From positions 38,265 through 102,264 of the forward strand of contig CALUKI010000006.1 in NCBI GenBank assembly GCA_944321175.1: a stretch of 64,000 nucleotides of DNA, written 5' to 3'. The number at the start of each line of letters is the position of its first letter. Position 1 is the first letter of the stretch. Below, one piece after another: positions 1 through 64,000 of the stretch. The notes under the pieces are model-generated. The model was not told the origin of the DNA. It was given only the letters and a program-made list of their open reading frames with translations, and ran no database searches. Source of the DNA: an uncultured Alistipes sp. (lineage in GTDB: Bacteria; Bacteroidota; Bacteroidia; Bacteroidales; Rikenellaceae). The translations under genes and the position numbers were made by a program.

Positions 1-293
1 CAATAAGCGAAATTGCCATTATTATTTTTTTGCAATATTTTTTAATATTTTGTAATATTGCAAAAACGATATGACAACGGAAAAGAGGCCGAATTCCCGT
101 CTGCCCGGACTGCCGCACCGCCTGGAGCCTTTTTTCAGGGGTTTATGCGGGAAAACAAGGGACCGGCAGAAAAGGAGAGGGCGTAAGGAGAATGCGATTT
201 ATCGGAGTTTTTATCGGTGCTTTTGGAGGTTTTAAGCATACCTGCCGCATACTATTCCACCCCCGTAAAGCGTTTTGAGAGACGATATATTAA

Positions 294-1832
<1,539 letters not shown>

Positions 1833-1897
1833 CCGCACACGGCGCAAATGCCGCGACGCGAACGCAACAAAGAACAAGCAGTATAGGAGAGAAAGAC

Positions 1898-2185
1898 ATG
1901 CAACTCGTTATCGTAGCACCGACCGGCATCCTCTGCCGCACGACGATCGACAGCATCTCGCTGCCCGGCGAGGCGGGAGCATTTACCGTATTGCCCCGCC
2001 ATGCTCCGATCATCGCACGACTTGCGGCCGGCACGGTCCGCTATGAGGAACAGGGAAAAACGGAACGGATCAACATCTCCGGCGGCTTCGTGCGGGTTCA
2101 CGACGACCGGATCGAAGTGTGCGCCGAACTCTCCGGCGGCACAGACAAAAACGACTTGCAAACGGATGATCGGATTCAATCATAA
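1898..2185 (+). CDS. atpC: ATP synthase subunit epsilon (short, N-terminal beta-sandwich only)
   Basis: LPGEAGAFTVLPRHAPII and ISGGFVRV match the epsilon N-domain; directly follows atpD. Confidence 0.93.
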   Translation: MQLVIVAPTGILCRTTIDSISLPGEAGAFTVLPRHAPIIARLAAGTVRYEEQGKTERINISGGFVRVHDDRIEVCAELSGGTDKNDLQTDDRIQS

Positions 2186-2192
2186 CAACGGC

Positions 2193-3483
<1,291 letters not shown>

Positions 3484-3504
3484 TTCAACGAACAAAAACG
3501 AGCC

Positions 3505-4017
3505 ATGGGACTTTTGCAACCCGAATCGGGACTTGTTTTCTGGATGCTGCTTTCATTCGCGGTCGTCTTCGTGCTCGTGGCAAAGTACGGATTTCCGGTA
3601 ATTTTGCGGGCCATCGATTCGCGCAAGGAGTACATCGACTCATCGCTCGACGCCGCAAAAAAGGCGGAACGCAAACTCGACGGGATCCGTGCCGAAGGCG
3701 AAGCGTTGCGGGAAGCCGCCGAAGCCCGTCAACGCGAAATCCTGCAGGATGCCGCCGAAACCCGTGAACGGATCGTGCAGGAGGCCAAACGCAAGGCCGA
3801 TGCCGAAGGGCAGCGTATCGTCGCCGCAGCGCGAGAGCAGGCCGCAACCGAACGTGAAGCGATCCTGCAGGATGCACGGCGCCAGGTGGCGCTGCTTTCG
3901 GTCGCCATTTCCGAAAAACTGCTGCGCGGAAAACTGACCGACAAAGCAGCGCAGACGCAACTTGCCGAACGGCTGTTCGACGAATTCGAACAACACCAGA
4001 ACAGGGACAAATCGTAG
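3505..4017 (+). CDS. atpF: ATP synthase subunit b
   Basis: N-terminal TM segment then charged coiled coil; operon position. Confidence 0.96.
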   Translation: MGLLQPESGLVFWMLLSFAVVFVLVAKYGFPVILRAIDSRKEYIDSSLDAAKKAERKLDGIRAEGEALREAAEARQREILQDAAETRERIVQEAKRKADAEGQRIVAAAREQAATEREAILQDARRQVALLSVAISEKLLRGKLTDKAAQTQLAERLFDEFEQHQNRDKS

Positions 4018-4021
4018 AGCC

Positions 4022-4576
4022 ATGTATGTGGGATTGATAGCCAGACGTTATGCAACGGCATTGTATGCCTTCGCGGCGGCAAATGCCGAGGAAGAGCGTG
4101 CCTGTGAAGAGGTGCGGCGTCTGATCGTGCGTTACAGGGAGCACCCTTCGATACGGACGGCTCTCTTCTCGCCGGTTCTGAGCGTCGATGACAAGCTCGA
4201 ACTGATACGGAAACTCTTCGGAGGCGCTCCGTGCGTGACGCTCGAACGATTCATCCGGCTGGTCATCGTCCACCATCGCGAACGCTATCTCTTCTTCATG
4301 CTCAACTCGTTCATTGCGGTCTATGAGGAGCGCCACAACATCCGGGAGGCGACGCTTGCCACGGCATCGTCCGTTGATGAAGCGGTCGTGGAGCGCATTT
4401 GCGAAGAGGCCCGAACCAAAACAGGGGGAGAAATTCACCTGCGGCATGAAATCCGTCCCGAATTGTTGGGGGGATTCGTTCTCCGGTTGGGGGACATGCT
4501 GATCGATGCCAGCATCGCCGGACAACTGGAGCGGTTGAAACGGAAATTCAGGGAAAAGCCCGACAGAATCGTATAA
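4022..4576 (+). CDS. atpH: ATP synthase subunit delta
   Basis: [11 protein letters not shown]-terminus and [19 protein letters not shown]-terminus; start at ATG 4022. Confidence 0.95.
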
Positions 4577-4580
4577 AACC

Positions 4581-6167
4581 ATGAAAACAGACAATATCAA
4601 AGCGGCCGAAGTGTCGGAAGCGTTGCTTGCCGAGTTGCAGGATACCGATCTGACGGCGCAATATGCCGAAGTAGGGACGGTGTTGCAGGTCAGCGACGGC
4701 GTCGTGCGCATCTACGGACTCGGAAACGCCGAAGCCAACGAACTGCTCGAATTCGACAACGGCATGAAGGCCGTCGTAATGAATCTCGAAGAGGACAACG
4801 TCGGTGCCATACTGCTCGGCCCCACCGACCTCGTCAAGGAGGGAGATACCGTGCGGCGGACGGGCCACATGGCCTCCATCCATGTAAACGAAGCCCTGCT
4901 GGGACGTGTCATCACACCGCTTGGCGAACCCCTTGACGGGAAAGGCGCGGTCGAAGGCCCGACGATCGAAATGCCGCTCGAACGCAAGGCTCCGGGCGTC
5001 ATCTTCCGCCAACCCGTCAACGAGCCACTGCAGACCGGTCTCAAGGCCGTCGATGCCATGATTCCGATCGGCCGCGGGCAGCGCGAACTGATCATCGGCG
5101 ACCGCCAGACCGGAAAAACGGCCATCGCCATCGATACGATCATCAACCAGCGGCGCAATTTCGAGGCGGGGGACCCGATCTACTGCATCTATGTGGCCGT
5201 AGGGCAGAAAGCCTCGACGGTCGCGTCGCTCGTGGCCACGCTGCGCCAGCACGGCGCGATGGACTATACCATCGTCGTAGCCGCCACGGCGGCCGATTCC
5301 GCCGCCATGCAATATTTCGCACCTTTCGCCGGTGCGGCCATCGGCGAATATTTCCGCGATACGGGACGTCATGCGCTGGTCGTCTATGACGATCTGTCGA
5401 AACAGGCGGTCGCCTATCGCGAGGTTTCATTGATCCTGCGCCGGCCGTCGGGGCGCGAAGCCTATCCGGGCGACATTTTCTATCTGCATTCCCGGCTGCT
5501 GGAGCGTGCCGCAAAGATCATCGCCCAGCAGGAGGTGGCCGAACAGATGAACGATCTGCCCGAATCGCTGCGCGGCAAGGTGCGCGGCGGAGGGTCGCTC
5601 ACGGCGCTTCCCATCATCGAGACACAGGCCGGCGACGTTTCGGCCTATATCCCGACCAACGTAATCTCCATTACCGACGGGCAGATCTTCCTCGACACAA
5701 ACCTTTTCAATCAGGGGAACCGTCCGGCCATCGATGTGGGAATCTCGGTTTCGCGTGTGGGCGGGAACGCCCAGCTCAAAGCCATGAAGAAGGTGGCCGG
5801 AACACTGAAGATCGACCAGGCGCAGTACCGCGAACTGGAGGCCTTTTCCCGCTTCAGCAGCGACATGGATCCCGTAACGGCCGCCGTACTGGACAAAGGA
5901 CGCAAAAATACACGGCTGCTCGTACAGCCGCAATATTCGCCCATGCCCATCGAAGAACAGATCGCCGTGCTTTATTGCGGCACGCACGGCCTCATGCGCG
6001 ACCTGCCGCTCGCAAAAATCGCCGACTTCGAACGGATGCTGATCCGACTGCTCGAAGCCTCCGACAACGATGTTCTGGACTCCTTGCGCAAGGGTATCAT
6101 CGACGATGCCGCAAGCGCAAGGATCGAAGCGGCCGCAGCCCGTGCCGTCGCGTCACTTAAAGCATAA
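4581..6167 (+). CDS. atpA: ATP synthase subunit alpha
   Basis: GDRQTGKT Walker [17 protein letters not shown]. Confidence 0.99.
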
Positions 6168-6172
6168 CGGAG

Positions 6173-7042
6173 ATGGCTTCCCTTAAAGAGATCCGCTCAC
6201 GCATCGCGTCGGTCAACAGCACGCTGAAGATCACCTCGGCCATGAAGATGGTCGCGTCGGCGAAGCTGCACCGCGTACAGTCGAATGCCGAGGCGCTGAC
6301 CGAATACGAGAAACATCTCTCGCTGATGGCTTCCGTACTTGTCCGGCGCCTCGGCGATTCGGTCGTCTCGCCGCTGACGCTTCCGCACAAAACGGAAAGA
6401 CATGCGGCCGTCGTCGCCATCGCATCGAACGGTTCACTGTGCGGCGCGTTCAACGCCAATGCGGTCCACGCGCTGGAAGATACCGTAAAACGGCTGCATA
6501 ATGAGGGAGTTGCGGATATCACGATATATCCTGTCGGAGAGAAGATCGTCCAAGCGGCACACAAGGCCGGATATGACACCTGCGATGATTTCCAGTCGTT
6601 GGCCGGCGCTCCCGCCTACGACCGCACGACGGATCTGGCCTGCCGGCTCATGGAGCAGTTCACAGCAGGAAAGATCGACCGCGTGCTGCTCGTCTATAAC
6701 CATTTCCACTCGATGGGGCATCAGAAGCCCTGCGAGGAGATCTTTCTGCCGATGGATTTTTCGGCAAACGAAGCCGGCGCGGAAGAGGGGAATCCCGACC
6801 TTTACCTTTTCGAGCCGGAGGCCCCCAGACTGCTGGATGAACTGATTCCCTATGCCCTGCGCACCCGAATGTACCGGGTTCTGCTGGACAGCGCAACGGC
6901 GGAACACGCCGCCCGGACCGTTGCCATGCAAACCGCATCGGACAATGCGCGGGAGCTGCTCGATGAATTGTCGCTGAGCTACAACAAACGCCGGCAGCAG
7001 GCCATTACCGATGAACTGGCCGACATCGCGGGTGCGAACTGA
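6173..7042 (+). CDS. atpG: ATP synthase subunit gamma
   Basis: ITSAMKMVAS N-terminus and RQQAITDEL C-terminus. Confidence 0.98.
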   Translation: MASLKEIRSRIASVNSTLKITSAMKMVASAKLHRVQSNAEALTEYEKHLSLMASVLVRRLGDSVVSPLTLPHKTERHAAVVAIASNGSLCGAFNANAVHALEDTVKRLHNEGVADITIYPVGEKIVQAAHKAGYDTCDDFQSLAGAPAYDRTTDLACRLMEQFTAGKIDRVLLVYNHFHSMGHQKPCEEIFLPMDFSANEAGAEEGNPDLYLFEPEAPRLLDELIPYALRTRMYRVLLDSATAEHAARTVAMQTASDNARELLDELSLSYNKRRQQAITDELADIAGAN

Positions 7043-7127
7043 CCTCGGCCGTTGGGGCGGACGGCAAGCCGGAATACATGGGCACATGCCTGCCGGCAGA
7101 GACCCCGAAGCCGAAGAAGGCCTGCCT

Positions 7128-7176
7128 GCAAACAGCGTCCCCTGTCTTCGCGACGAAGGCAGGGGACGCTGTTTGC
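7128..7176. terminator. Long hairpin between convergent atpG and DUF4924 gene
   Basis: GCAAACAGCGTCCCCTGTCTTCG-cga-CGAAGGCAGGGGACGCTGTTTGC, 23-bp stem with one G-U. Confidence 0.7.
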
Positions 7177-7295
7177 TCCCTGTCTCGGCCGGCCCGTCCC
7201 CCCCCGCTCTTCGGCAGGTTTCCCAAGAGCGTCCCGCCATGGACCGTGCCCTCGTCGAAGCGAGGACAAGGCCGCCCCTGTCGGGAGGGAAGGAA

Positions 7296-7859
7296 TCACG
7301 GCTCCTTTCCGGACTCGAAAAGATCGACCTCGCCTCGTTCGACCCGTCCGTACATCGCCGCGAGTTCGGCAATGACGGGCGATATGAGTTCGACGGTATC
7401 GTCCGCAGCCTGCCCGCCGCCCTCACCGCGGATACGATAGAGTACAGCCGCATACAACGCACGGAAACAGAGCTCCGTATCGCTCATCTCGGCCCGCCCC
7501 AGTACGGCCCGCAAACGCGGCAGTTCCGGCGACAGCCGCGCGTAAAGTTCCCGATAATGCGCTCCCACCGGCAATTGCATGAGTTGCAGATGCAGATTGT
7601 GCAGATCCGCAATCAGATGAAGCGTATGATCCAGGTGTCCCTGCCGTTCCTTACCCTCCTGCCGCAAAAGATCGGCGATATCCATGTACCACTCCAGATA
7701 GAGCCGTTGCTGCGGCTCGGAGAGCCCGCGCGGCTTTATCAATTGGGAATATACCGCTTCCGGGCTGAACTGCAGCGCCCGCAGCAGGTCCTCCAACTGC
7801 CAGAGATACAAAATATATTCGGCGATATTCTCCCGCCGCTTCGCTTTGGCGATGTCCAT
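7296..7859 (-). CDS. DUF4924-family protein
   Basis: RRENIAEYILYLWQLEDLLRA N-terminus recognised from memory as the Bacteroidetes DUF4924 family. Confidence 0.85.
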   Translation of the reverse strand: MDIAKAKRRENIAEYILYLWQLEDLLRALQFSPEAVYSQLIKPRGLSEPQQRLYLEWYMDIADLLRQEGKERQGHLDHTLHLIADLHNLHLQLMQLPVGAHYRELYARLSPELPRLRAVLGRAEMSDTELCFRALYAAVLYRIRGEGGGQAADDTVELISPVIAELAAMYGRVERGEVDLFESGKEP

Positions 7860-8033
7860 ATGCTGTATGTTCTTTCGACGGCCGACACGACGTCAACCCG
7901 CTTTCACCGTATCACAATGTCAAGAGCTGCCCTTCAGACCTCCGGCACGCCGGATTCCGATCGGGGACCCATCTCCAAATCAAAGCGTCCGACTGCAAAT
8001 CGGACGCCGGAAATTACGGAACAGTCCGTTCCG

Positions 8034-8041
8034 CAAAGGTA
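8034..8041 (-). promoter_or_regulatory. Bacteroidetes -7 promoter element (TACCTTTG) for the DUF4924 gene
   Basis: Matches TAnnTTTG on the minus strand, about 175 nt upstream of the start. Confidence 0.55.
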
Positions 8042-8072
8042 GAAAATTCAACGGTCAATTCCTATTGTCCGG

Positions 8073-10310
8073 TCATTTGGCATAGTAAAGCCAGCTCTTG
8101 ATGACCCCTTTCGTCTCAAGAAAATGCCGTTGGGCCTTCAACAGATTCCGCAGCTGGAGCACCATCGTGCGGGTCTCGTTGAGAATCGTCAGATAGAGCA
8201 TGCTGGCCTTCGTGCTGCTCTTTCCGGGACTGTTGAGACGCTTCAATTCACTCTTGATCGCATCCGAAATCGTCTCGAAAAGACGGTCACGCATGGAAAG
8301 TACAAGGTCGATGTCCCCGAAATCGTTGCTCGTCAACATCGCATTGACCCGACGGTAGATGCCCTCCACCTCATCGCCCACACGAATCAGGTCGGAGGTC
8401 TGTTCGCGCGTCAGTCCTTCGTGGTTGTTGTCGATGTGGTCGAATGCCGGACGGACGATATGTGCGAGCGATTTGGTAAGCTCATTGAGATAATCCACCG
8501 CCTGGACATAGTATTGCGCCGTATCGAGATCCGTCTCCCGCAACTCGCGCAACGTGGACATCATCCGGTATTTCTTTTCACGCATCTGGTTGTACAGCTC
8601 CGACGCCTCCCGATTCAGATCCCGCAAAACCTTCCGGTTCTCCTTGAAAACGGCCAGCAGCGTCCGATCGTAGATCCGCGTTGCAGTGTTGATCGTCGTA
8701 CTCACCCCCGTTGCAATCTCTTCAACGACATTCTCCTGCGTCACGACAGTCTTTGCAATGATCGAATCTTTCTGTTTCTTGATGAAATTGCTGTGAATAA
8801 GCATGTAACCGGCCAGTACCGTCAGCAGAATAAGCACCGGTGTTCCGCCATAAACGAGCGCCAGCCCGACGATGTAGGCGATGATGAACCCGCCGACGGC
8901 TGTCACGAACCACCCCGCGACAACGGTCATCACGCCCGAGATGCGATATACGGCCGTTTCACGGCCCCAGGCACGGTCGGCCAGCGAGGAACCCATTGCG
9001 ACCATGAAAGTCACATAGGTCGTTGAGAGCGGCAGCTTGAACGATGTCGCCAGGGCGATCAGCAACGCGGACGTCGTAAGATTTACCGTCGCGCGGATCA
9101 TGTCGAACGGCGCACCCGTATGTTCGATATCGACCACTTCGAAACGCCGCGAGACCGCTTCGCGCACACGTTTGGGGACAACCCGATCTACGGCATGGTT
9201 GGCACTGAGCGTCGCGCGAACGATGGTTCGTGCAAAGGCCGAGGAGCCGTATTCGCGCTGCTCCTGCTCATCGTTCTGGCTGGCCAGCGAAAGCTCGGTT
9301 TCGGTAACGTGCATGGCCTTGCGCGAGATCCACAAGGTAAGGATCATGATTCCTCCCGCGCCCAGCAGGAAAATGAAATTGGTCGGCACGTTCTCGTTGA
9401 GAGCCTCCATCGTCATCGACGGATCTCCGGTAGCCTGTGCGATCTTGAAGGCATCCCAGCCTGCAATCGGGACACCGATAAAGTTCACGAGGTCGTTGCC
9501 GGCAAATGCGAGCGCAAGGGCGAACGTACCGCCCAGAATCGTGATACGCAGGATATTGATCCGGAACCGCTGCATGAAAAAGAGGATCAGGCTGCATACG
9601 ATCCAGCAGCAGAGAACCGCCAGCAGAATATGCTCCTCGACCATATGAATGAACGCCGTATGGGAAAGGGTGTGTTTGAGTCCCTTGAAAAGCGCGAAAT
9701 AGACGATAGCCGTGAGCGAAGCCCCGCACCACAACGCACCGTAACGGCGCAGCCCCCGCGTGTAGCGGAACGAAAAGATCAGACGCGAGATGTACATGGC
9801 GATTGTACCGACCGTCAGCGAAATGACCACTGAAAGCAGAATCGCCGCGACAATACCCAGTGCCCGCCCCGAATGGATGAACTCTCCGAGATTGCCCATC
9901 GTAAGGGAGTCGCTGCCGGCAATCTTGTAGGTGGAGACGGCAACGGCTGCACCCAACAGACAGAAGATCAATGAGACGGTCGTCGATGTGGGCAGCCCCC
10001 ACGAATTGTAGAGGTCGATCAGGATGATGTTGGCGAACATCACGCCCAGATAGAGCAGGATGACCTCGTGGAAAGTAAACTGCGCGGGATTGAACATCCC
10101 GTTGCGGGCAACCTCCATCATGCCGCTCGATGTGATCGTACCGACCAGAATGCCGATCGAGGCAACGATGAGAATCGTCCGTCGGGAGGCGGCTTTTGAA
10201 CCGATGGCGGAGTTGAGGAAATTCACGGCGTCGTTCGTAACGCCGACAAAGAGGCCGGAAACGGCCAGAAATGCCAGGATGGCAATGATTGCAAGATAGA
10301 TCGGGTCCAT
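8073..10310 (-). CDS. PiT-family inorganic phosphate transporter with PhoU-like C-terminal helical domain
   Basis: GVTNDAVNF and FAGNDLVNF PiT signatures, LPTSTT and LPLSTT motifs, soluble helical tail; start trimmed to MDPIYL. Confidence 0.92.
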   Translation of the reverse strand: MDPIYLAIIAILAFLAVSGLFVGVTNDAVNFLNSAIGSKAASRRTILIVASIGILVGTITSSGMMEVARNGMFNPAQFTFHEVILLYLGVMFANIILIDLYNSWGLPTSTTVSLIFCLLGAAVAVSTYKIAGSDSLTMGNLGEFIHSGRALGIVAAILLSVVISLTVGTIAMYISRLIFSFRYTRGLRRYGALWCGASLTAIVYFALFKGLKHTLSHTAFIHMVEEHILLAVLCCWIVCSLILFFMQRFRINILRITILGGTFALALAFAGNDLVNFIGVPIAGWDAFKIAQATGDPSMTMEALNENVPTNFIFLLGAGGIMILTLWISRKAMHVTETELSLASQNDEQEQREYGSSAFARTIVRATLSANHAVDRVVPKRVREAVSRRFEVVDIEHTGAPFDMIRATVNLTTSALLIALATSFKLPLSTTYVTFMVAMGSSLADRAWGRETAVYRISGVMTVVAGWFVTAVGGFIIAYIVGLALVYGGTPVLILLTVLAGYMLIHSNFIKKQKDSIIAKTVVTQENVVEEIATGVSTTINTATRIYDRTLLAVFKENRKVLRDLNREASELYNQMREKKYRMMSTLRELRETDLDTAQYYVQAVDYLNELTKSLAHIVRPAFDHIDNNHEGLTREQTSDLIRVGDEVEGIYRRVNAMLTSNDFGDIDLVLSMRDRLFETISDAIKSELKRLNSPGKSSTKASMLYLTILNETRTMVLQLRNLLKAQRHFLETKGVIKSWLYYAK

Positions 10311-10375
10311 AAATAAATTGGTTTGCAGGACAAATTTACGGCGAAAAAGGGAGCGGCACACGCACCGGCGCAAAA

Positions 10376-10416
10376 ATTAACGGTATGGTAAGGATTCCTT
10401 AACGCAAATTTAACAC
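10376..10416. promoter_or_regulatory. 11-bp-phased direct-repeat array (Pho-box-like) upstream of the PiT gene
   Basis: ATTAACGG-tat-GGTAAGGA-ttc-CTTAACGC-aaa-TTTAACAC; overlaps TAAATTTG at 10405-10412; a second TAAATTTG lies at 10331-10338 (both minus strand). Confidence 0.5.
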
Positions 10417-10706
10417 ATGCGCCGGTTGCGGCCGGCCGGGTGGCGCAGGTGCAGATTTCTTGCCGCACGCGCTCGTCGCGGCAGGAAAAATGAAGCATAT
10501 CCCGATCCGTGAATCCGTCAGGCATGCAACCGGCCCGTTCGGGAATCGGAATGCAGGGAAATATCCGTCCGAAAGGGCGCGGAGCGGCAGCATCCCGCAA
10601 AAGTGCGGAAAGACGTTCGACGGAAGCGGCCAGCAACGGGGGGGGGGCGGAGACAGCGAAGGCGCGGACCGGAGAATCCGCCCAAAAGGGAGAGGGGGGG
10701 GGTGAA

Positions 10707-11360
10707 TCAATAGAGATAGAAGACGATTGCCACGAAATGGCTGATCGCCGCCACGTTGATGAGCAGGTGCCAAACCATGTGATGGTACCGGAACCCCTTG
10801 CGGGCATAGACCCACGCTCCGGCCGTATAGAGGAGCCCTCCGACAGCAATCAGCACCAGCATCGGCGTCGAGGCGTGCCGCACGAACAACGGCATGAAAA
10901 AGACGATCGTCCAGCCCATTACCAGATAGATCGTCAGGCTGACAGCCGGAATCGACCGCCGCGCCAGCGATTTGTAAATGATGCCGAAAAGCACCATGAC
11001 CCATTGCAGGATCGTAATGAAAATCCCCTGCCAGCCCCCGATGACCGACAGTGCGATCGGCGTGTAGGTCCCCGCAATGGCCACATAGATGAAAATATGG
11101 TCGAGAATATGGAAAATCTCCTTGTGCCGCGACGCGGGGTGCATCGAATGGTAAAGGGTCGAGCCGAGAAACATCAGCAACAACGAGATGACGAAAACGC
11201 TCGTGGCAAAAGCCGCAAGCGCTCCGGCATGCAGGTAGGCGTGCACGGCGGCAAAGGGCAGGGCCGCAAGCGTCAGACAGACCATTACGCCATGCGATAC
11301 CGCATTGGCGACCTCCTCTCCGACAGTCGGGACATAAACGGGTTTCCGCTCTGCACGCAT
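10707..11360 (-). CDS. Hemolysin III / PAQR-family membrane protein
   Basis: EEVANAVSHG, STLYH, LDHIFIY and HMVWHL His motifs, about 7 TM; start trimmed to MRAERK; TACTTTTG element at 11387-11394. Confidence 0.93.
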   Translation of the reverse strand: MRAERKPVYVPTVGEEVANAVSHGVMVCLTLAALPFAAVHAYLHAGALAAFATSVFVISLLLMFLGSTLYHSMHPASRHKEIFHILDHIFIYVAIAGTYTPIALSVIGGWQGIFITILQWVMVLFGIIYKSLARRSIPAVSLTIYLVMGWTIVFFMPLFVRHASTPMLVLIAVGGLLYTAGAWVYARKGFRYHHMVWHLLINVAAISHFVAIVFYLY

Positions 11361-11703
11361 GATGGTTCTCCTGATGGTTCTCCTGCCAAAAGTAACGATA
11401 AATTCGGTTGCATGTATCATCGGACAGCGGTTTTTTGCAGGACAAGGCACAAAGACTGCGCCGTTCGGCACCCGGCATTCCGGTCCCTGCAGTCCGGATC
11501 GGGCCAAAAGCCCGAAAGAGAGCCGCCGGAAACCGGCGGAAGAGGCAACCCGCAAATGGGATATGAGGCGGACTGGCAGCGCACGGCCGCAGACGGGCGG
11601 GCCGGAAGCAGGGAAAACGCCGCAGCCGGAAGCGCAAGAGGGGCAGGCGGAGCAGGAGGGCGCCTTCATGCCCGCAGGTGTACGATGTCTCGCAAAATTT
11701 CCG

Positions 11704-11711
11704 TAACTTTG
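11704..11711 (+). promoter_or_regulatory. -7 promoter element (TAACTTTG) for relA
   Basis: TAnnTTTG consensus 66 nt upstream of the ATG. Confidence 0.6.
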
Positions 11712-11777
11712 CTGCGTTGGCTCTAAAACCGTTCAACAGGAGTCTCCGCACTCCGAAAATTCCGGGAGGACAAAACG

Positions 11778-13976
11778 ATGGATACGACACGCTACGGCGA
11801 ATTGAGGAGACTTGTAAGGAGCAACTTCTCCGCTACGACACAACAGCTGGTCGATGATGCAGTGGCTTTCGCCGCCGAACGGCTCAGGGATCAGACCCGC
11901 TACGACGGTTCGCCGATGCTCGATCACGGCATTGGCGTAGCGCATATCGTCATCACCGAAATCGGGCTGGGACGCAATTCGACGCTTGCGGCGATTCTGC
12001 ACGATGTGGTGCGCATCGCCGCCGCCGGCGACGCCGCCGATCTGGTCGATGTGACGGCTGAAATCCGGCGTCGGTTCGGCGAGGAGGTGCTCGGCATTAC
12101 CGTAGGGCTGAGCAACATCTCGAAGATCCATCTGAAAATCTCGAAAGAGCAGGCCTCCAACTTCCGCGATCTGATCGTCAGCTACTCCGAGGATCCGCGC
12201 GTGATCCTCATCAAACTTGCCGACCGTCTCGAAGTGATGCGCAACCTGCGGATCTTCCCGCGCGACAAATGGCGCAAGAAGAGCTGGGAGAGTATGAATC
12301 TCTATGCGCAGATCGCACACAAACTCGGCCTCTACTCGATCAAGAGCGAACTCGAAGACATTGCGCTGAGCTATCTCGAACCGGCGGACTTCGAACACAT
12401 CCACCGCAAACTGGAGGAGACCGAGAGCGAACGCCAGACCTTCATCGGACGCTTTCTCGAACCTATCGTTGCACGGCTCGACCGGCAGGGGTTCAAATAC
12501 CACATCAAAAGCCGGACAAAATCGATCTTCTCGATCTGGTCGAAGATGCAGAAGCAGCATGTCCCTTTCGAAGGCGTTTATGACATCTTCGCCCTGCGCA
12601 TTATCCTCGATTGTCCGCCCGAAGAGGAGAAGACACAGTGCTGGGCCGTCTATTCGATCGTTACCGACTGCTATATCCCCAACACGGAGCGGTTGCGGGA
12701 CTGGATCTCGATTCCCAAATCGAACGGTTACGAGTCGCTGCATACGACCGTCTCGGCAGGCGGCGGGCGCTGGGTGGAGATCCAGATCCGCACCGAGCGC
12801 ATGGATGCCGTCGCCGAACGCGGCATCGCCGCGCACTGGCGCTACAAAGGGGTCAATCAGGGAGCCCTGACCAGCGAGATGTGGCTCAGCAGGCTGCGCG
12901 AACTGATGGAGGATACGCCGCATGCGCTGGCAAAACGTTTCGAAGCGCGGCCCGCATCGGGTGAAATCTTCGTCTTCACCCCCAATGGCGACCTGCGGAA
13001 ACTTCCCGAAGGGGCGACGGTGCTGGATTTCGCCTTCGACATCCACTCCAATCTGGGTTGCAGCTGTTCAGGCGGCAAGATCAACGGCCGCGCCGTACCG
13101 ATCAAGGAGCCGCTGCACAACGGCGACATCGTCGAAATCCTCACGCAGAAGAACCAGACGCCCAAAGCCGACTGGCTGTCGGTCGTCAAGACGGCAAAGG
13201 CCCGCAGCCGCATCAAGGCTTTCATCCGCGAAGAACAGGCGAAGAGCGCCCGTTTGGGACGTGAAGAGTTGGAGCGAAAGCTTAAAAACTGGAAATTCAC
13301 CCTTACCATCGACGAAGCGGTTGCCTACCTCTGCAAATACTACAAGTTGCGGGCCGGCACGGAACTCTACGCCCTGATCGCGGCACAGAAGGTCGATCTG
13401 GGGAGCATCAAGGAGATCCTCACACGGTGGCAGTCGGGCGAAGCCGACGAAGAGCGGCGGGCTGCAGCAGCGGCCATCGGGCAGGCCAAGCAGCAAAATG
13501 CCGCGCCGCGTCCCGCGCATTCGGGCGATGCGCTGATCATCGACGACAACATCCACCAGATCGAGTACAAACTGGCGCGGTGCTGCAATCCCATCAAGGG
13601 CGACGACATTTTCGGTTTTGTGACGATCAGCTCGGGCATCACGATCCATCGCACGGATTGCCCCAATGCACGGCGCATGCGGGAAAATTATCCCTACCGG
13701 GTGATCGACGCGCGCTGGCGTTCGACGGCCGAAGGGGCTTTCCGCGTGGCGATCCGCATTGTGGCGGCCGATACGACCGGCATGGCGAACCACATTACGG
13801 AAACGGTCATCCGGGATCTGAAGCTCAACATCCGTTCGATGAACCTCTCATCGCGCGGCGGGCTGCTCAGCGGGACGATCGATGTCGAAGTTCCCGCGAC
13901 AAGTGTTGTCGATACGCTTATTTATGCCATTCTGCGGATCAAGGGCGTGCAAAAGGCTTTCCGCGTCAACGGATAG
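11778..13976 (+). CDS. relA: Long RelA/SpoT homolog, (p)ppGpp synthetase with degenerate hydrolase domain
   Basis: RTKSIFSI, YDIFALRII, GYESLHTTV and EIQIRT synthetase motifs; TGS domain, CC region and ACT domain present. Confidence 0.95.
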   Translation: MDTTRYGELRRLVRSNFSATTQQLVDDAVAFAAERLRDQTRYDGSPMLDHGIGVAHIVITEIGLGRNSTLAAILHDVVRIAAAGDAADLVDVTAEIRRRFGEEVLGITVGLSNISKIHLKISKEQASNFRDLIVSYSEDPRVILIKLADRLEVMRNLRIFPRDKWRKKSWESMNLYAQIAHKLGLYSIKSELEDIALSYLEPADFEHIHRKLEETESERQTFIGRFLEPIVARLDRQGFKYHIKSRTKSIFSIWSKMQKQHVPFEGVYDIFALRIILDCPPEEEKTQCWAVYSIVTDCYIPNTERLRDWISIPKSNGYESLHTTVSAGGGRWVEIQIRTERMDAVAERGIAAHWRYKGVNQGALTSEMWLSRLRELMEDTPHALAKRFEARPASGEIFVFTPNGDLRKLPEGATVLDFAFDIHSNLGCSCSGGKINGRAVPIKEPLHNGDIVEILTQKNQTPKADWLSVVKTAKARSRIKAFIREEQAKSARLGREELERKLKNWKFTLTIDEAVAYLCKYYKLRAGTELYALIAAQKVDLGSIKEILTRWQSGEADEERRAAAAAIGQAKQQNAAPRPAHSGDALIIDDNIHQIEYKLARCCNPIKGDDIFGFVTISSGITIHRTDCPNARRMRENYPYRVIDARWRSTAEGAFRVAIRIVAADTTGMANHITETVIRDLKLNIRSMNLSSRGGLLSGTIDVEVPATSVVDTLIYAILRIKGVQKAFRVNG

Positions 13977-14145
13977 TTCGGCACGATCCGCCGGCAGCGA
14001 GTCTAAAACCGCGTGAACGGACCTCCTGCCGGCATCGCGCCAGGAGGAACTCCGCAAATGGCCGGAGAAGACACTTCGACCGCCCGCCGGATCAAAACAC
14101 CTCCATCACACGACACCGCCCATCACACACAACGTGCGGAACAAG

Positions 14146-14182
14146 GGAGGCGTCGGGAACCGTGACGGTTCCCGACGCCTCC
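14146..14182. terminator. Hairpin between convergent relA and GH2 genes
   Basis: GGAGGCGTCGGGAACCGT-g-ACGGTTCCCGACGCCTCC perfect inverted repeat. Confidence 0.75.
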
Positions 14183-14203
14183 TTTCATTCCATCGCCCCG
14201 CTA

Positions 14204-18557
<4,354 letters not shown>

Positions 18558-18685
18558 TATCTGAAATTTTTGTTTTATGGCGCAGAGGCCGGTTTATTCA
18601 CATCCAAAGTTACAAATTATTCTCGCAACTCCAAACTTTTTCGTATATTTGGCAAATCTTTGTCCATCCGATCAAACATAACGAA

Positions 18686-19657
18686 ATGCAGACGAACGAA
18701 CAACTTCTTCAAACCATTGAAAATTACCTCGCTCAGCGCGAACTCCCCTCCGAACCCGAACGGTTGTACGACCCGATCCGCTATTCGCTCGGAGGCGGCG
18801 GGAAACGTCTGCGTCCGATGTTGCTGATGCTCTCGTGCGGGCTCTTCAGCGACCGTACCGAAACGGCGCTCCCCGCAGCGGCGGCCGTCGAGATCTTCCA
18901 CAACTTCACGCTGCTCCACGACGACATCATGGACAATGCCGCCATGCGGCGCGGAAAACCCTCCGTCCATGCCCGTTGGGGCGGGAATGTCGCCATCCTT
19001 TCGGGTGACGCCATGCTCATTTATGCCTACCGCCTGCTGGGGCAAACCGATCCCGTGCTGCTGCCCCGCATTCTGGAGGTATTCAACTCGATGGCACTCG
19101 GCGTCTGCGAAGGACAGCAATACGACATGGATTTCGAACAGAAACAAAAGGTTTCGGTCGTGGAATACATGTCGATGATCGAGCTCAAGACCTCGGTTCT
19201 GATGGCCGGGTCGGCCATGATCGGCGCCATATTGGGGGGTGCCGACGACGAACAGAGCCGCCGCATCCATCAGTTCGCCATCGAATTGGGGATGGCGTTC
19301 CAATTGCAGGACGACCTGCTCGACAGCTACGGGGACGAGGAGCTGGGGAAAATGATCGGCGGCGACATCCTCGAAGGGAAGAAGACCTATCTGATGGTAA
19401 CGGCCATGAGCAGAGCCGACGAATCCCGACGCGAGATCCTCCGCCATACATATAAGGATCAGACACTGTCAGCCGCAGAAAAAATCGCCCGCGTCAAAGC
19501 GGTCTATGATGCGCTCGATATTCCCCGTTTGACAGAACAACAGATTGCCCTGCGCTTCGATCGGGCACTGACGGTGCTCAACGAACTGGATCTCCCCGAC
19601 AGCCGCAAGGAGCCCCTGCGGGAATACGCCCGAAGCCTGATGAACCGGAAAAAATAA
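18686..19657 (+). CDS. Polyprenyl diphosphate synthase (IspA/IspB family)
   Basis: GGKRLRP, LHDDIMD and LQDDLLD aspartate-rich motifs; TATATTTG element at 18644-18651. Confidence 0.95.
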   Translation: MQTNEQLLQTIENYLAQRELPSEPERLYDPIRYSLGGGGKRLRPMLLMLSCGLFSDRTETALPAAAAVEIFHNFTLLHDDIMDNAAMRRGKPSVHARWGGNVAILSGDAMLIYAYRLLGQTDPVLLPRILEVFNSMALGVCEGQQYDMDFEQKQKVSVVEYMSMIELKTSVLMAGSAMIGAILGGADDEQSRRIHQFAIELGMAFQLQDDLLDSYGDEELGKMIGGDILEGKKTYLMVTAMSRADESRREILRHTYKDQTLSAAEKIARVKAVYDALDIPRLTEQQIALRFDRALTVLNELDLPDSRKEPLREYARSLMNRKK

Positions 19658-19897
19658 AGCGAGAATATCCGGAGGGGGGGGGTGAAATGAGAACAGGTGC
19701 CACGCCCGCATTCAGCTCATTCCCGTTTTTCGGAGAGCCTTCCCCCGCCCAAGCGCGAAACAGGGTTCATCACGGAGCCGGAGCGGCTCCATTCGGCGGG
19801 AAGAAGAGAACGGAAGGAGAGCGGCGGGCGGGGTGGCGCACAGCGATCCGGCGTCACGCGCAGACGGCGAAAAAAACGCAAAGGAAAGGATGATGGC

Positions 19898-21157
19898 ATG
19901 AAACGAACCGATATCGAATTGATGGCGCCCGCCGGAAGCTATGAGGCGCTGCGGGCCGCCGTACAGGCCGGAGCCGATGCCATCTACTTTGGTGTGGGGC
20001 AGCTCAACATGCGGTCGAAATCGGCCGCAAACTTTACCCTTGACGATTTGGAGGAGATTGTCCGCATCGCCCGTGAAGCAGGCGTCAAAAGCTATCTTAC
20101 CGTCAACACGGTCGTCTATGAAGACGAGCTTCGGCAGATGCATGAGCTTATCGACCGCGCCCGCATGGCAGGAGTCGATGCCGTCATAGCTTCCGACATC
20201 GCCGCAATCCTCTACGCCCGCCGGACGGGAGTCGAAGTCCACATCTCCACCCAATGCAACGTAACCAACAGCGAAGCGGCAAAATTTTATGCGCAATGGG
20301 CCGATGTGGTGGTGCTGGCCCGCGAGCTCTCGCTCGATCAGATCGGGCGGATCGCACGCGAGATCGCCGACCAGCGGATCTGCGGGCCTTCGGGAGAACC
20401 GCTGCGCATCGAGATGTTCGCGCACGGGGCCTTATGTATGGCCGTATCGGGCAAATGCTACCTTTCGCTGCATGAAACGGGATGTTCGGCGAACCGGGGG
20501 GCCTGCCGCCAGATCTGCCGACGAAAATACCTCCTTACCGATGCGGAGAGCGGCGCACAGCTCCTTGCCGACGGACGTTATCTCCTTTCACCCAAGGATC
20601 TCTGCACGATCGATTTTCTGGACCGGTTCATCGCCGCCGGCGTGCGGGTACTCAAGATCGAAGGACGCGCCCGCGGTGCAGAGTATGTCAAACGCGTCGT
20701 CACCTGCTACGACCGCGCCCTGCGGGCATTGGAAGAGGGGAGCTACACCCCCGAACTGGCCGCAGCGTTGAAACAGGAACTCGAAACGGTCTTCAATCGG
20801 GGATTCTGGCAAGGCTACTATGCCGGCGCTCCGATGGCGGAACATACCGAACACTACGGATCGTCCGCGTCGCGGCGCAAGGTCTATGTCGGCAAGGTGA
20901 CCAACTTTTTCAAGAAACCGTCTGTAGCAGAGGTCTATGTCGAAGCAGCTCCGGTCGCTCGCGGCGAAGAGCTTTTCTTTCAGGGGCCGACAACCGGCAT
21001 CGTCGAACTGACGGCCGACCCCTATGTCGGGAACAAGCCTGCGGAGGAGGCGTCGCAAGGCTGTTTCTGCTCGTTCAGAACCCCGTCGCTGGTACGGCGC
21101 GGCGACCAGCTTTACAAAATGGTGCCGGCCGACGCATCGAATTCCCAACCCGACTGA
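19898..21157 (+). CDS. U32-family protein (TrhP/RlhA-like Fe-S RNA hydroxylation family)
   Basis: ELMAPAG, GADAIYFG, HGALCMAVSGKC, NRGACRQICR, LKIEGR. Confidence 0.92.
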   Translation: MKRTDIELMAPAGSYEALRAAVQAGADAIYFGVGQLNMRSKSAANFTLDDLEEIVRIAREAGVKSYLTVNTVVYEDELRQMHELIDRARMAGVDAVIASDIAAILYARRTGVEVHISTQCNVTNSEAAKFYAQWADVVVLARELSLDQIGRIAREIADQRICGPSGEPLRIEMFAHGALCMAVSGKCYLSLHETGCSANRGACRQICRRKYLLTDAESGAQLLADGRYLLSPKDLCTIDFLDRFIAAGVRVLKIEGRARGAEYVKRVVTCYDRALRALEEGSYTPELAAALKQELETVFNRGFWQGYYAGAPMAEHTEHYGSSASRRKVYVGKVTNFFKKPSVAEVYVEAAPVARGEELFFQGPTTGIVELTADPYVGNKPAEEASQGCFCSFRTPSLVRRGDQLYKMVPADASNSQPD

Positions 21158-21219
21158 CGGCGCAGCACGGCCTTTGCAATCGAATCACGGAACAAACAAG
21201 ATCAAATAAAAACACCGAA

Positions 21220-21924
21220 ATGATGGAAACAACAAAACCGGCCGCAACGGTCGCCCAGCCCGATGCCGCACGCACGACACTCTTCCGCAACGTCTATCTC
21301 TGGATGACGATGGCGCTCACGCTGACGGCACTGACGGCCTATTCCGTGGCGGGGTCCCAGACTCTGCTGCAAGCCATTTTCAGCAGCAAGTTCATCTTCT
21401 ACGGCCTGTTGATCGGCGAAATCGTGCTGGTGCTGGTGCTCGTCGCCAACATCATGCGCATGTCGTTCCTGACGGCGACACTGGCCTTCATCGCCTACTC
21501 CGTCCTGAACGGAGCGACCTTGTCGGTCATCTTCCTCATCTATGACCTGGGATCGATCGGCACCACGTTCCTCGTTACGGCAGGCATGTTCGGCGCCATG
21601 TCGCTCTACGGATACGTCACGGGCCGCGACCTCTCCACCTGGGGCAACCTGCTGACAATGGCGCTCGTCGGCATCCTCATCGCCTCCCTGGCAAATCTCT
21701 TCCTCAAGAGCGACACCCTGATGTGGATCGTCACCTATGCCGGCATCCTGCTCTTCGTCGGGCTTACGGCCTACGACACCCAGCAGATCAAACGCATGAT
21801 CTACTCCGACGCCGAAGTCGATGAGACAATGCAGAAATTCGCACTGCTGGGGGCATTGTCGCTCTACCTCGACTTCATCAATCTGTTCCTGTACCTGCTG
21901 CGGCTGCTCGGAAACCGCCGATAG
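21220..21924 (+). CDS. Bax inhibitor-1 / YccA-family membrane protein
   Basis: About 7 hydrophobic segments, TAYDTQ and ALSLYLDFINLF motifs. Confidence 0.93.
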   Translation: MMETTKPAATVAQPDAARTTLFRNVYLWMTMALTLTALTAYSVAGSQTLLQAIFSSKFIFYGLLIGEIVLVLVLVANIMRMSFLTATLAFIAYSVLNGATLSVIFLIYDLGSIGTTFLVTAGMFGAMSLYGYVTGRDLSTWGNLLTMALVGILIASLANLFLKSDTLMWIVTYAGILLFVGLTAYDTQQIKRMIYSDAEVDETMQKFALLGALSLYLDFINLFLYLLRLLGNRR

Positions 21925-21959
21925 TCCGCAATACAGCCATTCGATAAACATTGACAACC

Positions 21960-23357
21960 ATGTTCCCGATTCAAACCTATTTGTCGCGTCGTGCGCAACT
22001 GCGCACGAAGATGGGCAGCGGCATCATCCTGCTGCCGGGGAATCATCCCTCTCCGAACAACTATCCCAACAACGCCTACTATTTCCGGCAGGATTCGACC
22101 TTCCTCTACTATTTCGGACTCAACCTGCCCTCGCTGGCGGGAATCATCGACGCCGACACGGGCGATGAGATCCTCTTCGGCGACGACTTTACCGTCGAGG
22201 ACATCATCTGGACAGGGCCTCAGCCCACGTTGCGGGAGCTGGGGGCGCAGGCAGGCGTGAACGACTGCCGGCCGATGGCGGCCCTGGCCGACTGTGTGGC
22301 CCGCGCCATCCGTCTGGGACGCCGCATACACTATCTGCCGCCCTATCGCGGCGAGACGAAACTGCAACTCTCCGCACTGTTGGGAATCGCTCCGCAGATG
22401 CTGCACGACTACAAGTCCGTCGATCTGATGTTCGCCGTCGCCGAGATGCGCGAGGTCAAGAGCGACGAGGAGATTGCCCAGATGGAAGATGCGTTCCACA
22501 TCGGATACGCCATGCATACGAGTGCCATGCACATGTGCCGGCCGGGCGTCATCGAGCGGGAGATCGCCGGCGCAATCGAAGGCGTGGCCAAATCGATGGG
22601 ACTGGGCGTATCCTTCCCGTCGATCGTGTCGCAGCATGGCGAGACGCTCCACAACCTCAACTCCGAAGGGATCCTTCAGGAGGGACGGCTGCTGCTGGTC
22701 GATGCGGGCGGCGAGAATCTGATGAACTACTGTTCGGACCATACGCGCACCTATCCCGTCAGCGGGCGCTTTACCGACCTGCAGCGCGAAATCTACGAGA
22801 TCGTCCTCGCCTGCCACGACCATATCGCCCGCATCGTGCGGCCCGGAATGATGTACATGCAGGAGGTGCACCTTGAGGCCTACCGCAAACTGGCCGAAGG
22901 GCTCGTCGGCGTCGGACTGCTCAAGGGTACGGCCGAGGATGCCGTCGCCAGCGGTGCCATGTACCTCTTCATGCCGCACGGGCTGGGACACGGGCTGGGG
23001 ATGGACGTTCACGACTGCGAAAACATCGGCGAACGGAGTTTCGACTACTCGCAGGTCGCCGAACGCGCGGCACAGTCGGCCACCTGTCTCCATCGGGCCA
23101 CTTGGCGGCTGCGGCCCGGCACAATCCTGAGCGATGAACCGGGGATCTACTTCATTCCGGCGCTTATCGACAAATGCGAAGCCGAAGGGCAATACCGGGG
23201 AATCGTCAACTACGACCTTCTGCGCAGCCGTTATCTCGACTTCGGCGGCATCCGCATCGAAGATGACCTGCTGGTAACCGAAACGGGCTGCCGCATCATC
23301 GGCGACCGGACGATTCCGATCACGGTCGAGCAGCTTGAGGCCGTCGTAGGCCGCTGA
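21960..23357 (+). CDS. Xaa-Pro aminopeptidase (M24B)
   Basis: FRQDSTFLY, DHTRT, HGLGHGLGMDVHD, EPGIYF, GGIRIEDD. Confidence 0.95.
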   Translation: MFPIQTYLSRRAQLRTKMGSGIILLPGNHPSPNNYPNNAYYFRQDSTFLYYFGLNLPSLAGIIDADTGDEILFGDDFTVEDIIWTGPQPTLRELGAQAGVNDCRPMAALADCVARAIRLGRRIHYLPPYRGETKLQLSALLGIAPQMLHDYKSVDLMFAVAEMREVKSDEEIAQMEDAFHIGYAMHTSAMHMCRPGVIEREIAGAIEGVAKSMGLGVSFPSIVSQHGETLHNLNSEGILQEGRLLLVDAGGENLMNYCSDHTRTYPVSGRFTDLQREIYEIVLACHDHIARIVRPGMMYMQEVHLEAYRKLAEGLVGVGLLKGTAEDAVASGAMYLFMPHGLGHGLGMDVHDCENIGERSFDYSQVAERAAQSATCLHRATWRLRPGTILSDEPGIYFIPALIDKCEAEGQYRGIVNYDLLRSRYLDFGGIRIEDDLLVTETGCRIIGDRTIPITVEQLEAVVGR

Positions 23358-23440
23358 CAGGACAACCGTCCCCGCTCCGCCGCCTTCCCGAAGCTGAACG
23401 GCGGGATCAACGAGAAAGGAAGGCGGAGAGAGACAACCGA

Positions 23441-23480
23441 CTTTGGGGAGAGGATGCATCCTCTCCCCGAAGTATTTTTG
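23441..23480 (+). terminator. Hairpin plus T-tract after the aminopeptidase gene
   Basis: CTTTGGGGAGAGGAT-gc-ATCCTCTCCCCGAAG followed by TATTTTTG, which also fits the TAnnTTTG promoter element. Confidence 0.65.
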
Positions 23481-23503
23481 AACAAGGACAAAAACGGAAT
23501 TTC

Positions 23504-23695
23504 ATGAAACTTTCGACAAAATGGCTGATCGGCATTGCCGCAGCGGCGGTGCTTCTTCTGCTGCTGTATCTCTATTCGAGCGAGTTCCGGATCTGGATCA
23601 TGGAAAAGCTGGTCACGCTCTTTATTTGGCTGATCATCTTTCTGGCAGGTTTTTTAGCGGGGCGTTTCGGCGGGAACAACCGCGCCAGAAACTGA
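23504..23695 (+). CDS. Small hypothetical two-TM membrane protein (63 aa)
   Basis: ATG start with A-rich upstream context, two hydrophobic stretches, basic termini, no overlapping gene. Confidence 0.6.
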   Translation: MKLSTKWLIGIAAAAVLLLLLYLYSSEFRIWIMEKLVTLFIWLIIFLAGFLAGRFGGNNRARN

Positions 23696-24295
23696 TCGGG
23701 CAGCTTCCGCCTTCTCCGCAACCGGAATTTCCGCCGCCCCAAGGCGTGCAATCTTCCGCTCCGGCTCCCGACGCTCCCCGCCAGGCAATCGGGAGACAGG
23801 CCCGCATAACACCTCCAAGGCGGAATCGCCCCTCCCCAAAAAGGCCGTTTCAACCCGGCACGGACACCATGCGGCGGAACCATCCGTCCGCTCGATACGG
23901 GAATGGGAACAATATTTTATTGTCAATATGCATGATGCGCAGTAATCACATATTGCATATATCGCAAATAGACAAATCCATGCACAACTTTCACGAAGGG
24001 TCTTTCCCATTGGCCTGTTACAATTAATTATTGCGAATCCGCAAAAGGGCAGGAGGGGCCGAACCCGATGCAACAGCCTTCCGGCAACGGGAAAGAGCCG
24101 TCGCGGACCAATGCAGGGGATCGAACATCGGTTTGCCATAACCGAAGAGCTGCATTCGATAAAAACGCCGCATCACCGGACAAAAAGGCGAATGAATCGG
24201 CTGTTTCGAAAAAATTGTTTACCTTTACGCCCTATTTTTACGAAATTCCGCGCCTGAAAAGAGTGTTCAGGGGCAGATTATTAAACTTGAAAGCT

Positions 24296-25180
24296 ATGTC
24301 ATTCAATTTGTTGAAAGGAAAGAAAGGAATCATTTTCGGTGCACTCAACGAACAGTCGATCGCATGGAAAGTCGCCGAACGCGCGGTCGAGGAGGGGGCT
24401 GAAATCGTGCTGACAAATACCCCCGTATCGTTGCGCATGGGGACGCTCAACGAACTGGCCGCCAAATGCAACGCGCCGGTTGTTGCCGCCGACGCCACGT
24501 CGGTTGCCGACCTGGGACACCTCGTCGATGAGGCATTGAAACACTTCGGCGGGCCGTTCGACTTCGTCCTGCACTCGATCGGCATGTCGCCCAACGTCCG
24601 CAAAGGGCGTACCTACGACGACCTCGACTACGATTTCCTCCAGAAGACCCTCGACATTTCGGCCATTTCGTTCCACAAAATGATTCAGGTAATCCGCAAG
24701 AAGGATGCCTTGCGCGAATGGGGCTCGATCGTCGCATTGAGCTACATTGCAGCACAACGCACCCTTTACGGATACAACGACATGGCCGACGCCAAAGCCC
24801 TGCTGGAATCGATCGCCCGCAGTTTCGGATATATTTACGGCCGCGAGAAACATGTACGAATCAATACCGTCTCGCAATCGCCCACACTCACGACGGCCGG
24901 CAGCGGCGTTCTGGGACTCAAGGATCTCATGGAGTTCTCCGAAAGCATGTCTCCGCTGGGGAACGCCACGGCCGACGACTGCGCCGACTATGTGTTGACG
25001 CTCTTCTCGGACCTCACGCGCAAGGTGACGATGCAAAACCTCTATCACGACGGCGGATTCTCGTCGATGGGCATGAGCCGCCGCGCCATGCGCACTTACG
25101 AAAAGGGGCTGCGGTTCGAGGACGTGCATGAACATCAGTTCCCGTTCGGCGGCGGAGAAGAGGACGAAGCAAAGAAGTAA
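24296..25180 (+). CDS. fabI: Enoyl-ACP reductase
   Basis: LLKGKKGIIFGALNEQSIAW, YNDMADAKALLES, RINTVSQSP. Confidence 0.95.
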   Translation: MSFNLLKGKKGIIFGALNEQSIAWKVAERAVEEGAEIVLTNTPVSLRMGTLNELAAKCNAPVVAADATSVADLGHLVDEALKHFGGPFDFVLHSIGMSPNVRKGRTYDDLDYDFLQKTLDISAISFHKMIQVIRKKDALREWGSIVALSYIAAQRTLYGYNDMADAKALLESIARSFGYIYGREKHVRINTVSQSPTLTTAGSGVLGLKDLMEFSESMSPLGNATADDCADYVLTLFSDLTRKVTMQNLYHDGGFSSMGMSRRAMRTYEKGLRFEDVHEHQFPFGGGEEDEAKK

Positions 25181-25199
25181 CCTTCACCCCGACGAACTC

Positions 25200-25243
25200 A
25201 GATAGCGGAGCATTCGGCCGCAGGGCCGAATGCTCCGCTATCT
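25200..25243. terminator. Hairpin after fabI
   Basis: AGATAGCGGAGCATTCGGCC-gcag-GGCCGAATGCTCCGCTATCT perfect 20-bp stem. Confidence 0.75.
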
Positions 25244-25413
25244 CTCTTTGCCTCCATGCGCCGATCCGGGGCAGCCTCTGTCCTGCGGCGCATCCCGCAT
25301 CTCTACGGCCCGTCTTCCCCTGCTCCGGATACCGATGCCGGCACAGCGGCCGGCCCGCAGCAAACGGCCGCCGGAAGTCCGGAAGGGGGCCGCCTAAAAG
25401 AGACCGGCAGGAA

Positions 25414-26265
25414 TCACTTCAACCGCACGACGATCTCGATGGGATAGTGGTCCGAAATGTAGGGGACGCCATAGTCTCCGTCAAGAGTCCGGTATGACAG
25501 GCATTTCATGTTCCGGACAAAGAAATGGTCGATCACCATCGAGTTGGGAGCCTGACCCCAACCGTTGTAGGTTCCTTTGTTGTCGGTCACGGGCGCCTTT
25601 TCGCGGGCCGGAGCCATAAACTTCTTCAATGGGTCGAAAATCGCATCGTCGATCGTCGAATTCAGGTCGCCGCCCACAACGACCGAAGCCCGCTTGCCGG
25701 CAATCTCCACGATCTTCGAAACGACGAGTTTCACCCCTTCGCGCCGTGCAACCTCGCCCATATGGTCCAGATGCGTATTGAAATAGTAAAACTCCTTGCC
25801 CGAAGCCTTTTCCCGCAGATGCACCCAGGTCATCGTGCGGTTGCAGGCGCCGTCCCATCCGCGCGACACCTGATCGGGGGTCTCGCTGAGCCACAGATTG
25901 CCGTGATCGAGCAGATCATACCGCTCCCTGAGATAGAAGACCGCCATAATCTCGCCCTTCTCCTTGCCGTCATCACGGCCTACACCTACACGGCCGTATT
26001 GCGGGAGGTTCTTTTCGATGTAGTTTACCTGAAAAACATATCCCTCCTGTATGCCGAAAACGGTCGGTTTTTCGCGTTCCAGCATCCGAAGCGTCGCTTC
26101 GCGCCGATATTTCCAGCTGTTCGGCCCGTCATCCGCCACGCCCAGGCGGATGTTGTAGGAGATGATTTTCGCCTCACCGGCAGGAACCGCCGGCCCGGAT
26201 GCAGGCTGTGCCGATCCGGCCGCCGGCGCCGCCAGAAGGAGAAGCGTAAAAAGAATCTGTTTCAT
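25414..26265 (-). CDS. Endonuclease/exonuclease/phosphatase-family protein, secreted
   Basis: SYNIR, GIQE, NTHLDH, GDLN, IDHFF and SDHYP motifs; signal peptide. Confidence 0.92.
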   Translation of the reverse strand: MKQILFTLLLLAAPAAGSAQPASGPAVPAGEAKIISYNIRLGVADDGPNSWKYRREATLRMLEREKPTVFGIQEGYVFQVNYIEKNLPQYGRVGVGRDDGKEKGEIMAVFYLRERYDLLDHGNLWLSETPDQVSRGWDGACNRTMTWVHLREKASGKEFYYFNTHLDHMGEVARREGVKLVVSKIVEIAGKRASVVVGGDLNSTIDDAIFDPLKKFMAPAREKAPVTDNKGTYNGWGQAPNSMVIDHFFVRNMKCLSYRTLDGDYGVPYISDHYPIEIVVRLK

Positions 26266-26298
26266 AATACGATCCATTAAGGTTATTGTTTCGGTCCG

Positions 26299-27606
26299 TC
26301 ATTTATAACGGATCCATTTGCACATCTCGCGCAACGTCGGTTTCTTGCCGTACATGAAGATTCCCACCCGGTAAATCTTCGCCGCAACCCATACCATACC
26401 GACAAACGAGGCATAGAGCAGCACCAGCGACAGGACGATCTCCCAAGCCGGAATCCCATACGGGATACGGGCGATCATCACCACCGGCGAGGTAAGGGGG
26501 ATGATCGAGAACCAGAAAGCCAGCGAAGAGTTGGGGTCGTTCAAAAGCGACATCTCGGCAAAAAAGGCCAACATGATCGGGATCATGACCGGCATTTGCA
26601 GCTGTGCGGCATCCTGGGCGTTGTCCACCGCCGAACCGACGGCGGCAAACATCGCGCAATAGAGCAGGCAGCCGCCGACGATAAAGAGCAGCAGATAGCC
26701 GAACAGCGATGCCAGATATCCGATATCGGTGGCAACGGCCAATGCACCCAACATGTCGGGATCGAAGGAGGCCATCATTGCCGCATCACCGCCCTGCTGC
26801 ACGAATCTGGCAGCGGCCATCGCACCGTCGGGAAGAACCAGCGGCATGACGGCCGGGCCGATTCCGCAGGCCAGCACGCCCCAGATCGCCACCTGTACGA
26901 CCGCGACGAGCACAACGCCCAGAATCTTGCCCATCATCAGGTCGAAGGGACGCACCGAAGAGACGATTACCTCCAGCACGCGCGAAGATTTCTCTTCGAT
27001 GACACTCTGCATCACCATCGCCCCATACGCCATCAGAAACATGTAGAGAATCAGCCCCAGCGCCATTCCCAGCACCGTAGCGATGGACGACGATCCCGAC
27101 GAGGGGAGATCCCCGTCATTGCGGATTACCTGCATGTGCACGTCGGTTTTCACCTCGGCAAGGATGCGGTCGAGATTCTCGATCCGGTAGGATTGCAGCT
27201 TCTCTTTTTCGAGAATACCGGCGATCTGGCCGCGCACCTCCTCTTCGAGCATCATCGATGACGCGGCATTGGTATAGAGCTGCACGTCGGAAGGATCCGC
27301 CAGGATATCGGCACCGATTGCCAATACGCCGAACTTGTCTGTCATCACGCGCCGCGCCGTATCGACCGGAATATCCGACCGTTCGAAATGGACGCTTTCG
27401 GTATCCGTCAGTTGCGGGGCAACCACGCCGCTGCGGTCGATGACGACGATCGTCTTGGCATCACCCGCCACATAACTCATCATCAACGCCGGAGCCAGCA
27501 TCAGCCCAAGCATCAGCAACGGCATCAGCAGCGTTGTTACGATAAACGACTTTTTACGGACGCGTTCGTTGAACTCGCGCTCCACGATCAACAGCATATC
27601 GGACAT
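26299..27606 (-). CDS. ABC-2 exporter permease (NatB-like)
   Basis: REFNERVRKKSF, EEKSSRVLEVIVSSVRP, GKILG; paired with the upstream ATPase. Confidence 0.92.
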   Translation of the reverse strand: MSDMLLIVEREFNERVRKKSFIVTTLLMPLLMLGLMLAPALMMSYVAGDAKTIVVIDRSGVVAPQLTDTESVHFERSDIPVDTARRVMTDKFGVLAIGADILADPSDVQLYTNAASSMMLEEEVRGQIAGILEKEKLQSYRIENLDRILAEVKTDVHMQVIRNDGDLPSSGSSSIATVLGMALGLILYMFLMAYGAMVMQSVIEEKSSRVLEVIVSSVRPFDLMMGKILGVVLVAVVQVAIWGVLACGIGPAVMPLVLPDGAMAAARFVQQGGDAAMMASFDPDMLGALAVATDIGYLASLFGYLLLFIVGGCLLYCAMFAAVGSAVDNAQDAAQLQMPVMIPIMLAFFAEMSLLNDPNSSLAFWFSIIPLTSPVVMIARIPYGIPAWEIVLSLVLLYASFVGMVWVAAKIYRVGIFMYGKKPTLREMCKWIRYK

Positions 27607-27832
27607 AATCTCTTCTCCTTTCGAATCTTTTCTGTCGTCCCAACCCCGCACCGTCCGGCACGGAGGGCCCTAACCGGCGGCTGTGACGACAACCAATCTT
27701 TTATTTTCTGCAGGCCCCGCTTCCCGAAGACGGATTGCAGGGGAGCAGCCCCGGCGCCGTTTCGGCAAAACGGGTTGCCGGCTCTTCGTCCCCCCCCCGT
27801 CCATTCGTCCGGACACGGCCGCCAGCGGGACA

Positions 27833-28810
27833 TCACAAGGTTCCGTTGACCGCCCGGATGAAGATGTCGTTCATCGACGGGATCTCTTCGGCAAACGAGC
27901 GCAGGGCGACCGCTTCGTTGGCCGCCGCAATGACGGCATGCAACGCCTTGTCGTCGGCGACATGAATTGTCAACGACCGCAATGCCGCCGGTGCCCTGAG
28001 GGTTGGAGCGGCATCCTGCGCTCCGTCGGCGGGAGGTTCGGCATCCCCATCGGTTGCGACGACCTCGCAGCGCCCCGCCAAAGCGCTCCGCAGCGCCGGC
28101 TCATCGCCCCGATATTCGAGCCGGAAAAGGTTCTGGCCATGCCGGCGCCGGATCTCCGCCACTGCGCCCGAAAGAATATTGCGCGATCGGTTGATCAAAG
28201 TGATATGGTCACACACCTCTTCGACCGACGACATGTTGTGCGTCGAAAAGATCACCGTCGCCCCCCGGTCGCGCAAAGCGAGAATCTCCTCCTTCAACAA
28301 ATTCGCATTGATCGGATCGAACCCGGAAAAAGGCTCGTCGAAGATCAACAGTTCGGGTTCATGCAGCACCGTCACGATGAACTGCACCTTCTGGGCCATT
28401 CCCTTCGACAACTCCTCGACACGGCGGTTCCACCACGATGCGATGTCGAAACGGTCGAACCACATCCGCAACCGGCGCGTCGCCTCATTGCGCGAAAGGC
28501 CCTTCAAACGGGCGAAGAACAACGCCTGTTCCCCCACCTTCATCTTCTTGTAGAGGCCCCGCTCTTCGGGCAGATAACCGATATGCCGCACATCGGACGG
28601 CGCAAGCGGATGCCCGTCGAAAAAAACAGCGCCCCGGTCGGGGGCCGTTATCCGGTTGATGATACGGATCAGCGTGGTCTTGCCGGCACCGTTGGGGCCC
28701 AGCAGCCCATAAACCGATCCGCGCGGAACGGAAATCGACACATCGTCCAGAGCCGTATGGCCGGCATACCGTTTCGACACATGCTCGGCATGCAAAAGAA
28801 AGTCTTCCAT
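27833..28810 (-). CDS. ABC-2 exporter ATP-binding subunit
   Basis: GPNGAGKT, LSKGMAQK, LIFDEPFSG; TATATTTG element at 28830-28837. Confidence 0.96.
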   Translation of the reverse strand: MEDFLLHAEHVSKRYAGHTALDDVSISVPRGSVYGLLGPNGAGKTTLIRIINRITAPDRGAVFFDGHPLAPSDVRHIGYLPEERGLYKKMKVGEQALFFARLKGLSRNEATRRLRMWFDRFDIASWWNRRVEELSKGMAQKVQFIVTVLHEPELLIFDEPFSGFDPINANLLKEEILALRDRGATVIFSTHNMSSVEEVCDHITLINRSRNILSGAVAEIRRRHGQNLFRLEYRGDEPALRSALAGRCEVVATDGDAEPPADGAQDAAPTLRAPAALRSLTIHVADDKALHAVIAAANEAVALRSFAEEIPSMNDIFIRAVNGTL

Positions 28811-29092
28811 CGGCGGAAAAATTATTTGCAAATATAGGGATTTTTGGGAGCCCACACCCAACAGACCGCATAAAAAAATTCAGCGCGGCCGTTGTTGCCC
28901 CGTACCTTCCGGAACTCCGCCTTGCGCGGCCCCCATAGCCCGAAGACGGAAAGCCCCCGGACAGCCGAATCGCGGGAACCGGTCCGGAAGGGAGGGGCTC
29001 CGGCGCCGCAGGATTCGGCCGAAAAACGCAAATATCCCTCCGGCAAGACAATTAAATTGTCAAATTATATTTTGAACCCTCCGCTTTTTCGC

Positions 29093-29100
29093 TATCTTTG
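29093..29100 (+). promoter_or_regulatory. -7 promoter element (TATCTTTG) for the DUF4988-type lipoprotein gene
   Basis: TAnnTTTG with a TTTG at 29071-29074. Confidence 0.6.
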
Positions 29101-29152
29101 TGTCCGTTTGTTGCCCGGACAAATTCCATTTACACAAAATATTCTTTGCCTT

Positions 29153-31390
29153 ATGAAAAAACTCTTTCTACTCCTTGCGGGTTTCGGCATGCTGACAGCC
29201 GGATGCAGCGACTCGTATGACGACTCCGAACTCGTCAAGCGCATGGACGAGTTCGAGCAACGCCTTCAGAAACTCGAACAGCTCTGCAACAGCATGAACA
29301 CGAACCTCTCCTCCATGCAGAGTATCGTCACCGCCCTCGAAAAGGGGGATTACATAACCTCCGTCGAGCCGCTCACCGAGAACGGGGCCGTCGTCGGCTA
29401 CACGATCAAGTTCGCCAAGAGCACGCCCATCGTCATCTATCACGGTGAGGACGGCGCGTCGCCCGTCATCGCGATCAAACAGGATACGGACGGAACCTAT
29501 TACTGGACGCTCAACGGCGAATGGCTTACCGACGCCGGGGGGGGGAAGCTTCCCGTTGCCGGGAAAGACGGCATGACGCCCAAGCTGAAGATCGAAGAGG
29601 AGTATTGGTACATCTCCTATGACGACGGAAAGACATGGACAAAGCTCGACAAGGCGACCGGTGACGGCATCCAGATCGAGATGGACGAAAACTACGTCTA
29701 TTTCATCCTGCCGGACGGGACAAAGATCACCGTACCCACCGTCAAGCCCTTCGACATGACGCTTTCCGGCGCCGAGCCGCAAAGCTTCACAATCGACATC
29801 AAGGCCCGCGACGGGCAGCAAAACTATTATGTCGGAGTTACCACCCGTACCGAATTCGAAAAACTGGAGTCGCCGGCGGCCGTTGCCGAGGCATTCATCC
29901 AGCTCGAAGAGCAAAACGGCCAAGTCGATTGGAGTGTCGCCGACGGCCAACTCGTTCACAAAGGGGACAAGAGCATCGAAGCCGGAGCCGTCTGGAACCT
30001 GAAGCCCAAGACGGAATATGCAGTCATGGTCTTCGGCGTCACGGCCGAGGGTGAAGTTGCGACAGATCCCGTTTACGGATTCATCACCACAACCGAGGTC
30101 CAGCCTTCGACCAACCGGATCAGCGTGACGGTAGAGCCCGGCACGGCCGTCGTGAAGGTCGAAACGACCAACTCCGACCCCTACTTCCTCAACTGCATCG
30201 AAGCCGACCGTATCGAGGGCTATCCGCTCGACCAGCTGGCTCAGCACATGATCGGTATCTACGGCATGGCGCTCGACCAGTGCATCGAGACGGGGAACGT
30301 GGAGCGGGATTTCACCCCCATCCTCGATGAAGATACCGACTACTGCGCCGTAGCGTTCGGCTGCGTGGCCGGTTATCCGACGACCGATGTCGTTGTCGTC
30401 GAGTTCCACACCCCCGGCGGAGGACTGGTGCCGCAGGACTGCACCTTCGAGTCGCAGGTAACCGACCTCAATGCAACGGGCGGAACCGTTACCGTAACGC
30501 CGTCAAACCCCGAAACGTCCTACTTCTGGCAGGTTTACAACAAGGTGCTCATTGACAGCTATGCCGACAAGGGCGGTGCCGCCGCGCTGATGAACGACGG
30601 TCTGGCCATCATTGCCGAGGCGCTCTCGGAACAATACGGATTCGAAATCACGGTCGAGGCGGCTGCCGGCATGGTTACCACAACCGGCACCGACCAGTTC
30701 ACCTACTTCGAGCAGTGGGATCCCGATACGGAGTATTGCGTCGTAGCCGTGGGGCTCGACGACAAGGCCCGCCAGACGACCGATGTCTATGTCTCGGAAC
30801 CCTTCCGCACGCTCGCCGAATCGACCGTCGATCTGCAACCGATGGCCTGCACGATCACGCTCAACTCCGTTACGGAAGAGGGGCTCAACATGACGGTCAT
30901 CCCCGAAGACAAGCAGATGACCTATGTCGGCATGGTCGGTGAGGCCGATTTCCTCATGGAGTATCCCTCCGACAACGACTACCTGATCGATGATCTGGCC
31001 ATGTGGAAAGAGATGGCCTCTGCAGAGACAATGAGCGCCGCAGAAATGTTCGACATGTTCGGGCTCTTCCTGCAGGGAGACCAGACCTTCACGATTCCCA
31101 ACCTCGACCTCGGCATCAGTTTCGACCCCGGCACGACCTATGTGGCCTACGCTTACGGTCTGAGCGAGGCGGATGTCCTGACGACCGGCATGCAGAGTGT
31201 CTTCTTTACGGTCGATGAGAGCGGAACGATCACGACCGTCGCAGCGCCGACCCGCCCGGCCAACCGTCCGGTTGCCCTTCCCAAGACGCTCGACCGCCGT
31301 TTTGCCGGATGCCGCCCCGCAACGGCTGCCGCACGGCCCGCAATGCCCGACGCGCCCCTTGCAAAGCGGAACCCCGCGACATTCGAATAG
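29153..31390 (+). CDS. Surface lipoprotein, DUF4988/PL29-N-like stalk plus four FN3-like repeats
   Basis: Lipobox TAGC then SDSYDDSEL, coiled coil, GEDG/GKDG, YYWTLNGEWL, and repeated L.P.T.Y...(F/Y)G units. Confidence 0.85.
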   Translation: MKKLFLLLAGFGMLTAGCSDSYDDSELVKRMDEFEQRLQKLEQLCNSMNTNLSSMQSIVTALEKGDYITSVEPLTENGAVVGYTIKFAKSTPIVIYHGEDGASPVIAIKQDTDGTYYWTLNGEWLTDAGGGKLPVAGKDGMTPKLKIEEEYWYISYDDGKTWTKLDKATGDGIQIEMDENYVYFILPDGTKITVPTVKPFDMTLSGAEPQSFTIDIKARDGQQNYYVGVTTRTEFEKLESPAAVAEAFIQLEEQNGQVDWSVADGQLVHKGDKSIEAGAVWNLKPKTEYAVMVFGVTAEGEVATDPVYGFITTTEVQPSTNRISVTVEPGTAVVKVETTNSDPYFLNCIEADRIEGYPLDQLAQHMIGIYGMALDQCIETGNVERDFTPILDEDTDYCAVAFGCVAGYPTTDVVVVEFHTPGGGLVPQDCTFESQVTDLNATGGTVTVTPSNPETSYFWQVYNKVLIDSYADKGGAAALMNDGLAIIAEALSEQYGFEITVEAAAGMVTTTGTDQFTYFEQWDPDTEYCVVAVGLDDKARQTTDVYVSEPFRTLAESTVDLQPMACTITLNSVTEEGLNMTVIPEDKQMTYVGMVGEADFLMEYPSDNDYLIDDLAMWKEMASAETMSAAEMFDMFGLFLQGDQTFTIPNLDLGISFDPGTTYVAYAYGLSEADVLTTGMQSVFFTVDESGTITTVAAPTRPANRPVALPKTLDRRFAGCRPATAAARPAMPDAPLAKRNPATFE

Positions 31391-31475
31391 GCGGATTCTG
31401 AAACCGATTCCCGCAGCCAACGGATTGATTTTCCAATTCTTCGGCTGCGGGAATTTGTTTTTGCGATTTTTTCGC

Positions 31476-31483
31476 TATCTTTG
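31476..31483 (+). promoter_or_regulatory. -7 promoter element (TATCTTTG) for rplY-pth
   Basis: TAnnTTTG with an upstream TTTG at 31454-31457. Confidence 0.7.
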
Positions 31484-31497
31484 CACTCCGAAAGCAA

Positions 31498-31536
31498 GCG
31501 CCGAGGGGGCCTGCACGAGGCAGGACTGAGCGGCGC
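31498..31536 (+). promoter_or_regulatory. Structured 5' leader of rplY (candidate ribosomal-protein leader)
   Basis: GCGCCG/CGGCGC stem, 6x6 internal loop, CCTGC/GCAGG hairpin. Confidence 0.45.
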
Positions 31537-31564
31537 CCAAGGTAACAACTAACTAATTTTCATC

Positions 31565-32137
31565 ATGCAAGTCATCAAAATCGAAACCACGCCGCGTGCC
31601 GATTTCGGCAAGAAGGCCAGCCGTGCCCTGCGTCGTGAGGGACTCGTTCCCGGCGTCCTCTACGGAGGAGGCGAAACCGTATCGTTCACCGTCAGCGCCA
31701 AGGCGCTCAAACCGCTCATCTACACGCCCAACTCCTATATCGTAGAGCTGGTAATCGACGGAAAAACCGAGAAGGCCGTCATGCGTGAGGTGCAGTTCCA
31801 CCCCGTGCGTGAAGAGATTCTCCACATCGACTTCTACCGCGTACAGGAGGGAAAACCCGTAGCAATCACCGTTCCGGTACGTCTGACGGGCAATGCCGAA
31901 GGTGTAAAGGTCGGCGGCAAACTCGTGCTCTCGACCCGCAAGCTCGTCGTAAGCGGCATGGTTGACAAACTGCCCGACGAGATTACGGTCGATGTAACGT
32001 CGCTCGGTGTCGGCAAGACCATCTTCGTAGGCGACCTCAAGTCCGACGACCTGAAGTTCCTCACGCCGGCGACAACCGCCATCTGTGCCGTACGCGTAAC
32101 GCGTGCTTCGCGCAGCGTCGATCAGGCCGCACAGTAA
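31565..32137 (+). CDS. rplY: 50S ribosomal protein bL25 (Ctc form)
   Basis: GKKASRALRREGLVPGVLYG, QFHPV, HIDFY, plus C-terminal Ctc domain. Confidence 0.97.
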   Translation: MQVIKIETTPRADFGKKASRALRREGLVPGVLYGGGETVSFTVSAKALKPLIYTPNSYIVELVIDGKTEKAVMREVQFHPVREEILHIDFYRVQEGKPVAITVPVRLTGNAEGVKVGGKLVLSTRKLVVSGMVDKLPDEITVDVTSLGVGKTIFVGDLKSDDLKFLTPATTAICAVRVTRASRSVDQAAQ

Positions 32138-32271
32138 CCGAATCGGGGGAGGGCCGGACGAAGCACGCAAGCGGCGGCGGAGTTGCGCGACGGCGGAGCC
32201 CTGCGGCCCGGTGCGCGAAAAGGCAGAGAACCTCCTCACGGAAACACGCAGAGGATTAAACGTTACAAACG

Positions 32272-32835
32272 ATGAAATACCTCGTTGTCGGGCTGGGCAA
32301 CATCGGTGCAGAGTACGCCGACACCCGCCACAACATCGGATTCAAGGTGTTGGACTGCCTGGCCGGGCAGTCCAACATCGTTTTTACCACAGGACGCTAC
32401 GGCGCAACGGCGGAGTTGCGCCATAAGGGCCGTACGCTTCTTCTGCTCAAGCCCTCGACCTACATGAACCTCTCAGGGAAAGCCGTCCGCTACTGGATGG
32501 AGGCGGAGAAGATCCCGCTCGAAAACCTGCTCGTCGTAGTCGATGACATCGCCCTTCCCTTCGGGACGCTGCGCATGCGGACAAAAGGGAGCGCCGGAGG
32601 GCACAACGGGCTGAAAAACATCTCCGAACTCTTGGGGACAGAGGATTATGCCCGCATCCGGTTCGGGATCGGCGGAGACTTCGCGCGCGGGCATCAGGTC
32701 GATTATGTATTGGGCAGCTGGACCGACGAAGAGCGCAAGCTCCTGCCCGAACGGCTGAAACTCTTTGCCGACGCGGTTCTGTCATTTGCAACCATCGGAG
32801 CCGAACGCACGATGAACCTCTACAACAAACGATGA
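32272..32835 (+). CDS. pth: Peptidyl-tRNA hydrolase
   Basis: [33 protein letters not shown]. Confidence 0.98.
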
Positions 32836-32923
32836 GCGGCGGCAGGAGCCGCACTCCTTTCCGTCAGGGGCTGCCGGCGGCGGCAATCGCCACGCATGGC
32901 CCGATCCGGAAGGTAATGATGCA

Positions 32924-32959
32924 AAAAACAGCCCCGATCTTGTGATCGGGGCTGTTTTT
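32924..32959. terminator. Bidirectional intrinsic terminator between pth and the second DUF4988-type gene
   Basis: AAAAACAGCCCCGATC-ttgt-GATCGGGGCTGTTTTT. Confidence 0.85.
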
Positions 32960-32971
32960 CCGCTGTATCCC

Positions 32972-35125
32972 TCAACGAAGCCGCATCAGTTTGGGAACGG
33001 ACGATGTGGCAGGAGGCGTATCGGATCCCGCCTCGGTGAGAACCCGCACCACCTTGAGCGGCGTCGTAATCACCCCGTCCGGCGTACAGCCGTAGGCATA
33101 GACCACATATCCCGTCGAAGCCCACAGGTTCTCGGCCCTCAGCACGGCATCTCCCGTGAGCAGTTCATCCGACAGCGTCCGGCCCTCCGTCAGGTTGTAC
33201 TCCGTCCAAAAGAGGTCGTCGGCCGCAAACTGCATATCGTCTTCGAAGTCATAATACGACGAACTCGTGTCGAGGTGGCACATGTAGGTCAGAGCCGGAT
33301 TCGACGGCTTGACCCTAATGTCCAGATTCTGGCGCGAAACCGTTACATCCAGATCGAACGTGCAGCTCTCCGTCGGCACGAAAGCCGGCGTATGGAACTC
33401 CTTCTTCACGACATCCGTGCGAACCTCCTTTTCGTCCACACCGAACACGATCAGGCAATAGTCCGTATCGGGAACCAGCGGCCGCAGCGCCTCCGAAGCC
33501 AGCTGGTTCTCCCGAATCCATACCCTGGGCACCGACATGTGCTGCGTGCCCGTCGAGGAGAGATCCGTCCATTTGATCGTCTGATCCATGTACAGCTCGT
33601 CGTAATAACGCTCCTCGTAGGACTTGACATAAGCCGCCGCAACCTCCGCATCGGAGAGCGTACCGCCATCCTCGCCCGTAAAGGCCGAGTGCTTGACGAT
33701 TCCGTGGAAATAGTGCAGGTCATCGCTCGGAACGACATCGTACTCCGCGCCGTACCATGTAAGTTGGTCGAGACTGACCCGATATCTGGTATTGACGACC
33801 ACCGGAGCCGTCGTCTTGAACGGAACCTTCATTACCGGCGTGGAAGGATCCAGCACACCGTCCTCCTTGTTCTCTTCAAGGCCGAAAGCGATCAGGTAAT
33901 AGGACTCTCCGGCCGTCAACGGCGTCGAAGCCAGCGAAACGAAATTATACGTCCCCGTATGCATGTACATGTCACGATAATAGTCCCACATGCCGTACGC
34001 AAAATAATAGTCGAACATCGCCTTCAGCTCGTTGACAACGGCCGTCTCGCCCTTCTCGTCGAATGTTGCGGCGCTATATGCCGAAACGTAATAGGAAATC
34101 GACGGATCCTTGGCCGTAACGGTTGCCGAGACGCTTTTGTCGGTCACCTCGGTGATGTCGATCGTAAAATAGTCGCCTTCGGTCACTCCCGTCTGGCTCT
34201 TCTCCACGACGACCTCCATTTTGGCAATCGAACTGCGCTCCGCGCCGTCGGAATAGATCACGGCCACCACGCCCTCGGCCTCATAATTCTCCACGCTCTC
34301 GGCGGGCGCCGTTATGCTCAGCACATTCTCCTTGAGCGCGGCACGCCATCCGTCCGGTTTGGTCACGACGGTCTCCGCGACACCGTTGCTCTCCACCTCA
34401 TAGGTCTTTGTCTCGCCGTAAACGAAGGTCGCCGTATCGGGAGCCTTGCGCAGGATCAGATAGAAATCCGAACGCTTCGCAACCGTTATCACCGAACCGT
34501 CCGCAAGCGTAAAATAGACATTGTCGGCATCCTGCGTCACGGCACGGAAGAACGACTCCTGAATTGCCGCTTCCTCGTCCGTCACCGCCTTGACGGGATC
34601 TCCCGCAGCATCCGTAATCCGCGTCCAGACCGTACCGCCGTCATAGCTGACGATCCAATAGCCTTCGGCATCGACACCCAGCTGCGGCGGAGTCGTCTCG
34701 GCCGTGACGCGCAGTTTCCGCCCTGCATCGTCGGTCAGGAAATCGGTCGTCCCGTCACTGGTTATCGTCCAGTAATAGACGCCGTCGACCTCTTTCACGC
34801 CGATCACCGGCGCATCCTTGCCGGCGGCACCGTCCGATCCGTTCGTAATCGTCGCCTTCGTATCGTCCGAGAAGTAGATCGTATAGCTCTCGCCGTCCGT
34901 GCTTGTCTCGACTTTCACGACCGAGACGTTGGCTTCGAGTTTCCCGATCAGCGCATCCATCGTCGTGATCTCCTCGTTGAGCTTGCCCAGCTGTGTTTCA
35001 AGTGCCGCCACCCGATTCTTCAGATCCTCCAGGCCATTACGCAGCTCCGTGTCGTCGTAATCGTCCGAGCAGGCGCCCAAAGTACATAACGCCAGAGCCA
35101 TTCCCCATAGCAAAATGTGTTTCAT
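32972..35125 (-). CDS. Surface lipoprotein, DUF4988/PL29-N-like stalk plus three FN3-like repeats
   Basis: Lipobox LGAC then SDDYDDTEL, coiled coil, GSDGAAGKDAP, VYYWTI; repeats like those of the 29153 gene. Confidence 0.85.
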   Translation of the reverse strand: MKHILLWGMALALCTLGACSDDYDDTELRNGLEDLKNRVAALETQLGKLNEEITTMDALIGKLEANVSVVKVETSTDGESYTIYFSDDTKATITNGSDGAAGKDAPVIGVKEVDGVYYWTITSDGTTDFLTDDAGRKLRVTAETTPPQLGVDAEGYWIVSYDGGTVWTRITDAAGDPVKAVTDEEAAIQESFFRAVTQDADNVYFTLADGSVITVAKRSDFYLILRKAPDTATFVYGETKTYEVESNGVAETVVTKPDGWRAALKENVLSITAPAESVENYEAEGVVAVIYSDGAERSSIAKMEVVVEKSQTGVTEGDYFTIDITEVTDKSVSATVTAKDPSISYYVSAYSAATFDEKGETAVVNELKAMFDYYFAYGMWDYYRDMYMHTGTYNFVSLASTPLTAGESYYLIAFGLEENKEDGVLDPSTPVMKVPFKTTAPVVVNTRYRVSLDQLTWYGAEYDVVPSDDLHYFHGIVKHSAFTGEDGGTLSDAEVAAAYVKSYEERYYDELYMDQTIKWTDLSSTGTQHMSVPRVWIRENQLASEALRPLVPDTDYCLIVFGVDEKEVRTDVVKKEFHTPAFVPTESCTFDLDVTVSRQNLDIRVKPSNPALTYMCHLDTSSSYYDFEDDMQFAADDLFWTEYNLTEGRTLSDELLTGDAVLRAENLWASTGYVVYAYGCTPDGVITTPLKVVRVLTEAGSDTPPATSSVPKLMRLR

Positions 35126-35483
35126 ACGCAAAAATGTTTAGAATTAGTGTTAGAAATTTCGTATTTACAGGGCCGATATGAAAAACGCACATGAACGGAT
35201 TGGTAAAGTTACCCTTTCCCCTATGGAATAATTCTACCAAAACCCCCTCTTCTTTTGCCGAAAAGGCGTATTTTCGAGTGCGAGCGACGATTGAATCGGG
35301 GAAACCGGCCGGCGGATCGGATGGGTTCAACCGTTCCGAAGAGACCGGAGACGCCACGCCGCCCGATCCGCGAGAAAGGGCCAGAAAGAGAAATTTCCCG
35401 TCGGGGAGAGCCTTTGCCGGACTTCGGCCGGAACCGACAAGAACCCGTTATCTGCGGCTACGGCGCCTGCCGCGAGGGCCGTG

Positions 35484-36437
35484 TCAACCTTTCGGCGGCT
35501 TCGCGGCCTCCGGATCATCGCAGGAGGAGAATACGCCGGTGGCACGGGCTGCGGTCGGATGTATGTCTTCCGTAAGCGTCGAGTGTGGTGCGGATGAGCC
35601 GTCGATAAAACTTATCCGACCTTCGTAGCAGGCGGTATATTGTGTTCCGTCGCCCGTTTTCAGCGTGAGATCGATCCGGTAAAGATCGTTCGTGCGGACG
35701 ATTTCAACATGACCTCCGACCGTATAGAGCGGATCGAGTGCATGGCCGTCGGTGTCATGGCGAATGATACGGGTTGCCTCTGCGGAGTTGAAGGTGCCGT
35801 AGCTCGGTGTGTCGGAGAGATTGGCGGTGTAGGATCCTGAGAGCTCCAAGTCGGCAAAGGTTGTCGCCGGAAGATTCAGATCGATTACAATCGACATCGC
35901 CGGATAGTGCGGGGCGGCAGGGTCGGTCTCGCTCAGTTCAAGAAGCAGATTGTCGAGGAGGCCGGCAGCTTGCGGATTGTCGCCGAGATAACGGGCTGCG
36001 GCCTGCTCCATGACAATGGGTTCTGTCTGTGGCGGGATCTCTGCGGCGCTTTGACGGATTGTCACGGATACCGGATCGACATTCGATCCTCGCAGGGTTA
36101 CGGTTGCCTGTCTGTCTGCGGTTGTCGGATTGGGTTGTGCCGTGACGGATGCATTTCCGGAGACGACACCCCTGTTTTCGTTAACGGTCAGCCATTCCGA
36201 ATCGGACGCGGCTGACCATTCCGTATTTTTGACCGTGACCGCAAGCTGCCGTGTGCCGCCGTCGGCGTCGAAATTGAGCGTGAGGGGTTCGGCCGTCAGT
36301 ACCGCCTCTTCCGTTGGAGGATCTTTCCGAGGATCGTCGATCGGCAGCTCTGCCGTGTCCCGACAGGCTCCGAAAAGCAATGCTCCTGCAAGAAGAAGCA
36401 TGGTTACGATGTGGTTTGCCGATCGTTTGCCTGCCAT
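35484..36437 (-). CDS. BACON-domain lipoprotein, C-terminally truncated paralog of 56721..58088
   Basis: Lipobox FGAC, FDADGGTRQL...WSA...WLTV BACON pattern; stops about 140 aa earlier than its paralog; TATTTTTG element at 36459-36466. Confidence 0.75.
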   Translation of the reverse strand: MAGKRSANHIVTMLLLAGALLFGACRDTAELPIDDPRKDPPTEEAVLTAEPLTLNFDADGGTRQLAVTVKNTEWSAASDSEWLTVNENRGVVSGNASVTAQPNPTTADRQATVTLRGSNVDPVSVTIRQSAAEIPPQTEPIVMEQAAARYLGDNPQAAGLLDNLLLELSETDPAAPHYPAMSIVIDLNLPATTFADLELSGSYTANLSDTPSYGTFNSAEATRIIRHDTDGHALDPLYTVGGHVEIVRTNDLYRIDLTLKTGDGTQYTACYEGRISFIDGSSAPHSTLTEDIHPTAARATGVFSSCDDPEAAKPPKG

Positions 36438-36556
36438 GTTACGGATTCTTTTATTGTTCAAAAATAATAAAAAAAGCCCGAAAAAGAGCAGATATGGGCC
36501 TGTATTACCGAAGTCCGTCATTGAAAAACCGACGGAACCAAACCGTGCGATAAAAG

Positions 36557-36588
36557 AAAAACTCCGTCCCGGCGGGGGCGGAGTTTTT
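36557..36588 (-). terminator. Intrinsic terminator after the sulfatase gene
   Basis: AAAAACTCCGTCCC-ggc-GGGGGCGGAGTTTTT. Confidence 0.75.
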
Positions 36589-36718
36589 GAATGGATGTCA
36601 ATTTGCGGCCGCCGGTCCCGGATCGCGGGAGAACGGATTGCACCTCGATGATTTTCCTCTCAGCATCTGCATTACAGTCTTGAGACAATGAAAGAGAAGG
36701 AGTTGCGGCTGTACGGAG

Positions 36719-38140
36719 TCAATGCCGCCGCAAAGATTCATAGTGTTCGATCTGCCGGTCGCATTCGTCTCGCAACCGTTCGAGCGTATGACGATAGGCC
36801 GGATCCTCCGCCAGATTGACCGCCTCATCGGGATCGTGTTTGAGATCATACAGCTCTTCCCATCCCGGAATAAACCGATAACGGAGATATTTCCATCGCC
36901 GGGTGCGAATACCTTCGCTCGAAGGGATCTCGTCGATCTCCCACAAATGTTCGCAAAGGAACGATTTGCGGAAGGACAGTGGACGCCCTCCTTCTCCGTA
37001 CCCCAACAGACTGCATCCTTGATAGGCGGACGGAACCGTTACCCCTGCCGCATCGAGAATCGTTGCCGGAATGTCGATATTGAGGGCCAGATCCGTGATT
37101 TCGCGATGCCGTGCACTGCGCGGATCGTAAATGACCATCGGAACACGCAGCGACCGATCGTACATCAACCATTTGCCGGCAAGTTGCCGTTCTCCGAGAA
37201 AAAGTCCGTTGTCTCCCATGAAGATGATGATCGTATTGCGGTCAATCCCCCGTTCTCGCAGGATCTGTCGGAGAGTTCCGATCTCCCGGTCGATCTCCGA
37301 TATCATCCGGTAATACCCTTTGACACTGTGTTGGTATTTTTCCGGCGTGTCGTACCTCCATCCCCAGCGAATACGGTTGTACCCCTTGCGGACCGCTTCC
37401 GGCAGCGATTCGAAATAACGGTCTTCGGCCAACCGCGGCGGAGCAATACGCTGCTCGCTGTAGAGCGTATCGGATTCCGGCTGCCAGAAATACTGCTCTT
37501 CTGCGGGGTCATGGGCATGAGGGGCACTGAACCCCAGCGTAAGACAAAACGGTTTCGAGAGATCCGCTTCACGCAGAAACCGTGCCGCTTCATAGCCCGT
37601 ATAGCGAGTCAGATGTACCGTGTCTCCCGCAATCGTCTGATAGAAGTAGCCCCGCCGATCGGGATATTTGCTCCGTCGGTCATAGTGGTCTGCAACGTCG
37701 AACAATTTTTTGGCTCCCGGATATGTAACGCCGAACTTCCCGAAATAGGCAGTGGTGTAGCCGTTTTGGCGCAACAGCACCGGATAGGATTGTTGCATGT
37801 ATTGCTCCTTGAGCGGCCCCTGACGGAAGGTATAGCCGTGTGTACGCTCATACATGCCTGTCAACAGAGACGCCCGGCTGGCCGCACTGATGGGGGTCGT
37901 CACAAAGGCATTGAGAAAGCAGAGCCCTTCATGTGCCAGCGAATCGATATTGGGGGTCTTCACTACCGGGTTGCCGGCGTAGCCTGCCGCATCCCATCGT
38001 TGGTCGTCGGTTAGTATGAAAAGAATATTCGGACGTGTCGTGCTCGGCTGTTGCGCACGCACGGCGCCCCCGCAGAACAACAGACCCGAAAAGGTCAGGA
38101 GCGAAGGCCAATATCCCGATCGGTCAATCATGGATTGCAT
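36719..38140 (-). CDS. Ser-type formylglycine-dependent sulfatase (S1), secreted
   Basis: PNILFILTDD, ISAASRASLLTG (SxAxR signature), FMGDNG, ELYDL; signal peptide. Confidence 0.93.
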   Translation of the reverse strand: MQSMIDRSGYWPSLLTFSGLLFCGGAVRAQQPSTTRPNILFILTDDQRWDAAGYAGNPVVKTPNIDSLAHEGLCFLNAFVTTPISAASRASLLTGMYERTHGYTFRQGPLKEQYMQQSYPVLLRQNGYTTAYFGKFGVTYPGAKKLFDVADHYDRRSKYPDRRGYFYQTIAGDTVHLTRYTGYEAARFLREADLSKPFCLTLGFSAPHAHDPAEEQYFWQPESDTLYSEQRIAPPRLAEDRYFESLPEAVRKGYNRIRWGWRYDTPEKYQHSVKGYYRMISEIDREIGTLRQILRERGIDRNTIIIFMGDNGLFLGERQLAGKWLMYDRSLRVPMVIYDPRSARHREITDLALNIDIPATILDAAGVTVPSAYQGCSLLGYGEGGRPLSFRKSFLCEHLWEIDEIPSSEGIRTRRWKYLRYRFIPGWEELYDLKHDPDEAVNLAEDPAYRHTLERLRDECDRQIEHYESLRRH

Positions 38141-38150
38141 AGGCTGATCT

Positions 38151-38765
38151 CTATTTTTCGGTTTCCACACTCTCGCTTTTCGGAACGATCTCCCGCTGGT
38201 GGAGGTAGGACGCCAATTTTCGGACGGCGCGCCCCCGATGCGAAACGGCATTCTTCTCCTCGGCGCTCATCTCGGCAAAAGTGCGGTCGTAACCGTCCGG
38301 GACAAACAACGGATCGTAGCCGAATCCCTCGGTTCCGCATTCATGATCAAGGATCCGCCCCTCGACGACCCCTTCAAAGAGATGCTCCTCATCACCGACA
38401 AGCAACGCCACCACCGTCCGGAACCGTGCCCGGCGGTTCGTCTTGCCGGCGAGATTCGCCAACAGAAAACGGTTGTTCGCCGCAAAGTCATGGCCGTCGG
38501 TGGCATAGCGCGCCGAATGGACGCCCGGAGCCCCGCCCAACGCCTCGACCTCCAGTCCCGTGTCATCGGCAAAACAGTCCAGTCCCGTGCGGGATCGCAC
38601 ATAACGGGCTTTCTGCAAGGCATTGCCTTCGAGGGTCGGCTGATCCTCCGGAATATCCTCCGCGACGCCGCACATGCGCGGCGTCACCAATTCGAACGAC
38701 GGGCCCAAAACCGCCTGCACTTCGGACAGCTTATGGGCGTTATTGGTCGCAAATACGATTTTCAT
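38151..38765 (-). CDS. rdgB: Non-canonical purine NTP pyrophosphatase (HAM1 family)
   Basis: ATNNAHK, DDTGL, PGVHSARY, GFGYDP, SHRGRA. Confidence 0.96.
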   Translation of the reverse strand: MKIVFATNNAHKLSEVQAVLGPSFELVTPRMCGVAEDIPEDQPTLEGNALQKARYVRSRTGLDCFADDTGLEVEALGGAPGVHSARYATDGHDFAANNRFLLANLAGKTNRRARFRTVVALLVGDEEHLFEGVVEGRILDHECGTEGFGYDPLFVPDGYDRTFAEMSAEEKNAVSHRGRAVRKLASYLHQREIVPKSESVETEK

Positions 38766-38943
38766 TGTCATGGTATGCTCTTCGTAATACGCTTCCTCTT
38801 TCCCGCATCTTCTTTTTCTCCGCCTTCCCTTGTCCCCCTTCGCGCCATTTTCCGGCACCCCTGTTCCGGAGGCACCGGACTCCCCGGACAATCCGGTTCA
38901 AGGGCTCGAAAAAGGGTCTCGCAGGGCGGGGCAGAGACACGTC

Positions 38944-39795
38944 TCAGCGGGGGATGATCTCCAGCCGCTGCAACTCCGCATCGACCGCGATCTTGTCGAT
39001 GATGAGCCTTACCAGCCGGTCCATCTCCGAATCCTCCCGGTAATCGGCCGGACAGACATAATTGACCCGGTTGTCGCGGATCAGCGAGGAGAGGTCCTTG
39101 CGCCCCACCTTCGACGACGCCGGATTGTAAACGGCAATCGAATGTCCGCCGAAATTCTTGACCAGACGCATGCAGGGGATATCGGTCGTTCCGTCTCCCA
39201 CATAAATCATCCGGCTGAACGGAACCGGACGATCGCGCTCCTCGATGTACCGGTTTACCATCTTGCAGTCCGAAACCGACTCCACCCCCTTGTTGATCTT
39301 GAAAATGAACTGGGTCTTGTTGGTATAGTTTACCGCCACACCCGGCCAATAGGCGATCCCGTCCACATCGTACAGGAACGTACAGGCATAGATCTTCCGG
39401 AACTCGCCGGCAATGGGCGTCCCTTCGATCATCTCCTTCAGCCCCGACGAATTGATGTAGTGCAGCACCCGTACCCCGCGCGCAGCAGCATACGAGTTGA
39501 TCCTCGCGAACCACTCCCGAACGCCCGGAAACAGCTCGATTTTGCGGCCCGACTCCTGAAACGCCTCGCGCCGCAGCGACAGTTTGCGTGAACGCGCCGC
39601 TTCAAGCATCTTCGCCATATAGGTCAGCGTCATGTCGGCATCCTGCGACTCGGCAAGCGAATTGGCATCGCTCCAGAACTCCTTGTTGCTCTGCCCGACG
39701 GCCGGAATAAAGTCATACTCCTGCATGTTCCCCGGCGCCAACGTCCCGTCGAAATCGTAAATCAACGCCGCCGTAGTTTGAATCTTGTTTGCCAT
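38944..39795 (-). CDS. HAD-superfamily hydrolase
   Basis: YDFDGTL motif I, INSSG, YVGDGTTD. Confidence 0.9.
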   Translation of the reverse strand: MANKIQTTAALIYDFDGTLAPGNMQEYDFIPAVGQSNKEFWSDANSLAESQDADMTLTYMAKMLEAARSRKLSLRREAFQESGRKIELFPGVREWFARINSYAAARGVRVLHYINSSGLKEMIEGTPIAGEFRKIYACTFLYDVDGIAYWPGVAVNYTNKTQFIFKINKGVESVSDCKMVNRYIEERDRPVPFSRMIYVGDGTTDIPCMRLVKNFGGHSIAVYNPASSKVGRKDLSSLIRDNRVNYVCPADYREDSEMDRLVRLIIDKIAVDAELQRLEIIPR

Positions 39796-40024
39796 AATTC
39801 GTTTTGTTTCTCCCGCTCAGTCAATCCTCCTCCCCGTCCGGATGCGCCCGCGCCGTCACCGGCAATCCGCACCTTCCGGACAGCTCCCCGTCTGCCGGAA
39901 CCCGGCCTTCATCCGCCACCCCGGCAGGGACAGCAATCACCCTCCGGCATTCCGGAATGCCGCTCCGGCACCCGCTCCTTTTTTTGCCGCAACCGGAGTC
40001 CGGCACCTGCGGCCGCCCGATCCG

Positions 40025-42346
40025 TCAATAATGGATTCCGCGCGGGCGGAACAGGGCATAACCGAAATTGAACGTCAGGAAGAGATTATCCCAATTCTCC
40101 AAATTGTACTTCGTCAGCGAAAGGCTCACGGGCCCCACCACCGTATGATAGACCAGCGAAGCATCCACAATATAACGCCAATTGCCGCTGTCGGGCAGAT
40201 AACGCTCGGCATACATCGCATAGAATCCCGTGCGCAGGAAAAACCGATCGCTGAAGTCGAATGTCGGCATCACGCTCGCCGCCACATACTGTTTGGCGCG
40301 GTATTCCGGCATATAGACCGTCTGCGAATGCAGCGTCGGCCGATAGCCCGGATACACGGCCTGCGTGGCGCGGTCGTTGCTCAACGACGGGATCGTCGTG
40401 GCGACCGCCTCCGCCCCGTACCCCAACGAAAACCAGCGGATATCCGAGATCCGGAAATATTGTTCCCACGACACTTTCGCGCCCCACCACGACATCGTCC
40501 GACGCATCTCCGGCAATCCCCACTCCTGCGAGGAACAAAGGCTCGGAAGAAAACGGTCCCTGCCATAGACATATATTCCCGACAGGGAGAACCGCGTGCC
40601 GAAATGGGGGAAAATCACCCGATCCAGCGAACTGCGGCGCAATTCGAGTTTCGGCGAGAGGAAATTGAGCGTCGTGCGGTCTTCATAGTAATTCTCCTTG
40701 TACGAATCACGGAAAAGACTGTAATAATAGCGTTCCTGACCGCCGTTCATCCGAAGAACCAGCGCACTGCGGTGCGTGACGGGGAAGCCGAACCCGAACG
40801 ACAGATAATTCTCAAGGAACTTCATCGACTGTGTATTGGGCGCCGATGTAAGGTTCCCGAAGTTGCCGTTCTTGTAGTTGCGGACGGTAAAATTATAGGA
40901 ATAATCGACAAAGAGCGGATGCCACAAAAAGAAGTCCGAACGCCCGCCCAACATTACCGCCGACGAAACGGGGCCCAAAAACAGATGCCCGTAGTAACGG
41001 TTGTCCGCACGGCGGATCCGGCGGTACTCGCAACCGATGTAGGCCTGGTTGAACGCCGTCGAGGAGATATTGCCGCCGATCAGGATCTTGTAATCGGGCT
41101 TCGTCGTCAAATGAAAGTCAATCCCGTAATATCCCGTCTCCTCATCATAGGTCATCGTAGGATACGACGTCGAAAAATCGCCGTCGGAGAGCACGGAAAA
41201 GTATTTCTCCCGAATCCGGTCCATCGACAGAATCTTCGGCGTCCCATCATGCCGGTGATCCAACTGCATGTAGTCGCGGACATAGGTTGTCTGTGCCGCG
41301 TTCAGCCCCTCGATCGAATAACGGTCGAATACCAGTTCCGGACATCGGGCACGGAAGGCGGCGCGCCGATGCAGCGTCTCGCCGCGCGACATCCGGCGCG
41401 GAATCGCCCTCTTGAGCGAATCCATCAAGGCCATCGTATCGTCATACCCCGACCGGATGATCGCCTTCGACTGCGCAAAATCGAGCATCGAAACATCCAC
41501 CGCCCGTGCAATCAGCGTACTGCGGCCGGCCGGCATGTCGTAATCCGTATTCTCCATCGTAAGCATCCAGACCTGATCCATGATGCTGTTGGCGTTGGGA
41601 ACCGTATTCCCCGACGTACATTTGCTGCCGATCAGGTAATCGGGATGATAGGTGTCATCGACCACTTTCCATGGGAAATTATCGTAAATCCCGCCGTCGT
41701 AGAGAAGCATCGAATCCTTTTCGACGGGATGGAATGCCAACGGGATGGCCATCGAAGCCCGAACCGCCTCCCCCAAATCGCCCTTGCGCAATACACAGGC
41801 ACGGCGGCCGACCATGTCGCTGGCAACGCATCGGAACGGAATCATCAGGCTGTCGAAATCGCCGCGCGCCGCAGTCGTCGCCGGAGTAAGCAATTCGGCC
41901 AGCGCCAGATCGACCTGCGTCGAAGAGATCAGATGGCTCGGCAAGACAAGGCGGGATCGCGTGCGCGCCTCACTGCGCTGTTTGTCGTCCCGCAGATTGA
42001 ACCGCAGCGTAAGCATGGAGGGCTGACCCTGCATCTGCCGATAATAAGAGGCATACTGGGGGTCGATGCGCCCCGACACCCAATCCTGAACCTGGCCCGA
42101 ATCGACGATCTCCGCCATCTCCTCCGGAGAATATCCCGCCGCATACAGCGCCGCGATGATCGAACCCATCGAAGTGCCGGCAACATAGTCGATCGGGATT
42201 TCATTCTCCTCAAGAGCCTGTAGGACACCGATATGGTAAAGGCCCTTCGCGCCGCCGCCGCTCAACACCACACCTACGCTCTGTGCCTGGGCCCCCTCCG
42301 CGAGAGCCGCAAGAACTGCGATAAAAGCGAGCGTTTTGCGCAACAT
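40025..42346 (-). CDS. Patatin-like phospholipase with C-terminal beta-strand-rich domain (PlpD-like)
   Basis: GGGAKG, GTSMG, DGG motifs; signal peptide; aromatic amphipathic strands in the C-terminal half. Confidence 0.88.
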
Positions 42347-42416
42347 ATCTCAAAAAATTTATAACTTTGCATGTTATAAGCGTTAAAATTAGACAAAAAG
42401 TATAAAACGGCAAAAT

Positions 42417-43445
42417 ATGACTGGCAAAATCGAAGACCTTTTGCGTCGCGTCGAAGAATTTCGGCCCAAGGCGGCGGCCGAAGTCGAGGAGTTTCGCATC
42501 CGGATTCTGGGAAAAAAGGGCGAACTGACGGCTCTGATGGAGGAGTTCAAAACGGTGGCGCCCGAACTCAAACGCGAACTGGGCCAGAAATTGAACCATC
42601 TCAAACAGACCGCGACACAACGGATCAACGAGTTGCGGGCCCAAATGCTGGATGCCGCCGCCGGACAAGCCGCACGGATTGAAGACCCGTCACGCCCCGG
42701 TTCGGCCGAACACCTCGGTTCGCGGCACCCCATATCGCTGGTTAAAAACCAGATCGTCGAGATCTTCTCCCGTTTGGGCTATACCGTAGCCGAAGGTCCC
42801 GAAATCGAAGATGACTGGCACGTCTTCTCGGCATTGAACTTCCCGCCCGAACATCCGGCCCGCGACATGCAGGACACATTCTTCATCGAGAAAAATCCCG
42901 ATATTCTGCTGCGCACCCACACATCGTCGATCCAGGTGCGCACGATGGAGCGCCAGAAACCGCCCATTCGGGTCATATGCCCCGGCCGCGTATTCCGCAA
43001 CGAAGCGATCTCTTACCGCGCGCACTGCATCTTCCACCAGATCGAAGGGCTTTACATCGACGAGGAGGTCTCGTTCGCCGATCTCAAACAATCGCTGCTC
43101 TATTTCGCCAAGGAGCTTTTCGGAGAGCAGACCGCGATCCGTATGCGGCCCTCCTATTTCCCCTTCACCGAACCGTCGGCCGAAGTCGATGTGTCGTGCA
43201 ATCTCTGCGGCGGGAAAGGATGCCCCGTGTGCAAGGGTACGGGATGGCTGGAAATCCTGGGTTGCGGAATGGTCGACCCGAACGTCCTCGAGGCGTGCGG
43301 AATCGACTCGAAAAAATACTCCGGATTCGCTTTCGGGATGGGCATCGAGCGTGTTGCCATGCTCAAATACGGGGTCGGCGACCTGCGCCTTTATTTCGAA
43401 AACGACGTGCGGTTCCTGCACCAGTTCGACACGGCGCTGGATTGA
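42417..43445 (+). CDS. pheS: Phenylalanine-tRNA ligase alpha subunit
   Basis: HPARDMQDTF, LRTHTS, FHQIEG, FPFTEPS, GFAFGMGIER; TAACTTTG element at 42362-42369. Confidence 0.99.
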   Translation: MTGKIEDLLRRVEEFRPKAAAEVEEFRIRILGKKGELTALMEEFKTVAPELKRELGQKLNHLKQTATQRINELRAQMLDAAAGQAARIEDPSRPGSAEHLGSRHPISLVKNQIVEIFSRLGYTVAEGPEIEDDWHVFSALNFPPEHPARDMQDTFFIEKNPDILLRTHTSSIQVRTMERQKPPIRVICPGRVFRNEAISYRAHCIFHQIEGLYIDEEVSFADLKQSLLYFAKELFGEQTAIRMRPSYFPFTEPSAEVDVSCNLCGGKGCPVCKGTGWLEILGCGMVDPNVLEACGIDSKKYSGFAFGMGIERVAMLKYGVGDLRLYFENDVRFLHQFDTALD

Positions 43446-43530
43446 TACGGGCCGCTGCCTGCTGAAAAAATTCGGCACGGCCGTACTTTTTCGACCGCCG
43501 GCACGTTAATTTGTAACCAGATCCGTAATT

Positions 43531-45354
43531 ATGCGCAAACTCCTGACAATCCTCGCTCTGACGGCGGTCATCGGCGGGGCCTTCGCCCGAAAGGTTCCGC
43601 AGACACGGCATGCGCCGCAGATCCCCGATTCGCTCCGGAGCATCTATCTTCTTACCGAAGGGATAAAGGAGGCCTTCATCGCGCAGGATACCGCTGCGGC
43701 ACGACGGGCATTCGAGCAGGCCGCCATCGCCGATTCGGCCTATGGGCCGGCGCAATACGAACTGGCCAGTCTGCTGCTCTACTCCGACACGCCGAAAGCG
43801 CTGCTTCATGCCGAAGAGGCCGTACGCAGCGATACGACGGACAAGTGGTATCTGCTGCTGCTGGCACAGGCGCAGGTGCTCAATGAAGAGTACCGGAATG
43901 CCATCGGCACCTATGAACGGCTGCGGGGGCTCGATCCGCAGAATCCCGATTGCTATCGCGTGCTGGCGATCCTCTACGATCAGGAACGGCAGCCCTTTTC
44001 AGCTATCGCCATCCTCGATTCCGCCGAAGTGCGGTTCGGAAGGATCGAGGTGCTTTCGGAACTCAAACACAGGCTGCTGGTCGGGACGCGGCAATACGAC
44101 CGGGCCATTGCCGAAGCGCAGGCATTGATCGAAGCGGCTCCCTACAAAACCGAGAACCATCTGTTGCTGGGGGAGTTGTATGCCCGTCAGAAGAAAGATT
44201 CACTGGCGCTTGCGCAATTCGAGGAGGCATATCGGATCGACTCCACCGACGTCGCCGTGCTGGCGACATTCAGCGAATTCTACAATGAACGCCGCGACTA
44301 CGCCGCCGCACTGAGCTATTCGGGCCGGCTCTTCGCCGGAGACGAAATGCCGCTCGAAGAGAAGATCAACTATTTCGGGCGCATTACGGCCGATCGCAAG
44401 TTCTATGGGAACTATTACCTGCAAATCAACGGATTGGCCACGACCCTCGCATTGAAATACCCGCACGATGCGCGTGTGGTGAAACTCTATGCCGACCACC
44501 TGATCGCATCCGGGCGGCTGGACGAAGCACTGGACTATTACAAGATGCATCTCGACGACGATCCGCCGCAACTCGACTTCTTCAACGCGGTCATCGACAT
44601 CGAAAACTACCGGGAGCGCCCCGACTCCGTGACGCTCTACATCAATCGCGCCATCCGGTTGTTCCCCGACAACCCCGATCTTTATCTGCGCAAAGGACAC
44701 TCGCTGGCCTACATGAAGCACTATGACGAAGCGTTGAAGTTCTTCCGCAATTCATTGAAACTGGCGCAAAGCGATTCGCTCAAGGGGGCCATCTGGAATT
44801 TCATGGGCGATGTTTACCACATGCAGGCCCAGCAGGCCGCCGCCAAAGCGGGGAAAAACGCGACGGAAGAGGAGATGTTCGCAAGCCGGAAGGGGCCTGC
44901 GGCGCGTTACATGCGAAAGTGCTACGATGCCTACGACCGGTCGCTCGCATTGCGGCAGGATAATCCGATGGTGCTCAACAACTACGCCTATTTCCTCGCG
45001 CTTGCCGAGCGCGATCTGGAACGGGCGCTTGCAATGGCCGAACGGGCCATCTCCCTCGAACAGGGAAATTCGACGTACCTCGACACATACGCATGGATCC
45101 TCTACCGGCTGGGCCGCTACGACGAGGCAAAAAAGGCCATGCAACAGGCATTGTCGCTCGACCGCAGCGAAAGTCCCACGCTCCAGTTCCATTATGGAGA
45201 CATCCTTGCCGCAAGGGGCGAGTATTTCATGGCTGAAATCTACTGGCGCAAAGCGCTCGAAGGAGGATATGAGAATCCGGATGCAATCATCGAACGCTTC
45301 CAACGGATCAAACAGGCCAGGACATCCGTCTCACCAACACCCGAAGAACCATGA
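43531..45354 (+). CDS. Tetratricopeptide-repeat protein, secreted
   Basis: Repeated TPR-like helices, LNNYAYFLA and YLDTYAWILY; signal peptide. Confidence 0.9.
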   Translation: MRKLLTILALTAVIGGAFARKVPQTRHAPQIPDSLRSIYLLTEGIKEAFIAQDTAAARRAFEQAAIADSAYGPAQYELASLLLYSDTPKALLHAEEAVRSDTTDKWYLLLLAQAQVLNEEYRNAIGTYERLRGLDPQNPDCYRVLAILYDQERQPFSAIAILDSAEVRFGRIEVLSELKHRLLVGTRQYDRAIAEAQALIEAAPYKTENHLLLGELYARQKKDSLALAQFEEAYRIDSTDVAVLATFSEFYNERRDYAAALSYSGRLFAGDEMPLEEKINYFGRITADRKFYGNYYLQINGLATTLALKYPHDARVVKLYADHLIASGRLDEALDYYKMHLDDDPPQLDFFNAVIDIENYRERPDSVTLYINRAIRLFPDNPDLYLRKGHSLAYMKHYDEALKFFRNSLKLAQSDSLKGAIWNFMGDVYHMQAQQAAAKAGKNATEEEMFASRKGPAARYMRKCYDAYDRSLALRQDNPMVLNNYAYFLALAERDLERALAMAERAISLEQGNSTYLDTYAWILYRLGRYDEAKKAMQQALSLDRSESPTLQFHYGDILAARGEYFMAEIYWRKALEGGYENPDAIIERFQRIKQARTSVSPTPEEP

Positions 45355-46478
45355 CACGGATCCTTTATCTTGTCGGAGCATTGCTCTGTCTGTGGACTCC
45401 CCTCTTCGGCCAAAACGATCTGCAGCGAAAAATTGCCGAGAAGCAACGAACCATCGATGCCCTTGAAAAACAGATCGCTCAGGGTGAGCGCGAACTTTCG
45501 TCGATCCAGAAAGGGAAAAACACGGAACAACGAAGTGTTCAGCGTCTGGCCCGGCAGATCGCCTCACGGCGGCAGCTGCTCGATGAAACGGAGGGACAGA
45601 TCGGCCTTTTGGCCCGCCAGCTGGCCGTAACCGACAGCACGGCAAACGTTTTGGACGAACGCCTCACACGTTATCGCGCCGAATATGCGGCGATGGTACG
45701 CGAAGCCTACCGCAACTACAAACAGAACAGTTATCTCACCTATCTCTTTGCAGCGGACAATTTCGCCGACATAGCCCGCCGCATCGCCAATATCCGGGGG
45801 GTTGCCAAACTCCGCGAGGCTAAAATGGAAGAGATCATCCGAACAAGCGAGGAGGTCGGACGGCAGCAGGCATTACTGACGGCGCAAAAACAATCGCTCG
45901 ATTCGACACGCCGGAAGATCGACGCCCAACGGGCCCGTTACGAGCGCGACCAACGCAATGCCAAAGCCCGGCTTCAGCGCATGTCGGCACGGGAAAAGAC
46001 CGTATTGCGGCAGAAAGAGGCGCAGGAAGCACAGCTCGACGCCGCAATTGCAGAGTTGCAAAAACTCACCAAAGGAAACAAAACGGGGGCTTCTTTCTCG
46101 GCACGGACATCCAACCTCAATCTGCCGGTTGAAGGGGGACGGGTAAAACGCTATCGCGAGAACATGGCCGAAATCGTCGGACGGAAGGGGGCGCGCATCA
46201 CCTCGATCTACGAAGGCAAGGTGATGGATGTCAAACGCAACCGGATTACCAACCGTTTTGATGTATATATCGCCCATGGAGAGTACATCACATCCTATGC
46301 AAACCTCAACTCGGTCAGTGTCTCCAAAGGACAGACCGTCGCCAGGAATGCGCCGATCGGCATCATCGGGCCGGCCGTCGATATTCAGACGATGAAGACC
46401 GAATACCGGCTTGTTTTCGGTATTTATCCGCCGGCCGGCGGCAAGAAGATGCGGGCCTCGGATTGCTTCCGCAGGTAA
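45351..46478 (+). CDS. EnvC-like murein hydrolase activator (coiled coil plus degenerate M23 domain)
   Basis: Long coiled coil, LNLPVEG, HGEYITSYANL; no HxH zinc ligands; ATGA overlap with the TPR gene. Confidence 0.85.
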   Translation: MTRILYLVGALLCLWTPLFGQNDLQRKIAEKQRTIDALEKQIAQGERELSSIQKGKNTEQRSVQRLARQIASRRQLLDETEGQIGLLARQLAVTDSTANVLDERLTRYRAEYAAMVREAYRNYKQNSYLTYLFAADNFADIARRIANIRGVAKLREAKMEEIIRTSEEVGRQQALLTAQKQSLDSTRRKIDAQRARYERDQRNAKARLQRMSAREKTVLRQKEAQEAQLDAAIAELQKLTKGNKTGASFSARTSNLNLPVEGGRVKRYRENMAEIVGRKGARITSIYEGKVMDVKRNRITNRFDVYIAHGEYITSYANLNSVSVSKGQTVARNAPIGIIGPAVDIQTMKTEYRLVFGIYPPAGGKKMRASDCFRR

Positions 46479-46610
46479 CGGCAGGCGCAACCCTGCCGGC
46501 TCGGACAAAGCCGGATAAAAGGGGCGGGAGCAGGCAGCGGCGGACAGAGAAGGAACAGGGAGGGAACAAGGAGAGTCCGAAGCGGAAAACAAGGGAGACA
46601 GGCGAGGGAA

Positions 46611-46637
46611 ACAGGAGAGACAGGAGAGACAGGAGAG
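46611..46637 (+). repeat. Tandem 9-mer (ACAGGAGAG)x3 in a purine-rich spacer
   Basis: Three perfect copies with degenerate copies nearby. Confidence 0.85.
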
Positions 46638-46877
46638 GGCGAAAGGTTAGAAAGATAAAAAAGGGAACAGGGCGGGAGAAGGCGAAAAAAAAAGAAGGCT
46701 GCAAAGCCGGAATACGCCCCCCAAGGAGCGGGGAACGGCAACCGGCAGACGGGACAGGCGGGCCGTAAGGGCCAGAGTCCCAAAGGCAGGTATCGCGAAC
46801 GCCGCAGACGGCGGCGATTTGTATGTAGCGGCTCCGATCCGCTTCAAGTATGAATGAATGCGATAGACGAGGGCAAT

Positions 46878-47312
46878 ATGGCTGTAAGATATTACAATGA
46901 AGCGTGTTCGTACCGGCTGCCGGAAAAACGGCGGACGGCGGCGTGGCTGCATCGTGTCGCCGCCGAAGAGGGATATGCGCTGTCCGACGTGAACTACATC
47001 TTCTGCTCGGCCGAACGGCTGCTGGAAATGAACCGCCGGTTTCTCGGGCACGACTACTATACCGACGTGATCACCTTCGATTACAGCGACCGCCGCAAAT
47101 GCCGCACGGTCGCCGGAGATATTTTCATCGATGTGGAGACCGTCGCGGACAACGCCCGCATCTATGGTGCGACCCGTCTCGGCGAAATGCGCCGTGTAAT
47201 CGTACACGGACTGCTGCACCTCTGCGGGCAGAAGGACAAGACTCCCCGCACGAATGCCGCCATGCACCGCAAGGAGGACAAATACCTGCGCTATTGGGAG
47301 GAGGAGAAATGA
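46878..47312 (+). CDS. ybeY: rRNA maturation RNase YbeY
   Basis: DYYTDVITF, GDIFI, HGLLHLCG. Confidence 0.96.
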   Translation: MAVRYYNEACSYRLPEKRRTAAWLHRVAAEEGYALSDVNYIFCSAERLLEMNRRFLGHDYYTDVITFDYSDRRKCRTVAGDIFIDVETVADNARIYGATRLGEMRRVIVHGLLHLCGQKDKTPRTNAAMHRKEDKYLRYWEEEK

Positions 47313-49192
47313 CGCTTCATTACGATATCATCGTCATCGGAGGAGGACACGCCGGCTGCGAGGCCGCATCGGCCGCCGCACGGTTGGGCTCACGCACGCT
47401 GCTGTTGACAATGGACATGACCAAACTGGCCAACATGTCCTGCAATCCTGCCGTAGGAGGCGTCGCCAAGGGGCAGATCGTCCGCGAGATCGACGCGCTG
47501 GGCGGCCGGATGGCCCGTATCACCGATCGAACCACCCTGCAGTTCCGCATGCTCAACCGCTCGAAAGGAGCCGCCATGTGGAGTCCCCGCGCACAATGCG
47601 ACAAAAGCCGTTTTTCGGCCGAATGGCGGCACGAACTGGAAAATACGGAGAACCTCTACATCTGGCAGGACGCGGCCGTAGAACTGCTCTTTGAGGGCGA
47701 GAACGGGCACTCCCGCATCGCAGGAGTGCGCACGCGCATGGGAGTGACATTCTCCGCAGAGTGCGTGATTCTCACGGCAGGGACCTTTCTCAACGGGCTC
47801 ATGCACTGCGGAGCGGCCCATGCCGCGGGCGGACGGGCCGGCGATGCCGCAGCAACAGGAATTACCGAGTCGCTCGCAGACCGGGGATTCGAAGTGGGCC
47901 GAATGAAAACCGGAACCCCCGCGCGTCTCGATGCCCGTACCATCAATTTCGACGCGCTGGAACTTCAAAACGGGGACGAGACCCCCTCCAAATTTTCATT
48001 TTCTACTGACACACAGGCAGTTAAACATCAACTACCCTGTTTTCTCGTCTATACCACTGCGGAAGTGCACGCCATTCTGCGCAGCGGATTCGACCGTTCG
48101 CCGCTCTTCAACGGGACGATTCACGGCATCGGCCCCCGCTACTGCCCGTCGATCGAGGACAAGCTGCGGACCTTCGCAGAGAAGGATCAACACCAGTTAT
48201 TCCTTGAACCTGAGGGAGAAAGCACAAACGAATACTACCTGAACGGCTTTTCCTCCTCACTGCCCTGGGAGGTACAGTACGAAGCCCTGCATCGGATCCG
48301 GGGTTTGGAGAATGTACACATCTATCGGCCGGGTTATGCCATCGAATACGACTACTTCCCTCCGACGCAACTGCACCATACGCTCGAAACAAAACTTGTC
48401 GAGGGGCTTTACTTCGCCGGACAGGTGAACGGCACGACCGGCTACGAAGAGGCTGCCGCCCAGGGATTGATGGCCGGAATCAATGCCCACCACAAACGGA
48501 CAGGCAAAAAACCGGTCATTCTGCAACGGGACCAGGCCTACATTGGGGTGCTGATCGATGACCTCGTAACAAAGGGGGTCGATGAACCGTATCGCATGTT
48601 CACCTCCCGCGCCGAATACCGGATTCTGTTGAGGCAGGACAATGCCGATCTGAGACTGACCCCGATCGGACATGAAATCGGGTTGATCACGACAAAGGAA
48701 TTCGCCGTTTTCGAGCAAAAAAAATCGTTCGTAGAATCGCTTCTATCTTTCGCCCGCCGCACGAGCATCCATGCAGGCGAAATCGACGACTACCTGAAAA
48801 CGGTCGATTCCGAACCCATGCGTCAGGGGAAAAGAGTTTATGATCTCGTATTACGCAACGGAATTACTGTCGAGGGGCTTGCCGATGCACTTCCGAAGCT
48901 GAAGAATTTCATCGAGAAAAACGGGATTTCGCCCGAAGCCGTAGAAGAGGCGGAGATTCAGATCAAATACAACGGGTACATCCAGCGGGAAAAACACATT
49001 GCCGAAAAGTTGCACCGGCTGGAAGAGATCGCCATTCCGGATGACTTCGATTACATGTCGATGCAGTCGCTGACCATCGAAGCGCGGCAAAAACTGATCC
49101 GTATCCGCCCGAAAACCATCGGACAGGCATCGCGGATTCCGGGAGTATCCCCTGCCGACATCAACGTGCTGCTGGTAAAATTCGGGCGTTAG
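47309..49192 (+). CDS. mnmG: tRNA uridine-5-carboxymethylaminomethyl modification enzyme
   Basis: VIGGGHAG, SCNPAVGG, GPRYCPSIEDK, GQVNGTTGYEEAAAQG; ATGA overlap with ybeY. Confidence 0.99.
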   Translation: MTLHYDIIVIGGGHAGCEAASAAARLGSRTLLLTMDMTKLANMSCNPAVGGVAKGQIVREIDALGGRMARITDRTTLQFRMLNRSKGAAMWSPRAQCDKSRFSAEWRHELENTENLYIWQDAAVELLFEGENGHSRIAGVRTRMGVTFSAECVILTAGTFLNGLMHCGAAHAAGGRAGDAAATGITESLADRGFEVGRMKTGTPARLDARTINFDALELQNGDETPSKFSFSTDTQAVKHQLPCFLVYTTAEVHAILRSGFDRSPLFNGTIHGIGPRYCPSIEDKLRTFAEKDQHQLFLEPEGESTNEYYLNGFSSSLPWEVQYEALHRIRGLENVHIYRPGYAIEYDYFPPTQLHHTLETKLVEGLYFAGQVNGTTGYEEAAAQGLMAGINAHHKRTGKKPVILQRDQAYIGVLIDDLVTKGVDEPYRMFTSRAEYRILLRQDNADLRLTPIGHEIGLITTKEFAVFEQKKSFVESLLSFARRTSIHAGEIDDYLKTVDSEPMRQGKRVYDLVLRNGITVEGLADALPKLKNFIEKNGISPEAVEEAEIQIKYNGYIQREKHIAEKLHRLEEIAIPDDFDYMSMQSLTIEARQKLIRIRPKTIGQASRIPGVSPADINVLLVKFGR

Positions 49193-49253
49193 CCCCCTGT
49201 CGGCCCGATCGCGCGACGGCATCGTACCGCACGGCAACGGCCAAAACATCGCT

Positions 49254-49269
49254 TGTTCCACGTGGAACA
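49254..49269. other. parS centromere site (perfect palindrome)
   Basis: TGTTCCACGTGGAACA, parS-type 16-mer in the mnmG-ilvE intergenic space. Confidence 0.85.
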
Positions 49270-49271
49270 AA

Positions 49272-49306
49272 AGGTGGAGATGAGGCGCATCGCCTCATCT
49301 CCACCT
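49272..49306. terminator. Hairpin between convergent mnmG and ilvE
   Basis: AGGTGGAGATGAGGCG-cat-CGCCTCATCTCCACCT. Confidence 0.75.
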
Positions 49307-49353
49307 CAATACAACACAGCACGCCGGCAGGACAACCTTACCAGCCACCCCGC

Positions 49354-50367
49354 TTATTCGACGACAACCGTCCAACCATAGGGATCTTCGCAACGGCCGT
49401 ACTGAATATCCTGCAATTTGTTATACATCTCCAAGCAGCGTTTGCCGGGCTCTTCGCCGAAATGCCATTCACGACCCGTCTCCTTGTCATAAATATAGGA
49501 GATCGGAGAGATCACGGCAGCCGTACCGCACGCAGCACACTCCTCGAACGTCGAGAGCTCATCGACGGCAACGGGACGCTCCTCGACCTTCATACCCATA
49601 TCCTTTGCCAATTGACGAAGACTCTTGTTGGTAATAGAGGGCAAAATCGACGTCGATTTCGGCGTAACATAGGTATTATCCTTGATGCCGAAGAAATTGG
49701 CCGCTCCGCACTCCTCGATGTATTTCCGATGCACCGCATCGACAAACATCGAATTCGCAAAGCCCTCTGCGTTGGCGACCTCACCGGCCTCAAGGCTTGC
49801 CGCATAATTGCCGCCGCATTTTACGTCGCCTGTTCCACGTGGAGCAGCGCGGTCGAAATCGGGGTTCACAACCACACGGATCGGCTTGATACCCTCCTTG
49901 AAATAGGCGCCGACCGGCGAAACAAAAATACCGACGAGGAACTCCTTCGCGGGATGGACACCCAAAAAGGCACCCATGCCAATCTCATACGGACGAATAT
50001 ACAACGTTGCACCCGTACCATACGGAGGTACGAAACGTTCGTTCGCCTTGACAACCATACGGCACATCTCGACGAAGGTCTCGACCGGCAACTCGGCCAT
50101 ACATAATTTACGGGCCGAAGCGGCAAAACGCCTGCCGTTTTCGTCGGGCCGGAACAACCGGATCTTGCCATCCTTGCCCCGAAAAGCCTTCAATCCCTCA
50201 AAGGATTCGACCCCGTAGTGCAGGCAGGGGGCCGACATATGAATCGAGATATACTCATCCTGCGTAAGCTCCGGCTCGCCCCATTTCCCGTCCTTGCAGG
50301 CGACACGAACATTGTAATCCGTTTTGTGGTAGTTGAACGGCAGGGATGCCCAATCAAAGTTCTCCAT
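49354..50367 (-). CDS. ilvE: Branched-chain amino acid aminotransferase
   Basis: LHYGVESFEGLKA, KCGGNY (PLP Lys), ILPSIT, CGTAAVISP. Confidence 0.97.
   Translation of the reverse strand: MENFDWASLPFNYHKTDYNVRVACKDGKWGEPELTQDEYISIHMSAPCLHYGVESFEGLKAFRGKDGKIRLFRPDENGRRFAASARKLCMAELPVETFVEMCRMVVKANERFVPPYGTGATLYIRPYEIGMGAFLGVHPAKEFLVGIFVSPVGAYFKEGIKPIRVVVNPDFDRAAPRGTGDVKCGGNYAASLEAGEVANAEGFANSMFVDAVHRKYIEECGAANFFGIKDNTYVTPKSTSILPSITNKSLRQLAKDMGMKVEERPVAVDELSTFEECAACGTAAVISPISYIYDKETGREWHFGEEPGKRCLEMYNKLQDIQYGRCEDPYGWTVVVE
49831..49846. other. Second parS-like site inside ilvE
   Basis: TGTTCCACGTGGAGCA, 15/16 match to the 49254 site. Confidence 0.6.
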
Positions 50368-50385
50368 ATCTTTTTCCGTATTAAA

Positions 50386-52428
50386 TTATCCAACAATCGC
50401 CCCGTTATGGACCGGCATGCCGGGCTTCAGCAACACATATCGTCCGGTCGCATCCTCTCCCATCAGAATCATCCCCCGCGACTCGATGCCTTTCAATTCG
50501 CGCGGCGCGAGATTTACAAGGACAAGCACCTGCTGCCCCACCAGCTCCTCCGGAGTGAAATACTCCGCGATCCCCGATACGATCACCCGTTTGTCGATAC
50601 CGGTATCGACGGTCAATTTCAGCAGTTTCTTCGTCTTGGCGACCTTTTCGGCTTCAAGGATGGTCGAGATACGGATATCCAGCTTTTGAAAATCGTCGAA
50701 CGATATCCCATCTTTCTGGTTTTCAATATGATGCGATGTCTCCTCTGCTTGGTTCGCCGCCTTTGTCGCTGCGAGTTTGTCAAGCTGCGCCTGGATGACA
50801 TCATCTTCGATCTTTTCGAACAACAGTTCGGGCTGGCCGATCCGGTGTCCGGGTGCAAGCAAATCCGTCGCACCGATACGATCCCAGGCAAAAGGTCCGG
50901 ACTGAAGCATCGTGCGCAGTTTTTTCGCCGTGAACGGCATGAACGGCTCAACGACAATCGACAGATTGGCCGTAATCTGCAGCGCAACGTTCAGAATCGT
51001 CTTCACCCGCTCAGGATCCGTTTTGACGACCTTCCAGGGCTCGCTGTCGGCAAGATACTTGTTCCCGATGCGCGCCATGTTCATCGCATCCTTCAACGCT
51101 TCGCGGAAGCGGTAATTCTCCAGATTCTGTTCGAGCGATCCCTTCACGCCCTGCAATTCGGCAATCGTCACCCGATCGTAATCGGTCAACGCCCCGCACG
51201 GGGGAACGACCCCGTCGTAGTATTTTCGGGTCAGGACAAGCGCCCGATTGACAAAATTGCCCAGCACGGCAACCAGTTCATTGTTGTTACGTGCCTGAAA
51301 ATCCTTCCAGGTAAAATCGTTGTCTTTCGATTCGGGAGCATTTGCGCACAACACATAACGCAGGACATCCTCCTTGCCGGGGAACTCGTCGAGATATTCG
51401 TGCAGCCAGACCGCCCAGTTGCGGGAGGTCGAGATCTTCTCCCCCTCAAGGTTCAGGAACTCGTTGGCAGGGACGTTTTCCGGAAGGATGTAATCGCCAT
51501 GCGCCTTGAGCATCGACGGAAAGACGATGCAGTGGAAAACAATGTTGTCCTTGCCGATAAAATGAACCATCTTCGTCCCAGGGTCTTTCCAGTAACGCTC
51601 CCAATCCGGAGTAAGTTCCTTTGTTGCAGATATATAGCCGATCGGAGCGTCGAACCATACATAGAGCACCTTCCCTTCGGCGCCTTCGACGGGAACAGGG
51701 ATTCCCCAATCCAGGTCGCGGCTTACGGCACGCGGCTGGAGCCCCAGATCCAGCCAGCTCTTGCACTGGCCGTAGACATTCGGACGCCACTCCTTGTGGC
51801 CGTCGAGAATCCATTCGCGCAGAAACGACTCATACTCGTCGAGCGGCAGATACCAATGTTTCGTCTCGCGCTTCACGAGCGGCGACCCCGACAGGGCGCT
51901 GTGCGGGTCGATCAGTTCGTCGGGCGAAAGGGTCGATCCGCATTGTTCGCACTGGTCGCCGTAGGCCTTTTCATTATGGCAATGGGGGCAGGTGCCGACG
52001 ATATAACGGTCGGCAAGGAACTGCTGCGCCTCCTCATCGTAGTACTGCATCGAGGTTTTCTCGATGAATTTCCCCTCGGCATAGAGCTTGCGGAAAAAAT
52101 CCGACGCCGTTTCGGCATGCACCGGCGACGACGTCCGCGAGTAGATGTCGAACGACATGCCCAACCGTTCGAACGACGTTTTGATCAGGTTGTGATACCG
52201 GTCGATGATCTCTCGCGGCGTAACGCCCTCCTTGCGCGCCTTGATGGTGATGGCAACGCCGTGCTCGTCGCTTCCGCAAATCGAGATGACGTCCCGGCCC
52301 CGCAGCCGCAGGTAACGGGCATATATGTCGGATGGAATATACACTCCCGCCAAATGGCCGATGTGAACCGGCCCGTTGGCATAGGGAAGCGCCGATGTTA
52401 CCAAATAGCGCTTAAACTCTTTTGCCAT
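50386..52428 (-). CDS. metG: Methionine-tRNA ligase with C-terminal tRNA-binding domain
   Basis: [12 protein letters not shown], zinc-knuckle cysteines, [15 protein letters not shown]; TATTTTTG element at 52455-52462. Confidence 0.99.
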
Positions 52429-52801
52429 TTCCTTTTACTTTGTAAATTTTGTCACAAAAATAGGAAATCCCCGCCAAAAAGCCTAAGAAAAGAGCCGTTT
52501 TTCTTTTTCAGCGGGATGCACGGACTTGAAGAGAAAGATTCGGAGCACACGGGAATGTTCCGGAAAAGTTGCTTTTCGCGACGCCGGTGACGAAGCGGAC
52601 AGAGCGGCATAAGGCACAAGACCCGAATCGCGTTCCGCAGTATGCCGGCATACGGGGAGTGCCGTCCCGAAGAAAAAGGAGAGGCATTGTTATTTTGCAA
52701 ACAGCAGAAAAGCACTTTTATGAAAAAAATGCGTACATTTGCAGGAGCAATTGCGCAGGACGAAGTCGTACATAAACTAAATACATTAAAACCAAATCAT
52801 T

Positions 52802-54064
52802 ATGTTCGCAATCGATTCTTATGATTTCAAAGGGAAACGCGCCATTATCCGCGTGGATTTCAATGTGCCTCTGAACGACAAGTTCGAAGTCACGGACGAT
52901 ACCCGTATCCGTGCAGCGATCCCCACTATCAAGAAAGTACTCGAAAAGGGGGGAGCGGTAATTCTCATGTCGCATCTGGGACGCCCCAAGAAGAACAACG
53001 ATATGAAATTCTCGCTCGAACACATCGTCGGCGCCATCGAAGCACGCCTGGGACATAAAGTGCTGTTCGCCGGCGACTGCATGGGCGAAAAGGCTGCCGA
53101 AATGGCCAAGAACCTCAAGCCCGGCGAAGTGATGCTGCTCGAAAACCTCCGCTTCTATGCCGAGGAAGAGGGCAAACCGCGCGGGCTGGCCGAAGATGCA
53201 ACCGACGAAGAGAAGAAAGCGGCAAAGAAGGCGCTCAAAGAGGGCCCGCAGAAGGAGTTCGTCAAGAAGCTCGCTTCGTATGCAGACTGCTACATCAACG
53301 ACGCATTCGGCACGGCACACCGTGCACACGCCTCGACGGCGCTGATCGCCGAATATTTCCCCAACGACAAGATGTTCGGCTATGTCATGGAGAACGAGCT
53401 GAAGGCGATCGACGGCGTGATGCAGAATCCGCAGCGTCCTTTCTGCGCCATCATCGGCGGTTCGAAGGTTTCGACCAAGATCTCGATCATCGAAAAACTC
53501 ATGGAGAAGGTCGATTCGATCATCATCGGCGGCGGTATGACCTACACCTTCGCCGCAGCACAGGGCGGAAAGGTCGGGAACTCGATCTGCGAACCCGACA
53601 TGTTCCCCGTAGCGCTCGAAATCCTCAAAAAGGCCAAGGAGAAGGGAATCAAGCTGGTCATGTCGCCCGATGCCCTGATTGCCGACGCGTTCTCCGCTGA
53701 TGCCAACACGGCCGTCGCTCCCGCCGACAACATCCCCGACAACTGGGAAGGGGTCGATATTGCAGACGAAGGCAAAAAGCTCTTCCGCGAACACATCCTC
53801 GGCTGCAAGACCATTCTGTGGAACGGCCCCGTCGGCGTATTCGAAATCGACAAATTCGCTACGGGATCGAAAGCCGTTGCCGAGGCAATCGCCGAGGCGA
53901 CCGAAAAAGGCGCATACTCGCTCATCGGCGGCGGCGACTCGGTAGCCTGCATCAACAAATTCGGTCTGGCAAACAAGGTCAGCTATGTATCGACCGGCGG
54001 CGGCGCCCTGCTCGAATACATGGAGGGCAAGGAACTTCCGGGCGTAGCAGCCATCCGCAAATAA
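52802..54064 (+). CDS. pgk: Phosphoglycerate kinase
   Basis: [34 protein letters not shown]; TACATTTG element at 52734-52741. Confidence 0.99.
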
Positions 54065-54090
54065 TCCAGCCGGACGGAACTGAACCATCA

Positions 54091-54130
54091 CACGAAGGAG
54101 TTGCCCCCGCAGGGAGGAGACTCCTTCGTG
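54091..54130 (+). terminator. Hairpin after pgk
   Basis: CACGAAGGAGT...ACTCCTTCGTG followed by CTTATT. Confidence 0.55.
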
Positions 54131-54205
54131 CTTATTACCCAACAGAGGGCTCGGAGGATAGAAAACGGAGAATCCTCCCTGCTTTCCGAAACCAACGAAT
54201 TGACA

Positions 54206-56248
54206 ATGAAACGATTCATTCTTTTTGCAACAGTAGCCTGCATGATGAGTTGCAACAACAAGCCGGCCAAAGTGCCCGCAATCGACACCTCGAATTTCGA
54301 TCTGTCCGTCGCTCCGAACGAAGATTTCTATCAATACGCTACAGGAGGCTGGCAGGCGAAAAATCCGCTGAAACCCGAATTCTCGCGCTACGGATCGTTC
54401 GACGTCCTGCGCGAAAACAACGAGGTACGGATCAACGAACTCTTTCAGGAGATGACCAAAATGCAGGCTGCCGCCGGCTCGGTCGATCAGAAGATCTCCG
54501 ACCTCTACAAAATGGGGCTCGACTCCATACGTCTCAACAACGAAGGGGCTGCACCCGTCAAGGCCGATCTGGCAGGGATCATGCAGATCGAAAAGGGCAG
54601 CTCCCTGACAAAAAAACTTGCGGAACTGATTCTCGATACGGGGAATCCGCTCTTTACCTTCGGCGTCATGGCAGACCTGATGGACAGCAACACCAATGCC
54701 TTCTATCTCCAGCAGGCCGGTCTGGGCATGGGCGACCGCGACTACTATCTCGAAGAGTCGAATGCCGCGTTGAAAAAGGGATATGAAACGCTGCTGACCC
54801 AACTCTACACGCTGGCCGGCGTCGATGAGGCCCAGGCGGCCAAAGCCGCAGCCGATGTCGTAGCATTCGAGACGGAACTGGCCCGCATCTCCTGGTCAAA
54901 TGTCGAACTGCGCGACGTGGCACGCGGATATAATCCCATGACCATCGATGAGCTGAAGAAGAACTGCGACGCCATCGACTGGGCACTTCTCTTCGGCGAA
55001 CTGGACAAAATGGGGGCAAAAAACATCGATCGCGCCATCGTCGGACAACCCTCGTTCTTCGAAGGTATGAGCAAACTCGTCGCCGCAACCCCGATCGAGA
55101 CATTGCGCTACTATCTGGCGGGACAATACCTGACCAACGCAGCATCCTATCTGAGCGATGACTTCTATGCGGCGTCGTTCGACTTCTTCGGGCGCCAGAT
55201 GGCCGGAAAGCAGGAGCAGAAACCTCGCTGGAAGCGCGCCATGACCGTTCCGAACGCCGTATTGGGAGAGGCTGTCGGCGAAATGTACGTTGCAAAATAC
55301 TTCCCCAAAGAGGACAAGGAGCGCATGCTCGCACTGGTCGGGAACCTGCAGACAGCCCTCGGAGAACACATCGCCGCCCTCGACTGGATGTCGGATACCA
55401 CCAAGGCCAAAGCTCAGGAAAAACTCGCTTCGTTTCGTGTGAAGATCGGCTATCCCGACAAATGGAAGGATTATACGTCGCTCACGATCGACCCGGCAAT
55501 GGACTATTGGCACAATATCAAGGCCGCCAGCCTCTGGAGCTCGAAGGACAATCTGAGCAAATACGGAAAACCCGTTGACAAGGAGGAGTGGCTGATGTCG
55601 CCTCAGACGGTCAACGCCTACTACAATCCCACGACCAACGAGATCTGCTTCCCGGCCGCCATCCTCCAGCCGCCGTTCTACAATCCGGATGCCGACGATG
55701 CCGTCAACTACGGAGCCATCGGCGTCGTGATCGGGCACGAGATGACGCACGGCTTCGACGATCAGGGCCGCAACTTCGACAAGGACGGAAACATGAACAA
55801 CTGGTGGACCGACGAAGACGCCGCAGCGTTCAAGGCCAAAACCGATGTGCTGGTCAAGCAGTTCGATGCCATCGAGGTGCTGCCGGCCAAAGAGGGGCAG
55901 CCGGCTCTCTTCGCGAACGGTGCCCTGTCGCTCGGAGAGAACATTGCCGATCAGGGCGGTTTGCGCGTGGCCTATACGGCTTATCACAACACATTGGAAG
56001 GAAAGGATACGCCGGCGCCGATCGACGGCTTTTCGCCCGACCAGCGCTTCTACCTCGCCTATGCACAGCTGTGGGCGCAGAATATCCGCGACGAGGAGAT
56101 CGCCCGTCTCACGAAGATCGATGTCCACTCGCTGGGCAAATGGCGCGTCAATGCAACACTGCGCAATCTCCAGACCTTCTACGACGCATTCGGGATTACC
56201 GACGGTGCGATGTTCATGCCCGAAGAGGAGCGCGTCATCATCTGGTAA
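54206..56248 (+). CDS. M13-family metalloendopeptidase (PepO-like), lipoprotein
   Basis: DFYQYATGGW, VNAYY, HEMTH (HExxH), GENIAD; lipobox MMSC. Confidence 0.96.
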   Translation: MKRFILFATVACMMSCNNKPAKVPAIDTSNFDLSVAPNEDFYQYATGGWQAKNPLKPEFSRYGSFDVLRENNEVRINELFQEMTKMQAAAGSVDQKISDLYKMGLDSIRLNNEGAAPVKADLAGIMQIEKGSSLTKKLAELILDTGNPLFTFGVMADLMDSNTNAFYLQQAGLGMGDRDYYLEESNAALKKGYETLLTQLYTLAGVDEAQAAKAAADVVAFETELARISWSNVELRDVARGYNPMTIDELKKNCDAIDWALLFGELDKMGAKNIDRAIVGQPSFFEGMSKLVAATPIETLRYYLAGQYLTNAASYLSDDFYAASFDFFGRQMAGKQEQKPRWKRAMTVPNAVLGEAVGEMYVAKYFPKEDKERMLALVGNLQTALGEHIAALDWMSDTTKAKAQEKLASFRVKIGYPDKWKDYTSLTIDPAMDYWHNIKAASLWSSKDNLSKYGKPVDKEEWLMSPQTVNAYYNPTTNEICFPAAILQPPFYNPDADDAVNYGAIGVVIGHEMTHGFDDQGRNFDKDGNMNNWWTDEDAAAFKAKTDVLVKQFDAIEVLPAKEGQPALFANGALSLGENIADQGGLRVAYTAYHNTLEGKDTPAPIDGFSPDQRFYLAYAQLWAQNIRDEEIARLTKIDVHSLGKWRVNATLRNLQTFYDAFGITDGAMFMPEEERVIIW

Positions 56249-56269
56249 CGGACCGCTTCCGACAAAATG

Positions 56270-56306
56270 AAAACGGGTCCGGCAGTTGTTCTGCCGGATC
56301 CGTTTT
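56270..56306 (+). terminator. Intrinsic terminator after the M13 peptidase gene
   Basis: AAAACGGGTCCGGCAG-ttgtt-CTGCCGGATCCGTTTT. Confidence 0.8.
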
Positions 56307-56720
56307 TACATCCGCAGACACCGCATCGTCCGATCCCTTCGCAAAATGAGCCGTCGAACCTGAAACCATCGGCATCGAAAACCGCCGGCACCCCGAAGCG
56401 GCTCTCCGGCCGCACGGAATCGGCCGGCCTTCCGAAATGCACACCCTTGACACCCGCATGGCGGAAAAGAGCTGAAAGGGAAGAAACATGCACAAAAAAA
56501 TCATCGCCGGAACAGCCGATGGAACCCCGCCGGAGGGAGAGCAGGGCATCGATCCTCCGACGACATGCCGGAAAGCCCCGTTCCTGCCGGAAACGGGGCC
56601 TTCCGCTTCTGTCTCCGCACGGCGGCTACAACGCTGGCAGCGGATCACTAACGACAATCCGTCCAAGAAAATCATATTTCGGACTTTTTTTCTTATTTTT
56701 GGACAAAAAAGAGTCGGATC

Positions 56721-58088
56721 ATGACAGGGAGACAATCGTCGAGACATTGCGCGGCAATGCTTCTTATTGCGGGAGTATTGTTTTGCACGGCCTGCCGGCA
56801 CGCCGAGGAGCCGCCGGCAGCGGATTTTCGGAAGGATCCTCCGGCGGAGAAACAGGTGCTGAAGGTCGAACCTTCATCGCTGCACTTCGATGCCGGGGGA
56901 GGGACACAACGGCTCTTCATCACGGCCGAAAACTGCGAATGGTCCGCTATCCCCGACGCCGAATGGCTGACCGTCACCGAAAATCAAGGAACCTCCTCGG
57001 CAGAAATCTTCGTCACGGCAGCCCCCAACCCTGCAAACGGGCCCCGAAACGGCAGTGTGACCGTGACCGGTCCGGACGCCGCCGTCTGCCGCATAACCGC
57101 AGAACAAAAGGGCGCAGAAACTCCGGCGACAGATCCGATCGATCTGGAACAGGCCACCGCCTTTTATCTCGGCGACCGGTTCCAAACAGGAGGGAAGCTC
57201 GACAACATCCGGGTGGAAATGAGCGGAGCCGACCCCTCTTCCGCCGATTACTCCACAACGGAGATCATTCTCGATCTGAACATTCCGGCAACTACCTTTG
57301 CCGATGCGGAGCTCGCAGGCTCCTACACCGCCAACCTCTCCGACACACCGAGCTGCGGAACATTCAACTCCGCAGAGGCAACCCGTATCATCCGCCACGA
57401 CACCGACGGCCATGCGCTCGATCCGCTCTATACGGTCGGAGGGCACGTTGAAATCCTCCGGACAAACGATCTTTACCGGATCGATCTCTCGTTGAAAACG
57501 GGCGACGGAACACCATTTGCCGCCCGCTACGAAGGGCCGATAAGCTTCATCGACGGCACTTCCGCCCCACACTCCACGCTTACGGAAGACGTACAACCGG
57601 CCGTACTTCGTGCCACCGGGCTGTTTTCCTCATACGCCGACATGGAAACGGAGGCCAAAAAGCTCGTTCTGCAATTTTACAGCGACCTCTCCGTACTGCC
57701 GGTCGAGAACATGATGTGGACGCTCAATGTCGAACCGCAAGCAGCGGAAACAGGCGCAATCGAAGGGATTTACAAGGTCATCGAAAAACCTGCACCGGCT
57801 CTCGCCGCAGAGGATCTGCAGGCAGGAACGATCGTTGCAGGAGCCGTGTCGGAGGATGAAGCCGGAGAACGGATCTTCAGCGGCAGCTGGTACCGCTGCC
57901 TGACTGCGAAAAACGGCCAAGCGGAACTGACGGCTTTCGCGCCCTTTGCCAGCGGGGAAGTCACCATCTCCCGAAAAGAGGAGCGCTACACGATCGATTA
58001 CCGTTTTACCGACGACAATCCTCTTGCACCCCATACCATTTCGGGCAGCTACACAGGAACGATCGATTTTCAGAATCTCGGAGAGTGA
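56721..58088 (+). CDS. BACON-domain lipoprotein (full-length paralog)
   Basis: Lipobox CTAC, BACON pattern, then two related beta-rich domains ending in YEGPI and YTGTI; TATTTTTG element at 56694-56701. Confidence 0.85.
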   Translation: MTGRQSSRHCAAMLLIAGVLFCTACRHAEEPPAADFRKDPPAEKQVLKVEPSSLHFDAGGGTQRLFITAENCEWSAIPDAEWLTVTENQGTSSAEIFVTAAPNPANGPRNGSVTVTGPDAAVCRITAEQKGAETPATDPIDLEQATAFYLGDRFQTGGKLDNIRVEMSGADPSSADYSTTEIILDLNIPATTFADAELAGSYTANLSDTPSCGTFNSAEATRIIRHDTDGHALDPLYTVGGHVEILRTNDLYRIDLSLKTGDGTPFAARYEGPISFIDGTSAPHSTLTEDVQPAVLRATGLFSSYADMETEAKKLVLQFYSDLSVLPVENMMWTLNVEPQAAETGAIEGIYKVIEKPAPALAAEDLQAGTIVAGAVSEDEAGERIFSGSWYRCLTAKNGQAELTAFAPFASGEVTISRKEERYTIDYRFTDDNPLAPHTISGSYTGTIDFQNLGE

Positions 58089-58204
58089 ACGGCGAATTCT
58101 CCGCAACGGCCGGACTCCGGAGTTTCCGCAATCGCACGAAAACGGTACACGCAAATACAACCGGCCGCCAAGCGGCAAAAAACAGGACTCCGCAATACAA
58201 AAAA

Positions 58205-58226
58205 AGAGAGCCTGCACAGGCTCTCT
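58205..58226. terminator. Hairpin between convergent BACON gene and sppA
   Basis: AGAGAGCCTG-ca-CAGGCTCTCT flanked by A and T runs. Confidence 0.6.
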
Positions 58227-58375
58227 CTCCTTTTCACGCAGCCGTTCTCTTATACCGACGGCAAGTGCGTTCATTCACGATTCCCCGCCCGCACGGCTCC
58301 GCCCCTTTTACCGAAAAGAAGGGGAATGATGCCAAAAGAAGCGGGCAGCTCACTCCTTCCGCAGGGTTCGGGAAA

Positions 58376-60151
58376 CTACTCGAACGAGAAAACGTAGGGA
58401 CAATAGGCCACCACACCCCGCTGCGACAGGGCGCTCCGCACACTGCGGTATTCGTCATAAAGATCGTACAACGCCGAGTGTTCGACATGCGCCTCCACCC
58501 TTGCATTCAGCGCCGCCAAAATTGCACCCAGCCCCTGCGGCATCTCCCGCACCTCCTCGATGAAATAGTTGTCGCCCAGACCGGCTTTGTCCACCGCTAC
58601 GGCTATGGCACTCTTCAACCCGCCATTGACATCGGCAAGTCCGATCCGCACCGCATCGATGCCGCTCCAGACACGGCCGCCGGCAATCTCCAAAACACGC
58701 TCGATCGGAAGATTGCGCCCCGCAGCTACATTCTCCGTGAATGTTTCATAAACCCGATCCACACTCTTGGTCAAAGCAGCCCGCTCCAGCGACGTAAGGC
58801 CGCGAAAAGCGCTCATGTCGGCCGAACGGTTGCTCTTCACCTCATCGACGGTAATGCCCAACTTGTTTTTCGCAGCATCCCCAAGATCGAAATAGATGCC
58901 GAAAACCCCGATCGAACCGGTCAGCGTAAGCCGATCCGCAACAATCGCATCGGCCGGACACGAGATGTAATACCCCCCGCTGGCAGCATAGGATCCCATC
59001 GAGACTATAACCGGTTTTTCCGCCTTGAGCAGTTCGATCTCCCGCCAGATCACATCCGACGCCAAAGCACTGCCTCCCGGAGAGTTCACCCGCAGAACAA
59101 CAGCCTTTACCCCTTCGTCCCCGCGCAAATTGCGGATCTTCTCACTGAGCGTATTGCCATAGACGGCATCATACCCCTCGCCATCGACAATGTCACCGTC
59201 GGCATAGAGGATCGCCACACGATTCGAGCCCAAACGGGCAAAATCCGGTGCCACCTGCGACGCATAGGCGCCCAATGTCACGAAATTGTACTTCCCGCCA
59301 AAACCTGTCTCCACGCCCGCCTCGGCAAAAAGCTCTTCCATCTGGTCTTCGTAACGCACTTCGTCTATCATTCCCCACTTCACCGCATCGTCCGCTTCAA
59401 GCACCGAGAGGTTGTCGGCATAATCGTCGAGCCGTTCGATGGTCAAGCCGCGCGACTCGGCCACGTCGCCCGCCACGACACACCACATCGAGTGGACAAG
59501 ATCCTCCATCTGCTCCCGATTGGCATCGGACATTTCGGTCAGGAAATAGGGTTCAACAGCACTTTTGTATTTGCAGGCCGTCGGACGGAACACCTCGGCC
59601 TCGATACCGAGCTTGTCCATCAATCCCTTGAAAAACATTACATTGAAAGCCAAACCCCGCCAATCGAGCATCCCTTCGGGCTGTATGTAAACTTTGTCGG
59701 CAACTGACGCAAGATAGTACCGCGCCTGATCATACGCCTCGTTGTAGGCAAATACGAACTTCCCGCTCTCGGCACGAAATTCGTCGATTGCGGCCCGCAG
59801 CTCTTCAAGTACGGCCAGCGATGTCAGACCCATTCCGTTGGGGCGGATATAGATACCCTTGATACGCGGATCCGCCTTGGCGGCGTCGATAGCCCGCAGG
59901 GCACTGAAAAGCGTTACATGCGGAGTTACGGTCATCGTCCTGAAATCAACCCCCTCAAAAGGATCACAGGAGGGCGCTTCGACGATGTTTTCCGAAAGGT
60001 CGATCTTCAGAATCGCATTGTCGGGAATGGTCGCCGTTACCGACATCGCCCCGACAAGGCCCATCACAAAGAGACCCCAAATCATCGCAATCAATACATT
60101 GCCGACAATAAACGCCAGCAATCCCGCCAGAAATGTCTTGGAAAAATTCAT
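58376..60151 (-). CDS. sppA: Signal peptide peptidase SppA (67K type)
   Basis: YKSAVEP, LRVNSPGGSALAS, SMGSYAASGGY, TGSIGV, GRVWSG; TATCTTTG element at 60354-60361. Confidence 0.97.
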   Translation of the reverse strand: MNFSKTFLAGLLAFIVGNVLIAMIWGLFVMGLVGAMSVTATIPDNAILKIDLSENIVEAPSCDPFEGVDFRTMTVTPHVTLFSALRAIDAAKADPRIKGIYIRPNGMGLTSLAVLEELRAAIDEFRAESGKFVFAYNEAYDQARYYLASVADKVYIQPEGMLDWRGLAFNVMFFKGLMDKLGIEAEVFRPTACKYKSAVEPYFLTEMSDANREQMEDLVHSMWCVVAGDVAESRGLTIERLDDYADNLSVLEADDAVKWGMIDEVRYEDQMEELFAEAGVETGFGGKYNFVTLGAYASQVAPDFARLGSNRVAILYADGDIVDGEGYDAVYGNTLSEKIRNLRGDEGVKAVVLRVNSPGGSALASDVIWREIELLKAEKPVIVSMGSYAASGGYYISCPADAIVADRLTLTGSIGVFGIYFDLGDAAKNKLGITVDEVKSNRSADMSAFRGLTSLERAALTKSVDRVYETFTENVAAGRNLPIERVLEIAGGRVWSGIDAVRIGLADVNGGLKSAIAVAVDKAGLGDNYFIEEVREMPQGLGAILAALNARVEAHVEHSALYDLYDEYRSVRSALSQRGVVAYCPYVFSFE

Positions 60152-60434
60152 TGTTCATTCAGTTTAATTCTTGTTTCCGCATACGGACACCGCCGCTGCA
60201 TTCCCGCCTGAAAACAGGCACCAATGCACCACCGACAGAGATTTCCCGTGCCGCTTCGCCGCTTACGGCTCTTCTTTGTTCCGTTTCGAACAGCTCTTCG
60301 GCAATATCCGGACGTTTCCTCACGACGGGTCGCGGGCCGCACGCTGTTCCCTACAAAGATAAGGATTTTTTACGACTATACTGCGATCTGACAAAATATC
60401 GTTATATTTGTTGGATCATACTCGAATCAGATTT

Positions 60435-61493
60435 ATGGAGCAAAAAATCAAAAAGCTGCTTTCGACGATCGTTCATCCCGAAAGCGGACGCAATATCCTC
60501 GAAAGCGGTATCGTGGAGCGCGTGGATCTCCAGGAGGGGAAAATCGCCGTCACGCTGCGTTTCGACAAAGCCCGCGATCCCTTCGCACTGAAAATCAAAC
60601 ATCAGATTCAAGAGATACTCGCCAAGGAACTGCCGTTCGACAAAGAACGCATTACGGTCTTCTTCAAAGAGGCGGCACCGCATGCGCAACAACCTGCCGG
60701 GCGCCGCACGCAGACGGGCGGAATCGGTAAAATCCTTGCCGTTGCTTCCGGCAAGGGCGGTGTGGGGAAATCGACAGTCACAGCCAATCTGGCCCTTATC
60801 CTGCGCAACATGGGTTATCGGGTCGGCATCCTCGATGCCGATATTTACGGCCCTTCGCAGCCGAAAATGTTCGGGGTGGAGGATTATCTTCCCGAAGCCG
60901 AACGCATCGACGGCGAAGATTGCATTCTTCCGGCCGACGCAATGGATATCAAACTCATGTCGATCGGTTTCTTCATCAAGCCCTCCGATGCATTGATCTG
61001 GCGCGACGCAATGGCGACGAACGCCTTGCGGCAGATGATCCATCAGACGAAGTGGGGAGGTCTCGATTTTCTGCTCATCGACCTTCCGCCGGGAACGGGC
61101 GGCGTTCATCTGGCCGTCATCTCGGAGTTGAAGATCACGGGCGCCGTCATCGTTTCCACACCTCAGCAGGTCGCCGTAGCCGACGTGCGGCGCGGTGTGG
61201 AGATGTTCCGCGCCGAGAAGATCGAAATTCCCGTCGTGGGAATCATTGAAAACATGGCATGGTTCACCCCTAAAGAGCTGCCCGAAAACCGGTATTATCT
61301 CTTCGGACGGGGCGGCGCCCGTGCCTTCGCAGAGAAAAACGATGTTCCTTTCCTGGGAGAAATACCTATCGTCCAATCCGTTATGGATGGATCGGAAGAG
61401 GGACGCCCTGCTGCGGGCACCGATCCGATGGTTGAATCCTGCTACCGTTCCATAGCTGAAAAAATTGTTGAAAACATGACAAAATCATGTTGA
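60435..61493 (+). CDS. Mrp/NBP35-family P-loop ATPase (ApbC-like) with N-terminal DUF59-like domain
   Basis: GKGGVGKST, DADIYGPS, DLPPGTG, STPQ, IENM; TATATTTG element at 60403-60410. Confidence 0.95.
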   Translation: MEQKIKKLLSTIVHPESGRNILESGIVERVDLQEGKIAVTLRFDKARDPFALKIKHQIQEILAKELPFDKERITVFFKEAAPHAQQPAGRRTQTGGIGKILAVASGKGGVGKSTVTANLALILRNMGYRVGILDADIYGPSQPKMFGVEDYLPEAERIDGEDCILPADAMDIKLMSIGFFIKPSDALIWRDAMATNALRQMIHQTKWGGLDFLLIDLPPGTGGVHLAVISELKITGAVIVSTPQQVAVADVRRGVEMFRAEKIEIPVVGIIENMAWFTPKELPENRYYLFGRGGARAFAEKNDVPFLGEIPIVQSVMDGSEEGRPAAGTDPMVESCYRSIAEKIVENMTKSC

Positions 61494-61900
61494 CAACATG
61501 TCGGAAGACGGACGATAAAAAATGATAAATACAAAGGGAAAAAGTTGCAAAATCCATTCGCCCGCCGTGTGTATGGAAAAACCGAAAAAACAAGAAATAG
61601 TTTTCAAAAGTTATCACGAATAAAAGAGGGATGGAGAAGAGGCGATTGTTGAGAAAAAATCGCTGTTGAAGTGTTGAAAAAAACTATTGACAATTGTTGA
61701 AACAAAGAAGAAAGCAGGTCTTAAATAGTGATAATCAACTGTAAAATACGATAGGACAAGACAGGGTCGGGAAAATGGCAGATGATAAAATGATGATAAG
61801 TCCGGCCCGAATAAAGTTGCGAAACTTATCGACAGGCTTTATTTATCTTCTTGTTCCTTTAAAATTTAAATGTGTTTAAAATTAAAATCAAATAAACAAC
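61466..61900. other. Candidate chromosomal replication origin (oriC)
   Basis: Very AT-rich 420-bp gap, at least 7 TTNTCAACA/TTATCGACA-like 9-mers, AT-rich unwinding tract, nearby parS and mnmG, apparent strand-bias switch. Confidence 0.72.
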
Positions 61901-61914
61901 AAAAGAGGGAAGGT

Positions 61915-62844
61915 ATGGTCGAAAAACTCCGTGCACGGATCGAAGAGCTCAAACGGGAAAAGAACGCCGTTATTCTCGCACACTATTATACGCGTCCTGA
62001 AGTACAGGCCGTTGCCGACTTTCTGGGGGATTCACTGGCTTTGTCCATCGAGGCCAGGCGCACCGATGCGCGCATCATCCTCTTTGCCGGAGTCCACTTC
62101 ATGGCTGAAACGGCCAAAGTGCTGTGTCCTGACCGCAAGGTCCTCATTCCGGTGCGCGAAGCAGGATGTTCGCTTGCCGAAAGCTGCCAGGGCGATGCTT
62201 TCCGGCGTTTCCGTGCGCTTTATCCCGACCACAAGGTGATTTCGTATGTCAATACGTCGGTCGAAGTCAAGGCGCAGACGGATATCTGCTGCACCTCATC
62301 GAATGCACTGAAGATCGTGGAGTCTATTCCGGCCGATGTTCCGATTCTCTTCGGACCCGATCGGAATCTCGGACGTTATGTGCAGCGTCTGAGCGGCCGC
62401 AGCAACATGGTGATCTGGGACGGTGCCTGTGCCGTGCATGAACGTTTTTCGTCGTCGGGGATTCTTCAGTTGAAAGCGGAACATCCTTCGGCGCAGGTGG
62501 TTGCCCATCCGGAGTGTCCGTGCGAAGTGGTTGCTTTGGCGGACTATACGGGTTCGACGGCCGGCATACTGGATTATTGCGGTCGGAGCGGGACGAAGGA
62601 GTTTATCGTGGCAACGGAAGCCGGTATTTTCCGTGAATTGGAACGCCGTTGTCCGGAGAAGGCATTCATTGCCGCTCCGACGCTTGACGGCCGGATGCCC
62701 AATGAGTGTGAGGATATGAAATTGGCGACGCTGGAGCGTATTGTCGATTGTCTGGAGCGGGAGAGTCCTGAAGTGACGATCGACGAGGAGGTGCGTCGTG
62801 CTGCGGAGCGTTCCATTCTGCGGATGATTGAGGTTCACGGATAG
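61915..62844 (+). CDS. nadA: Quinolinate synthase
   Basis: ILAHYY, GDSLALS, GVHFMAETAK, AGCSLA, GACAVH, HPEC, NECEDMK. Confidence 0.98.
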   Translation: MVEKLRARIEELKREKNAVILAHYYTRPEVQAVADFLGDSLALSIEARRTDARIILFAGVHFMAETAKVLCPDRKVLIPVREAGCSLAESCQGDAFRRFRALYPDHKVISYVNTSVEVKAQTDICCTSSNALKIVESIPADVPILFGPDRNLGRYVQRLSGRSNMVIWDGACAVHERFSSSGILQLKAEHPSAQVVAHPECPCEVVALADYTGSTAGILDYCGRSGTKEFIVATEAGIFRELERRCPEKAFIAAPTLDGRMPNECEDMKLATLERIVDCLERESPEVTIDEEVRRAAERSILRMIEVHG

Positions 62845-63005
62845 CGGACGTTTTCTTCGGTATCTGAAAGAGAGCGAAGAGTGCAGCTGTTTGTTTTTAC
62901 TTGTCGTATTGTTTTTTGTTTTGGAAAATAAAAGTAAAAAAAATACGGATATCAGGAGTTTGCGATTGTATGTCAGTAGGTTAAAATAAAATTTTTTGAA
63001 TGGTT

Positions 63006-64000
63006 ATGAAAAAAGTATGGTTGCTGCTTGCCGTCGCGATCGGTTCCTTTACCGCCTCCGCGGATGAGGGAATGTGGCTGTTGCCTTACCTCCAGAAGAT
63101 GAATATCGTCGATATGCTGGCTAAAGGCTGCAAATTGTCCGCCGAAGAGATCTATTCGGCCGATAAATCGTCCCTCAAGGACGCCGTTGTGATCTTCGGC
63201 GGCGGTTGTACGGGAGAGGTGGTCTCCCCCGAAGGTTTGTTGCTGACCAATCACCATTGCGGTTACGGCGCAATCCAGTCGTTGTCGTCGGTCGAACGGG
63301 ATTTCCTGAGCAACGGCTTCTGGGCTCAGTCCCGCGCCGAAGAGTTGCCAGCACCGGGGTTGAAAGTGCGTTTCATCCGTCATATCAAGGATGTCACCTC
63401 CGAAGTGTTGGGCGCCGTTCCTTCGACGGCAATGGGTGAGGAACGGGCGAATAGGATCGATGAACTTGTCGGCAAGGTCGAAGAGCGGCTCCGCAAGGAG
63501 TATCCCGATCATACCGTACTTGTAGAGTCCTTCTTCGGCGGAAACCAATATTTCGCCTTTGTCATGGAGGTTTACAGGGATATTCGTCTGGTGGGTACTC
63601 CTCCCAACTCGATCGGCAAATTCGGCGGCGATACCGACAATTGGATGTGGCCGCGCCATACGGGTGATTTCTCAGTTTTCCGTATCTACGCCGGCAAGGA
63701 TAACCGCCCGGCGGACTATTCGCCCGAAAATGTGCCTTATCATGCCGAAGAGTATCTGAAAATTTCACTCGACGGTTATCAGGAGGGCGATTTCGCCATG
63801 ATCATGGGTTTCCCAGGCTCTACGGAGCGTTATATGACGTCGTATGAAATCGATCGGTTGTTGGGGATTACCAATCCGCTGCGAATCTTCATTCGCGGCG
63901 AACGTCAGAAAATTCTGGCCGAAGATATGTCTGCCAGTGACAAGGTGCGCATTCAGTATGCGTCGAAATATGCCCAGTCGTCGAACTATTGGAAAAATGC
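63006..64000 (+). CDS. S46-family dipeptidyl peptidase (DPP7/DPP11-like), partial, runs off the window
   Basis: Hand translation gives MKKVWLLLAVAIGSFTASA-DEGMWL, GGCTGEVVSPEGLLLTNHHCG, FGGDTDNWMWPRHTGDFS; absent from the ORF track because it has no stop in the window. Confidence 0.95.
   Translation, partial: MKKVWLLLAVAIGSFTASADEGMWLLPYLQKMNIVDMLAKGCKLSAEEIYSADKSSLKDAVVIFGGGCTGEVVSPEGLLLTNHHCGYGAIQSLSSVERDFLSNGFWAQSRAEELPAPGLKVRFIRHIKDVTSEVLGAVPSTAMGEERANRIDELVGKVEERLRKEYPDHTVLVESFFGGNQYFAFVMEVYRDIRLVGTPPNSIGKFGGDTDNWMWPRHTGDFSVFRIYAGKDNRPADYSPENVPYHAEEYLKISLDGYQEGDFAMIMGFPGSTERYMTSYEIDRLLGITNPLRIFIRGERQKILAEDMSASDKVRIQYASKYAQSSNYWKN

Follow-up and report, generated by a model that had tools for sequence, protein, structure and literature searches.

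A likely DnaA-box replication origin beside nadA in an Alistipes-like member of the Rikenellaceae

Introduction

Does the spacer between mrp and nadA mark the site at which the chromosome of an uncultured Alistipes sp. begins to replicate? The spacer lies in a 64,000-nucleotide stretch of DNA, here called the window. An earlier note on this DNA had proposed that the spacer is an oriC with non-canonical TTNTCAACA-type boxes, and had predicted the layout of a DnaA box, a GC spacer, DnaA-trios, and a DNA unwinding element. The locus carries a dense array of boxes and a module with this layout, relatives possess both, and strand composition switches at the site. We consider it very likely that the mrp–nadA spacer is the chromosomal oriC of this Rikenellaceae/Alistipes-like bacterium. 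The proposal of an oriC with variant boxes is supported by box density, by the local switch in GC skew, by the conservation of boxes and module, and by agreement with DoriC, and the predicted layout is supported because relatives keep it and its triplet run has a 3-nt periodicity. The nearby parS-like sites and mnmG, the lack of an Rfam match, and the lack of a perfect −7 motif likewise argue for the origin reading. Judged from sequence, and for the window alone, this would be an ordinary, well-formed origin of the DnaA-box plus unwinding-module type, but with a relaxed DnaA box and nadA as its neighbor. Origins on the nadA side seem to occur across much of the Bacteroidota.

Results

The locus and its neighborhood

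The mrp–nadA spacer spans 61494–61914 (421 bp, 34% GC). The most AT-rich 300 bp of the 64-kb window fall in the mrp–nadA region (68% AT), which bears out the earlier description of the most AT-rich long gap. On the left, mrp is a 352-aa gene call in near-identical contigs, and boxes L1 and L2 overlap its 3' end, stop codon included (Table 1). The neighbors around the spacer, sppA, mrp, nadA, and an S46 peptidase gene, are housekeeping genes, and the order sppA-mrp-nadA-S46 is repeated in the Alistipes group. An iteron origin of a plasmid or integrative element was rejected: the spacer has neither an adjacent rep/initiator gene nor a mobile-element context, its neighbors are housekeeping genes, and their order is recurrent. 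Strain-level polymorphisms occur at four sites in the spacer, none within a box, too few to be informative.

The gene mnmG/gidA is a classical origin-proximal gene. The earlier note had named mnmG and parS as typical origin neighbors; mnmG and parS-like sequences are both present, 12 kb from the spacer, and matches to parS expected by chance number 0.09 per window. As stated in that note, dnaA is not adjacent. Specifically, no dnaA lies within 69 kb of the spacer, and a search of the window and of 160 nadA loci found no DnaA homolog.

Table 1. Coordinates of the candidate origin and its landmarks in the window
Feature	Position	Strand	Match or aligned sequence in relatives
mrp/apbC, Fe-S cluster carrier ATPase, left flank of the origin	60435..61493	+	NCBIfam ApbC/MrpORP matches
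nadA, quinolinate synthase, right flank of the origin	61915..62844	+	NCBIfam NadA 4.8e-128
mnmG/gidA	46904..49192	+	Pfam GIDA 3.9e-159
parS-like perfect palindrome TGTTCCACGTGGAACA, just 3' of mnmG, 12 kb from the origin	49254..49269	.	
Second parS-like site TGTTCCACGTGGAGCA	49831..49846	.	
Box L1 TTTTCAACA (TGTTGAAAA on +), within mrp coding sequence, codons Ile-Val-Glu	61466..61474	-	
Box L2 TTGTCAACA, across the mrp stop codon	61488..61496	-	
Conserved element GAAATAGTTTTC (AAAAAAAGTTTTC in relatives)	61594..61605	+	Invariant columns, alignment A1
Box M1 TTCTCAACA	61647..61655	-	TGTT.A.AA / TGTGGACAA in 8/8 relatives
Box M2 ACTTCAACA	61664..61672	-	Conserved GGCTGTCGAAA
Box M3 TTTTCAACA	61672..61680	-	TGTCGACAA / TGTTGACAA / TGTGGTCAA / TGTGGAAAA
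Box M4 TTGTCAATA (TATTGACAA on +)	61685..61693	-	TTTCAACAA / TTTTGACAA
Box M5 GTTTCAACA	61695..61703	-	TTGTCGA / TTGTTGA / TTGTGGA
Degenerate box TTATCATCA (TGATGATAA on +)	61791..61799	-	Conserved TGTTGATAG / TGTGGATAA / TGTCGAAAA
Distal tandem-box position, degenerate here (TTGCGAAAC)	61817..61825	+	TTGTCAACA / TTATCAACA / TTATCGACA / TTGTGAACA
Proximal box TTATCGACA, anchor of the unwinding module	61826..61834	+	GTATCAACA / CTATCAACA / TTATCGACA / CTATGAACA
G/C-rich spacer GGCT	61835..61838	+	1-4 nt, G/C-rich (GC, GCC, GGC, GCG, others)
Candidate DnaA-trios, seven consecutive (+ strand T-centered TTA TTT ATC TTC TTG TTC CTT)	61839..61859	-	
Candidate DNA unwinding element, A/T-rich	61858..61905	.	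Equivalent A/T block in all relatives

The candidate DnaA-box array

Every 9-mer listed in the earlier note is found on the plus strand, and none on the minus strand: TGTTGAAAA at 61466 and 61672, TGTTGACAA at 61488, TGTTGAGAA at 61647, TGTTGAAGT at 61664, TATTGACAA at 61685, and TGTTGAAAC at 61695. Five of them lie in the mrp–nadA gap, as had been claimed; those at 61466 and 61488 fall instead at the very end of mrp, in its final codons and its stop codon. At the position aligned with L1, the relative L002 has a perfect TGTGGATAA that is likewise coding (Ile-Val-Asp-Lys), so the conservation of L1 is ambiguous. Box L2 is enclosed by the palindrome CATGTTGACAACATG (61486-61500), and just past the mrp stop codon relatives carry TGTTGATAA, TGTCGATAA, or TTGATAA boxes. 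On the plus strand, CTATTGACA overlaps box M4.

The array is far denser than composition predicts. Exact TGTTGA occurs 6 times in 251 bp, a count reached in none of 100,000 composition-matched shuffles (mean 0.05, maximum 3); the whole window has 39 occurrences on both strands. When one mismatch to TTATCNACA is allowed, 6 of the window's 33 matches lie within 61451-61900, which makes this the densest 450 bp of the window, and there is no other box cluster in the 64 kb. Shuffles of the spacer gave a mean of 0.68 such matches and a maximum of 5 in 5000 trials. With up to two mismatches, there are 21 matches in 476 bp versus a shuffle mean of 7.2. Thus, TTATNCACA-like 9-mers cluster well above background, as they should at an oriC. 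When C is required at position 6, as in the strict consensus, TTATCGACA alone lies within one mismatch, no perfect TTATCCACA exists anywhere in the spacer, and the TCCACA core is absent from the window.

The identity of position 6 sets these boxes apart. The E. coli consensus has a strict C there. Among 57 box cores from eight relatives, position 6 is A in 30, G in 20, C in 7, and T (the TTATCTACA type) in none, and the same aligned positions in relatives hold TTATCAACA, TTATCGACA, or TTATCCACA. The earlier note had proposed a lineage-specific C-to-A box. That view gives way to a degenerate position 6, with A more frequent than G, G more frequent than C, and T never used, and AACA-type boxes are phylum-wide, being found in Bacteroidales, Sphingobacteriales, and some Chitinophagales. 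TCAACA is the form of the box that abuts the GC spacer and trios in most relatives, and thus the variant fills the position by which a DnaA box is defined within the unwinding module. We therefore describe the box as a relaxed TTATC[A/G/C]ACA, a putative DnaA site.

The candidate unwinding module

The oppositely oriented box reported at 61826, followed by GGC, is borne out as TTATCGACA. Immediately to its left, TTGCGAAAC agrees with TTATCGACA at only 3 of 9 positions, whereas all Alistipes-group relatives have abutting tandem boxes. The T-centered triplet run described to the right of the box is present, but in the frame first given only 5 of 6 triplets conform, and the frame set by the GGCT spacer gives 7 of 7. 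On the minus strand, read 3' to 5', these candidate trios are the A-centered AAT AAA TAG AAG AAC AAG GAA. The near-pure A/T tract of about 60 bp also exists in shorter form, with an A/T content of 90% over 61858-61897 and 83% over 61853-61905. It contains the near-identical 14-mers TTTAAAATTTAAAT (61858-61871) and TTTAAAATTAAAAT (61875-61888). By its composition, the stretch 61858-61897 is thus the A/T-rich candidate DNA unwinding element expected of an oriC.

A published search rule for the basal unwinding system (BUS) calls for a DnaA box with at most 2 mismatches, located 0-16 bp from at least 3 consecutive NAN trios, with the trios opposite the strand that reads 5'-TTATCCACA-3' and a box-to-trio spacer that averages 4 bp (PMC8287927). 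A tandem box pair beside the trios is the commonest BUS arrangement (57%), and a single box is allowed (PMC8287927). Here, TTATCGACA (1 mismatch), a 4-nt spacer, and 7 trios conform to this rule, although a run of seven is only moderately unlikely in T-rich DNA.

The family of homologous modules carries a clearer signal. Across 32 modules, the run has a 3-nt periodicity, with sequence identities of 0.50 at lag 3 and 0.49 at lag 6 versus 0.33-0.38 at other lags (z=6.5). Periodicity is weak in the window alone, with lag-3 and lag-6 values of 0.53 and 0.56 versus 0.35-0.50. The T-centered run is weakly above chance at the family level (mean best run 3.7 versus 2.95 ± 0.25), and a strict T-centered-triplet test (start offset ≤6) gave no significance (3.1 versus 2.8 ± 0.26). 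The lag-3 periodicity test was used in place of the strict test.

Conservation and linkage to nadA

Conservation of the boxes upstream of nadA in Bacteroidales, put forward earlier as a check, is observed: both boxes and module are kept. In relatives with 64–70% NadA identity, boxes occupy the aligned positions, and TGTTGA, TGTCGA, and canonical TGTGGA interchange. The relatives' module consists of abutting tandem boxes, GC, a triplet-periodic T-rich run, and an A/T block, and lies about 50–70 bp upstream of nadA, with measured distances of 64-71 bp. Additionally, the GAAATAGTTTTC element appears, from its place in the sequence, to be the positional counterpart of AAAGTTWTTAACTTTG in other Bacteroidales origins; the AAAGTTWTTAACTTTG element is present in L003, L011, L033, L045, L061, L077, and L105.

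In Bacteroidales, Chitinophagales, and Sphingobacteriales, nadA is the conserved neighbor of the module and the left neighbor varies; on the right, nadA keeps its place across the phylum. No case of a module separated from nadA was found. Because the module is always linked to nadA, synteny alone does not remove a nadA-related role. Automatic regular-expression counts of modules per taxon under-detect, for instance overlooking L002 and Chitinophaga, and were set aside. The published, DoriC-based predictions of unwinding modules in Chitinophaga pinensis and Niastella koreensis match, with 2 substitutions, congener sequences about 140 bp upstream of nadA. The searchable literature on Bacteroidota origins gave no experimental study and no binding, unwinding, or replication data.

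GC skew

The skew that the earlier note had called suggestive is borne out locally: it passes from negative to positive at the site and holds after control for gene strand. Plus-strand values are −0.049 for positions 1-61700 and +0.096 for the next 7.3 kb on the right. Rightward coverage thus amounts to 7.3 kb here and to about 10 kb in relatives, and L161 was joined to the window by blastn coordinates. Over ≤20 kb, the change in read coverage expected from replication would fall well below noise. Genes used in the skew test were Pfam-verified, as ORF-based calls mis-assigned strands (e.g., metG). Left of the site, gene skew averages −0.029 on the plus strand (n=19) and −0.079 on the minus strand (n=14); right of the site, plus-strand genes average +0.068 (n=6; Mann-Whitney p=0.001), and the value predicted there from the left-hand replication and transcription terms is 0.079. 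As a local test, this is the C-rich to G-rich switch on the plus strand expected of an oriC. Genes left of the site have no minus-strand bias (27.3 kb on the plus strand versus 22.7 kb on the minus strand).

The switch extends to relatives. Controlled for orientation, it amounts to R=+0.058 (CI 0.045-0.071) at the nadA-upstream site of 10 Bacteroidales loci, and in three Alistipes-group genomes the box cluster coincides exactly with it. Chitinophagales and Sphingobacteriales nadA loci have a weaker switch, and those of cyanobacteria (−0.002) and Flavobacteriales (−0.007) have none.

RNA and promoter scans

Rfam, at the gathering score over the whole window, gave no NAD+ riboswitch, no credible RNA, and no match in the spacer; at E≤1 over 61300-62100, only two chance-level matches appeared. 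A tRNA scan found none. A sigma-70 and terminator scan, with a model that does not cover Bacteroidetes promoters, gave promoter-like matches that were all weak and detected no terminator downstream of mrp. A perfect Bacteroidetes −7 motif (TAnnTTTG) is missing from the 421-bp spacer, whereas mrp and sppA have one each.

Discussion

How the proposed origin would work

We infer from the sequence that DnaA would bind the variant boxes, that unwinding would follow, and that the origin would fire. Specifically, DnaA would bind an array of some 9-10 nine-mers that follow the pattern TT(A/T/G)TC(A/G/C)ACA, here mostly in the TCAACA form, laid out as a left pair at the mrp stop codon and a middle group of five (61647-61703) that points leftward. 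The right-pointing TTATCGACA (61826), abutting GGCT, would seed a DnaA filament. The filament would extend over the bottom-strand A-centered triplets (61839-61859) and open the 90% A/T block (61858-61897), just ahead of the nadA start codon. Helicase would presumably be loaded at the opened A/T block, and forks would depart both ways.

The closest mechanistic likeness is to the B. subtilis oriC BUS, in which boxes 6/7, a GC cluster, DnaA-trios, and an AT-rich region follow in the same order and orientation (PMC6669920, PMC8287927). Both have a 5'-TTATC.ACA-3' box, a 2-4 nt G/C spacer, bottom-strand A-centered triplets, and an A/T block. Compared with B. subtilis, position 6 of the Alistipes box is A/G/C instead of C, most trios read 3'-AAN/TAG-5' and not 3'-GAT-5', the distal member of the box pair is degenerate in this genome, and the predicted origin lies away from dnaA-dnaN. 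Nearer in phylogeny are the DoriC/Ori-Finder predictions for Chitinophaga pinensis DSM 2588 (ORI93020100) and Niastella koreensis (ORI95030423) (PMC8287927 supplement). These belong to the same phylum, lie upstream of nadA (judged from congeners) and far from the record start, and have the same layout; they are predictions only, with near-canonical CACA boxes (TTTTCACA, TATTCACA) versus AACA/GACA in the window.

Origins unlinked to dnaA exist elsewhere. The E. coli oriC (gidA/mnmG-oriC-mioC, with dnaA about 42 kb away) likewise has mnmG nearby, multiple 9-mers in both orientations, and repeated A/T-rich 13/14-mers in the unwinding element. Unlike in E. coli, the boxes are relaxed at position 6, mnmG lies at a distance of 12 kb rather than adjacent, and GATC clustering is not expected. 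Alphaproteobacterial hemE-side origins of the Caulobacter Cori type share a clade-wide link to a metabolic gene instead of dnaA; here, the neighbor is nadA, and CtrA-type regulation is not evident. Ori-Finder lists hemE among its indicator genes, and nadA is absent from the Ori-Finder 2022 list. Finally, oligonucleotides from the Thermoanaerobacter tengcongensis origin hold repeated TGTTGATAA words, equivalent to TTATCAACA (PMC2887958), and thus provide a precedent, from a bacterial origin, for a box with A at position 6. In contrast to the Alistipes case, that organism is a Firmicute, and the study concerned an endonuclease, not box specificity (PMC2887958).

Alternative explanations

The origin could be real and the TGTTGA array (61647-61703) nonetheless serve another lineage-specific protein, with DnaA acting only at TTATCGACA. 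That all middle boxes share one orientation with an irregular 8-17 bp spacing would fit such a protein, as would the strict C of the E. coli consensus in a window lacking the TCCACA core. We find this improbable, given that the aligned positions in relatives hold TGTCGA and canonical TGTGGA, that TCAACA itself abuts the GC spacer and trios in most of them, and that the absence of T from all 57 cores is what one recognition specificity predicts. Less probable again is that the block is not an origin and instead regulates nadA in cis, through operators for an NAD-metabolism regulator or for DnaA. The link to nadA in every family seen, while the left neighbor changes, and the module's position 50-170 bp upstream of the nadA start speak for this role. 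However, an origin-sign switch accompanies nadA where the module is present and is absent in phyla and orders that lack it, and an array of about ten boxes that point both ways within 400 bp, joined to a triplet run and an A/T block, does not form an operator layout. The site also coincides with DoriC-based origin calls in Chitinophagaceae, and the spacer has no NAD riboswitch or other Rfam match and no perfect −7 motif. On the Rfam and −7 motif scans, a nadA regulatory RNA (the NAD+ riboswitch 'nadA motif') or a NiaR/NrtR/NadR operator was rejected as a candidate: it would call for a curated RNA-family match or for a palindromic operator that overlaps a promoter, and the boxes instead repeat directly on one strand.

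E. coli and B. subtilis both have DnaA-box clusters away from oriC. The array could accordingly be a datA/DARS-like titration or reactivation cluster near, not at, the true origin, and rightward coverage of only about 7 kb leaves room for that origin. Yet the full unwinding layout coincides exactly with the skew switch in three Alistipes-group genomes and in other Bacteroidales, and the 64 kb hold no second box cluster; we judge this possibility slight, marginally more so than a role in nadA regulation. Chance clustering of low-complexity words is scarcely credible. The region is indeed A/T-rich, and short T/A-rich words recur randomly, but the observed counts were reached in 0/100,000 and 0/5,000 composition-matched shuffles, and alignment with relatives shows positional conservation of the boxes, which together effectively refute it.

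Implications

Beyond the probable chromosomal origin of this Alistipes-like bacterium, we suggest, with confidence evenly balanced, that Bacteroidales, Chitinophagales, and Sphingobacteriales share one ancestral origin, linked to nadA rather than dnaA, with a tandem-box module in which the otherwise strict C at position 6 was lost. If so, position 6 tolerates A/G/C and excludes T, with further drift to TTAACA in Bacteroides/Prevotella, and the recognition helix of DnaA would have changed along with it. The AAAGTTWTTAACTTTG element may be a second conserved origin element, a promoter for transcription through the origin. If the suggestion is correct, nadA becomes an indicator gene by which to find origins in genomes and MAGs of gut Bacteroidota, and the box motifs that databases now list for this phylum, several of them resembling parS halves, need revision.

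Bacteroidota are the dominant Gram-negative gut phylum, yet the rules used by origin predictors include none specific to this lineage. The present locus would supply a sequence definition: a nadA neighbor, TTATC[A/G/C]ACA boxes, and abutting tandem boxes with GC, a triplet run, and an A/T block. Such a definition would place origins in draft genomes and MAGs, as coverage-based growth-rate estimates require, and would guide the building of oriC-based vectors. It would also offer a natural test case for the evolution of DnaA-box specificity.

The mrp–nadA spacer

The 421-bp spacer between mrp and nadA is very probably the chromosomal replication origin, as the earlier note proposed. Its GC content is 34%, against ~57% for the window, and the window's most AT-rich 300 bp falls within it. 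All seven 9-mers previously listed as DnaA boxes are on the plus strand at the positions claimed, with none on the minus strand. Most lie in the gap, but those at 61466 and 61488 fall within the last codons or stop codon of mrp. Exact TGTTGA, the reverse strand of the TCAACA core, occurs six times within 251 bp, a number reached in 0 of 100,000 composition-matched shuffles (mean 0.05, maximum 3). With TTATCNACA as the pattern on both strands, 6 of the window's 33 matches at one mismatch or fewer fall in the spacer, which holds 21 at two or fewer. The spacer is the densest box site in the 64 kb, and its count exceeds all 5,000 shuffles.

A candidate unwinding module lies at the nadA end (see table). 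Its A/T block contains two near-identical 14-mers, TTTAAAATTTAAAT and TTTAAAATTAAAAT; the length of the near-pure A/T stretch noticed earlier is closer to 40–50 bp than to ~60 bp. In the window by itself, the 3-nt periodicity of the post-box run is a weak signal, and a strict test for T-centred runs was not significant. Across 32 distinct modules, however, lag-3 and lag-6 identity reaches 0.50 and 0.49, versus 0.33–0.38 elsewhere (z=6.5), and this family-level periodicity supports the interpretation of the run as DnaA-trios.

The spacer also carries two short direct repeats; the first copy of one, AAAGTTGCAAAA, is kept as (A)AGTTGCAAAATCC in the relatives L085 and L086. In a perfect palindrome spanning the mrp stop codon, two words resembling boxes face each other, TTGTCAACA (minus strand) and TTGACAACA (plus strand).

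Features of the window around the candidate origin
Feature	Position	Strand	Remark
DUF4988 (two, large) and BACON-domain (two) proteins	28892-31390, 32972-35131, 35484-36521, 56721-58088	+, -, -, +	
mnmG/gidA	46904-49192		
parS-like TGTTCCACGTGGAACA	49254-49269		perfect 16-bp palindrome, gap directly after mnmG
parS-like TGTTCCACGTGGAGCA	49831-49846		within class-IV aminotransferase gene
TAnnTTTG motif (perfect -7)	60354-60361	-	upstream of sppA
TAnnTTTG motif (perfect -7)	60403-60410	+	upstream of mrp
Mrp/ApbC gene	60435-61493	+	left flank of spacer
Palindrome CATGTTGACAACATG	61486-61500		7+1+7
Direct repeat AAAGTTGCAAAA / AAAGTTGCGAAA	61541-61552 / 61813-61824		
Direct repeat AATAAAAGAGGGATGG / AACAAAAGAGGGAAGG	61619-61634 / 61898-61913		second copy directly ahead of nadA start codon
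Candidate proximal box TTATCGACA	61826-61834		followed by GGCT
Seven consecutive T-centred triplets	61839-61859		after GGCT
A/T block	61858-61897		90% A/T
NadA gene	61915-62844	+	right flank of spacer

Genomic context

Both of the expected origin neighbours, mnmG and parS-like sites, were found ~12 kb from the spacer; the two parS-like sites compare with 0.09 expected by chance per window. A tblastn search with a query validated against solved DnaA structures detected no DnaA homologue in the window, in its extension, or in any of 160 nadA loci, in agreement with the earlier report of no adjacent dnaA. Other genes in the window are housekeeping (ATP synthase, relA/spoT, pheS, metG, pgk, pepO, sppA). 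The DUF4988 and BACON-domain proteins, with a sulfatase and a GH2 beta-galactosidase nearby, are surface proteins typical of glycan utilisation in Bacteroidales and have no connection with the finding. Perfect -7 promoter motifs lie upstream of sppA and mrp; none was found in the spacer, nor was a terminator-like hairpin after mrp. Read-through from mrp across the candidate origin may transcribe nadA.

Strand composition

Plus-strand GC skew is negative in nearly all 2-kb windows to ~61 kb and positive beyond. Once the window is extended 5.2 kb to the right with L161, a metagenome contig 99.5% identical to it, skew is -0.049 on the left (61.7 kb) versus +0.096 on the right (7.3 kb); AT skew also flips at the site. 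Because coding strands are themselves G-rich, the test was redone on Pfam-verified genes. Mean skew of plus-strand genes is -0.029 on the left (n=19) and +0.068 on the right (n=6; Mann–Whitney p=0.001); minus-strand genes on the left average -0.079 (n=14). The terms derived from left-hand genes (replication, 0.054; transcription, 0.025) together predict +0.079 for plus-strand genes on the right, near the observed value. The change from C-rich to G-rich has the sign of an origin, not of a terminus.

Conservation among relatives

The closest NadA homologues found, in Alistipes MAGs L001 and L002 and gut metagenome contigs L082–L087, share only 64–70% identity. The full order sppA–mrp–spacer–nadA–S46 peptidase occurs in L001, L002, L086, and L087, and gene order on shorter contigs matches as far as each reaches. 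Skew switches sign at the spacer in L001 (-0.068 to +0.055) and L002 (-0.078 to +0.065) and is ambiguous in L086. In a MAFFT alignment of eight spacers, each of the middle boxes (61647-61703) is a conserved block, and TGTTGA, TGTCGA, and canonical TGTGGA interchange at identical columns. Every relative has two abutting boxes 64–71 bp upstream of the nadA ATG (for example, TTGTCAACA|GTATCAACA, TTATCAACA|CTATCAACA, or TTATCGACA|TTATCGACA), followed by a GC, GGC, or GCG spacer, a T-rich run, and an A/T block. Thus, in the layout of the basal unwinding system (BUS), the TCAACA form stands at the defining DnaA-box position.

Core counts in the eight spacers (TCAACA 30, TCGACA 20, TCCACA 7, TCTACA 0) indicate that position 6 is not fixed as A but degenerate, with A > G > C and T absent; the window is the most A-biased member. 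The earlier suggestion of a lineage-specific C-to-A variant needs correction: the change is not fixed, nor is the variant confined to this lineage. Position-6 A has precedent, since Thermoanaerobacter tengcongensis origin oligonucleotides contain TTATCAACA words (PMC2887958).

The layout recurs upstream of nadA in other Bacteroidales, including Bacteroides, Prevotella, and Muribaculaceae/Duncaniella, with boxes often drifted to CTATTAACA and triplet runs such as TATTATTATT or ATCATCATCAT. Sphingobacteriales carry it also (Pedobacter: TTACTCACA|GTACCAACA CC TTAATAAG...), and boxes in Chitinophagales are near-canonical (TTTTCACA|TATTCACA CCCC TAATAGTAGTG). The module was not found by eye upstream of nadA in the Cyanobacteria and Flavobacteriales loci inspected; a regex screen returned 0 of 15 cyanobacterial loci and one doubtful match among four Flavobacteriales.

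Replication-side term at nadA, obtained by regressing the skew of each gene on its side and orientation
Group	Loci	Side term	95% interval
Bacteroidales	10	+0.058	0.045 to 0.071
Sphingobacteriales	5	+0.028	0.006 to 0.045
Chitinophagales	19	+0.017	0.006 to 0.027
Cyanobacteria	9	-0.002	-0.018 to 0.010
Flavobacteriales	3	-0.007	-0.020 to 0.017

A further element, AAAGTT(T/A)TTAACTTTG, is strongly conserved about 200–250 bp upstream of nadA in putative origins of other Bacteroidales (loci L003, L011, L033, L042, L045, L061, L077, L105). Partly palindromic, it includes a sequence, TAACTTTG, that fits the Bacteroidetes -7 promoter consensus perfectly. In the window (61594-61612) and the Alistipes group, only AAAAAAAGTTTTC / GAAATAGTTTTC is retained. 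The element may be a promoter directed through the origin towards nadA, or another protein's site.

Published origin predictions

DoriC calls are based on whole-genome Z-curves and boxes. Unwinding-module sequences within DoriC origins are listed, written 3'->5', by Pelliciari et al. 2021 (supplement, PMC8287927). Read as top strand, those of Chitinophaga pinensis DSM 2588 and Niastella koreensis match, apart from two substitutions, sequences ~140 bp upstream of nadA in Chitinophaga sp. (L009, L028) and Niastella populi (L010). Given how DoriC works, the homologous site has thus been independently predicted as an origin within the phylum, and these predicted origins lie far from position 1 of their records. 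The Porphyromonas gingivalis W83 entry, TTTTCAACA GC ATC TTT ATT, has the same box type (PMC8287927). The Ori-Finder 2022 indicator genes do not include nadA, and no Bacteroidetes rule appears there; in the literature, we found no description of nadA–origin linkage and no experimental Bacteroidota origin.

The same supplement (PMC8287927) gives as "species-specific DnaA box" 3'-ACAAGGTGC-5' for Tannerella forsythia ATCC 43037 and 3'-ACAAAGTGC-5' for Flavobacteriaceae bacterium 3519-10, which are TGTTCCACG and TGTTTCACG on the top strand. Each is directly followed by its own inverted copy, and so resembles a parS palindrome, not a DnaA box. The database origins of these two strains may be misplaced.

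Alternative readings

The sole rival that we credit with real support is that the spacer is a nadA regulatory region: the module is always beside nadA, while its left neighbour varies. Regulation of nadA, however, leaves unexplained the switch in skew, which has the sign of an origin and does not occur at nadA in lineages that lack the module, as well as the number of boxes and their arrangement in both orientations, the triplet-periodic run with its A/T block, and the agreement with DoriC. Moreover, no riboswitch was found, and a perfect -7 promoter motif is missing from the spacer.

It is unlikely that the TGTTGA array binds a second protein, given that in relatives the TCAACA/TGTTGA variant abuts the trios and TGTTGA is interchangeable with TGTGGA. 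Chance clustering of the boxes is ruled out, both by the shuffles and by their conservation at each aligned position.

Meaning of the finding

The mrp–nadA spacer is very probably the chromosomal origin, one of the ordinary DnaA-box/BUS type, not linked to dnaA, and with boxes relaxed at position 6. The more interesting lead lies in the wider picture: in much of Bacteroidota, origins seem to be tied to nadA and to have relaxed boxes.
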